From Mobula hypostoma (Eukaryota): a stretch of DNA of 64,000 nt. Every line of letters begins with the position of its first letter. The first letter of the stretch is position 1. Below the pieces are notes generated by a model. That model saw only the letters and a program-made list of their open reading frames with translations. It searched no databases and had not been told where the DNA came from. Where the stretch lies: NCBI RefSeq assembly GCF_963921235.1, contig NC_086097.1, positions 48,610,001 through 48,674,000 on the forward strand, written 5' to 3'. Positions 1 through 64,000 of this stretch are shown here, piece after piece. The translations under genes were made by a program, and so were the position numbers.

Positions 1-4
1 CCTT

Positions 5-195
5 CCGCCTAGCAGTAATAGTGAGAAGAGAGGCAGGCCAGTCAAACACAGGCAAACATTGCTAAATACCTGTTCATTTTCCACTTTTGATGAACCACAG
101 GTTTGTCTGGTTCGCCTGACAGTAGTAGTGAGAAGAGAGGGAGACCAGTCACAGGTAGATGTCGCTGAACAGCTGTCCATTTTTGCCTTTTGTCC
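5..195. repeat. Degenerate ~108-bp direct repeat pair, probably part of an unclassified interspersed repeat
   Basis: cgcctagcagtaatagtgagaagagaggcaggccagtca... recurs as cgcctgacagtagtagtgagaagagagggagaccagtca... about 108 bp downstream. Confidence 0.55.
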
Positions 196-599
196 TCGAC
201 AATTTTAATCTTGTTCAACACTTAAATCTCTGTAGAGTAATGGAGCTGATCACGGGTTTGTCTTCCACTACCAGACCTTCACACAACATCAACCACCTCC
301 AATGGCTGTCCTGACCTTACATGCACTCTCGAGGGTCTAGTTCATTGAATCTCCAGGAGACTGCAGAAGTGTCAATCATTTGGTCAGTTCAAAAGTACGT
401 CCTTAAAAGGGAAATTACATGCCACAGACAGTAGCAACTGCAGTTCAAAGAAGAACATCTACTAGGGTATCGAGAGTTTTGTGAGCTATTTACAAAAGAT
501 TGCCATTGGTCACCGGCCCCAATTTTTCCCTACTCCCCCACCCTTGTCCTCTCTGAAACTTAGTTACAATCGGCAGCTACTTACCTTTTTGGAGGGTAT

Positions 600-650
600 C
601 AGACCATAAGAGAATAAGACATAGGAGCAGAATTAGGCCATTCGGCCCTA
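600..650 (-). mobile_element. CR1 LINE extreme 3' end fragment
   Basis: ccataag...ataagacataggagcagaattaggccattcggccc matches the CR1 3' tail seen at 14391 and 32571. Confidence 0.7.
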
Positions 651-879
651 TTTTAGGAGCTGTTGGTTTTGCGTTATGTATGCAAGTGTCTGGTGCTGCT
701 AGATGGAGACAGGTATGGTCACAGAATTAAAGAACTCTTCCCTTTCATTTCCTACACATTCCATATTCCAGGTTTTGCCGAAGTGATTGTTATTTTAGGG
801 TATTATCTTCACACATTCTATTATTGGGAATATTGATTCCACCTGACCTTGAATCCATAGGGCAGCTTTAATTCATGGC

Positions 880-1354
880 ACAATACAGATGGAATACTGT
901 GTAGGGAAGTGTATGGTCATGCACGTTTGTAGAAAGAATAAAGGTGTAGACTATTTTCTAAGTGAGGAGAAAATTCAGAAATCAGAGCTGCAGAGGGATT
1001 TAGGAGTCCTAGTGCAGGATTCCCTAAAGGTTAACTTGCAGGTGGAGCTGGTTGTAAGGAAGGCAATGCAATGTAAGCATTCATTTTGAAGGTTAGAATA
1101 TGAAAGCAAGGATGTAATGCTGAGGTTTTATAAGGCATTTGTTGGACTGTATTTGGAATATGGTGAGCAGTTTTGGATGCCTCATCTAGAAAAGATGTGC
1201 TGGCATTGGAGACAGTAGGAGAAGGTTTGCAAGAATACTCCTAGGAATGAAAAAGTTAATTTATAAGGAGCACTTGATGGCTCTAGGCCAATACTTTCTG
1301 GTGTTTAGAAGAATGAGGGAAGCTCTCATTGAAGCCTATTGAATGTTGAAAGGC
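880..1354 (+). mobile_element. CR1 LINE fragment (RT C-terminal region), decayed
   Basis: ORF 889 (KCMVMH...QRDLGVLVQDSLKVNLQVELVVRKA) is homologous to CR1 ORFs at 14781 and 46637; stops and frameshifts present. Confidence 0.85.
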
Positions 1355-4145
1355 TGTCTGGCCCATTACTTATCACGGCCTCTTGGAGTGCTGAAAGGTG
1401 AGCTGTCTACCTAGGAGATGCCTATCGACCTTGAAAGCCTCATTACTCTGGCTGTCTGTATTGACAAGCACCTTATGAAACGACCCTCCAGGTCACTACC
1501 AATGCCTCTAGAATGCAGGTAGTCAGGCAGAGCTTCCGTAACCCCAGCAGGAGCACGAGAGTTAGTGGAGAAACAACTTGTGCACCTACTACAGAGCAGT
1601 GGAACACCAAGGCATCAAATACCCATTGTGTCTGGGAAAATGGCACCTCCAGGTAGAGATGAGTGGCCTCTGATCTGGCAAGCTCTTCCTGGCCCGACGT
1701 TCCATCACCATAGTCTGTCTCACTCATTCTGCCGTCATGCACACTCCGTCTGCCCTACACGCCCAGGAAGCTCTGGTGGATACAGACACTGCAGACAGCT
1801 TTCTGGATTGGACTCTGCACATAGCTTGAAATCCCTACCGAGCCTGTCTCTCACCCCTTCAACATCATGGCGATTGATGGACATCCCTCGCGGTCTGGGA
1901 CTGTCAGTGTGTGCACATGAGCTCAGAGAACACTGCGAATGCATTCATTCCTTCTGACTGAATCACCCAACACTCCTCTCATCCTGGCTACTCCTGACTC
2001 TCCTCTCATGACCCTCACTTCACCCGGTCATCCAGTTCACTGCAGACTTGGGGAACCACCAGCCCCTCCACCTGCCTGCAACCTCGGTAGACTTCACCCT
2101 GTAAATCTGTGGAGATGGAGGAAACGCTCAGCCTCACCAAATCCCCACAGGACTATCATGATTTAGCCATCATCTTCAGTAAAAGGAAATTCAGCACCCT
2201 GCCACCTCACTGACCACACGACTGCATGAGCAACCTCCTCCTGGGCACCACCACCTCCTGAGGTCATCTGTTCTCCCTTTTTCCTCCTGATAGCCAACAC
2301 ATGAATTACTACTATACATTGCTGAAGCACTACATCACGGCTTCATTCACCCATTCTAGTCCCCAGCCAGTGCAGGGTTCTTCTTTGTCAAAAAGAAATA
2401 TGGTGGGGGGGGGAGGAGGATCTTTGTCCCTGCATTGAAACACTCCACAGGGACCAGATATTCACCAAAATCCTAGGCATCTGCAGGGGTGAGTGGAAGA
2501 TGATACTCGTATATCTGCTGGCCAATACAAATACTTGGTGATGTCTTTTAGACTTTCCAACAGTCCAGTCATTTTCCTAGCCTTCAAAATGAGATCTTCC
2601 AAGACATGGCATGCAGGTATGTGTTCTCTACCTCGATGGAATCCTTCTCTTCTCCAATAATTCCGAAGACATGTTGGTTCAGTCCTTCAATGTCTCCTCA
2701 AAAACCGACTGTATTACAAGTTAGAAAAATGTCATTTCCACACGCCAGTCATTTCCTTCCTGGGTTACATCCTTTTACCCCAAAGCATAAACTGTGCACC
2801 ATCATGAAATGGTCCCGGCTGCACAGCCTCAATCTGTTACAGCACTTCTTGGTCTTCTCCAACTTCTACCGCCATTTTTTCAGAAACTACAGTCAAATCG
2901 CTCTTCCACTCATCTACCTCGCAGATAATCTGGTCTGCTGCTGCAGAGCATACTTTCAGGGATCTCAAGAGATGCTTCGCCACCACACCCATTCTCTGCC
3001 ATCTGAACCCCTCCAGAACTTTTATGGTAGAGGTGGATGCATCTGACATGGGCACTGGTGCCATCGTCTCCCAAGGAGGACTGGACAGGAAGACACACCC
3101 TTGTGCTTTCTTTTCACACAAGTTGAACTCTACACATTACTATTATGGAGTAGGAGACAGGGAGCTACTCACTATCAAATGGGAATTGAAGGAATGGAGA
3201 CATTAGCTGGAGGGAAACAGTGAGCCTTTCTGATCTAAACTAACCACCAGAGCCTCATAGCCAAACAACAGACCCATCAACTCAACCATGCCAGGCTCCT
3301 GGGCTCTCTTTTTCAAACAATTCAACACCATCTCCTGCTGATCTGGTTCCAAGGACAAAAAGGTCCCATCATGAAAGTATGACCCAGCTGAAAGAGCAAC
3401 TACCTCTCAGCCCATCATTCCATCCTCTCAAATCCTTGCCCTGATCACCTGGGAGCTTGAGAATCAGACCTGCCAGGCCTTACAACATGAGCCTGCTCTG
3501 GCCATCCCACCAGATGACCATATGCGCGTGCTGGCAGCCTTGCGCGCTGACTCACTCCAGTGGGCCCAGTCCTTGCCCGTCTCCGACCGTCCAGGTGCAC
3601 GCCGGAGTCTGGACTTTCTGTGATGCATGACCGTATGTCAGTCTGCCGCACCTTCCCTCAGTGTGCCCAGTCTAAATCCCCTAACCAACAGCTGTCTAGG
3701 TTCCTGCGGCCCCTAACGGTTCATCACAGGTTTGCAACCTTCGGATGGGGCCATGGTGATCATGTCAGTGGTGGGCCAGCTCTCTAATGCATCTCACCTC
3801 ATTGTCGCGCCCCCCCCAAGCTTCTGTCAGCCGCTGGGATGGCGGAGCTGGCTCTCCAACATGTAGCTCACCTCCACAGCTTCCCTCAGGACATTGTGTC
3901 AGATCAGGGCCGCAATCCACCTCCCACTTCTGGTGAGCCTCCTGCTCTGCCTTCCGCACCTCAGTGAGTTTGTCCTCTGGCTATCATCCACAGACCAACG
4001 GTCAGTCAGAAAGAGTCAGTCAAGAAGTGAAGAAGTTTCTGTGATGCTTTGTTGCCTCTAACCCTTCCATACGGAAGAAGTATCTGCTCTGGTTTGAGCT
4101 GTTCCTCAATGTACACACCTCCTCTGCCACAGGTATGTTACCCTT

Positions 4146-4869
4146 TGTATTGGAGGGGTCGTGACTGTCATGTGACAGCACTGGCCATTATCTGGTCGAA
4201 AGACATGCCACCTGCCAATCAAGGTTTGACCCCTCCTCGCCCATCAATGCACACCTAACCACTGGCCCCTTTAATTAGCCTTGTACTTAGCCTCGGGCAA
4301 TTGGCCTTTGTAATCAGCTTAACTCTGCTGGCACCGAGCCACTGGCCCCCTGTGAATTACCTGGGTGGGACCCTCCAGTGCTGCTGCACTATAAAGGGTG
4401 CCACGTGTGCTAGACCCTCTCTCTCTTTGCCATCCAAGGGACCACCCTGCTTCATTCCAGGCTGAGAACTGTGGAACAGCCCTGGAGAAATTATTGGTGA
4501 GTTGTGCATTGAATAGGGTTAGGAGCATTGGTTATTGTCCCTAAAAGCAGAGGGCCGTGCCTCCACAGAGTCAAGGGGTGGCGGATATCGTATTGACTTT
4601 TCCCTTGGGTGTGTGTCTGTGTGTGTGTGTGTGTATATAGATATATATATACGCGCATGTACTTTGTTCCCATGTGATTTTATTGATTGTGTGTTTTATC
4701 ACCGATCCGACTTTTCGCAGGACTGCTGTAAATTGTATGCGTGAGCGTGTGGCTTCTGTTGCCATTTTCCCGCATTCACCTTCTGTAAATAAAATACTTT
4801 ACTACCAAGACTATGTGTTGAGAATCCTTGTCCTTGAGACCTATCGAATCTGTTTCCTCACTTACAACA
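4146..4869 (+). mobile_element. Solo LTR (724 bp) inserted into the Gypsy integrase
   Basis: TGT...ACA termini, 5-bp TSD CCCTT (4141-4145 / 4870-4874), TATAAA at ~4390, AATAAA at ~4788; removing it restores TGMLPFKVLHDYQP. Confidence 0.9.
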
Positions 4870-5386
4870 CCCTTTAAAGTGCTTCATGACTACCAGCCCT
4901 GCTTTTCCCCACAGAGGAGCACATGATGGGACTACTGTCCACTAGGGCCCTGGTTCACTGCCACCAGGATGCTCGGAGGAGGGCATGGAGGCCAGCCTAG
5001 CTGTCAAATGTGCCCACTACAACCATGCCAGCTGTTGTCGGCATCTGAGGGACCACCCTGCTTCACTCCAGGCTGAGAACCATGGAACAGCGCTGGAACC
5101 ATGCATGGCCACTCACCTAAGGTGTGCCTCTTCACATCGACTCCCACCACACCTACCTTCCACATGTCCTGCCTCCAAACCTGTTATCTGTGAATCATTT
5201 AACCTACCTGAGCCTGCACCTCCTGAACCTAGGATGGTGGAAGTTGATCCAGTGTACAGGGTTTGCTGGTTGCTGGATTCGCGTTACCCATGGATGGGGT
5301 GTGCAATGCCCCATTGAAAAGTTCCACTGGATCCATCCAGATTTTCTTGGTGCCATTGGGAGCCAGCCATTGTCAGGGTGGGGTCC

Positions 5387-5790
5387 TGTCAGGCCTGCAC
5401 AAGTAGCAATCTCCCATTCATCACCCAGCTAATAGGATTCACCTGCCACTCACTCCAGAGTCATCACCTGCAGCCTTGTTAACACCAGTTCTCTTCCACA
5501 GTCCTTGTTCTGGTGGTAATGCACCATTAAGCTGGATGCCAACCGCCGTAAAACGAGATAGAGACAGTCCTTGTTCACTCATCGAATCAGCTGGCCTTAA
5601 CCAAATGCTCTTAGCTTTCACCTGCCCTGTCTAAAGTTTATCTTGATGCTTGTTGTGTTTAGTTTTTGTTCACTCTTGTTTTGTGGCCCCTTATGACTTG
5701 TAATTTTGTGGTCTGTTATTAATTCTGTTCACTGCTGAGTCATCCCCACTGCTTTGCTTTTGGGTCAAGCCTCCTCTTCATTTCCAGACT
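5387..5790 (+). repeat. 3' LTR of the host Gypsy element (end approximate)
   Basis: Starts with TG after the purine-rich tract agggtgggg and the chromodomain; non-coding. Confidence 0.6.
5511..5563 (+). mobile_element. 53-bp 3'-terminal fragment of the I/Nimb-type LINE also found at 30354-31259
   Basis: Near-identical to ~31202-31255; perfect 13-bp TSD acagtccttgttc (5498-5510 / 5564-5576). Confidence 0.9.
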
Positions 5791-5856
5791 GGTGGAACAG
5801 AGTCGATGGGCCAAGTGGCCTAATTCTGCTCCTACTTGAGTCTGATGTTCCTATGG
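5790..5856 (+). mobile_element. CR1 3' tail fragment
   Basis: gatgggccaagtggcctaattctgctcct...ctatggtc is the CR1 3' terminal motif also seen at 55780. Confidence 0.7.
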
Positions 5857-7214
5857 TCAATACAAACCCAAACAAAATAAATGAAACAATTGATAAATGC
5901 ATTCTATTTCAATATATTTCTGCACCTTTCAATCTGTCCAGCTCCAGAGACTTTGCACAATCTCAAACAATAGGAAGAAATTGTGATATGGGAAGTTTCC
6001 AGTGAATCTTATCTCAATGTCTGGAGGTGATGTATTCCTTCACTAGTTAAGATGCATCATGTAAGATGTCACTACAACAAGGTATACCTTAGATATTGTG
6101 AGTAGATAATACATAGGCAGATGGACATGGACATGGGAAATGTGCGGGCAGTTCACACCGGAACTGGAAATGACAGTGATGATCTGGTCACACGCGCTCA
6201 GTGTTGAGCAGAAGCCATTCTGTAAATACAGATGTTTACCCACACTGTTTGTCTTTACCAAGAGCAAACACAACAACATAATGGAATAACCATAACCATA
6301 ATGGAATCAATGAAAGGCTGCAGCAACTGGGTGTTTGACTGTAGCTATATGCAGCACTAGTACTAGTTTGGGATCCCCTATGAAACTACATTTGTAACAA
6401 ATTGAATAAGACATTCCTTGAAGTTGCATTTCCTACCTCAAAAGAAACAACAAGGCTCCAGCTCTGCATTTACTAGCAGGACCTGCATGCAATGCTCACA
6501 GCTGCTTGTGGGGACAATGTTACCTTCAGTGTATGCAGTCACTTCCCACAAGACCCTTTACTGTTATGGAGTTCCTACTACCTCACCCTACCGTGAGGCA
6601 GGGAGGCAGGGAGACAGAGATCAGTTTGTTGCACTGAGGTACATCAAATAAAATCTTTTCATACACTAATGGGGAAAAAAAAGAAAAAACATAGCACCAT
6701 CATTTTCAGCATCATTCTGTACGTCCATCAGTTGTTGTGATCTCTGCATTGCAGTCAGAACAGAGAACCTTTATTTTCTGTCTCAGAGGATTTCAGTGGA
6801 ATGTGCTCCTTATGTTTTACACACAACAGTTGTTCTTCTATTGTGGGTGGTCTGACTGGGGAGAGGGTTAAATGATATGGCTTTGATAAAGTGACATCGT
6901 TTCACATGTGCAGAGTTTTACACACATCAGGGGTCCCAGCTGCAAGTGGCTGGTCCAATTTCCCAAAAGTAGCTAATTTACCTGGATTGCTAACACAATT
7001 CATTTTGGGCAAAACTCATTTTAGCCCAGAATGTTAAAAAGGAGAAGTAGTCCCTGGTCCAATTTCTGCTAGTTATTGGTGCACTTTAATTTACATGTAA
7101 AGATTTTGACTTCATATCCTGCTGCTCTCTGATATAGAATAATTGAAATAAAAGTAGTATTGCAATTCATCTTAAAATAAGTTATTTCATCTCATGTTTG
7201 AAGGGCAGAGTGTT

Positions 7215-7400
7215 ACACATTCTCCAACTTACTGTATGAGTTCTCCTGGGTGCTGCAGTTTCCTCCCACCTCCCAGAGACATGCTTCAAGTTACTTGGCT
7301 ACTGGAAATTGCTCTTTATTGTATATTTATGTCAAACTACTCTAAACAGGAAATTGGCGACCATGCGAGAATGAACAGGGGAATATAAAATAAGAACTGA
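7215..7400 (+). mobile_element. Degenerate V-SINE fragment
   Basis: ttctcctgggtgctgcagtttcctcccac resembles the V-domain of the SINE at 40374. Confidence 0.55.
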
Positions 7401-7462
7401 ACTGATAGTGTTCCCTGTTTGTGTTGTGTATTTAATATTTAAGTAATATTTTAGTAATCTTG

Positions 7463-7468
7463 TATGTA

Positions 7469-7512
<44 letters not shown>
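7463..7512. repeat. (TG)n(TA)n microsatellite
   Basis: Directly visible. Confidence 0.95.
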
Positions 7513-7515
<3 letters not shown>

Positions 7516-8466
7516 ATTAAGCATTCTTATTAATTTAAATAATTCAGTGTGGGTTATATGTATAAATACATGAATTGCATATGTCATCACACTGCCATGT
7601 GATATGTGCCACATATCGCTTAAAGGAAACATACTCCCATTTCAGATGCTCATGTCTTCCTTTGAATTAGTTTAATGTTTTGACATAAACAGCTGGAACC
7701 CCGCAGGGACATGTTGGGCCAAATAACCTCCTTCTAGGTTATAATACCGTACATATGTAACAAGTAGCAGTGGCTTTCCCTTTATTTCTTATGTCATCCC
7801 TCAGGACTGAAGATGATTCAGTAACACTGATTTCTGAGCGGGCTGACAAGGTTAGTGTGAGGCCTGCAGACTGTGCTACCGGTGGGTGAGTGATGTGAAA
7901 GGTACAAGCTCCTTCCATCATTGCTTCTGGAGTTCTGAGCTCCAGACCCATGAACTTGAAGCTTTTGGTGCTAACCCGAATGCTCACTCTCCACTTTGAG
8001 TGGTCACGTACCAAAGGATGTTGGCCTAGGAGACAGCTTTTCTTTGTTGGTTTGCTTATCCTTCCAGTGAATTTGGAGAATTTTGCAGAGTCGGTGTTTG
8101 AATACACTTTAAGGTATCCACTGCTGATAGTACAGGACTCAGAAGCATTTAACAGGATAAGGTTAACTGTTACCTGATTGAACTAGAACATTATGTAGTG
8201 GTGAAAGTCTTTTCCTGAGACCAGCGTGACAAATTTCATTATAAATGTTTCCCTTCTCTGAGATCAGGGGGCTGTGATATGGGAAGAAGTGTCTTCCATG
8301 GTCTAGTTGTACATTTTTATTGACAGATGGTTGTGTTGTTTAGCAGGGTCAAGTTAGTAAAGGGTTTTTACTTTGGGGAACTGAGTGTGATCCACTATGC
8401 ACCACCAAGTGAAATTATACAGAAATATGGAACATTTGACTGTTGCAAGGGAATTAACAGGCAATA

Positions 8467-8551
8467 ATGCCACTAAAGGATTTAAATGATAATGCTTTGG
8501 AAGACCTGTGTGGTGACTTTCAAGACAACGAACTAGAAGAGGCTGATAAAG
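8467..8551 (+). other. Candidate coding exon of an unidentified host gene (MPLKDLNDNALEDLCGDFQDNELEEADK)
   Basis: Non-repeat sequence, ATG with A at -3, acidic peptide, consensus donor AAG|GTAAGT at 8551/8552; no homology recognised. Confidence 0.3.
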
Positions 8552-8721
8552 GTAAGTTTTCACTATCAGTGTTTTCACTGAATCTTCATTGCCTGCATTA
8601 TTTTTCCCTTAGCCGTAAGTCCAGCCTTTTTTTTTTGGGTCCTTTATTTTAGCTCTTAAATCGTGAAACACATTCACTGATAGATTTGTTATCTTAAATT
8701 ATTGCCACCATGTAAGAGAAA

Positions 8722-8845
8722 TTGTCTTAGCCCAAAGCGTCGACTGAACTTTTTTTCCCATCAATGCGGCCTGGCCTGCTGAGTTCCTCCGGCATTTTGT
8801 GTGTGTTGCTTGGATTTCCAGCATCTGCAGATTCTCTCTTGTTTG
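8722..8845 (+). mobile_element. Penelope pLTR fragment
   Basis: gcccaaagcgtcgactg...gcctggcctgctgagttcctccggcattttgtgtgtgttgc, the same repeat as at 9471, 22425 and 36039. Confidence 0.85.
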
Positions 8846-9039
8846 CAAAAGCTTGGATCTGTTAGTTTTATTAATGTTGTGGTCCATAAAAATAAAGATT
8901 GAGCAGTTTCCTTTATCCTTTTGGGGTTTCACAGACACTGTGAACATTTAAACAGGGTTAACAATTACATTGAAAGAACTCAAGCATTTTTTCCTATGCT
9001 AGTACACTAATCAGTGTCATTCCAGAAGAAAGCAAACTA

Positions 9040-9420
9040 ATCTTTAAGATATGCTCCAGAGAGTATTTTTAGTGATGAGTATCTGGGCAGTGCTTCAATG
9101 CTAATGGTCATTAATCTTGATCTTTAGCAATTGATCTTTAGCAGGAGCAAAATCCACAAAAGAAATGAACTTGCTTTGGTTCAAAAAGTTTTGATAGAGG
9201 TAAGAATGTTGGCCAAGAGAACTTCCTGCTCTTCTTCGACCAGTGACTTCTCCACACAAATCACTGGAACAGAGTCAAGGTCTTCATTTGTCACATCACC
9301 TGAGGGACATTGAACCAAACTAGCATCTCCTCTGTGTTTGAGATTACACACTGAGAGTATATGATGTGAAGCTCGAGCAGATAAGCCTCAGACTCTGGGA
9401 TAAATGTATTACTAACAAAG
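9040..9420 (-). mobile_element. Ancient DeuSINE-like (SacSINE1/AmnSINE1-type) remnant
   Basis: Degenerate similarity to the recalled Deu-domain motif (gagaacttcctgctcttcttcg...); not aligned. Confidence 0.4.
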
Positions 9421-9470
9421 GGAAGGTAGATCAACCTCATCCAAGCTTGAAGCAAACATATTGATAAAGT

Positions 9471-9609
9471 AGTTAGTCCTGACAAAGAGTCTCGGCCCGA
9501 AACGTTGACTGTACCTCTTCCTAGAGATGCTGCCTGGCCTGCTGCGTTCACCAGCAACTTTGATGTGTTGCTTGAAATTCCAGCATCTGCAGATTTCCTC
9601 GTGTTTGCG
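9471..9609 (+). mobile_element. 139-bp Penelope-derived mini-insertion beginning with a hammerhead motif
   Basis: Perfect 13-bp TSD atattgataaagt (9458-9470 / 9610-9622); pLTR sequence. Confidence 0.9.
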
Positions 9610-11596
9610 ATATTGATAAAGTTCACTGGTTTGACCACATATCCAGATGACTCATGAATATAGGAGAATATACCACATATTTTGTACAAACTGTTTTCAT
9701 AATTGGGTATTTGGGATATTATCTTTCCATTTTATCAAACCAAGCTATAGTTAAATAAATCAATTCTGCTTACAGAATTCCTGCACAGAACCAGCACATT
9801 TAAATCCTTTTGGCCAATGGTTTGATTACCTGCAGGCAAAGAAAAATGATTTGTGAACAGTGTTTCATTAACACTGTGCTGGCTATGTTCTTTACCTGGC
9901 CCTCCTGTAGGGATTATAAAGAACTTTGCTAATAACAAAGACTGCTTGTGTTCCTCAATTAACTCATAGTGTGGATGAGATAAAAGGTAACCTTTAACAT
10001 TCACAGTAGCCGATATTTACAGACGAAAAAGAGAAGGCACTTTGAAATGAGAATAAAATTTAAACCAACTCACATTCTGCCTTTGTTGCATGTCATTTCT
10101 GTTTCATGAATATCACTGAGAACTTATTTTGCATTGCTTCAATAATTTATGCTGCTAAGTCTTAGAACCACCCAAAAGGAGTAATGGAATATTAATCCAT
10201 CCTGCAGATTTTATGTCATCATTATGCTTTGACTTTATATGTATCCTGTGCCCATGAGGCATAAAATGTGTTCTTTGTGTTTCAGGGACTAACATACAGG
10301 TAATTTCTTCTGATGCTATGGTTGTGTAATTTGCATATTCTTTTATCCTACCATTCTATTATGAATACAGATTATTTTATACTTTTTTTGAAGGAACTCT
10401 AAACAGTAGGCACATTAACCACACAAGGGCCTCTCAAATATTCAAATGAGAGTGATTTCCATGGTGATGATACCTAGTAACAATTATGGTCAGTCCATAC
10501 AGCTGAGACACATTGTGGCCCTACACAGAATATATCCTAATGGATTGTTGGTGCAAAGTATTGATTCCACTTTAATTTTCAAATTGTTGGATTTAAAGCC
10601 GTGATATCGTTGTTAATTATAGGTATAATTTTCTATTTGTGTGCCAGCAGTTTTCATTTTTTTAGTAACCAGCGGTGTAATTGGAGCTTACCTTATTGGG
10701 GTGAATATTAGATAAGCTGACTGCTTTGTCCACCACCCAGCAAGTCAATAGAATGATAAATCCTCTAGGGCACATTGGACGGAGGTCAGTCTGATACAAG
10801 CTGTGTAAAGTTACCTCAAATTTAAAATAAAAGCTGTAGAAGCTTAATGGTAATATATCCTTTGAGAGCTGCAAAAAAAAAAATCAAGATTCAAAAATTT
10901 CTGTTCTGTGTGATCAATGTGAATTTAAATGGCTCGGCCAAACTTTTACACTTTACAAACACCTTAAAAGCATTAAGATGCTCCTGAGACCAAAATTCTG
11001 CCATTACATTAAAGCTGAAGATTTTAAATTTTGGCTCTGGCTTGAATTACCAATGACTTCGGGATACTGCTCATCTCGTTTGAGTACCGTGTCTGGGCTT
11101 TACAGATAATTATTTTTCATATTTAATGGACTTAAAGAACACAGCAGTAGCATTATTGACGTATTCCTGACATGATATTTCTTAAGGGTGTTGCATGTGC
11201 TCAGTACCACAAATATCCTAGAATTATGTACTGTCATAGAGCCCACTATAGAATAGGCTTCAACTCATCATTAAACACCCATTTATATGAATTCTACACT
11301 AATTATGTTTTATTCTCCCCACATTCCCATTAACATCCCAAAATTCTATTACCCACCCATACACTTGAGGGAATTTAGAATGGGTAAATAATTGGAATTG
11401 GTTTATTAGTGTCATTTGTACTAAGATACTGGGAAAGGCTTGTCTTGCATACCACTCTTGCAGATTAATTCATTGAGGCAGAACAAGGTAAATCAATACC
11501 AGAATACAAAATAAAGTGCAACAGCTACAGAGAAAGTGCAGGGCAAGTAGTTAATAAGGTGCAGGATCATAATGAGGTAGATTGTCTGGTAAGGAG

Positions 11597-12165
11597 CCCT
11601 CCTCTGGTCGGGGTTGACTGCGGATGTTCTAGCTGTCTATGAACCATCAGTCAATGTGAAAGCTAGGGCAGTCCGATATGGAGAGCAAGCTGTTGCCCAG
11701 TTAGCAGGCTCCGTGCAGCTGATGAATACAGTTCGGCACCAGCAGCTTCGCAGGAGTTGCCAGTCAGCGTGGAAATCAACATAGGACTGCCTTAGGGACT
11801 CCAGCTCTGGATTTTTTCTTGGGGTTTACTTCCATAGCCTTGACTGTGAGTGGGTATGGCCATAAAGCAGCTAAGTTTTGAGATCAGAGTTTCCCTTCTC
11901 CTGGATAAGCTGCCAGCCAAGGCTGATGAGCCATATCTGCCTGGTGACTGGTTTAAGACACTATTAACCCGCCTTTGCCCTTTCTCCTGTCAGCAGAAAC
12001 TGTTCCACCAAGCTTAGTAGCTAAGCCACATGTAAAAGCCAGGAGCTGGACTTGGTTGTCAGAGGTTATTTGAGGCGCATGCCATTGGGAGCATTTAAAA
12101 GGAAGTGGGAGCTTATTCCCTCCCCTCCCCACCCCACCCCCCAGTTATGACAACCTTAAGGAACC
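11597..12165 (-). mobile_element. ~570-bp non-coding RTE-related non-autonomous retroposon, apparently full length
   Basis: Reverse-complement homolog of 52811-53295; carries an RTE 5'-UTR-like ggagaagg-aaactctga motif; interrupts the Rex element. Confidence 0.7.
11984..12165 (-). ncRNA. Putative HDV/CPEB3-like self-cleaving ribozyme (degenerate copy)
   Basis: Minus strand: P1 GGTTCC/GGAAC(A), P2 CTCCTG/CAGGAG, P3 GCT/GGT, L3 TTTACAT, GT after P1, J4/2 CTGA; G1 coincides with the element 5' end. Confidence 0.6.
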
Positions 12166-12669
12166 GTTTGTTCAAGGGTTCATCTTATTATACTAGGGAA
12201 CCATTCAATAGTCTTTTAACAACATGGTAGAAGCTGTCGTTGAGCCTGGTGGCACGTGCTTTCAGGTTTTGTATCTTCTGACCAATGGGAGAAAGGAGAA
12301 GAGAGATTACCCAAGGGGAGTGGCGTTGTTGATTATACTGGCTGCTTTGCTGAGGCAGCAAGAAGTGAAGGCAGAGTCATAGATGGAAAGCTGGTTTCTG
12401 ATGTGCTAGGCTGTGTCCACAATACTCTTCAAGTTCTTATGATCATGAGCAGAACAGAAATTATATCAAGCCAGGATGCACTCAGATAGGATGCTTTTGC
12501 TTGGATCATTGATAAAAATTGGTAGCAATTGATGAGGAACATGCCAAATTTCTTCAGCCTTCTGAGGAAGTAAAGGCACTGGTGAGTTTTCTTGACTTGT
12601 GACAGCCATGTGGTTGGACCAGGACAGGTTATGTTCACTCCTGGGAACTTCAAGCTCTCAGCCTCATCA

Positions 12670-12832
12670 ACCTGCACACTTGGGATGCAAGAAGAAGCTG
12701 AAATGCCTGGAGAAAACCAAACATGGGCATAGAGGGAAGGTGCAAACTCTGCACAGGCTGAACCAGTGGTCAGGATTGAGCTGGGTCAGTGGAGACGGCA
12801 GCTACTCCCACTCTGCCTCTGTGCCACCCCTA
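12670..12832 (-). mobile_element. Degenerate tRNA-derived V-SINE fragment
   Basis: Reverse-strand V-domain and tRNA-like head (...gtgccacccc), similar to 40374. Confidence 0.5.
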
Positions 12833-12989
12833 CTGCCTTTTCAGAGATCTTGGAAGTTGATCTACTTGGGTCAGCTGAGACTAGAAAGACGTACAGAGTC
12901 AGTTTATATGTCATCAGTACATTCCCTAGTTTATGCTTTCCAATTAGTGGACATTGGAGAGGCTACAACCTGTTCTAGAATGGAAGAGT

Positions 12990-13786
12990 CTACTCAGAAT
13001 AGCAGAGATGCCGCTGAACGGAGGCGCTAAATGGTGACTTCTTTGCTTGCATCTTTGGAAACAGCTATATTTCCATCTTTAATATCTCTATTTTTCCCTT
13101 TCAGGGTTCTTTTGAAGACCCTGACCTGCAGTTACACGCTGACTGTGGTTCTTTGCGGAAATGGGACCCACGCTCTGGGTGTCATAACTGGCCGTTGTTC
13201 GTCATGCCAAGGGTTCGACCTAAGGTTTCAGCTTGACTTTGGAGATCTAGGATCTTGGGGCTCTGGAGATGGGTGGATCGAAGGTCAGTGTCACGGCGGG
13301 AGATCTATGTGTTGTCAGGGGAATCGGAATATCTATGGCTGTGTGCCCAGAGACCCAAGAAGGCGCAGAGCTCGAAAAAAGCGACATAACCGACTTTTAA
13401 CATCAGAAACCAGCGAGTTGTTTGTTATGCCTCCACTCTTGCTGTGAAACGGAGACATCTCTTTCTCCCTTATTAGGGAGAGAGCCTGTGGTATGTCGAA
13501 TATCGGGTGAAACAGTCTTTGGGGTAACTGCAAGTCTATGTCTTTGCTGTTGCTTTACTCACGCTTGAGTGCTTGGTGGCGGGTGCCGGTGGAGAAGGGG
13601 GATTGTTGCTTGTTGCTTGTGTGGGAGGGAGAGGAGCTGGGGGGGACTTTGGGGTTCTAACATTTAATTGTCGTTCATTCTTTGGGCACTCCTCTGTTTT
13701 CATGGATGGTTGCATAGAAAAAACTTTTCAGGATGTATATTGTATACATTTCTCTGACATTAAATGTACCTTCGAAACCTTCAAAC
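12990..13786 (+). mobile_element. ~800-bp non-coding retroposon with a LINE-type 3' tail
   Basis: CpG-retaining body ending ttcaggatgtatattgtatacatttctctgacattaaatgtaccttcgaaaccttc, similar to Rex-type tails at 28010 and 29220. Confidence 0.55.
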
Positions 13787-14074
13787 ATAATATACAATTT
13801 GATTAAGTGCTTGACTGTTTTCACAGCAATCCAGAGCCATTTTGATGAAATGTTACCATAGCACACTGGAACCGAGGGATCTGTTGAAGCAAGCACTATA
13901 ATTCATGTGAATGATTCTGTTTTCTTGATTCTAAAGATCAGGCCTGGCCAGCCCACTCGGTGAAGAAGTTACACTCGACACCTAATGTATGTGTTGCATT
14001 TCCTGCTGTCTGATCCTTAAAACATCAGATGTAGCAAGTGCAGAGCAATTTATAGGTCAGGCTAGGGATTATAA

Positions 14075-17000
14075 ACACCAGACATTCTGCAGATACTGGA
14101 AATTCAGAGCAACACACAGCAAATGCTGGTGGACTCAGCATGTCAGGCAACATCTATATGGAGAGGAAGAAGCAATTGACTTTTCAGGACAAGATGCTTC
14201 ATCAGGACTGGAAAGGAAGGGGGAAGAAACCAAAGTATGAAGATGGAGGGGGGGAAGGAGCACAAGCTGGCAGGTGATAGGTGAAACAGATGAGTAGGTG
14301 GAGGAAGGGAGATGAAGTAAGACGGTAAGTAGGTGATAGGTGGAAGAGGTAAAGGGCTGATGAAGAAGGGCTCTGATAGAAAGGTCTGTGGACTATAAGA
14401 CCATAAGACATAGGAGCAGAATTAGGTCATCTGGCGCATTCAGTCTGCTCTGCCATTCAATCATGGCTGATCCTTTTTGTTAATCTCCTCCTCAACCCCA
14501 GTTCCTGGCCTTCTCCCCATAACCTTCGATGCCATGTCCAGTCAAGAACCTATCAATCTTTGTCTTAAATACACCCAACGACCTGGCCTCCACAGCTGCA
14601 TGTGGCAACAAATTCCACAAATTCACCACCCTTTGGCTAAAGAAATTTCTATGCATCTGTTTTGAAAGGGTGCCCCTCTATCCTGAGGCTGTACCCTCTT
14701 CTAGACTCTCCCACCATGGGAAACATCCTTTCCACATCTACTCTGTCTAGGCCTTTCAACGTTTGAAAGATTTCAATGATTTACGATGCCCCCCCGCCAA
14801 CCTTCTGAATTCCAGCGAGTACAGACCCAGAGCCATCAAATGTTCCTCGTATCATAACCCTCTCATTCCTGGAATCATCCTTGTGAACCTCCTCTGGACC
14901 CTCTCCAATGCCAGCACATCTGAGATGAGGGACCCAAAACTGTTCACAATACTCATGGTGAGGTCTCACCAGTGCGTTATAAAGCCTCAGCATCACATCC
15001 TTGCTCTTGTATTCTATACTTCTTGAAATGAATGCTAACATGGCATTTGCCTTCCTCAACACCAACTCAACCTGCTTGTTAACCTTCAGGGTGTTCTGCA
15101 CAAGGACTCCCAAGTCTCTCTGCATCTTAGATTCCTGGATTTTCTCCTCAAATAGAAAATAGTCTGCACATTTATTTCTACTACCAAAGTGCATGACCAC
15201 ACATTTTCCAACATATTATTTTATTTGTCCTTTTTTTGGCCATTCTCCTAATCTGTCTAAGTCTTTTTGCATCCTACCTGTTTCCTCAACATTACCTGCC
15301 CCTCCACCAATTTTTGTATCATCTGCCATCTTGACAACAAAGCCATCTATTCCATCATCTAAATCATTTATTTACAGCATAAAATTAAGTGGTCCCAACA
15401 CTGACCCCTGTGGAACACCACTGGTCACTGGCAGCCAATCAGGAACGGATCCTTTCATTCCCACTCGCTGCCTCCTACCAATCACCCAATACTCTAACCA
15501 TGTTTGTAACTTTCCTGTAATACCATGGGCTCTTAACTTGGTAAAGCAGCCTCATGTGTGGCACCTTGTCAAAGGCCTTCTGAATGTCCAGATATACAAC
15601 AACCACTACATCCCCTTTGTCTATCCTACTTGTAATCTCCTCAAAGAATTCTAACAGGATTGCCAGGCAGGATTTTCCCTGAAGGAAATCATGCTGACTT
15701 TGTAATATCTTGTCCTGTGTCACCAAGTACTCCATCACTTCATCCTTAACAATCGACTCTAACATCTTCCCAACCACTGAGGTCAGGCTAACTGGTCTAT
15801 ATTTTCCTTTGTGCTGCCTTTCACTTTTCTTAAAGAGTGGAGTAACATTTGTAATTTTCCAGTCCTCTGGCACCATGCCAAAGTCCAATGATTTTTGAAA
15901 GATCATTTCTAATGCCACCACAATCTCCAACACTACCTCTTTCAGAACCCCTAGGGTGCAGTTCCTCTGGTCCATGTGATTTATGTACCTTTAAGTCTTT
16001 AGGCTTTTTGACCACCTTCTCTCTTGTAACAGTAACTGCACCCACTTCTCTTCCTTCACACCACAACATCAGGCACACTGTTAGTGTCTTCCAGAGGGAA
16101 GACTGACACAAAATACTTATTTAGTTCATCAGCTATCTCCTTGTCCCCTGTTATTATTTCTCCTGCCTCATTTTCTAATGGTCCTATATCCACTCCCATT
16201 TCTCTTTTATTTTTAACATACTTGAAAAAACTTTTACCATCCACTTTGATATTATTTGCTAGCTTGCTTTCATATTTCATCTTTTCCCTTCCAATGATTT
16301 TTTTTAGTTGCTCCCTGTATGTCTTTAAAAACTTTCCAATCCTCTATCTTCCCACTAATTTTTGCTTTTTTGTATGCCCTTTCTTTTGCTTTTACATTAG
16401 CTTTGACTTCCCTTGTCAGTCATGGTTGTACTATTTTATCATTTGAATATTTTTTTCATTTTTGGAATACACATGTCCTGCACCTTCCTCATTTTCCCCA
16501 GAAACACACACCATTGCTGCTCTGCTGATATCCCTGCCAGTGCTCCTTCTAATTTACTTTGGCTAACTCCTCTCTCATACCACTGTAATTTCCCTTACTC
16601 CATTGAAATACTGCAACGTCAGACTTTACTTTCTCCCCATCAAATTTCAAGTTGAACTCAATCATATTGTGATCACTGGTTCCTAATGGTTCTTTTACCT
16701 TAAGCTCCCTAATCGCTTCTGGTTCAATACATAACACCCAATCCAGCTGACCTCCTAGTAGGTTCAATGACAAGCTGTTCTAAAAAGCTATCTCTTAGGC
16801 AGTCAACAAACTCACTCTCTTGAGATCCATTACCAACCTAATTTTCCCAATCAACCTGCATGTTAAAATCTCCTATGATTACCGTAACATTGTCCTTTCG
16901 ATGTGCCTTTTCTATTTCTTGGTGTAACCTGTGGTGCACCTCCCAGCCACTGTTGGGAGACCTGCATATAACTGCCATCAACATCCTGATAGGAGAAAGG

Positions 17001-17100
17001 GAAGGAGGAAGGGGAGTAGAGGGAGGTGGTGGGCAGTTGAGGAAATGAGAAGGGGTGAGAGGAGAGCCGGAAATGTGGAATGGAAAATGGGAGAGGTTGG
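14075..17100 (-). mobile_element. Penelope pLTR (inverted copy) split by a CR1 insertion; pieces at 14075-14390 and ~16987-17100
   Basis: acacacagcaaatgctggtggactcagca...ttcatcaggactgg plus a purine-rich tract that resumes after the CR1. Confidence 0.7.
14391..16986 (-). mobile_element. CR1 LINE ORF2 remnant (part of APE endonuclease, linker and RT) with 3' tail
   Basis: ORFs 16838 (VIIGDFN), 16549 (SDHN), 16056, 15475 (YRPVSLTSVVGKMLE...YLDIQKAFDKVPH) and 14781; (ccataaga)n tail at 14391-14410. Confidence 0.92.
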
Positions 17101-17170
17101 AGAAGCATCTGTGCTGCATTGGTGACTCATTGGTGCTGCTTCCTGTACCCATGCTGAGCTTATCAATTTC

Positions 17171-18330
17171 AGAATCAGAATCAGGTTTATTATCCCGGCA
17201 TGTGATGTGAAATTTGTTAATTTAGCAGCAGCAGTTCAATGTAATACATAATATAGAAGAAGAAATAAAATAAAATAAAAATAATAATAAATCAATCAAT
17301 TACAGTATACATATATTGAATAGATTAAAAAATCATGCAAAGAACAGAAATACTGTATATTAAAAAAGTGAAGTAGTGTCCAAGGATTCAATGTTCATTT
17401 AGGAATCAGATGGCAGAGGGGAAGAAGCTGTTCCTGAATCACTGAATGTGTGCCTCCAGGCTTCTGTACCTCCTACCTGATGGTAACAGTGAGACAAGGG
17501 CATACCCTGGGTGCTAGAGGTCCTTAATAATGGATGCTGCCTTTCTGAGACACCGTTCTCTAAAGATGTCCTGGGTACTTTGTAGTCTAGTACCCAAGAT
17601 GGAGCTGACTAGATTTACAACCCTCTGCAGCTTCTTTCTGTCCTGTGCAGTAGTCCCCCTACACCAGACAGTGATGCAGCCTGTCAGAATGCTCTCCACG
17701 GTACAACTATAGAAGTTTTTGAGTGTATTTGTTGACATATCAAATCTCTTCAAACTCCCAATGAAGTATAGTCCCTGTCTTGCCTTCTTTACAACTGCAT
17801 CGATATGTTGGGTCCAGGTTAGATCCTCAGAGATCTTGACACCCAGGATCTTGAAACTGCTCACTCTCTCCCCTTCGGATCCCTCTATGAAGATTGGTAT
17901 GTGTTCCTTTGTCTTACCCTTCCTGAAGTCCACAATCAGCTCTTTCATCTTACTGACGTTGAGTGCCAGGTTGTTGCTGCGACACCACTCCACTAGTTGG
18001 CATACCTCACTCCTGTACACCCTCTCATCACCACTGAGGTTCTACCAACAATGGTTATATCATCAACAAATTTGTAGATGGTATTTGAGCTATGCCTGGC
18101 CACACGGTCATATGTATATAGAGAGAAGAGCAGTGGGCTACGCACACACCCCTGAGGTACACCAGTGTTGATCGTCAGCGAGGAGGAGATGTTATCACCA
18201 ATCTGCAATTGTGGCCTTCCAGTTAGGAAGTCAAGGATCCAATTGCAGAATGAGGTAAGAGGCACAGGTTCTGCAACTTCTCTATCAGGATTATGGGAAT
18301 GATGGTATTGAATGCTGAGCTATAGTCGAT
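17171..18330 (-). mobile_element. Rex1/Babar-type LINE, 5'-truncated
   Basis: ORF 17993 ([18 protein letters not shown]...KFVDD) and ORF 17514 (LNVSKMKELIVDFRK...); (cagaat)n tail. Confidence 0.88.
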
Positions 18331-18463
18331 GGACATCCACCCTGCCCTCAATTTTACTTGGACCATCTCTGATTCCTCTTTTCCCTTTCTTGATCTCTGA
18401 CTCCACCTCTGGAGAAAGACTGTCTACTGTTACCTTCTGACTCTCACTGCTATCTTGACTATA

Positions 18464-19270
18464 TAAAGGGAGGATGGAGGATGAGTACAGGGCCCTGGTG
18501 GAGGACTTTATCAAATGGTGCAAGCTGAATTATTTGCAGCTCAATATCATTAAGACAAAGGAGATGGTGATGGACTTTAGGAAGACTAAGCCTACTCTGC
18601 TCCCTGTTACTATGGTGAGGACGTGGATGCGAAGAGGACCTACAAGTACCTGGGGGTGCACTTGGATGACATACTTGAGGGGAGCACCAACACAGAGGCT
18701 GTGTACAAGAAGGTACAGAGTCGGTTCTACTTCCTGAGGAGACTGAGGTCCTTTGGGGTATGCAGGCCTCTCCTCCACATGTTCTATCAGTCTGTTGTTG
18801 CCAATACAATCTTCTACGTAGCGGTGTGCTGGGGCAATGGCATCAACACAGGTGATGGTGACAGGCTCAATAAACTGATTAGAAAGGCTGGCTTTGTTAT
18901 AGGAGTCAAACTGGACACACTAGAGGCTGTGGTAGAACAAAGGAGCGTATGGAAAATCCTGGCAATTCCGGACAATGATTCCCACCCTCTGCATGCCACC
19001 CTGGTCGAACAGAGGAGTACTTTTAGTAATAGACTAAGACAACTACACTGCTCCAAAGAGCTCTATATGAGGTCATTCTTACCCACGGCCATTAGGCTCA
19101 ATAATGAGTCAACCTATAGCCGGGAAAAGTGATGACCCCTTTATGTTAGACTGTTTGAGGTAACTTTTATTCTTTCTTACTTCCCTTCTAATATTTGTAT
19201 ATCTGTGCAGTAATGCTACTGTGACACCGTAATTTCCCTTGGGTTCAATATTGTATCTATCTCTCTATCT
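18464..19270 (+). mobile_element. Rex1/Babar-type LINE 3' fragment
   Basis: ORFs 18474 (LQLNIIKTKEMVMDFRK) and 18623 (YKYLGVHLD...FYFLRRLRSF...SFLPTAIRL); (ctat)n tail. Confidence 0.88.
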
Positions 19271-20164
19271 TCCCACCCTGTCACTTGTTTAAAAAAAAAT
19301 GCTATTCCCCTTTTTAGTTCTGCAATCTTCGCCACATCTGTTCACAGGATGAGACTTTTCATTCCAGAATATTTGAAATTGAAATTTCCTCCTTCTGCTA
19401 AGAATGGGGTTTCTCTTCCACTACCATTGATGTTGCCCTCACCACAGCTCCTACATTTCATGGACATTTGCCCTCACTTCATCTTCCCAGCACTATAACA
19501 GGTATAGTGAACCCCTTGTCCCTTCCTACCACCCCATGAGCCTCGATATCCAGCATCATTCTCTGTACCTTCCTCCATTTTCAAAAGGATCTTACCATAA
19601 AACCACGTTTCTCTCCCCTTCCCCCACACTGCAGGGATTACTCATTACATGTCCCTCTTGTCCCCCCCTCATTGATCTTTCTGGCACTTATCCCTGTAAG
19701 TGGGACACTGCTACACTTGCCCCTATATCTCCTCCCTCATCATTATTCATGGCCCCAAACAGTCCTTAAAGGTGAGGCAACACCTCACCTGTGAATCAGT
19801 TAGGGTCAGCTGGTCCTCCCAGTGTGGTCTCCTCTACATTGGTGAGATTGAGGGACTGCTTCATTCAGCATCCTTGCTCCGTCCACCACAAAAGGCAGGA
19901 TCTCCTGGTGGCCACCCATTTCAATGCAACTTCTCATTCTGACATGTTGGACAGTGGCCTTCTCTACTCTCACGCTGAGGGCACCTACAGGTTGGAGGAG
20001 CAACGCTGCATATTCCATATTGGTAGCCTCCAACCTGATGGCATGAACATCAATTTTTCTAACTTCTGGTAATTTTTCCTTCCTCACCTTTCTCTCTTCT
20101 AATTTTAACATTAATTTAATTGTAATTTTAGAATTGGAAGTGTGAAATTTTCTTGCTGGAAGCT

Positions 20165-20690
20165 CAAAGTTCAAAATCAAATTAAATTTATTATCAAAGT
20201 ATCTATATGTCTTCATATACTACCTTGAGATTCATTTTTGCATGTGTTCACAGTAAATACCAAGAAACAAAATAGAATCAATGAAAAATTACACACAAAG
20301 ATGGACAAACTACCAGTGTGCAAAAGACAACAAATTGTGCAAATACAAAATAACAATAATAAATAAATAATATTGGGAACATGATTTTCAGTACTTGAAA
20401 ATGAGTCCATAGGTTGTGGTATCAGTTTAGTGTTGAGGTGAGTGAAGTTATCTCTTCTGGTTCAGGAGCCTGGTGATTGAAGGGTAAATAATTTCCCGAA
20501 CATGGTGGTCTGGGACCTACGGCTCCTAACCCTTTCCCAGTGAGAAAAGAGCATTGCCTGCATGGTAGGGATCCTTGATGAGGAACGCTACTTTTCTGTG
20601 ACAGTTCTCCTTGTAGATATGCTCAGTAATGGGGAGGGCTTTGCCTGTGATGGACTGGACCATACTAATTTGTTGCAGACTTTTCCACTC
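20165..20690 (-). mobile_element. Rex1/Babar-type LINE 3' end
   Basis: tcaaagttcaaa tail and 3' UTR like those at 27900-28060, in reverse. Confidence 0.7.
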
Positions 20691-20699
20691 AAGGTGAAA

Positions 20700-22560
20700 A
20701 GAGAGCTAATAGTTCTAGGTAGGCCCATTGTCTCTGCCTGCTCCTGCCACACTGATCTCATGTCCGCAAGCCTCAACTCCATTCTCTTCTGGTTGATTCA
20801 GACCACTCCCACTTACATCCGCCGCACCTTCACATGCTTTTGATCTCTTCACCAACTTTTAACTCCTTGGCCCTGATCGCCTCATTTTCACCCAGTGATG
20901 TCCAGTCCCTATACACTCCTATACCCCATCAAGAAGACTTTAAAGTTCTCTGCTTATTTCTCATCAAAAGACCAAACCAGTTCTTCTCCACCACCACCCT
21001 CCTCCATATGGCAGAACTGGTTCTCACCCTCAACAATTCCTCCTTCGGCTCCTCCCACTTTCTCCAAACTCAAGGGCTAGCCGTGGACACCTGCATGGGC
21101 CCCAGCTATGCCTGGTTTCTCATTGGCTACATAGAACAAATCATGTTCCAAGCCTTCACTGGTAATGCTCCTCATCTCTCCTGCGCTACATTGACGACTG
21201 CCTTGGTGCTGCTACATGCACCCATGTTGAGTTTGTCAATTTCATCTCTTTGCCTCCCACTTCCACCCTGCCCTTAAATTTACTTGGTCCTTTTCTGACA
21301 TCTCCTTCCCCTTTCTCAATCTCTGTCTCCATCTGTAGAGACAATCTGTCCACTGACATCTTTTATAAACCAACTGATTTCCACAGTTATGTTCCTATCC
21401 TGTCTCCAATAAAAATGCTATTCTTTTTTCTCAGTTCCTTTGTTTCCCCCACATCTGTTTCCAGGATGAGGCTTTCCTTTCTAGAACATCGGAGAGATCC
21501 TCCTTCAATGAACAGGGTTTCCCTCCCTCCATTATTGATGCTGCCTTCACCTGTATCTCCTCCATTTCCTAGGCATCCACGCTCACCCCATCTTTCCACT
21601 GTTTCAACAGTGATAGAGATCCTCTTGTCCTTACCTACCACCTCACGAGCCTCTGTATCCAACATATGATCCTCTGAAACTTCTGCCATCTCCAAAGGGA
21701 TCCTATCACAAAACTTACTTTTATCTTCGCTCCTCCATTCTATGCTTTCTACAGGGTTTGTGATTCCTTTGTTCATCCAACTTCCCCACTAACCTCCCTC
21801 TGTAAGCACCAGATAAGTTAGACCTGCCCACTTCTTCCCTTTCCTCCATTTAGGATGTCATACAATCCTTCCAGGTGAGCCGACGTTTCACCTGTGAATC
21901 TGTAGGGGTCCTCTTTTGTATCTGGTCCTCCCGAGGTGGCCTCCTTTACATTGTTGAGACCTGATGTAAATTGGAGGACCACGTTGTTGAACACCTCTGC
22001 TCCATCTGCCAAAAGTGGAATTTCTCAGTTGCCAACCATTTTAATTCCTATCCCCATTCCTGTTCCACCACGTCAGTCCACGGCCTCCTCTTTTGCCATG
22101 ATAAGGCCATTCTCAGGGTGGAGGAGCAACACCTCATATTCCCTCTAGGTAACTTCCAACATGACGGCATAAAAATCGATTTCTCCTTCCAGTAAAAAAC
22201 ATTATCCATCACCGCCTCTTTTCTATTCCCCATTTTGATTTCTTGCCTCTTCTCACTTTCCTATCATCTCTTTTCGGTACCCCTCTTTTTTTCCACTTTC
22301 TCACATGGTCTACTCTCCTCTCCTGGCAGATTCCTTCTTCTCCAGGCCTTTATCTTTCCTACCCACCTGGCTTCACCTAGCACTTTCTAGCTGGTCCTCG
22401 TCCTCCTTTTCCCTCTTCCTTTTCAGTCCTGAAGAAGGGTCTCAGCCTGAAATGTTGACTGTTGATTTATTTCCATAGATGCTGCCTGACCTACTGAGTT
22501 CCTCCAGCATTTTGTGTCTGTTGCTCTGGATTTGTTGCATCTGCTGAATATCTTGTGTTT
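20700..22560 (+). mobile_element. Penelope-like element: RT, GIY-YIG endonuclease and 3' pLTR
   Basis: GRPIVSACSCHT, DVQSLYTPIPHQE, QTQGLAVDTCMGPSYA, RYIDDC (~21184), VANHFN...RVEEQHLIF; pLTR at ~22200-22560 with a hammerhead motif at 22425-22460. Confidence 0.88.
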
Positions 22561-25500
22561 ATAATAATAAGTAGGTTAAATGTCCAAATGTCTAGAAAAT
22601 CATCTTGGTAAATTAATTATTAATGTTAATTTGTTAGAAAATATGTTTTCTATGTGGAACCTCTTCAAGATTTCCTCTATGTGCCATGAGGAGGTATAAT
22701 CCAGGCAGAGAAAGGAGAAACACCAGATAGGTTATGTTCCACTCTTTTGTTAGATGTGTTACAGATATTTTTCCTGGGAGTGGAGCCAAAACATGTGCAG
22801 GGCAAATACAGGAATGGATGGCACAACTTTGTTCCTGTCATTTTTGCCATAATAATACCATGCATCTGGTTGCTAAGGAGTGTGGCAAGCATTTTTTTTA
22901 ATATCAGAAGGCTATATTATTAACTATAATCACTTTTAAAAAAAATACTTCAACTACAGCTTTGATCCACATTCCACTAACTTATTACAAAGATTTGTCT
23001 TTATCCTGTCTGAAAGAAAATATCTAGTTGTACATCAAATCTTTTCTGTAGCCATCCAAAATACTTAATTCCTTCTGCTACTGGACACAATCAATATCAG
23101 GAGGACTGATTTTTTTAAAAAAAAAGCAGAGTTCAAAAAAATTGAAGGTTGAGATACTATTCAGCATATTTAGATATGATATTCTCTAGATGGCAATGCT
23201 GGAGTTCAGGAACTTTTAACTCGTGAGCTGTAAAACAAAATCTACTTTCAATTGTTGTTATCTAAAAGGATAACAAAAAGTTGGGTAATGAGAAGATTAC
23301 AGAGTCTAGGTTTCTGACAGTTTTGAAATATAGCTGGTTTAGGATAAGTGCTAAGTTGAAAAAGTGTCAATCAATGCCACACCCTGTTTCTACTAGTTGA
23401 ACTCTTAGGAAAGACAAATTGCTTTCAATGTGAAAACAAATCGTTTTCCTCCCTCCCCACCCTGGGCCTCACTGTGTCTTTATTTCTGTCACTTTGCTTT
23501 AATTTACATTCTTTCATTTATTTTCCCACTGATCTTCCTCTGATTTATCTCTGTCGTTTCATTAGGCATCTTTGTATATCTCCACTATTATTCAGGTTTG
23601 TTGTTTGACTTTCCATGTGAAATTGTAATGATCCTGGGTATTGTATTTCCTCTAATTTATGGATTTCTGTTTCCTCCATCTCCCATCCCCATTCCCTGTT
23701 TGACTGTCCACAGAATAGTCTGATGCTTCCCTTGGACTTCGTGATTCCCTGTTCCTGTGTCTGTTCTCTGCTGCACTCATGGCAGTGGATAAGTTGATTA
23801 GCTTGGTAATTGCTGCACCTTTTGTCATGTGAGAACAGCTCCTGTTGATTATGTCACTCAGGTAAAATTATTTTGTTTGCATTTTAAATTTCACTCCTTT
23901 AATTACATTAGAGGCTATGTCAGTATCAGGGCAATTTTATACTGGCATCAGGGTAAATTGGAAATCAAATTATTTAATGTCTTTTAGAATGAAATCATGT
24001 ACAAGCATAACTGGGTTAATTTTGGGTACTATTACCCGATGCTAATGGAACAGTAAAGGCCTCAAAATGGGTACCAAATAAATAATCTGTTTTTAATGTC
24101 CGGAGACCGAAGACTTCCACAATCACAACCCCCCCCATCCCATCCATTCCTGCCGGCAGCCTCAGTCCACTTTACTCCGACTAATTTTGAGACTGTGTCA
24201 GGACATCTCCTCAGTGCCTCAAAGCAACCCTGGGAAATGTAAGCAAGACCATCAGAGAGAGAAGGGTGAGCAGGTTCTCGGCCCCAAAATGGACAGACAC
24301 AATGCACACTGTCCTTCCTTTATATCAAGGCAGCCCAATTCTAACCTGAGGAAATGCTATGCAGTCTTTTTGTGAAGGTTATGGCCTCAGCACCATGCCT
24401 GCTTTGTTTTTCTTCCTCGTTTGGTCACCCCTTTACAGTGGCTTCCTGCCTTTTTTGTACGCTGGCCTCCTTTATGCCTGGGTACCACCTCTGCCCATAG
24501 CACGTGAACAATTCATCCACTGACTTGCTGCATAACATCCAGGGGTGCACGGGCCTGCATTTCCTCCCCCTGTTGTTTTACAGGAATAGTCTAACGCATA
24601 GAGAAATGCATTCCTTGTAAAGCTGCACAAGTAGGAGGGTTTACATCGGGAGTTGAGTCAATCACGACCAAATTCTAATGCACTGAGTTAATAATTGAAC
24701 AGTTTGCCTGTTGATATCTAAGTAGCCACCACAATGGTTATTGTTATCTAAATGCAGAACATTTCACGGCAGCTATAATCGTTTTGTTTTTTTGTTTGCC
24801 TAAAGATAAGAAAAAGAGTAGCTGTTGTGTGAATACATGTTTTTCTCCAACAGCAGCTTTTCGATTATTCCAAAGACTCTACTGGACAAAATAGTATTAA
24901 ACTCATGCCAAATCAGAGCATGGCAATGTTCGAATACGATTGAAAACAAAAGGGCAAGTTATAAAATGAGATGTAGTTACTGGACGGGAAATAATAATCA
25001 GTAAGTAAGTATTGTAAGCTTGATGTTCACTTGATTGGTTGAAGATATTATAGTTAAGAAGCTATTCAAGTGGCCCTGTTTTCCAGAAACTAGCTGTCGG
25101 GTTACTTTAACATGTTTAGACTGAAAACTTGTGTAGATTGATACAACAGTCAGCTGGCTTTTGTCCTACACCATGTTCATCTGACGGAATTGTGTATTTT
25201 TGACATATTATCTGCACCCTACAACTGGGCAAGTTCCCAGCAAAAGGTTTCTGTGGAGCTAGAATAAAGTAATCTCTGGAAAGAGTGTGGAGGTCCCTTA
25301 TCTGATCTGGCTCAAATCCAGTGCATAGTAGGTGGTCTTTCCCTCATCTAAAGAATGTTGTTATTCCCCCTATCATGCAGTGACAGGATAGATGCTATTT
25401 TCCCAACTCACCTAGTGCAACCAGACATCACTGACTAGGTCAGCAGCAGGGCCTTGTGCGCACAATTAATCAAAATGAGAAACAAATGTGGAAGGGGGTT

Positions 25501-27167
25501 GGGCTCGGTGTCTAATGTTAGCAGCAAGAAATGGACCCACTGCATATCAGCACTCACTTTCACACTAAAAGCAACCGAAAACAAAGTGGGGAAGTGAGAA
25601 AACAAATGGATTTCCTACTATTGCTGAAGATCAATTCTAACCCCATGTTCCTGTGGAAAAGCAAGGCTGGGACCATTAATGACATTTATGTTAATGAGAT
25701 ATTATGTACAGTACTTTAATTGCCTGAATTTTGTCAGGTCTGGGAGTGCCAACAGGATCTTTCCTCCAGCTCGACTGCTCAATTTATTTGGACAGTCCCA
25801 TCCTGTGGATAACCTCCCCAACCAGTTTCTGACTCTATGTGATGCTCAATTGATAGGAAAGTGTACTCCAATGTGTGAAATAAAAATGTGTGAAATCAGC
25901 ATCACAACTTCCACCCGATCAGTTTGTACAGGCAGTTCCTGGGTTACTTAAAATTTCTGTTTCTGAGAACTTCCCCGAAACTGATTTTTTCCATAAGTCG
26001 GTGCAGCTCAGCACGTACAGAAGTAAATGGCAAAAGGGACTTCGGTGTGAGATGGAATGTAGACTGCTGGGATTTGGTTTATCTCAATACTACACTTTAT
26101 ATGACATTAAATGATGTAATATGTCCCTGGTTGCATATAGCTATTCTCAGTCTGTCCTTTCATGCATTGAAAAGGACATATTATTAATATGGTGGATTTC
26201 TACAAGCTCTTACAACGATTCAGCTACAAAACCATGGTTTGCAAAAATCAAATTAAATAGGATTTGGAATTGGAAACTATTATTAGAATAGAATTGCCCC
26301 ACATTGTTGAATAGTATCCATTCGTTAAATTATATAGCTACCCATATCATATCACTCTCCCTATAATTTTTCATTTCATCAAATTTCTTATATGTTCACT
26401 TTAATAGTATCCATGATTAATCTTTGGAACATATACTGTTCAAGTTTTTCATGAATATTAGTTGCCACTTCTGCAACTAACTTTCCTTCCTTGAAAATGT
26501 CTTAAAATTTATAAGGAAGTTGGTATAAAGTCATATTTCCATAAGTTAGGTCTGCTATAACTCAGGGAGCTCCTGTACTGAGATATGATCCACTTGTACA
26601 TGAGTAATGCCAGCACTCACTTTAAAGGTAGCAGCAGCTTACTCTGATACAATTCCTACATGTGCTTTCTTTTAAACAACTGAGTTTATTTTTATTAAAT
26701 CGTTTCCAAAGGAAATGTGATTCTGCAGAACAAATAACTAATCATGTTATCACAGATCTTTAGTTGCCCTTGGACTAGCAGCAGATGGATGCAGTGACTG
26801 TCTTGTTCAACCATGCCAGCTTGTTCACTCAAACAAACTACCAATCTGACAGAATGGAGTTCCTTCAACGCCATACTAGTACCATTAGTTCAGAACAAAG
26901 TAAGTACCTAAACACAGGAATGCAATTCTTTTGATGGAAATTACACCCCTGTGGCCTTTTGATTTCTGAACCTGCCAATGGCCTATAGAGGGAGCTGCTC
27001 ATGGGTTTCCCATGTTGGCTTATTTCATTGTCATTGAGGTAAGCAATGGTGCAGTCATTCATGCCAAGTTACTGTTAGTAGCTTTTCTGCGGTTTCTAAA
27101 AATGTTTTTGGATAGAAAGCAAGAATACAGCAGTTTGTCTGCTTGGTTCTTTAGCAACTTGAAAATC

Positions 27168-27836
27168 TGGCTGGGTGGTCCCACAATAACAACCTCTCAC
27201 TGAATGTCAGCAAGATCAAGAAGATGATTAATGACTTCAAGGGGAGGAAACTGGAGGTCCATGAGCCTGTACATATTTGGGGGGGGGGAATCAGTTGTGG
27301 AGAGGGTCAGCAGCTTTAAATTCCTCAGATGTTATCATTTCGGAGGGTCCAGTACGTAAGTGCTATTATGAAGAAAGCACAGCAGCACCTCTACTTTCTT
27401 AGAAGTTTGTAAAGATTCACCATGTCATTGAAAACTCTGACAAAACATTACAGCTGTGTGGTAGAGAGCATATTGATTGGTTGCTTCATGGCCCGGTATG
27501 GAAACACCAATGCCCTTGTACAGAAAAGCCTTCAAAAAGTAGTGAATACAGCCCAGTCCATTACAGGTAAAGTCCTCCCCACCATTAAGCACATCTAAAC
27601 AGAGCATTATCACAGGAAAGCAGCATCCTTCATCAAGGATCACCACCATCCAGGCCATGCTCCCTTTTCGTTGCTGCCATCACGAAGAAGGTACGGGAGC
27701 CTCGGGACTGACACCACCAGGTTCAGGAACAGTGAACTGGGGAGATAACACCACTCACCCCATCACTGAACTGTTCCCAGAACCTACAGACTCATGCTCA
27801 AGGACTCTGCATGTCATGTTCTTGATATTTATTGCT

Positions 27837-27867
<31 letters not shown>

Positions 27868-28060
27868 CTTTTTTTTGAATTTGCAAAGTTTGTTTTTTTT
27901 TGTACATTGCTTGTTGTCCGTCCTATTAGGTGCGATTTTTCATTGATTCTATTGTGTCTCTTGAGTGTACTGTGGTTGCTCACAAGAAAATGAATCTCAG
28001 GGTTGTACATAAGACATTCAATATATGTACTTTGATAATAAGTTTATGCTGAACTTTGAG
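27168..28060 (+). mobile_element. Rex1/Babar-type LINE 3' fragment, decayed
   Basis: Homologous to 17171-18020 (aacaacctctcactgaatgtcagcaag...cacaccaccaggttcaggaacag); tgaacttt tail. Confidence 0.8.
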
Positions 28061-28589
28061 CTGCACTGTAAACCAGGTGCCATTCAAAAGTGCAGTAATA
28101 ACTGTGCATGGGATTAGCAGTATAGGTCCCCATACTGACAAGCACAGAACTGCAAGTGCTGTTTGAAGACCATGAAGGCAGGAGGTGCTGGTTGCTGGAG
28201 TAGTGCCATGAAGCTTACTAGGAATGCAGCCTGCCACCTGGGCAGAACTGACACTGCTGTAGAGTGCCAGTAGAATCTGAAATCAACCTTTGCAGAACCA
28301 CCATTTCACAGTACCTTTGGTGGAATATTGTTCCAACTTGGCTAATAGTGTTAGTAGAGTCATACAACACGGAACCCACCAAGTCTACACCCGTTTACAC
28401 CAATCCTATACCTGCATTGCACTTTCTCTGCAGCTGTTATGCTTTATTCTGTATAATTGTTTGATTTTGTTCTACCTCAATGCACTGTGTAATGATTTGA
28501 TCTGTATGAGCAGTGTGCAAGCTAAGATTTTCACTGTGTCTGAATAAAGCAATATTAATAGCAATAAAGCAGTATCAGTATTTTGCCCA

Positions 28590-28825
28590 TCAGCCTCCCC
28601 AGATTCTATCATTCACCTACACATGAGAGGCTGTGGCCAATGAACCGACAGAGCTGGCCATCTTTAGGATGCAGGAGAAAACTGGAGCACCTCGGGGAAA
28701 TCCACACAATCACAGCAGAACATGCATTCTCCACGCAGACAGCAGTGGAGATTAGGATTGAACTCAGGCTGCTGGAACTCTGAGAGAGCAACATTTTAAA
28801 CTCCCATCACTGTGCTCTGCCCCTA
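28590..28825 (-). mobile_element. V-SINE remnant
   Basis: ggagaaaactggagcacctcggggaaatccacac is the reverse V-domain. Confidence 0.6.
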
Positions 28826-29034
28826 TTCCCTGATAGGCAAAATGCCCTTGACTTTACCAGTCAAAACCTTAGTGCCCCATGGCTCAACTGCCTCCTTTCA
28901 ATGGATTTAGAGTCTAAAGGTGCAGATATATTTAGCTCTCCTCAAAGACATCTGTGTGAAGGGTGCTGCCAGCTATCACCATCCTTGACAGCCACTATGA
29001 ACCAATTGCAGGTTAATTCTAGCACACCTACAGG

Positions 29035-29280
29035 GAGTGTTGTCACAGGAAAGCAGCATCCATCATCAAGGACCTCCACCATTCAGGTCATGCTACCTTC
29101 TGACTTGTTGCCATCAGGAAGACAGCACAGGCTGTTATGTCCATCCATTTGGGTGCAGTCTTTCATTGATTCTATTGACTGTTTCTTGGATTTACTGTGC
29201 ATGCCCAGAAGAAAACAAATTTCAGGGTTGTATATGGTGACATATGTGTACCTTGATAATAAATTTACTTTGAACTTTTA
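29035..29280 (+). mobile_element. Rex1/Babar-type 3' fragment
   Basis: aggaaagcagcatccatcatcaaggac...aataaatttactttgaacttt. Confidence 0.7.
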
Positions 29281-30349
29281 AATTCTAATCTGAATTTACT
29301 CTAAATTGACTTACACACATGTTCAGCGTGAAAGAAATGAGGGAACCCAAGCATGAATACTGAATGACTGAATAAAGCAGTATTTCCTGTCATTCTGTTT
29401 CACATTAGAATACTGCTCTGTTCAAATCCGTTAGTCACACCCAAAGCTGTTGGACAATTCATTATTGCCCTCCAGAAGGTATTAACTATAAGATAGCAGG
29501 AAAATTGTCTAAAAATGGAATAACATTAAATGAACCTTTGGAGCAGTGTAAGCTGTGCATGCAAAGATCCATAAAGATTACTCAGATGCAGGACATCCTG
29601 TAAATATCATGCTTATTAGACAATACTTGTAAAAACAATTTCAAGGTTGTATCCTCAATACCCTTTCAGCTCAGAATCTGAGCTTATCATCGTTTGTATA
29701 AATTGCTTTCCAGAAATGTAAAGTAAGGAATTGAGAGTCTGGTGAGGACAGTAATTATAAATGACTCTGACACAAATTTATGATCAGTGTTAACACCCTG
29801 TTCACTGACCGCTACTGCGCAAATATAAAACTTCGGCAAGTCACTAATTAGAAAGGGAACAGCTAGTTCTATTAATATGAAAGCTGTGTACATACATCTA
29901 TTGATGCTTCTGGAATCATCGGGTGTTTCGGGTCTTTCAACATCATACAACCTCCTCCAGGTGACCAGGCCGGGGCTGATCAGACCCCAACTTGTGTCCA
30001 GATGGCTAGCTACTTATGACTAGTCAATATACTGCAGATTCTAGAAGCCTGAAATAAAAACAGAAAATCTTCTCTCCCTCTCGGCCGAATGGGCTACAGT
30101 TGGCCATTCAAATGTTATATTGCCTTATTTATCCCCCACTATTGTAGTAAGCTGACAGTTTACATTTTCCCACACCATTGCATTTCAGAGTTTTTACTTT
30201 GTTTTTGCTTTCTCTCTCTCAGTGCCATTATCTCACTACTTTTAAATTTCACTGTAGGTGTTATTTCAACTGCCCATTAACACATTAATCACATGACTTG
30301 TTCAACTACTTATCTCCTGGCAACCTTGACCTCACCCTATCAGAGATGA

Positions 30350-31060
30350 TTGGGATGGGTGCAGAAAGTCAGACAAGCCAAAGCATTGATATGTTCAGAT
30401 TCATCCTCAGTTCTAGCAAGTTTAAGGCCTTTTCACACAAACAGTCAGCAAGATGTACTTTATGAAGTCCTTCAGTTAGTTACAAGAATTGCAAATCAGG
30501 GAGGTCAGGTAAAATTTCTATGGGTTCCAGCACATGTAGGGGTGAAGGGGAATGAGAGGGTGGATGAGTTGGCAAAGAGGGCGTTAAAGAAAGTAAATGT
30601 GGAAATGCACATTAGTATCAGTAAAGCAGAGGTTAAGTGTGTAATCTGGGAAAAAGTCAACCGAATGTGGCAAGAAAGATGGGACAGGGAGGGGAAAGGG
30701 AGGCATTTATATCAAATACAAAAGAGTGTTGCAGTTACTAGGGTAGGTAATGGAAACAGAAGAGAGGAAATTGTGTGGACTAGGTTAAGGCTGGGGCATT
30801 GTGCATTAAACAAAACATTGAAAATGATAGGGAAACACCAGACAGGATTGTGTGAGGAATGTCAGGAAGAGGAGTCAGTAGAACATGTAGTTCTGAGCTG
30901 CAGGAAGTATGGGATACAGAGAGAGATGATGAGAAATAAATTAAGGGAGTTGGGGGTGCAGGAATTCACATTAAAAGGGTTGCTGGGCATGGGTGAGAGA
31001 GCACAAGTCCGGGTATTTTTAGCGTTTTTAAGGGGTACAGGGTTTTTTTATAGAATATGA
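30350..31060 (+). CDS. LINE ORF2 C-terminus: RNase H domain and CCHC zinc knuckle (truncated, transposon-derived)
   Basis: ICSDSSSVL...KFLWVPAHVGVKGNERVDELAK (RNase H) and RLRLGH...CEECQEEESVEHVVLSC. Confidence 0.85.
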   Translation: MGWVQKVRQAKALICSDSSSVLASLRPFHTNSQQDVLYEVLQLVTRIANQGGQVKFLWVPAHVGVKGNERVDELAKRALKKVNVEMHISISKAEVKCVIWEKVNRMWQERWDREGKGRHLYQIQKSVAVTRVGNGNRREEIVWTRLRLGHCALNKTLKMIGKHQTGLCEECQEEESVEHVVLSCRKYGIQREMMRNKLRELGVQEFTLKGLLGMGERAQVRVFLAFLRGTGFFYRI

Positions 31061-31259
31061 CGAATAAACAGGAATAGGATACTAGGATGGTCAAAGATGG
31101 GAGGGTGAAGTGTAGGTTTGTGTGTGTGTGTGTGTGTGTGTGTGCGCGATTGGGTGAAGGGATTTAGATTATATGTCTAGTGCACATTCTGGAGCAGAGG
31201 GTGGCGGTAATGCACCATTAAGCTGGATGCCAACCGCCGTAAAACAAGATACAGACAGA
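30354..31259 (+). mobile_element. 5'-truncated RNase H-bearing LINE (I superfamily, Nimb-like), apparently young
   Basis: TSD cagagatgattgg/cagaggtgattgg (30341-30353 / 31260-31272); uninterrupted ORF; 3' GGCGGT...ACCGCC stem and (gaca)n tail. Confidence 0.88.
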
Positions 31260-32570
31260 CAGAGGTGATTGGTTTGCCCTGCTCATTGCTTGCCCACCCT
31301 CTCAGCATTAAACTGATGGAAAATTAGCCTAAAATATTAATATGGATTCTCTTGCTCGTGATGCAACCTTATTTGCTGAATGCTTCTTGTTTTCTTTTGC
31401 AATATGCAGAGTTTAGTTTCATTGTTGAGTTTCTGGAATTTTTCTGCAAATTCTTGGACAGGTCCTAGGCTTCTTTGATATTTGGCCTACAACCTCACTG
31501 TTGGTAGACTTGTAAGCTGCATGTCCTCAGGCATATCAGTGATTTGGCTTGTATAAATCTGCGATCGTTTAGAGGCCCCGGGTTGTTTCTGGGAGGGATG
31601 AGGTTGGGGAGGTTGAAACAGAGAGAGGCTTTGTGGGAATTGATATAATTCTGCTAAATTGACATGCAGTTCCGAGAGGTGGTGTCCAGCCTGTTCAGAA
31701 TGAGACTTAGGCAATGCCTTGTTGCCAAGAACTCCCAAAGTAACATTCCTATTGCACACACATAGGCTTCTACACTTACAAACAGAATTTGGACACGTTT
31801 CATGCATGCTACCAAACATACTGCAAATTTAGATGACCCTTGAAGACATATCCCTGGGGCATGGTGCCAACAATTCAGTAGGTCACAATCATCCTGCTAA
31901 TGTTTGAAATTACAACTGAGCCTCCTTCATCTTCACAAAGACACAATGGGAAAAATTTAGTATGTATGTATGCCCACTTTAGGTGCTGGTGACACCTTCT
32001 TACAGTAATCAGCCTGTTCATTCTTATAAATACAGACTTTGCCCATGTCCAATTATTTTTGACTTGTTAAATATGATCAATTTGTTGCTTTATTGTGGCT
32101 TCTCAATACAGAAAACTGTTTTATTTAAAACTGGTTCTCAATCTGATCATTTTTATAGAATTACACAGAAATTACAGCACAGAAAAAGACCACTTGGCTA
32201 TGTGGTATATGTTCTATACATGTCTACTACCAGCTCTTCTTATTTAATCCAAGCAGCTCCTCTTTCCCTTTCGTTCTCCTTCATATGCTTGACTAACTTA
32301 GTACATCTTGTCATTCTCAGTCACGCAAAACATTGACAATTTACTTGTGGAGAATTAAGTTCCAAAATTTTCTTTTGGTTTGGGATTTCTATATGTTAGT
32401 ACCCCAATTCCCAGAAATCTTATATATTGCTCAAACAGCAAGAATAAGCTTAAGTCAAGGAAACCTCCCTTCTCATGCAGTTAACACCCAGTGTAAAAGT
32501 TGAGAGCAGCATCAAAGTCTGGAAGATTCAAGTATTGAACTTGCATTAATATTGGACTGTTACAACTAAA

Positions 32571-33365
32571 CATAAGAACATAAGAAATAGGAGCGGGTGT
32601 AAGCCATCTGGCCCATCGCGCCTGCTCTCCCATTCAATAATATCATGGCTGATCTGGCCATGGTCTCATCTCCATCTACCTACCTCTCCCCCATAACTCT
32701 TAATTCCCCTACTCTGCAAAAATCTACCTAAGGTTGTCTTTAATATATTTACTGAGGTAGCCTCCACTGCTTCATTGGGCAGAGAATTCCACAGATTCAC
32801 CACTCTCTGGGAAAAGTAGTTCCTCCTCATTTCTGTCCTGAATCTACTCCTCCAAATCTTGAGGCTATGTCCCTTATTTCTAGTCTCATCTGCCTCTTAT
32901 CTTATCTATCCCTTTCCTAATTTTATGTGTTTCTATAAGATCTCCTCTCATTCTTCTGAATTCCAGCAAGTACAGTCCCAGGTGACTCAATCTCTCCACA
33001 TAGTCTAATCCCCTCATCTCTGGAATCAACCTGGTGAAGCCCCTTTGCACCACCTCCAAAGTCAGTACATCCTTCATCAAGTGAGGAGATCAGAACTGCA
33101 TGTAGTACTGCAGCTGTAGCTTTACCAGTACCCTGTACAGTTGCAGCATAACATCCCTGCTCTTATTCAATCCCTCTAGCAATATTCTATTTGCTTTCTT
33201 GATAGCCTGCTGCACCTGCAAACCAACCTCTTGTGATTCATGCACAAGCACTCCCAATTCACTCTGCACAGCAGCATGCTGCAATTTTTTATCATTTAAA
33301 TAATAACGTGCTCCATTTTTCCTTCCAAAATGGATGACCTAGCATTTACCAACATTGTACTCTAT
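32571..33365 (-). mobile_element. CR1 LINE 3' fragment
   Basis: ORFs 32886 and 33090 (VQRGFTRLIP...RRMRGDLIET); (cataagaa)n tail. Confidence 0.88.
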
Positions 33366-33499
33366 GTGCCGATCCCCGCGCAACGCTCTATTTTTTTTAG
33401 CTCTTCTCCACGATGTGGGTGAAGCACTCTCTCTCTTCCAATTGACTGTCCACCGCTAATGCCTGAAGTTTGAATTGTATCAAATAACTGTTTATTTAA

Positions 33500-33745
33500 C
33501 ATAGAAAGTGGTGGGTATGAGGAATATACTGCCAGACATAGCGGTAAAGGCATATACAGTACATCAGGGACATTTAAGAAACACTTAGATAGACATATGG
33601 ATGATAGAGAATTGAGGGCTATGTAGGAGGGAAGGGTTGGATTGATCTTAGTTCAAAGTTCAAAGTAAATTTATCACCATACACAACCCTGAGACTGGTA
33701 AGATGAAGGGCCTGTACTGTGTGGTATAGTGTTCTCTGTTCTATG
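33500..33745 (+). mobile_element. CR1 3' end remnant
   Basis: gggacatttaagaaacacttagatagacatatggatg...gaagggcctgtactgtg...gttctatg. Confidence 0.6.
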
Positions 33746-34360
33746 TATCTGTATAGGTGTAGAACACCAAGCCTATTCTTAAGAAGAGCTTTGGATCACA
33801 AACTCAAACAAATAGTTTGTATGGTGACGTGTAGTCAGTGAGCCACACAACCGTCTCCAGACCTGAGCTTGCTCAATATGGAGAGACTGAGGAAATTACT
33901 GGCTGGTGTAGATGTTATCAACTGTATGTCATACTTCAACATACAGATTTAAGACACTTCTTTTCTGCCATTGCTTCATTTAGTTATATGAAAGACAAGA
34001 AAGAAAATGTTCTACCACACTCCTTGGTGTGATAGTTAGAAACAGATCAAATTAATTAGAAAAGAAATTTCACCTACGTAGTGCCTTTTGTTGCAACTGG
34101 ACTTCCCCAGGGAGCTTGGGTTCAATAAACACTTCAGAAATATAGCTCTCATGGTTAGGCAAGTAAGTAAACGGTAAAACTGTAATCCCGCCAGCCTTCC
34201 ACATTCTAACCCTCTGCACCAGCAGCCTTAGCAAAGCTTATTGTTGAGTTGAAATGTATCTGAGTGCATTCCTTTAATTATTCCCCCTCTTTAAGCTTAA
34301 GTTACGCACCATTACCCCTTTTGCACAGGTGGTGTCATTCCACACTTACCTGGGCGTGTG

Positions 34361-34375
34361 AACAATTATGCAAAT
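34361..34375 (+). promoter_or_regulatory. Adjacent Sox (AACAAT) and octamer (ATGCAAAT) motifs, candidate enhancer
   Basis: aacaattatgcaaat in non-repeat sequence; motif only. Confidence 0.3.
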
Positions 34376-35555
34376 GAGGCTTTGCTATTGGCATTTGCAG
34401 CTCAGGTGGCTCTTGAAACAGTCCAAACTAAAGCAGAGTCATTTCAGTTTGAAAGCAAAAGAACTGGTTCGTATAACTCAGCATGAAGAAGATTGTGCAT
34501 GTGTGTATGGTAATCATGAATAATTTTCCTAGTGAACTAAATTGCTGTTAAGCATGGCTGGGGTTTGCAATATGAATGAAATGCTACTCTTTGATTTTGG
34601 TGAATTTCCAGACTGTAATGGCATACTCCATTGCACCATGATGGAAAATGAGACAACAGGATCACTGAGTGCAACACAGTTTACAAATTAAACCAAATCC
34701 CATCTGCTTCTGTTCTTGGATCTCCAGCACAATTCCCATTCTCATCAAAGAGCATGTTATTTTCCAAGCGTGCTATACACATCTATATTTGAATATTCTG
34801 CTTCTCAGGCAGTGGCACATGGGTGGAGCTGGAATTAAGTAGATGAAGCACAGATTGGAAAGGGAACCTGGCTCAGATCCATGCTGTGGAATCAATGCTG
34901 AGGGGTTGTGTTACTGGCCAGCTTTGTAAGCCAGCCTCAGGTGCACTGGTAAGAAGGGCCTGGATTTTAGCCTGTGCCATTTTGTGGTGTATTGGGCAAA
35001 TGGGCCATGGGGAAAGGGATAAATTACATTGCAAGAATGTCCTTTAAATTGTTGCAGCTTTAAATATTTTTTGATAGGTTTCCTGATTACAGGCTGGAAG
35101 CATCTCAGATAGGAACCTTCCTCTGCAAGGATGGGCCTACAAGATTGATGATGTGTAAGGCACAGCTAAAGACTGGGTTAAGGGTAGTCAAGGAGTTTAG
35201 ATGACTGTGGAGGCAGAAGGGATTTGATGGTTAATGGTGAGGTTGGGAGTGTGCAGATTTAGTTGATTGGCTGTTAAATTGCAATCAGGCAGCTTCATTG
35301 TATTAATTAAATGAACAATCTACTTCCCACAGGAGGACTGGTTGTCCACCTGTCTTTCATACTGTCTCTATTAAAATCAGAAGCGGCAAATGGAAATATC
35401 ATTTTCTCTGTGTTATTCTTATTTGCCCAGTTTGTGTTCTTCTGACATTCAATTTGTCAATCTTTGTCTGTCATGTATAGTTTTTCATACAATTCTATTA
35501 CAATCTTTTTTCATCTAAATGACTGCAAGAAAATGATTCTCAAGGTAGTATATGG

Positions 35556-35557
<2 letters not shown>

Positions 35558-35594
<37 letters not shown>
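35558..35594. repeat. (TA)n microsatellite within a Rex-type 3' tail (~35400-35620)
   Basis: Directly visible. Confidence 0.9.
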
Positions 35595-35597
<3 letters not shown>

Positions 35598-35941
35598 TCA
35601 TAATAAATTTACTTTGAAATGTGGTTCCCAGAGAATTAGCAATTTTGGCCTCTGAAATAACAATGATCTACCTATTTTTGTGGAGTTCAGAGTCAGTCTG
35701 ATAAGCCAGTTTGTAAGTTAAATGACTCAATGCATTTTATTGGTAGTTGGTTTGTTATTGTCATATGTACCAAGGTAGAGTGAAAGACAATACTTACATG
35801 CCATCCATTGCGATCATTTCAAAACATAAATAGATCAAGATAATACAAAGTGCAGCCTTGCCCCCAGAGGACTTAAGGAAACTCTCAGCCATGTTACTTA
35901 TATTACACTATTTTATGACAACCTAACTACTAAGTCAATTA

Positions 35942-36161
35942 ACACACACAAAATGCTGGTGGAACGCAACAGGCCAGGCAGCATCTATAGGAAGAAGTAC
36001 AGTTGACGTTTCGGGCCAAGACCCTTCATCAGGACTAAGGTCTCGGCCCGAAATGTCGACTGTACTTCTTCCTATAGATGCTGCCTGGCCTGCTGAGTTC
36101 CACCAGCATTTTGTGTGTGTTGCTTGAATTTCCAGCATCTGCAGATTTCCTCGTGTTTTCA
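35942..36161. mobile_element. Penelope mini-insertion of two inverted pLTR pieces (83-bp arms, 15-nt spacer)
   Basis: Arms 35941-36023 and 36039-36121 are complementary at 78/83 positions; TSD tactaagtcaatta/tactaaatcaatta (35928-35941 / 36162-36175). Confidence 0.9.
36001..36036 (-). ncRNA. Minimal type I hammerhead ribozyme motif, best-preserved copy
   Basis: Minus strand AGTC-CTGATGA-AGGGTCTTGGCCC-GAAAC-GTC-AACT: intact core, helix II GGG/CCC and GUC cleavage triplet. Confidence 0.75.
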
Positions 36162-36279
36162 TACTAAATCAATTATAACATTTTCATTTCTGATTCTAGG
36201 TGCTTTCTCTGATACCATGAAACTACTGAGTTGCTAAATATGTAAGTTATTAGTTTGCATATTACTTTCCTTAAGTCCG

Positions 36280-37670
36280 TAGATATCTTCATTGTCCTTG
36301 GCTATGGGTGAGGTGCTGGTGGATTGGAGGATAACCACTGCTGTTCCACAGTTTAAGAAAGGAAATTATAGGGCAGTGAGCCAGACATCAGTAGTGGGTA
36401 AGTCACTGGAAAGAATTCTAAGGGATTGGATATATGAGTATTTGGATAGTCAGGGACTGATTAGGGTCAATCAGCATGATTTTGTGTGTGGGAGATCATG
36501 TCCAACCAATCTTATAGAGTATTTTGAGGAAGTTAAAAAAGTTGATGAAGGCAAGGCAGTAGATGTTGTCTACATGGACTTTAAGTGAGGCATTTGACAA
36601 GATCACACATGGGAGGTGGCTCAAGAAGATTAAGTCGAAAAGCATTCAAGTTGTAATATACATTGGCATCACAGGAGAAGGCAGACAGTGGTTGCTTCTC
36701 TGACTGGAGGCCTGTGACTAGAGGTGTGCAGCAGGGATCGTTGCAGGGTCAGTTGATGTTTATTATCTATATCAATGATCTGGATAATAATGTAGTAAAC
36801 TGGATCAGCAAATTGTGGGTGACACCAACATTGGGGTGTAGTGGACAGTGAGGAAGACTATCAAAAGTTTTAGTGGAATCATGACCAGCTGGAAAAATGG
36901 CAGATGGAATTTAATGCAGATAAGTGTGAGGTGTTGCACTTTGGGACAACAAACCAGCATAGGACTTAGATAATGAGTGGTAGGGCATTGAGGATTATGA
37001 TAGAACAGAGGGATCTGGGAATACAGATCCATAATTCCTTGCAAGTGGCATCACAGGTAGATACGGTAATAAAGAGAGCTTTTGTCCCAGTGGCCTTCAT
37101 AAATCAAAGTATTGAGTACAGGCGTTGGGATGTTATGTTGAAGTTTTATAAGATGTTGGTGAGGCTTGATTTGGAGTATTGTGTGCAATTTTTGTCACCT
37201 ATTTATAGGAAAGATGTCTATTAGATTGAAGTAGTGGGGAGAAAATTAACAAGGATGTGCCAAGACTTGAAGACCTGAGTGATAGGGAAAGGTTAAACAG
37301 GTTCGTGCTTTATCCCTGGAGTGTAGGAGAATGAGGGAGATTTGATAGATGTTTACAAAATTGTGAGGGGTGTAGATAAGGCAAATGAAAACGGGTGTTT
37401 TCCACTGAGGTTGGGTGAGACTAGAAATAGAGATCATGGGTGAAGGGTAAAATGTTTAAATGGTTGGTGAGAGTGTGGAACAAATTGCCAGTGGAAGTGG
37501 TAGATACTGGCTTGATTTCAATGTTTAACAGAAATTTGGATAGGTGCATGGATTGGAGGGGTATGGAGGGCAATGGTCTGGGTGTAGGTCGATGGGACTA
37601 GGCAGCATAATCAGCACAGTCTAGATGGGCTGAAGGGCCCACTTCCGTGCTGTAGTTTTTTATGACTCTG
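36280..37670 (+). mobile_element. CR1 LINE RT and 3' end, decayed
   Basis: ORFs 36292 (NYRAVSQTSVVGKSLERI...VDVVYMDF), 36663 and 36973; tail tatgactct. Confidence 0.9.
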
Positions 37671-38704
37671 AGACTAAATTCTTATAACGGAACGGTTATA
37701 GGAATTTTCAGTGGCGGATTCCAAATGTTTTTTTTGTCGGACAAACTAACAGTCCCACGAGTGTGAACTAGAATGAAGCCATCAAGAGAAATCAATATTT
37801 AAAAAATTCTTTACTTTTGGTTGGCTATTCCCAATGGAGGAAGTTCTAACTGCAGAAATTTCCTGTCTATTGTTATATTATCAACTCCCAAAAAGAATTT
37901 CACAATTGCCAGTGTTTAGTCCCCTGAAATCCCTAGGTGCATTGCTTGAAATGTTTGGCAAGACCATCATTCAACTCAAACTGTACATAAAGTTCAGGAT
38001 CTATGTTGCTACATCCAGCAAAATTTCAAATATACATTTAAAGTTAGACACTCAGTTTGGCAGAGCTAGGGGCAATGTTAATTGCATCTTTCTGTCCTTT
38101 GATACCGAATCTCTTGTCCCAGGTGAGTGACATACATGACTCCAAAAATTATTTCACAGTTGGAACTGCACCATTTTGAATGAGCAGTTAATGTCAATGT
38201 GCATATTTGGATTCATGAACCCACCTGTATAAGATATTTTCTCTTTGCTTGTAAAATAAGACATCCCCTGATATTTAAAAGCTATTTATTTTTCAATTTA
38301 TTTGCCTAATATTTGTGGCACTCTAGATATTAATTTGGTGATCTTTACAATAACAAGAATGAGGGATTAAAAGATTTTGCCATTTCATGCTAGAGGAAGT
38401 ATTAAATATGCAAATGTCTATACAGTTAAATGTAAAGGACTTCCCCAATATCACATTGGGTTGTAGTTTGGCTAGGTTAGTATCGCTATTTGCTATACCA
38501 CATTCCCTAAAGTTAGAATACTTTTGCTGTTGCATAGCAATAACTTAAGCATTTTTTTTGTTTATAATTAAGGTATTCTGCAAATGATAGTTGAAAGATT
38601 CATTGTTGCCAAGTGCAGTGGATGCTTTTGCTCATTAAAGAGTCCACCTGTTTTAATCACATTATGGCTGTTTTAATATTATCTAGTCAAATCTATATAC
38701 GTTA

Positions 38705-39045
38705 TTAGAAACATAGAAAACATATAGCTCAATACAGGCCCTTTGGCCCACAAAGCTGTGCCGAACATGTCCCTACCTTAGAACTACCTCGGCTTTACCC
38801 ATAGCCCTCTATTTTTCCCAACTCCATGTAGCCATCCAGGAGTCTCTTAAAAGACCCTATCGTTTCCGCCTCTGCCGCCGCCAGCAGCCCATTCCATGCA
38901 CTCACCACACTCTGCATTTTTTAAAAGAAAAATTTACGCCTGACATCTCCTCTGTACCTACTTCCAAGCACCTTAAAACTGTGCCCTCTCGTGCTAGCCA
39001 TTTCAGCCCTGGGGAAAAGCCTCTGACTATCCACACATCAATGCC
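38705..39045 (-). mobile_element. CR1 3' end fragment
   Basis: (tagaaaca)n tail and ORF 38902 C-terminal CR1 remnant. Confidence 0.75.
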
Positions 39046-39789
39046 GATATTCCTACGCAAATGGAAACTAAACAGTCTCTGTATCTTGGTATATACTTTA
39101 ATAATCATTCAATTTATCCAAATTATTTTAAAATAATGTTAAACTCTGCCTCAATATCCAATTGAAGCAAAAATAACACTTTGCTGATCTTGACAGCATT
39201 GTTTATGAAAATTATCTCCAAATTTTTCATTTTCCTCTTCTAGTAGCTACTTGGATTTAATAAAAAAGATACACCAAATGATTGAACTGCCCTTGCATTA
39301 CTTTCTGAAAAGCTCTGTTGAACATCGCTGCATTTTCATTTCTCACAATGAAAATAGCCCCAATTTTTCAATTTCTTCTTCATTGCTATTATTTCCCATT
39401 GTCAGGATCATTTTACTGAATCCTTATTGTAACTGTTCCATAGATTGAATCTCCTTTTGATAATAGAATGCGCAGACCTCAACACAATGCCCCTACTAAA
39501 GCCTGATAAAAGTCTGCAACTCGTGGAACATGGTTACCATCATTGTCTGCAGCCTATATACAATGCTCCTGTACAAAAGAAAACTGAGCTTGCTTTGTTT
39601 CATTATGGTTTTTACAATTAGCTTCCATCTTCTGAAAATCTATTTGTTTCCTAGATTTTCCTGTCTCCTTTAATTTCTATTAAGAACCACATTGCAGAGG
39701 GCATTCGTTCCATTATTATTCATAACTTGTTACATTAAAATACAGTTAACTATCAGTCAAATGTAATGTCTCATTTACCCACCCCCTCT

Positions 39790-40030
39790 GTTTTTTGCTA
39801 ATCTGGTTTAAGAATACAGTATATACTGTACATTTTTAAATCCTCACCCTTGATGTCAAATTCTTCCATGGTCTCCCCACCCTATCTGTATGATCTGTCA
39901 GCCTCATAATCCTTTGGATAACTACAAACCATCTGTTCTGGATGCTTGATTATTCCCTGATTTGGTTGCTCCAACACCACTATTCCCTCCAGGTCTCTCC
40001 TTTCTGCTTCATGATGCCTCTTAAAATCTA
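39790..40030 (+). mobile_element. Old L2-like LINE 3' remnant
   Basis: ttttaaatcctcacccttg...ccatggtctccccaccctatct...ctcttaaaa resembles the recalled L2 3' region; not aligned. Confidence 0.4.
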
Positions 40031-40373
40031 TGATTTTACAGGTTCACTCCCTCTGTTTGAATTGAAAGAGGCAGGTTCATATATCTGAAATATTGGATCA
40101 GTTTGTCTCTCTACACTAGTACAGTTTGATTGGGGGGCAGGAGCATTCCATACAGCACTGTGTTTGCAGCTTTTACATTCATTCATTTGTGGCTTCGCTC
40201 TCCATCTGCCCATCTTAACAGATTTTATGATCATGCTCTGTCCCTCTCCTTCTCTAACTTCCCACATTAATCTATCAATCAGATGTCATCTCCACAGAAA
40301 CACTGGACAGAGTATCAGAAACATTCTTTTTTCTCCAAGCATCGCTTCCCCTCCCTCTCTACAACTTAATATG

Positions 40374-40778
40374 AGGGTGGCATGATAGCATAGCGGTTAG
40401 CCTAACGTTATTAGAGCGCCAGCGACTTGGGTCGAAAACCTCCTCTATCTGTAAGGAGCTTGTACATTCTCCCCGTGACTCCATGGGTTTCCACCAGGTG
40501 CTATGGTTTCCTCCCACACTCCAATGATGTATGGTTTAGTAGGTTAATTTGCCACATGGATATAATTGGTTGATGGGGGCTCATTTGGCTGGAAGGGCCT
40601 GTTACCGTGGATACTGTGTTACCATGGATATAATTGGTTTGTGAGGGCTCATTTGGCTGGAAGGGCCTGTTACCGTGGATACCGGGTTACCATGGATATA
40701 ATTGGTTGGTGAGGGCTCATTTGGCCGGAAGGGCCTGTTACCATGTTGTATTTCTAAATAAAAATAAAATTAAAATAG
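40374..40778 (+). mobile_element. tRNA-derived V-SINE (HE1-like) with a triplicated 3' segment
   Basis: tRNA-like head (gggtggcatgatagcatagcggttagc...gggtcgaaa), V-domain (ttctccccgtgac...ggtttcctcccaca) and (aaaat)n tail. Confidence 0.8.
40555..40745. repeat. 68-bp tandem repeat, ~2.8 copies
   Basis: catggatataattgg... starts at 40555, 40623 and 40691. Confidence 0.95.
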
Positions 40779-41984
40779 TTTTATTTCTTTCCCAGTTCCT
40801 ATAATGGGTCTTCAACTTGAAATGCTGCCTCTGCTTTCTTTTTCCATAGATGTTGCCTGAACTGTTGAGTGTTTCCTATATTTCCAATTCCTATTTCATA
40901 TTTCCAGAATCAGCATTTCTCCTCTTGGATCTCACCTCTTTGTCCAAACTTTTGGTTACCCTTGGAATGTTTGCTATCTAATGGCTTCTACAAAATAACT
41001 GTTGTTTAAATTGTGATTCCCTTCAATCTGACCACTCCCCATCTGTTGTCTGACAACTTCCAGCATTATTCTTCATGTCTTGCTCTTTCCCTAACCTGAT
41101 GATGGCAGCAGAATTAATTAGATGTTTTTCTTTCTGCTGGAGAGGCTCCTGAGGTCCAGCATTAAAACATTATTTCATAACACACAGTTCAATCAAATTA
41201 AGTTTCTGATCAAACATGCTGTGAAAAGATCAACAAATACATGGAACTATATATACTTTACCATTGTGTATTCATTCAGATATTATTTTCAATGAAACTG
41301 TTCACTAAAATATAAAAATGCAACTACATTTATGGTGACTGAACAGTTCAGCTCTTCTGCACATTGCAATACGTAATGTTTGGGAAATATTTAAGTCATG
41401 TCATCATTTCCTATCAGTGTTTCCCTGAGATGAAAGCATTGCATTGTTTGGCAAAATAAACACAAGCATTATGAGCTGCCCTTAAATTGTTTTTAACCTT
41501 CAACTTTCTTTTATTGTGGACGCAATCTTACAACATTTTGTTTCAGTAAGCAGAACAGAGTCCACCTATTGTGCGTTTAAATTTTATAAAAAAACCAATC
41601 CTTGATGTTAAAAGTACTCAAATAATTTGTAGTGCCAGTGGTTTTTTTTACCGGCATTTAGTAAGGCCAGAAACAAATTTAAAACTTCCAACCAAACATT
41701 CTGTGTTGGAGATGAACAGCACTTAGCTAACAGCAGTCACTGATACAACACATCAGAAGTTATATTCAACATCCTACACAGCTATATTTAAATATCTAGA
41801 TATGTTAAAAATATTTATCAAGTAACTATGTGCATATAATATATATTAAACAAGTATCAAGTCATTCATAGCCACACATATAATCATTAAATAAATAAAC
41901 TTGGACAAACATAAGTCTATCATTTTCTAATGCTCTCAACTATGACACTATTATAGAAGCTTAACAACTTTACACTATATACCT

Positions 41985-42790
41985 AAACACAAGAGGTTCT
42001 GCAAATGCTGGAAATCCAGAGCAACACACACAAACTGCTGGAGGAACTCCACAGGTCAGGCAACAGCTATGAAGAAGAATAAATAGTCGATGTTTCGGGC
42101 TGAGACTCTTCATCAGGACTGGAAAGAAAGAGGAAATGGGGAGAATAAACATACAGGACTGGAAAGGAAGATGGACGATACCAGAATAAAAAGGTGGAGG
42201 GAAAAGAGGGAGAATGCAAGAAGGTTGAAGTAAGAAGCTGGTGGGTGATGGGTGATGGGTGGAAAAGGCGAAGGGTTGGAGAAGAAGGAATCTGATAGGA
42301 GAGGAGAGCAGACAGTGGGAGTAAGGGAAGGAGAATGGGCACCCTGGGGAGGTAATAGGCAGCTGAAGAGAAGAGGTAGAACCAGAGTGGGAACAGAAGA
42401 TGAGGGAGGGGAGAGGGAAGAAATTACCAGAAGGAGAAATTAATGTTCATGCCACCGAGACGAAGTATGAGGTGTTGCTCCTCCACCCTGAAAGAAGGCC
42501 AAAGATGGACATGTCAGAATGGGAATGATAGGAATTAAAATGGTTGACGGTGGGAAATTCCATTTTTGCAGATAGAATGGAGGTGCTCAACAAAGCAGTT
42601 CCCCCCTCCCCCAATTTATGTTGGGTTTCACCGGTGTAGAGGAGGCCACAGTAGATGACCCCTACAGATTTGTAGGTAAAGTCTTGCCTCACCTGGAAGG
42701 AATGTTTGGGGTCCTGAGCGGAGGCGAGGGAGGAGATGAATGAGCAAAGTGTAGCATATCTGTCTCCTGAATGGAGATGAAGGAGGAGGT
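41985..42790 (-). mobile_element. Penelope pLTR and GIY-YIG fragment
   Basis: ORF 42447 (GVIYCGLLYTGET...VNHFNS); pLTR with hammerhead motif at 42085-42120. Confidence 0.85.
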
Positions 42791-42996
42791 AGGAGGTAAG
42801 CGACAGAAATGGCTACACCTGCCCATTCATCAACCTTACTGCTTAGGGAAAGTAACTGTTTCTGTGCCTGGTGGTCCTAGTATTGATGCTACATAGCCTC
42901 CACCCTGACAGGAGTGGGAGAAGCAGTCCACGAGCAGGGTGGGTGAAATCGTTTATGATGCTTCTGGCCCTTTTCAGGTACCTTTCTGTATACATA

Positions 42997-43936
<940 letters not shown>

Positions 43937-43938
<2 letters not shown>

Positions 43939-43947
43939 TGTGTGTGT

Positions 43948-43997
<50 letters not shown>

Positions 43998-44008
43998 GTA
44001 TATATATA
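43937..44008. repeat. (TG)n/(TA)n microsatellite at the Tc1 right junction
   Basis: Directly visible. Confidence 0.9.
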
Positions 44009-45389
44009 TTCCTGATGGTGGGTAGGCCAGTGCTGGTAATGCATTGGACAGTTTGGACTATTCCTGTGTGCTGCAGTAACGTGCAGTGATGCAGCATGTT
44101 AGGATACTCTCTACTGTCCATCTGTAGAAATACATGAATACAGATGTGCATAGCCCAGCTCTCTTCAGCCTCTTCAGAATGTAGAGGCATTAGTGAGCTT
44201 TCCTGATTGTGTCGGATGTGCTCTGGGACCATGAGAGTTGTGCGAGATGTGCACTCCCAGGAGTTTGAAGCTGCCCGCGGTTTCCACTGTTGTACTGCCG
44301 ATGCAAAGAGTGGTGCAAGTCTCCTGAAGTTCCTAATCATCTCCTTTATCTTGTTGACTTTGAGGAAGAAGATACTTGCCTGGCACCAGGCCTCAGCTCT
44401 TCCACCTCCTCTCTGTAGCCTATTTCATTGTTGTTGGTGATGAATCATACCATTATTGTTTCATTGGTGAACTTGACAATGTGCTTGGCCGTGCAGTCAA
44501 GTATGAGCAGAGTGTACAGCAGTGGGCTCAGCACAAAGCCCAGGGGCACCCGAATTGATGATGATGGGGAGGGAGGAGCAGTTGTGCATCCTGACTATCT
44601 GAGGTCTGTTGGTTTGGAAGTGCCATACCCTGTTGCACAGTGGTGGGTTTGGACCCAGGAGTAGGAGTTTGTTCACTATGTGTGTAGCACAATATTGTTG
44701 AACACCAAGCTGAAATTCAGAAACCGCATTCTGACATGTGTTCTTTTTTTCCTAGGTGTGTCAGGGCCAGGTGCATAACAGATACTATGACATCCATTGT
44801 AGAGCGGGTCTGTTGGCAAGCATATTGGTGAGTGTCCAGTGTGGCAAGAATGGTTTTTCATATGTGCCACTACCAGCCATTCACTCATGATGTTTGGCAT
44901 CAGTGCCACAAGGCAGAGGTCATTTAGTGCTGAAGGTGTAGAGTTCTTTGGTACAGGGCTGATGGTGTCTGACTGAAGCATGTGGGGATGAGTGGGGTTT
45001 TGAAGATGTCCGTGAAGACATTAGAAAGCTGGTGTGCACAGTCCCTGAGTAATTGGATTTGAGATGTTTTCTGGCCCAGCTGCCTTACAGGGTTTGACTC
45101 TCTGCAGAGTCCTTTTCATGCCTGCTGCTTTTTCAGACAGTGTCTGCTCACACGGGAGGGTAGCATTGTGCTTGCATTGTGTTGCGTGCCTCAAAGATTG
45201 CACTAAAGCTGGTTCTAGTGTCAGGGAGGGTGGCGTCCCTGGTGCAGTCAATGCTATTTTTGCTTGGCTGGATAGTAATGCCCTTGGTGCCCAGCTGCAT
45301 ACGTCGGGAATCGTTATGGGACAGGTATCCTGAATTTTTTGTGTGTAGGTGGTCTTTGCCCTCATGATGCCCAAGATGAGGTTTCTCCT

Positions 45390-46190
45390 TTCTTTTTCAT
45401 TTTTTTTATTAAGTTTCAAAATTAATAAACATAACTAATAGTAATGATACATATAGATTGGGATTATAATAACAGTTAACATGTACAAGCACAGATTCAA
45501 AGTAACAAATATAATTTATCCTCCCAATCTCATAGTAACTAACCATGAAAAAGATATTTTACAAAGAGAGAAAAAAAATCCCTGAACTAAAACAAACAAC
45601 TAAACTAAAAAAAACAAACGAAGCTTGGGCTGTCATTTAATATTGGCTAAAATCTATTATTTGTCGTTAACTCCACTCCTCTATACATGAACAAAAAATT
45701 ACTCCAAAGGATTCAGAAAGGGTCAACTTACATCATATGAAAATATTGAATAAATGGCCTCCAAGTTTCTTCAAATTTAACCAAACGATCCATTGTACCA
45801 CTCCTAATTTTTTCCAAGTTTAGGCATGCTATCATTTAGGGAAAACCATTGAAATGCAGTGGGGGGATTAGAATCTTTCCATTTAAATAAAATGGATCCT
45901 CTGGCTATTAACGTAACAAATGCAATTAAATGATAAGCTGACAAGGATAAACGACGAGAATCTATCACTGGTAGTCCAAAAATTGCAGTAATAGGATGAG
46001 GTTGTAAATCAATACGCAGAACTACTGAAATAATATCAAAAATATCTTTCCAGTATTTTTCTAGAAGAGGACAAGACCAGAACATATGTGCCAAGGAAGC
46101 TACCTCAGATTTACATCTATCACAAACAGGATTTACGTGGCAGTGAAAACGAGCTAAGTTATCCTTGGACATAGGAGCCCTATGAACCAC
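45390..46190 (-). mobile_element. 5'-truncated L1-clade LINE (ORF2 C-terminal zinc knuckle, 3' UTR, A-rich tail)
   Basis: CDRCKSEVASLAHMFWSC in ORF 45804; perfect 16-bp TSD agatgaggtttctcct (45374-45389 / 46191-46206). Confidence 0.9.
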
Positions 46191-46549
46191 AGATGAGGTT
46201 TCTCCTGGCGATCTGAAAGCTGTTCTGTCTCCAAACTTGAAGGCAGCATCCCAGGCTTTTAGTAGGGAGCACACTCTGCATTCAATCAGAGCTTCTGATT
46301 GGGCCATGAGATGACGGTTCTTGAGGTACCAACACCATCTACAAGCTTACAGATACAGACGCTGACAGATGTGGCATATTCCTTGAGGTCTGTGTCTTCT
46401 CTGTTTGTGGCTGGCTCCTTGAACATCTGTCAGGTAGGTGTCAGCTGCTCAGTTACAGATACTGAGGCTGCAGCTGATCTTAGCAAACAATCCTCCGTCA
46501 TTCTCCTCCCACCCAACAATTCCCATTTTACTCCTTTCCCCTGTAGTTA

Positions 46550-48233
46550 GAAACATAGAAAATAGGTGCAGGAGTAGGCCATTCGGCCCTTCGAGCCTGC
46601 ACCGCAATTCAGTATGATCATGGCTGATCATCCAACTCAGAACCCTGTACCAGCCTTCCCTCCATACCCTCTGATCCCTTTAGCCACAAGGGCCATATCT
46701 AACTCCCTCTCAAATATAGCCAATGAACTGGCCTCAACCGTTTCCTGTGGCAGAGAATTCCACAGATTCACCACTCTCTGTGTGAAGAAGTTTTTCCTCA
46801 TCTCGGTCCTAAAAGGCTTCCCCTTTATCCTCAAACTGTGACCCCTCATTCTGGACTTCCCCAACATCAGGAACAATCTTCCTGCAACTAGCCTGTCCAA
46901 TCCCTTTAGGATTTTATATGTTTCAATAAGATCCCCCCTCAATCTTCTAAATTCCAGCGAGTATAAGCCTAGTTGATCCAATCTTTCATCATATGAAAGT
47001 CCTGCCATCCCAGGAATCAAACTGGTGAACCTTCTTTGTACTCCCTCTATGGCAAGGATGTCTTTCCTCAGATTAGGGGACCAAAACTGCACACAATACT
47101 CCAGGTGTGGTCTCACCAAGGCCTTGTACAACTGCAGTAGTACCTCCCTGCTCCTGTACTCGAATCCTCTCGCTATAAATGCCAGCATACCATTCGCCTT
47201 TTTCACCGCCTGCTGTACCTGCATGCCCCCTTTCAATGACTGGTGTATAATGACACCCAGGTCTCGTTGCACCTCCCCTTTTCCTAATCGGCCACCATTC
47301 AGATAATAATCTGTTTTCCTGTTTTTGCCACCAAAGTGGATAACCTCACATTTATCCACATTAAGTTGCATCTGCCATGAATTTGCCCACTCACCTAACC
47401 TATCCAAGTCACCTGCATCCTCTTAGCATCCTCCTCACAGCTAACACTGCCGCCCAGCTTCGTGTCATCCGCAAACTTGGAGATGCTGCATTTAATTCCC
47501 TCATCTAAGTCATTAATATGTAGTGTAAACAACTGAGGTCCCAGCACTGAGCCTTGCGGTACCCCACTAGTCACTGCCTGCCATTCTGAAAAGGTCCCGT
47601 TTATTCCCACTCTTTGCTTCCTGTCTGCCAACCAATTCTCTATCCACATCAATACCTTACCCCCAATACTGTGTGCTTTAAGTTTGCACACTAATCTCTT
47701 GTGTGGGACCTTGTCAAAAGCCTTTTGAAAATCCAAATATACCACATCCACTGGTTCTCCCCTATCCACTCTACTAGTTACATCCTCAAAAAATTCTATG
47801 CGATTCATCAGACATGATTTTCCTTTCACAAATCCATGCTGACTTTGTCCGATGATTTCATTGCTTACCAAATGTGCTGTTATCACATCTTTGATAACTG
47901 ACTCTAGCATTTTCCCCACCACCGATGTTAGGCTAACCGGTCTATAATTCCTCGGTTTCTCTCTCCCTCCTTTTTTAAAAAATGGGGTTAGATTAGCCAC
48001 CCTCCAATCCTCAGGAACTAGTCCAGAATCTAAAGAGTTTTGAAAAATTATCACTAATGCATCCATTATTTCTTGGGCTACTTCCTTAAGCACTCTGGGA
48101 TGCAGACCATTTGGCCCTGGGAATTCATCTGCCTTTAATCCCTTCAATTTACCTAACACCACTTCCCTACTAACATGTATTTCCCTCAGCTCCTCCATCT
48201 CACCAGACCCTCTGTCCCCTACTATTTTTGGAA
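46550..48233 (-). mobile_element. Young 5'-truncated CR1 LINE; RT nearly intact with one frameshift at ~47410
   Basis: ORF 47395-48270 (NYRPVSLTSVVGKMLE, GVPQGSVLGPQLF, KFADDTKL) and ORF 46637-47407; possible TSD tagtta (46544-46549 / 48234-48239). Confidence 0.95.
46637..48230 (-). pseudogene. CR1 ORF2 reverse transcriptase, split by a single-base frameshift
   Basis: MQVTWIG and MDRLGEWA join as MQGDLDRLGEWA if one G is restored. Confidence 0.85.
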
Positions 48234-48399
48234 TAGTTAATACACATAAGGAAGCCCTAGATATCATCAATCAGATATTTGATAAGTACCTATTCAAAAA
48301 TATCACCTGATGAATATAATCTCCAAGGGTGTACTCCCATTAAAACCATCTTTACATTTGAACCCCTACTGTACACTGAAGTGAAATAACCCTGTTATA

Positions 48400-48640
48400 G
48401 GATATCCCTTCAGAACAGAGATGAGGAGGAATTTCCTTAGCCATAGGGTGATGAATCTGTGGGATTCATTGCCACAGACTGCTAAGAATCCAAGTCATTA
48501 GGCATTTAGGAAGTTGATAGGTTTTTGATTAGTTAGTGCATCAATGTTAAGGGGAGAAGGCAGGAGAAAGAGGTTGCAAGGGATAATAAATCATCCATGA
48601 TGGAGTAGCCTAACTCTGCACCTATGTCTTATAGTCTTAT
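48400..48640 (+). mobile_element. CR1 3' end remnant
   Basis: gaacagagatgaggaggaattt...gtgaatctgtgg...cctatgtcttatagtcttat. Confidence 0.75.
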
Positions 48641-49071
48641 TAAGGATGGTAGCAAACAGGTGAAACAGATACCTGTGGAATCGAGAACTAGGGGAACCGT
48701 TTGCTCAGGCCACTTGGGGAGGGAAAGCTCAGAATTTAACTTTAGATCCAAGGTCAATCAACAATTTCAACTTGTTTAAACCGAAGACCTCTCAGCAATG
48801 AGGAATGATGATCTAGTTAGTTGGTGAGTTGTTTCTCATAAGACCATCAGCAAAAACTCCTGAGATGATCATGATTGTATGCAGGGTTCATCTCCTAGCA
48901 CAGAGAGAAAGCCAAAGGCACCTTGGAGTAACTTTTAAGATGACTGAATGCGTGCACTCCAGCTAAACATATAAATGTATTTCAGCACAGAATAAGGAAT
49001 GCTGCTTGAGTTTCTTATTTACTGAAAATTCCTGGTCAGGACCTCTGCACAACAGGTGGATATTCACTCAC

Positions 49072-49180
49072 CGGCCCATTGAAGATGTAAGAAGGAAGAC
49101 CGAGGCAATGAGTCCAGGAAAGCACTTGGAGTCAGGAGCGCACTTCCACTGTTTCCAAATACCAAAGATAATCAAAAAAG
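49072..49180 (-). other. Candidate 109-nt exon of an unidentified transcript
   Basis: Minus-strand acceptor ...aaatgtttttcag| and donor CCG|GTGAGT; one open frame, FLIIFGIWKQWKCAPDSKCFPGLIASVFLLTSSMG; no homology recognised. Confidence 0.3.
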
Positions 49181-51267
49181 CTGAAAAACATTTATATAAA
49201 AGTTTAAAAACAAACACAATCAACTTTTATTTTAAATTAAAATAAATAAACTCCTTCACTTACATTCAACTGAATGGAGCCATGCAGCAGTTGATGTAGA
49301 ATTGAATAGTGGGTTAAAAGATCTATCTGGCCATTGGGCCACGACGGTATGGAATTGCTCCTCTCATTACTGAGTCCAGTGGTGGATCAGAAGCCAGACT
49401 GACTGTCTGCAATTGTGAAAGTCCTGGACACAATGCAGTTGGGCAATAACTCTCTACGATGCTTCTGGCCTGCCATCAGCATGATCCAGCCCATTAGCTC
49501 AATGAGCAAAGGACTATCTGCAAAGCTGTCATTATTACTTTAACAAATAACATATGGATCATTTAAAGATAATCCTTTAAAACTTTAAAGAGCCATTTTA
49601 CATATAGCTGCACATCTGAAAATGGAACTAGCCAGCAACACCAATTTAATTGGTAACTTAACTACCTTGCAACCACTTTTTAATGTCTAGTTCGCTGTTG
49701 TGCAACTGCTCCACTTTAATCTTTGGAAATAAAGTTCTAATGTTTGAAGGCTTGCAATAATTTTAGTTATTCATAATTAACCCATTTCAGATGATGCTTA
49801 ACAGCTACCAATGTGAAACTCAGAAAGTGACTGCTTATTCACATGTCCCTGCCCAAAAGAACAGTATTAATGTCAATTGCAATATTCCCAAAGCACCAGA
49901 AACACATTCCTTGTGAGTCTGAAAGGAAAAAATGGGAAATTTATGGAAACATTTATAATTATTCTAGACTAATATACACTAAAAACAGCCCAAATAAAGG
50001 ACTAAAACAAGCACATATTATTTTAGGCATTTTTTATGGAATAGAACGTCAATGCAATCTTGTCTGTTATCTGATCAAGTGATGACAGTAGTACAAATCC
50101 ATCAGAAAACAGGACGCAGCTGATAAAATAGACAACTGTTGGTAAAGGAAAAATAACCGGTCGCATGTCTGCATTGTACACCCTCTGTGTCTGTACTCCT
50201 GTACAGGATCACATTGGGCATGGAGAATGACACACGCCCTTGGGCAAAGGTCACCCTGAGAAGCTGGGTGGCTTCTAGTTGTCTAATCTGTATTCAGACT
50301 GGAAATAGTTTCCATACATTGTGCTATTATTATTATTATTGCTGCTGGGTGTTTGAACCATTCAGAACAAAATATCCGTGGCCTGGAATTGGGGTATGCT
50401 CTGATGTTTTAGATCTGAAGTGATGGGTTGCAATCAGTAGATGGGAAGTTAGAAAAAAACAGAAATGGGAAAACTGAGGGAGGAAATAGGAAATTACAAA
50501 CACAATTTTGTTCAAAGAAAATATTTTGCAAAGATTTATAGTCTTGATTTGAACCTTTCTAAATTATAATTTATAATCATAAAATAAATTTGTGACTGTC
50601 ATTCACTTATTTTTTCCATTATTCCAAACTCTTCTTACAGCATCAGTTAAAATTAATGTTAACAGTAGCAACAATTCCAATATCACAACAATACCTTTCT
50701 TATTATACCATACAGGACACACACGTACACGCGCTGTTACATAGTGACATGCAAATACCTGCTGCGTCAGTTTATATTTAAGCATATCATAGCATATATC
50801 AGGAATGGCTTCTGGAAATTGGCCTTGATGTTTAACAACTGCAAAAGGGACTTTGTGAATAAAAGCTCTGGGTGATGAGGAGAGGAATGGGAGTTCTATC
50901 AGCCAGACATTCAAATTCTATGTTGTGGTCTGTCCTTTTTACTTGGGGCGGTGGTGGGGGTAGTGGTTGGGTGAAGTATGTACAAGCCCCCATCTCAGCA
51001 GCTGTGTGCTTCATCTATTTATTACAAATTCCTGACATGTAGACTGATACTTCAAAAATGGTACTCCAAATGAGGGGGGAGTAAGGATTACCGTGGATTA
51101 GCTGTGTGGATAGCTGATTTACAGGACAAAGGCAAGTGCATTTAGTCTGCAGTGTTTACATAAATTTTTGATGATTTAGGCTTTATTTATTGCACTGGTA
51201 TTTTCTTAAGAACATTTGTGCCACTTATTTGGTTATTATTATTATCTTCAGCACAATTACTGGTACA

Positions 51268-51740
51268 AATCAAGTCAAATTTAATTATCATTCAAACCAT
51301 ACATAGATACAGTTGAATGAGACATTGTTCCTCTGGGACCAAGGTACAGACCATTCAAAATAACAACCAAATGTTCAAAAATAGCAAGTAACATAATTCA
51401 AGATAGCGAGCAAAGAAGTGTATTCACTCAAAAAAAACCTATATGTAAACCAAGATCCTGAGCGACAATGTCTGGCTATCAATGGTACAGTCTCCCAGCC
51501 ATATACAGATGCACACAATCCAGCCTGTCATTGCACCACTCGAACACAGAAGGGCAGCACTGATGGGGGAGGACAGGCCCCAGCTGAGCTTGGGCGCCAA
51601 GCTGTAAATGCTTCTGTGTCCCTCTCCTAGTCTGCAGCAGCAGGCAAGCCCAAGGCTTGAGGCCTTGTTCAAGCTACAGCCGAGGCTACACAGCTCCCAT
51701 GTTGCCTGTCCCTCCACCAGGCAAGGATAACAGGCCTTGT
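51268..51740 (-). mobile_element. Unclassified non-coding retroposon with a LINE-like 3' tail
   Basis: aatcaagtcaaatttaattatcatt tail pattern resembles other minus-strand retroposon ends here. Confidence 0.4.
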
Positions 51741-52199
51741 CTGCTACAAAGAGTAATAAATACTGGAGAGAGTCAAACAGGCAGGTAGGGAGGAATTTAC
51801 TGCTGTATCTACTGAATGAGATCAAATAGAGGAAATCTGCATTTGTCTTGATGGTTCAATTTGTCGCCTTTTTTGTTGCTGTTCTATTATAAATCAAACA
51901 AATGGAGGGGTATATAATTTTTCATCTTAACAATTACATATTAAGTAACCAATTTCTTCCTTGACATATGCCTCACTTTTGCTGGGCAGGAAGCTCTCAG
52001 CCAGCTTTCGGGCTTGTCGTTCTTCAGCCAGAATAGGGACGAGGACTCTCCCAGACTGCAAGTTCCAACTCTTTCTTTCTTAGAGAAACTGCAGCATCAA
52101 TTTCAAAGAATTATTCCTTTTTTAACCCCACTGTACTTCAAATGTTATCTCTTCCTTTCTTATTACAGTGCAGGTAGAGATCATTCAGCCATCATGCAT

Positions 52200-52500
52200 A
52201 CATTCAGCATTCCCAGTCCTCCCCTTCATTATTTACTCCTTAGCCCTGCAACCTAGTCTTTTTCTCATGCCCATCAACTCCCCTTTGATCCTTTTACCAC
52301 TTCCCTACGCTAAGAGGCCCACCAAGAGAACAAATGTAGTTTACCTACACTGGCACATCTTTGAAGGAAACCAAAACACCTCCCCCACCCCTGCAGGAAC
52401 CCATGGGATCACAGGGCAAGTGTACATCTCTCCTTAGACAGCACCCAAAGTGAATATTGAACCCAGGCCCATGAAGCTGTGAATTAGCAGCAAAACTGTC
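52200..52500 (-). mobile_element. V-SINE remnant
   Basis: ggaaaccaaaacacc...ggaacccatgggatcacagggcaagtgtac...attgaacccagg. Confidence 0.5.
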
Positions 52501-52810
52501 TACTTACACCCCACCTCTAATTACTTATTTCTTATTTCGTTTACAATGGTGTGAAACAAATTGGGATGTTCATCTACCTTAAAAGAGCAACATAAATGCA
52601 AGTTGTTTCATAAAGCTGCACAATCCCAGGCTGACTATTTGAAGGTAACACACACAAAATGATGGAGGAACTCAGCAGGCCAGGCAGCATCTGTGGAAAA
52701 GAGTAAACAGTCGACATTTCAGGCCGAGGCCCTTCATCGGGACTGGAAAAAAAAGATGAGAAGTCCGAGTAAGAAGGTTGGGGCAGGGGAGGAAGAAATG
52801 CAAGGTAGAT

Positions 52811-53295
52811 AGCTCCAGCTCCCGGCCTTCATGTGTGTCTTAACTACTAAGCCCAGTGGAACTGTTTCTACTGACAGGAGAAGGGGCAAAGGCGGGATAC
52901 TGGCACCTTAAAACCAGTCACTTCAGGCAGATGGGGCTCATTAGCCATGGTTGGCAGTTCATCTAGGAGAAGGAAAACTCTCATCTCAAACATCTGCTGC
53001 CTTGCGGCTATACACACTCACGGGGAAGGCTTCGGGAGTAATCCCTGGGGGAGAAATCCAGTGCTGGAGTCCCTAAGGCAGTCCTACATTGAGTTAAACA
53101 TTGACTGGCAACTCCTGCGACGCTGCTGGTACCAAACTGTATCGGTCTCTGCCGTTCCTTTGGGTTTGTCAAATGCATGGCGAGGGGGATGCTTGCTACA
53201 TGGCAACAGCTTGCTCTCCATATTGTACTGCCCAACTGGCGTATCTAGACAGCTAGGATGCAATATCCATGGTCAACTCTGACTGATGGAGGCCT
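52811..53295 (+). mobile_element. 5'-truncated copy of the RTE-related non-coding element, with the 3' part of the HDV-like fold at 52819-52880
   Basis: Homologous to the reverse complement of 11597-12050. Confidence 0.75.
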
Positions 53296-54294
53296 CAGCA
53301 GGTGATGAGTGAAACTGGGAGGGAGGAGGGGTGAAGTCAAGGGCTGGGAAGCTGATAGGTGAAAGAGATAAAGGGTGGGAGAAGGGGGAAGCTGATAGGA
53401 GAAGGTCGAAAATTATGGAAGAAAGGGAAGGGAGGAGACCAGATAGAGGTGATGGGCAGGTAAGGAGATAAGGTGAGAGAGGGAAATGGGAATGGGGAAT
53501 AGTAAAGGGGAGGGGGATATTATTGGAAGTTTGAGAAATCAATGTTTCTGCCATCAGGTTGGAGGCAACCAAGATGGAATATAATATGTTGCTCCTCCTA
53601 CCTGAGTGTGGCCTCATCATTGCAGTAGAGGAATACTCACATGTTGGAATGGTATGGGGAGTAGAAGTAAAATGGGTGGCCATTGGGAGATTCTACTTTT
53701 TCTGGCAGACAGAGCATTGGTGCTCAGTGAAGCAGTCTCCCAATTTACGTTGGGACTCACCAATATACAGGAGGCCTCACCGGGAGAACCAAGCACAATA
53801 TATAATCCCAACAGGCTCACAGGCAAAGTGTCACCTCACCTGGAAGGACTGTTTGGGACCCTGAATGGTAGTGAGGGAGGAGGTGTAGGGCCCAGTGCAG
53901 CACTTGTTCTGCTTGCAATGATGAGTGCCAGGAGGGAGATCAGTGGGGAGGGACAAATGGACAAGGGAGTCACGTAGGGCGTGATCCTTGCAGAAAGCAG
54001 AAATGGGGGGAGATGTGCTTGGTGGTGGGATCCCAATGGCAGAAGTTATGGAGAATTATGTGCTGGATGAGGAGGCTGTGAAGTAGTAGATGAGGACAAG
54101 AGGAGCCCTATACCTGGTGGGATGGAAGGAGGATGGGGTGAGGGCAGACATATACGAAATGGAAGAGATTCAAGTGAGGGCAATGCTGATGATGGAGGCA
54201 GGGAAGACCCTTTCCTTAAAGAAGGAGGATATCTCCTTAATTGTCTCCATTCTGACATGTTAGTCCATGGCCTCCTCCACTGCCGTGGTGAGGC

Positions 54295-54487
54295 TGTGGA
54301 GGCCAAGTCTCTGGATGCTTTCAAAAAAGAGATAGATAGAGCTCTTAAAGATAGCGGAATCAAAGGTTATGGGGACAAGACAGGAAACGGATACTGATAG
54401 TGGATGATCAGCCATGATCACAGTGAATGGCGGTGCTGGCTCAAAGGGCCTAATGGCCTACTCCTGCACCTATTGTCTATTGTCTAT
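54295..54487 (+). mobile_element. CR1 3' end insertion
   Basis: EAKSLDAFKKEIDRAL; (ctattgt)n tail; 6-bp TSD tgaggc (54289-54294 / 54488-54493). Confidence 0.85.
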
Positions 54488-54892
54488 TGAGGCCACACTC
54501 AGGTTGGAAGAACAACACCTTATAGTCCATCTGGGTAACCTCCAATTTGATGGCTTGAACATCAAATTCACAAACTTCCAGTAATGGCTCCTGCTTCACT
54601 ATTCCCCATTCCCATTTCCCTCTCTCATCTTATCTTTTTATCTGTCCTTCACCTCCATCTGGTAATCCTCCCCCTTCCCTTTCTACCATAGCCTTCTGTC
54701 CTCTCCAATCAGATTCCCCCTTCTCCAGCCCTTTATCTTTTTCACCAATCAACTTCCCAGCTCTTTTCTTCATCCCCTCTCCTTCTCCAGGTTTCACCTA
54801 TTACCTTGTATAACTTCCTCCCCTCCACCACCTTCTTACTCTGAATTCTCACCTTTTTTCTCTAGTCCTGATGAAGGGTCTCGGCCTGAGAC

Positions 54893-55096
54893 TGTAATGT
54901 ATGGATCTATTTCTTTTAGAGCATTGACTCCTTTTAGCAGTACGTTTGAACTGTTGTCTACACATGTGTATTGATCTGTTGGCTATGCAAGCACATTGTT
55001 CTCTCTCTCTCACTGCAATGTGAATACACCAGTTAAAGCCATCTCCCACGTGCATGCTTTTATTTAATTCATATGTAGTTGTGCACAGATACAACA
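54893..55096. mobile_element. 204-bp solo LTR-like insertion
   Basis: TGTAAT...ACAACA termini; TSD gagac/gaaac (54888-54892 / 55097-55101); the pLTR resumes exactly afterwards. Confidence 0.75.
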
Positions 55097-55329
55097 GAAA
55101 CATCAGCTGTTACTCTTTTCCATAGATGTTACCTTGCCTGCTGAGCTCCTCCGGCATTTTGTGTGTGTTGCTTAGATGTCATACATCTGCAGATTTTCTC
55201 TTGTTTGTGATTTGACTGTTTGAAAGTACCTGCTTCTTTTTATCTTTCTATTAAAGCTATGCCTTGATGCATGTCCAACAATATACAGTCTAACCATTTC
55301 AATGACATTCAAAGGCATTACAATTCTGC

Positions 55330-55830
55330 TGACATTGGAGTGGGTTCAAAGGAGGTTCACACAAATGATTCTGGGATTGAAAGACATCACACGAAGAGCA
55401 TTTGATGGCTCTGGGACTGTATTCACTGGAATTAAGAAGAATGAGGGATGACTTTATTGAACCTGTCAAATGTTGAAGGACCTCAGTAGAGTGGTTGTGG
55501 AGAGGGTGTTTCCTATAGTGGAGAAGTCTAAGAGCAGAGGACACAGCCTCAGAATAGAGCGGTGTCCTTTTAGAATGGAGATGAAGAGGAATTTTTTAGC
55601 CAGAGCAGTGAATCTGTGGAATTTGCGGCCACAGGGGCTGTGGAGGCCAAGTCTTTATGTATATTTAAGGCAGAGGTTGATAGATTCTTAATTAGTCAGG
55701 GCATTAGTGGGGAGAAAGCAGGAGATTGGGACTGAGAGGAAAAATAGATCAGCCATGATGAAATGATGGAGCAGACTTGATGGGCCAAATGGCCTAATTC
55801 TGCTCCTATATCTTATGGCCTTGTGGTCTT
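55330..55830 (+). mobile_element. CR1 LINE 3' fragment
   Basis: ORF 55470 (SRGHSLRI...RNFL...VNLWN) and the CR1 terminal motif. Confidence 0.85.
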
Positions 55831-55999
55831 TGCCCAGTGGGTCAGTGCCCAGAGTCTTAGCTGAACAACCCACTTAAGTGTGGTTGTTTCAATAGCTGAT
55901 CAGAATCTTGCCATCCTATGGTGAGTGGACAAAAGTAGTAGATTCCACACATGTCATTGAGATTGGGAAGTATATTCATTATTGTTGTACGTAGTGTGG

Positions 56000-56470
56000 T
56001 CCCAAAGCCTTTCTACCACCTACCCCACTGCAAGTCATGGGTGTGATGGAATAGATGTACAATAATTCACATCTCTGGATGTTTGCGGCTTGATCCATGC
56101 TAAAGATGCTCAGTACCATCCATTTCAAAGCTGTCTGACTTTCCATTCTTTCTCCCTTCCTTCACCAACACACTATAGTCGCAATGTGCACCAATGAAAT
56201 AAGCAGTGACAATGCAGTACCTCCCAAACCCATGCTGCCAGTTTGATGGATTCAACAATTGAAGTAGTGGATTCAACAAGTCATTGAGACTTGGAAGTAA
56301 TGCACACTCATTATTGTTGTATCTAAATACTGGGGTCTTCTTCCCAGCATCCTTGCTGCATTACCTTGACCAGAAGAACTGTAGGGATTCAAGGTGTCGC
56401 TTACATATTGTCCAGGTCAGCTGGGGGGCAGGAAATAAATGCAGACCTTGGCAGTGATGCCCACGTTCAG
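56000..56470 (+). mobile_element. Ancient CR1-type LINE 3' remnant
   Basis: caagtcatgggtgtgatggaata...cctcccaaaccc...aataaatgcagaccttggcagtgatgcccac, recalled old CR1-group motifs; not aligned. Confidence 0.5.
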
Positions 56471-58234
56471 TAATTTTGTAAAACTTAGGCGTATCCTGCT
56501 GTGATTCTATTAATAAACCGAAAATGTGGTTCTCACTAAAATTAATAGGATTGTGCAATACTCCATCCGATTTTAAAATCACAAAAAATGTCTCAAAAAT
56601 ATATTAAACAACTCTTTGCTGGTCAGCTTATTATTTTAAAATTAACTTCAACATAAAATATTATTTAAATTATGCCCATAAGCATTCAGTTAAGGAAAGA
56701 AACACTCTTAGAAGAGTCTTCTCCAACCATATTTTTGGGTGTAATGTTCTGGTTGAATTGAATTAAAGCAGAATAGAATGAGAGAAAAGCTGTCATGAGT
56801 GGATATTCTATAAATTTGTTTAAAATTCCTGATCTTTTTGATTGCTTTGGTGAGTTTTGTTAGGATGGTACTTGAATTAACAAGTGGAAGCTAATCCCAT
56901 ATTATCTATGAAATTCTATTTAATAACCTCTATTTTCTCTCACTAATTTAACTGTTTTAAAAAATTTTGCTGTTGAATAAAACATATTCAATGTGAGACA
57001 AATGCATGTCTAATGTTTTGCTTGTCTAGCGCTAATCACTCACTTTTTACATAATTTTAAATTTCAATTTTGACACCTGCTTGGAAATACAAGTTTACAC
57101 ATGTCTAAGTTACTCCTTGGCTCCTGATCTATAGCAGTTACTGTGTATTTCTGAAACAGCAACAACCTCGTCAGTAGCTGGAGAATAGACACGTCATAGT
57201 GGCTCTTTAATTTTGGCAACCATAAAGGTACGTCAGGTAATAATTACTCTAAGAACAATGCTCCTGTACATTGATTTTGCGAGATCATTAGTCTTGCACT
57301 GCATACCATTCATTGCCGTAGTCTACCATCCATGTGATTGATGCATCCACTACCTGGATGAATTACATGCACCTGCAGATTAGCAATTTAGGTGGATGAG
57401 TGCTTTGAAAAATACTTTAGTCAAGAAATCACTTACGGAAAACATCACCCTCCATTTTCTATGTTGTTTGTCAGCATTTATATTAACTAGAAACATGATG
57501 TTCTCTAACAAAGGAGTACTCACTAATCTTGTTTCCTATAAATAATGCTGAGGTAATTTATATGATTTCTACAAGAGGAAGATTTCAGACAGGTTGTTCT
57601 GGTGGAACAGATATCCAAGCTGAAAAAATGACAAAAAATTCTGTCAACAGTGGTCAACGTGTGGTCTCTGTATTACAATTTTAAATGAGTTCATTGAATT
57701 GGGCTGATTAAATTCTAGCCATAAGTCTTACGTGAAAGGAAGCAGGCAGAATCTCTGTTACAGGTGTAAGAGAGCACTGTCTGCAACTACTTGTAGATTT
57801 AACTTCATCAAGGAATGTTATATGTTCAGGGTCCTGCTCCAGGACTTTGAGTAGTCAAGGCTGACAATTTAGTGCGGTAGCAGGGGAATGTTTGAGAAAT
57901 TACCATTAGTTCTTTGGATAAGATAGATGAGCTGTTCCTTCCATGTGTTCTATTGGATCTAATGATAATATAATAAAAGCCACAGCTTTGCCTCCCAGCG
58001 TGCTTCCTTTACTAATAACGGTGATTGTCCCTCTGATCACCATTGATGAGATCTTGCCATGTAAATGACAGTCGATGCATTTTAACCTAGAAATTGCATG
58101 CACATCTCTTTGCAATAATTCTGAGAGATGAAATAATATTGTTGAGTAAATTTCCTTCTAAAGAAGACTGTGTATATATATGACTAATATATATTTCCTC
58201 CTTGTTTATGGTCCTGAGCATGACCAAAATCTTA

Positions 58235-59093
58235 TGTAATGTCCTGGTTAAGATTTCTACTGCTCTGCTGCAGGTATTTCATTTTAACAGTTCTGCAAAG
58301 GAAGTGTGTCCTGCTGGTATACAATATTTTGGTTCAGTTAGCGATAAGAAGCCCTGCTGTTCAACTTAGGGATGCTGTGTCAGCCAATCAGGATGGAGGA
58401 ATCAGGAGAAAGTTCTAGAGATAGCTAGGCAGAGAGAAATTTGTGACAGATGGTAGACTGGTTCTGGGTCTCTTTGGCAGGAGCTGCGGAGAGGACAGGA
58501 GGGAAGATATCTCAGAATGCCATGGGAAGGAGAGTCCCTGTTGCATGAAGTGCTTTGGGCAGATGAATGACTCTAAGGAGGTAGGGCCAATACTCCTGAG
58601 AGAGGGAGAGGGAGAGTGAGAGAGAGATATGGGGATGGGACTGGGGATGGGTTTCGGAATGTGGTGTGTGTTTTCACACAGACTGTGGGTCCAGCGCGTG
58701 AGTAAAAAAGAACTCTGGGATTAGATTCAACTTTATGTGTACATTGGACTGGTTTAACTGTAATGGCCACATTTTATTTTTCTTCTCTTTTCTACTAACC
58801 ATTCACTAAAGCTGAAATATGTAAATACATTTTCTTTATGACTTTATACGGTTTACAATCTGTTACTTCTTGCTGACCGACAATAGTGTACGGGTAGTAT
58901 TTGCACAGCATTCGCTCCAGCTGCGGTTTCTTTAATCAGAGCATCATGATGTATCTGTTTGGTTGAACCCCAAATCCTACCGTCCCTAGATGTGTATCGT
59001 TTATAAAAGGTGGTCTTTTCACTGAGTCACGCGGCTGTTAGCTGAGTCGGCTAACAAGTCAAGTTTGCTTACGAGCCCAGTGAGGGGGCTACA
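58235..59093 (+). mobile_element. Solo LTR (~859 bp), Gypsy-like
   Basis: TGTAAT...GGGGCTACA termini; flanks ctta/cttg (3/4 TSD); CCAAT box at ~58384. Confidence 0.6.
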
Positions 59094-59329
59094 CTTGGGT
59101 TTGGCAATAAGAGAAGTAGCCATAGTTCTCAGCAATGAATCTGCATAATTAATCACAGAGCAAAGACAAGTGGTTGCAAGGTGCACCATCCTTTCACTGT
59201 TCCAAGGCAAATTTCAGGAGATGCCAGCAAAATTTGAAACATTTTGAATCATAAAAAGAAAAATTCAAATTGCATTTAACGAGGTTGATAAGGAAAACAC
59301 TGCTGCATATTATAAATAAATAAATAACT

Positions 59330-59460
59330 GAAAACACTGTCAATACTCAGCGGGTCATGCAGCGTCAGCAAGGAGGGAAACTGTTAATATTTCAGGTCAA
59401 CGACCTTTCAGCAGAACCATGTTTGACTTGAAATATTAGCTTAGTTTCTTCCTCCACAAT
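59330..59460. mobile_element. Older Penelope-type inverted pLTR remnant with a variant hammerhead motif (59383-59417, minus)
   Basis: GTT-CTGCTGA-A-AGGTC-gtt-GACCT-GAAAT-ATT-AAC; partial inverted copy at ~59425-59457. Confidence 0.55.
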
Positions 59461-59599
59461 TTTTATACTTTAAATATTTGTTGATTTGTAGGGGATATTT
59501 TGTAGCCAGCTGCACCATGTTGTAAAATGCCAGCGACACACACAAAATGCAGGAGGAAGTCAGCAGGCCAGGTTGTTTGGAAAGGCACTCTATTATCTA

Positions 59600-59970
59600 C
59601 AGTGGCTGGTTCCAAATGAAAGTCCTGCTCCTGGATTTGAGAACAGATGAGGCTGCTTCCTTACTGTAGCATGGTTGGAGGTGCAGCATCCTGGACAAAA
59701 AAATCTATTCCGATGGGCATAAAAGATCCATCGGCACTACTGGAGAAATAACTATTCTCCAGTTGTCCTGACTGATGTCCATCTCTAATATAGCACCAAC
59801 AGAAACAAATGATGTGGTTCACTGCTGCGTGCAAGGTGGATACCACAAAGTGTGTAATGTTGACAAAAGCTACAGTGTTTGATGATGCAAATTAAAGCGA
59901 TTCCTCTGCCATAGATTACTTGTAAATGTACCACAGACATGAAAATTACTGTATAATAGAAAGTTCCTTC
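59600..59970 (+). mobile_element. Ancient DeuSINE-like remnant (similar traces at ~57820-58130, 61600-61800 and 62820-62960)
   Basis: taaaagatccatcggcactact...ttctccagttgtcctg...caccaacagaaacaaatgatgtgg resembles the recalled Deu-domain; not aligned. Confidence 0.45.
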
Positions 59971-60087
59971 ATTTCATACAAATTGCTTCCAGTTACACTC
60001 TCCAGTTTTCTTTGAAATTACTCTGAAATAATTTACATTTCAATAGTGTCTTTCATATCCTATGGAAATCCCAGAGTACTTTACAAC

Positions 60088-60810
60088 TGGAGAGGGTCAG
60101 CAACTTTAAATTTCTCAGTATTATCATTTCAGAGGGCCTGCTCTGAGCCCAACACTTAAGTGCAAGTAAAGAGCCTCTACTTCCTTAGAAGTTTGTGAAG
60201 ATTAAGTATGACAACTAGAACTTTGACAAACTTCTATAGATGTGTAGTGGAGAGGTATATTGACTAGCTGCATTACAGCCTGGTAATTCCCTTGAATGGA
60301 AAATCCTACAGAAAGTAGTGGATCACAGTGCATCACAGGTAAAGCCCTCCCCACCATTGAGAACATCTATATGAAGCATAGTCCCAGGAAAGCAGCATCA
60401 AGCATCAGTGACCCCCACCTCCCAGGTCATGCTCTCTTCTCATTGCTACCATCAGCAAGACGGTACAGGAGCCTCAGGATGCACACCACCAGGTTCAGGA
60501 ACCGTTTTATCTCTCAACTATCAGACTCTTGAATGGAACTGTTCCCATAATCTATGGAATCACTTTCAAGATTCTTCATCTCATGTTCTTATTAGTTATT
60601 GTTCACTTATTTATTGCTTTCTTTTCTTTCTTTTTTTCCCACAGTTTGTTATCTTTTTCACACTGGTCATCCACCATTTTGGTGCAGTCTTTCATCGAAT
60701 CTATTACAGTTATCGGATTTTTTGAGTATGTCCACAAGAAAATGATTCTTAGGGTTGTATATGGTGGCATATATATATATAATTTAATAGCAAATTTAAT
60801 TTGAACTTTG
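60088..60810 (+). mobile_element. Rex1/Babar-type LINE 3' fragment
   Basis: ORF 60296 (RKAASSISDPHLPGHALFSLLPSARRYRSL...TTRFRN); tgaacttt tail. Confidence 0.85.
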
Positions 60811-61848
60811 TGTTGTAACTGTTGCAACTAATTTGCACACTACATACAGGAATGAAAAGCTGCTCTGAAAATCTTGTGTTAGTAATAACTATTGCTCCAG
60901 AGGTAATGCAGGTTGATAAACTAGAACATCTTTGGCAGAGCAAATCAAATAAGTAAGCTTTGTATAAGCATGCTCATTCTTGATGTTTGCAGGATGAAAG
61001 ATGAGGCAGGGGAGGCTTTCCCACTCCCCCACCCCCCAGCTGCCCTCATCGCAATGTATCTGTACATACCCCAGTCACGTAAATGTAGAATCAGAAAAAA
61101 AATTATGACATTAGGGGAGGTCAATCTACCCATCAGGCCTGTGCTGATTGAAAGGGAACTACCAATTCTAATCTTTACTTTTAGTGGAATGCCACAGCTC
61201 TTTAGATGCATATCCAAATACACCAGTGGATATTCCACAGCTTTAATGTGAAATGGTTCCAAGACACAACAGACAGGGCTGATGAGTCATTCAAAGGACA
61301 GCACCTCTGACTACCTCTCTCCAGCTCTGCATTGGAGGCTTATCATTACTTTTTGGGTTAGGGTGTTGAGAATGGCACTTGGAGAGGCAGAGGTAAAAAG
61401 TGCCACAAACTGCATTTCAGAGATTTATTTCAGAAGGAAGTGCTCATTGTTTCAGCGTGGTAGGAAGTCACGACAGAGCGGTCTCTTGGATATTCTCTGA
61501 AACTACAGCTAGAACCCTTATCACACCAAAACGTGGCATGTTAAAAAGAATACATGAAACAATCTTCCTCGCACCTAATACCTTGATGTTTCTAATTTAG
61601 TAACATAGTCATCCCAAAGGCATTCCTGCTACTATGAAGGGAGGAAGTGAGACAGAATATCCTTTTCTGCTCTGTTCTCTTCAATTGCTCCACTAAGGCA
61701 ACTGTATCACTGCCACAAACTGTTGGGATCTTTCTTGGAAATGCCAAAGACATGGAAACCTGGTACAAGGTACCAGTAAGCTCTTTTATCAGTTCACCTT
61801 CAATATAAAGCCTTTACTCTGGGTGGAGGCAATGGCACTAGAGACAAC

Positions 61849-62326
61849 ATCATTATCATCATCATTATGTTCTTTGTCGTACGACATGGGCAATCATGGT
61901 CCTCTATCTCTCTTCAATCTGATCGTTGCCTGAGGGAAGACACCCTTACACACGGTTGTTCTTATTATTTTCTCTATCCATGTCCATGATTGCTCTTGGC
62001 AATTTTTTCTACAGAAGTGGTTAGCCATTGCTGCCTTCTGGACAGTGTCTTTACAAGATGGGTGATCCCAGCCATTATCAATACTCTTCAGATATTGTCT
62101 GCCTGGCATCAGTGCTCACATAACCAGGATTTGTGACATGCACCAGCTGCTCATACGACCATCCATCACCTGCTCCCATGGCTTCAGATGACCCTGACTG
62201 GGGGATTATCAGGAGCTACACCTTGCACAAAAGTAAGGTGTAGCACCTGCTTACCTGCAGGCTAGCAGAGGGAAGGAATGCCTTTCACTTTTTTTGGTAG
62301 GGATGTATCTCCACTCCGCCACCCGG
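61849..62326 (-). mobile_element. RTE-associated SINE-like element
   Basis: (cat)n tail; minus-strand gcaatggctaaccacttctgta resembles the BovB/RTE-type 3' motif. Confidence 0.6.
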
Positions 62327-62999
62327 GACTCTAGGGACAGCCTTTGCCTAATAAGAGCTACAAGTTACAGTAAGTATTACACAGTAGCGCAGACAATGTA
62401 TTTTAAAAAACAGTTCCAGAATCAAAACTCCACATTTGTTTCTCCAGCACGCTACACACTTTCATCCATACTCCAGTGGCTCGCGAACCACAGCCTCCAA
62501 TCTTCAGTTATTGTCTTTGTACCCATTCACAGAACTAGAATTCTGTATCTTTTTAAAACTGCCTCATGCATCCAGTTGCTGCTTTTTGAATCCTGGCCTT
62601 GCTCACACTACTCCATTGTCTTCCCCATTGTCAGCAGCACAACTCTCACCTCTTCAGCTTCTACTAGTTGAATGTCACTTAGCCTTTTCTGCTGGCCAAC
62701 ATCTCATTCCCACTTGCATTTAAAATTATATTGCATGTTGCAATTTCCACCACGTTTGACAATCTTGTGCTATGCTTGTCTGGATTCAAGCCCAAAATCT
62801 GAAAGGCATTTTAGAAAATATTCTCAATGATCCATTCAGGGGCTCCGTGTCTGCCCAGAAACACCATTTATAAATGTCCTCAATTGAGGAGGTATTTAAG
62901 TGTCAAGTACTTTGGTAGGGCTGGAGTCACTTTTCTGGAACTTCAGAAAAGGATGATAGATTTTCTTCTATGAAGGGTATTAATAAATCAGACGGGTTT

Positions 63000-64000
63000 T
63001 TACAATATTCATCTAATGGGGAGCGAGAATTGGAGAAGCAAATTTATAAGGAGATAGCAGATATTTGTAGTAAGCACAAGGTTGTGATTGTGGGAGATTT
63101 TAATTTTCTACACATAGACTGGGAACCCCATACTGTAAAGGGGTTGGGTGGTTTGGAGTTTGTAAAATGCATGCAGGATCGTTTTTTTGCAGCAATACAT
63201 AGAGGTACCAACTAGAGAAGGGGCAGTGTTGGATCTCCTGTTAGGGAATGAGATAGGGCAGGTGATGGAGGTCTATGTTGGGGAGCACTTCGGGTCCAGT
63301 GATCACAATACCATTAGTTTCATATAATTATGGAGAAGGTTAGACCTGGACCCAGGGTTGAGATTTTTGACTGGAGAAAGGCTAACTTTAAGGAGATGTG
63401 AAAGGATTTAAAAGGAGTGGATTGGGACAATTTGTTTTATTGGAAGGATGTAATAGAGAAATAGAGGTCATTTAAAGGTGAAATTTTGAGGGTACAGAAT
63501 CTTTCTGCTCCTGTTAGGTTGAAAGGAAAGGTTGAAAGTTTGAGAGATCCATGGTTTTCAAGGGATATTGGAAACTTGGTTTAGAAAAAGAGAGATATCT
63601 ACAATAAATATAGGCAGCATGGAGTAAATGAGGTGCTTGAGGAATATAAAGAATGTAAAAAGATTCTTAAGAAAGAAATTAGAAAAGCTAAAAGGAGATA
63701 CGAGGTTGCTTTGGCAAGTAAGGTGAAAATAAATTCAAAGGGTTTCTACAGTTATATTAATAGCAAAAGGATAGTGAGGGATAAAATTGGTCCTTTAGAG
63801 AATCAGAGTGGACAGCTATGTGTGGAACCAAAAGAGATGGGGGACATTTTGAACAATGTCTTTTCTTCGGTATTCACTAAGGAGAAGGATATTGAATTGT
63901 GTAAGGTAAGGGAAACAGGTAGAGAAGTTATGGAAACTATGATGATTAAAGAAGAGGAAATATTGGGGCTTTTAAGGAATATAAAAGTGGATATGTCTCT
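63000..64000 (+). mobile_element. CR1 LINE ORF2 (APE endonuclease and linker) running off the window; contains stops
   Basis: VIVGDFNF (ORF 62970), then LDLLL, GSSDHN and KGFYSYINSKR motifs. Confidence 0.88.

Follow-up and report, generated by a model that had tools for sequence, protein, structure and literature searches.

The window analysed here, a 64,000-nt stretch of the Mobula hypostoma genome (contig NC_086097.1, positions 48,610,001 to 48,674,000), holds two copies of a retroposon that we designate family A. Copy 1 lies on the minus strand at 11594..12165; it is full-length, decayed and nested inside another repeat, uninterrupted copies of which, at loci L032 and L013, align to its joined flanks with about 9 extra nt. 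Read along the minus strand, copy 1 opens with the 5' strand of P1 (12160..12165), whose G1 marks both the start of the element and the point of predicted cleavage. There follow a 114-nt J1/2 (12046..12159), closed by an 8-bp stem of 12155-12148 with 12061-12054; the 5' strand of P2 (12045-12040); P3 and L3 (12039-12028), with a CPEB3-type L3 heptamer and a 2-nt spacer; a hairpin of 7 bp and a 3-nt loop inserted in L3 (12011..12027), which is absent from sister family B; the P3' and P1' strands (12001..12009); the GT that is the partner in P1.1, with a 5-nt loop in place of P4 (12000-11994); and J4/2, reading CTGA, with the P2' strand (11993-11984), the candidate catalytic C being at 11993. 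Farther along the same strand, 11876..11943 resembles the conserved RTE 5'UTR domain of Kojima 2018, and 11594..11650 is the 3' end of the element, where other copies carry a few short tandem units and then the TSD.

Copy 2 (52813..53297, plus strand) is 80% identical to copy 1 across 329 nt. The preliminary description, which proposed an HDV/CPEB3-like ribozyme at the exact 5' end of a non-coding retroposon, placed every segment of copy 1, and the second core at 52819-52880 on the plus strand, where we find them; what it had not recognised is that copy 2 is 5'-truncated, starting near 52813, and has no 5' strand of P1. Its statement that both copies are mutated holds. In copy 1, two key bases of the L3 heptamer (within 12028..12045) are mutated, the losses of this copy being the L3 G, the P1.1 C and the partner of G1; copy 2 is without P1; and both are probably dead. 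Elsewhere in the window, 35932-36130 is a 200-bp imperfect palindrome (88%) formed by a short repeat and its inverted copy; further copies of this repeat recur across the window. At 30350-31060 (plus), 46637-48270 (minus) and 14781-15990 (minus) there are open frames of 144-291 codons that resemble fragments of other retroelements (RNase H-like; CR1-type RT).

With copy 1 as query, the 3.48-Gb genome returned 9,754 first-look candidates for family A, a lower bound on its copy number, and all 40 of those that were scored matched; the 62-nt core, at no more than 3 mismatches, occurred at 197 places, compared with none for the reversed control. We studied 90 loci as three sets of 30, for which the selecting sequence was the whole element, the core alone or the 3' end alone. 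Of these loci, 63 contained the head (26, 22 and 15 per set, respectively), and 5' truncation left 15 of the 30 copies selected on the 3' end without it. Full-length copies start at G1, as had been proposed, and the boundary is sharp: the commonest base reaches 78-94% at positions 3-15 and just 30-52% in columns -25 to -2, and alignments extended to the first bases in 17 of the 30 core-selected copies and in 14 of the 30 selected on the 3' end. A T stands at -1 in 39 of the 63 copies (62%), exceeding the flank background, and is probably either a target preference or an untemplated base.

Copies with both ends (n = 44) have a median length of 586 nt (range 545-869). A TSD of at least 10 nt flanks 17 of these 44 full copies, in contrast to 18 of 1,892 mismatched flank pairs (1%), and many TSDs adjoin G1. 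Short tandem tails are typical of RTE elements; at the 3' end of family A such units are present in some copies only. The longest ATG frame has a median of 59 aa over the 63 copies, tblastn of 120 RTE-type proteins gave no match to the element, and ARAGORN, a weak test for decayed heads, found a tRNA in none of four loci. Taken together, the sequence evidence supports the view that family A is a non-coding retroposon mobilised by target-primed reverse transcription, with RTE-type 5'UTR sequence and, as already put forward for the window copies, without a tRNA head. The family is present in sequencing runs from at least 8 organisms, and in three runs, from related organisms, its boundaries are identical. 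It also occurs in contigs of two runs that are possibly RNA, and contigs cannot show RNA ends. In one locus (L030:2060-2114), just downstream of a family A copy, another repeat is headed by a Twister-P1-like motif (30.8 bits, E = 0.0026, below gathering).

The majority bases of 82 aligned copies pair as a P1 of 6 bp, a P2 of 6 bp and a P3 of 3 bp. J1/2 is 104 nt and is closed by an 8-bp stem; L3 consists of a CPEB3-type heptamer plus a 20-nt insert with a 7-bp hairpin; and GT, 5 nt, CTGA and P2' come after. The earlier values for J1/2, 114 nt with a G-run, are right for copy 1 and do not carry over to the family, the long G-run being peculiar to that copy, and the L3 obtained earlier by undoing CpG decay is the form that most copies carry. 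The computed strand order, P1-P2-P3-L3-P3'-P1'-P1.1-(P4)-J4/2-P2', is that of a nested double pseudoknot in which P1 comprises the 6 bp counted from G1, and genomic 5' ends fall at G1 in families A and B alike. The majority also keeps the U-G reverse wobble of L3, the C-G of P1.1, and the catalytic C and the A of J4/2. By a lenient count, all core pairs and key bases are intact in 5 of the 82 copies, and two natural copies, L031 and L032, carry the complete core without change.

This arrangement of the core is not due to chance. A descriptor in which the length of L3 was left free had a single match in the family majority sequence, at position 1, and none in 20,000 dinucleotide shuffles; when applied to both strands of 742 kb, it passed only L032 and L035. 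Among 20,000 base shuffles, 58 produced an insert of equal stability. Two other ways of reading the hairpin region were considered by eye and rejected: as P4, since P3, P1' and P2' are absent from the required places, and with P3 closing on the first GGC, which would part P3' from P1' and has a probability of 0.0.

Because the departures from the majority within family A are single changes, mostly CpG decay, covariation cannot be drawn from family A alone. We found none in P1, P2 or P3 among the 82 copies, and the covariation term from RNAalifold, run on 10 copies, was just -0.26, the predicted consensus containing P2 and the hairpin but neither P1 nor P3. The HDV-type models of Rfam had no match in the window, in L032 or L035, or in the family B loci; and because they also miss family B, which has no hairpin, the hairpin alone does not explain the miss.

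Covariation emerged from the comparison with family B, which we recovered with a pattern that excluded the P2 of family A: it matched 19 places in the genome, compared with 2 for the control, and 15 of the 19 are family B. This family is about 530-560 nt long and non-coding, contains the RTE 5'UTR domain twice, and numbers 1,204 first-look candidates, again a lower bound. Its P3, L3 heptamer, GT, 5-nt L4 and CTGA are as in family A, with no insert. P1 reads GGGGAC/GTCCCT in family B and GGTTCC/GGAACC in family A, with three pairs changed on both sides and one on one side; the three core-proximal pairs of P2 are all changed on both sides, and the P2 of family B is longer, with five further pairs beyond a one-base bulge. 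The first hexamer of family B was predicted from P1' in advance and fitted in full in two of four copies, the other two being mutated. These four copies (L118-L121) have a common 5' boundary, and among the 39 best non-self matches of family B, 20 start within 3 nt of G1, 13 start inside by 3-16 nt and 6 start upstream. Pairs were mapped between the families by position and not by a tool, an alignment of A and B with MAFFT having misplaced the gap; and since the covariation rests on two lineages, each change is a single event. At the level of sequence, the comparison confirms P1 and P2 as the preliminary description had assigned them, and it places the 20-nt insert between L3 and P3', making L3 27 nt in family A vs. 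7 nt in family B. An HDV/CPEB3-type double pseudoknot in family A is thus well supported.

HDV-like ribozymes occur at the 5' ends of the non-LTR elements R2, RTE and Ingi/L1Tc (review, PMC6765202; R2 survey, PMC3774820). Family A resembles them in strand order, in having G1 at the start of the element, in its 6-bp P1 (6-7 bp being typical of HDV-like ribozymes; PMC3774820), in its long structured J1/2 and in the catalytic C of J4/2, and differs from the R2, RTE and Ingi ribozymes in its L3 of 27 nt with a 7-bp hairpin. The replacement of P4 by about 5 nt, which the preliminary description had counted as part of an undescribed variant, has precedents: the abalone ribozyme has 5 nt in this place and silkmoth R2 is without P4 (PMC3774820), as are the minimal HDV-like and theta ribozymes (PMC10879173), and family B shares the feature. 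The minimal and theta ribozymes differ from family A in their phage tRNA context and short J1/2, and are not known to have an L3 insert.

The core also resembles that of CPEB3, with which it shares a 7-nt L3 core that includes U21-C22 and the ACGU palindrome, a P1.1 of one G-C and one U-U, and GU directly after P1. Unlike family A, CPEB3 and Vingi-2_Gav have a P4 helix and a short J1/2 and are without an L3 insert. We observed that the 5' ends printed for Vingi-2_Gav and Vingi-2_SPur in the PMC5786205 supplement read as CPEB3-type ribozymes that share this L3 heptamer; our literature search found no paper linking Vingi to CPEB3-type ribozymes.

In its overall build, family A is like the bipartite non-autonomous LINEs (RTE-N1/N2_Lch, RTESINE2, Bov-A, NARTc/RIME/SIDER and the R2 SIDEs), which are short and ORF-less, keep the 5' end of a LINE, have no small-RNA head and are flanked by TSDs; it differs in that its parent LINE was not found. 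Kojima 2018 (PMC5786205) already connects the bipartite build with 5' ribozymes, SIDEs and NARTc/SIDER contain HDV-like ribozymes (PMC3414825, PMC4035085), and ribozyme-headed non-autonomous elements are described in all three of these sources, with further related literature in PMC4870747, PMC6326823, PMC11331408, PMC13188248 and PMC8501958. The loss of P4 and the tRNA-less, ribozyme-headed build, and with them the setting of an ORF-less RTE derivative released by a ribozyme, are already known. The L3 hairpin appears to be new: no helix in L3 was found in a comparison outside of which lay figures, Repbase, Dfam and three key papers (Ruminski 2011, on RTE ribozymes; Webb 2009; Webb and Luptak 2011).

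The link to RTE comes from sequence within the body. At about nt 220-280, family A is 77-84% identical, over 38-61 nt, to tRNA-headed SINE copies at 24 public loci, which by eye are the Ceph-SINEs of PMC5786205 in copies without a ribozyme; the same source assigns the segment common to Ceph-SINEs to RTE 5'UTRs, and the RTE-3_BF segment in its supplement is close to family A by eye. Contigs of two bacterial MAGs (L094-L117) are full of cephalopod-type SINEs, and for this reason look like host animal DNA binned with bacteria. Two other metagenome matches were dismissed as GC-rich chance matches without P1 or P2, and viral contigs yielded no homologues.

We searched for an autonomous partner with the ends of family A and found none among the best candidates of the genome searches. 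All 30 loci selected on the 3' end were family A copies or truncations, with no LINE among them, and no alternative sequence was common to the 34 matches that differed in the bases upstream of the 3' motif. A search with DUF6451 gave 145 matches, and the one examined (L091) is a different RTE with other ends. This RTE-type element (L091:557-3613, minus strand) has an open frame of 1,018 codons, a GAA-repeat tail and ends unrelated to those of family A; the free-L3 descriptor detected no HDV-like motif in that locus.

The reading we favor, to which we assign a probability of roughly two-thirds, derives family A from an RTE-clade LINE as a bipartite non-autonomous element, consisting of a ribozyme-headed 5'UTR and a short 3' end that would derive from an RTE 3' end. 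Host promoters would supply read-through transcripts, the ribozyme would cleave directly before G1 to release a unit-length RNA, and RTE protein acting in trans would insert this RNA at a new site by target-primed reverse transcription. The insert would go back to the ancestor of family A, in which a piece of 20 nt, complementary to itself, would have entered between the last base of L3 and P3', the very point at which L3 differs by one base between CPEB3 and genomic HDV. Folding on itself, and presumably pointing outward, this piece would leave the U-G reverse wobble and P1.1 undisturbed; and because it was tolerated, the entire family could have expanded carrying it.

Among 55 copies not selected on the core, divergence from the majority at non-CpG sites is 6.5% in the core without the hairpin, 9.5% in the body, 9.5% in J1/2 and 9.2% in the hairpin, rates that the similarity-based choice of loci may bias. 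The core is less diverged than the body (base-matched column resampling, P = 0.0005, or 0.0023 without polymorphic columns), and conservation of the hairpin does not exceed that of the body (p = 0.9); of the 30 polymorphic columns 1 lies in the core, a count that alone is not significant (P = 0.17). The hairpin segment is kept in 49 of the 51 copies that span the core. The preliminary description had also proposed looking for covariation in the L3 hairpin, and there this expectation failed: we found no compensatory change in it within family A. Being as diverged as the body, the hairpin looks tolerated and not needed.

A separate set of 51 family A copies with a shortened insert shows many deletion lengths, several recurring at short direct repeats, and in 3 of them the piece between two GGC was cleanly removed. 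A hairpin-less subfamily of A is not evident as fixed, and a small one is possible. Families with the P1' of family A and another hairpin gave no matches; L3 inserts with another P1' gave 11 matches vs. 5 for the control, and by eye P3 pairing was present in just one of them, a mutant of family A.

A lesser probability, amounting to about one chance in six, would attach to the idea that the insert killed or crippled the ribozyme, such that an internal promoter or an inherited RNA start sets the G1 boundary, with the core conserved in the role of a promoter or protein-binding site. This idea draws on an alternative fold, similar in energy, in which L3 and P1' are buried: L3 pairs with P3'/P1', lengthening the hairpin, at -54.2 kcal/mol including P2, vs. 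-51.1 kcal/mol for the nested part of the ribozyme fold (P1 and P3) before the pseudoknot helix P2 (about -7.9 as a duplex) is counted. The pairing probability of P3 is 0.0 in a nested model. In addition, L3 lies within the active site and has 7-8 nt in CPEB3 and HDV (10.1101/2022.09.22.508989), and dual promoter-ribozyme heads exist, as in Pr77 of L1Tc (PMC3383444). Against it, P1' remains complementary to the first six bases, and the majority sequence retains P2, the U-G and the catalytic C across several source lineages, which are indicated by linked variants in the body; and what is conserved coincides exactly with the ribozyme core, over 100 nt downstream of the start.

Less probable again is that the hairpin tunes the rate of cleavage, limiting harm to host transcripts that bear the element, whether by nucleating the pairing of L3 with P3'/P1' or by blocking CPEB3-type dimerisation of L3 or a mis-paired P3. 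The hairpin has a pairing probability of 0.95-1.0 and extends into the alternative fold, it masks a second GGC able to mis-pair with P3, and L3 contains the ACGU palindrome that dimerises CPEB3 crystals (10.1101/2022.09.22.508989); moreover, first-look candidates are about eight times as many for family A as for family B (9,754 vs. 1,204, from different queries). Yet the hairpin has neither extra conservation nor compensatory change, and family B amplified without it. Very improbable, finally, is a chimera of an RTE 5'UTR and the 3' end of another LINE clade that mobilises family A, with the ribozyme as described: hybrid elements such as the R2/R1 SIDEs are known (PMC3414825), the 30 loci selected on the 3' end included no LINE, and the 120 RTE-type proteins gave no tblastn match, but the short tandem tails and the TSDs are as expected of RTE, derivatives of RTE with a bipartite build are common (PMC5786205, PMC7245038), and the partner searches covered the best candidates only.

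Elements that bear the insert were copied thousands of times, with ends at G1 and a constrained core, and this fits the favored reading of an active ribozyme with a tolerated insert. In HDV-like ribozymes the active site is formed by L3, which is treated as a loop of 7-8 nt. We hold it to be slightly short of an even chance that family A carries an active HDV-type ribozyme with a sixth helix in this loop, of a kind that descriptors with a fixed L3 length would miss. A natural 20-nt hairpin in thousands of G1-ended copies would show that L3 tolerates a helix, which would widen the descriptors used in searches and offer a new site for engineering, the L3/P3' junction being a tolerated insertion site for aptamers or handles. 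Families A and B would then be a ready pair with and without the hairpin, which may tune cleavage via the alternative fold, and an unsearched class of ribozymes may exist among animal retroposons.
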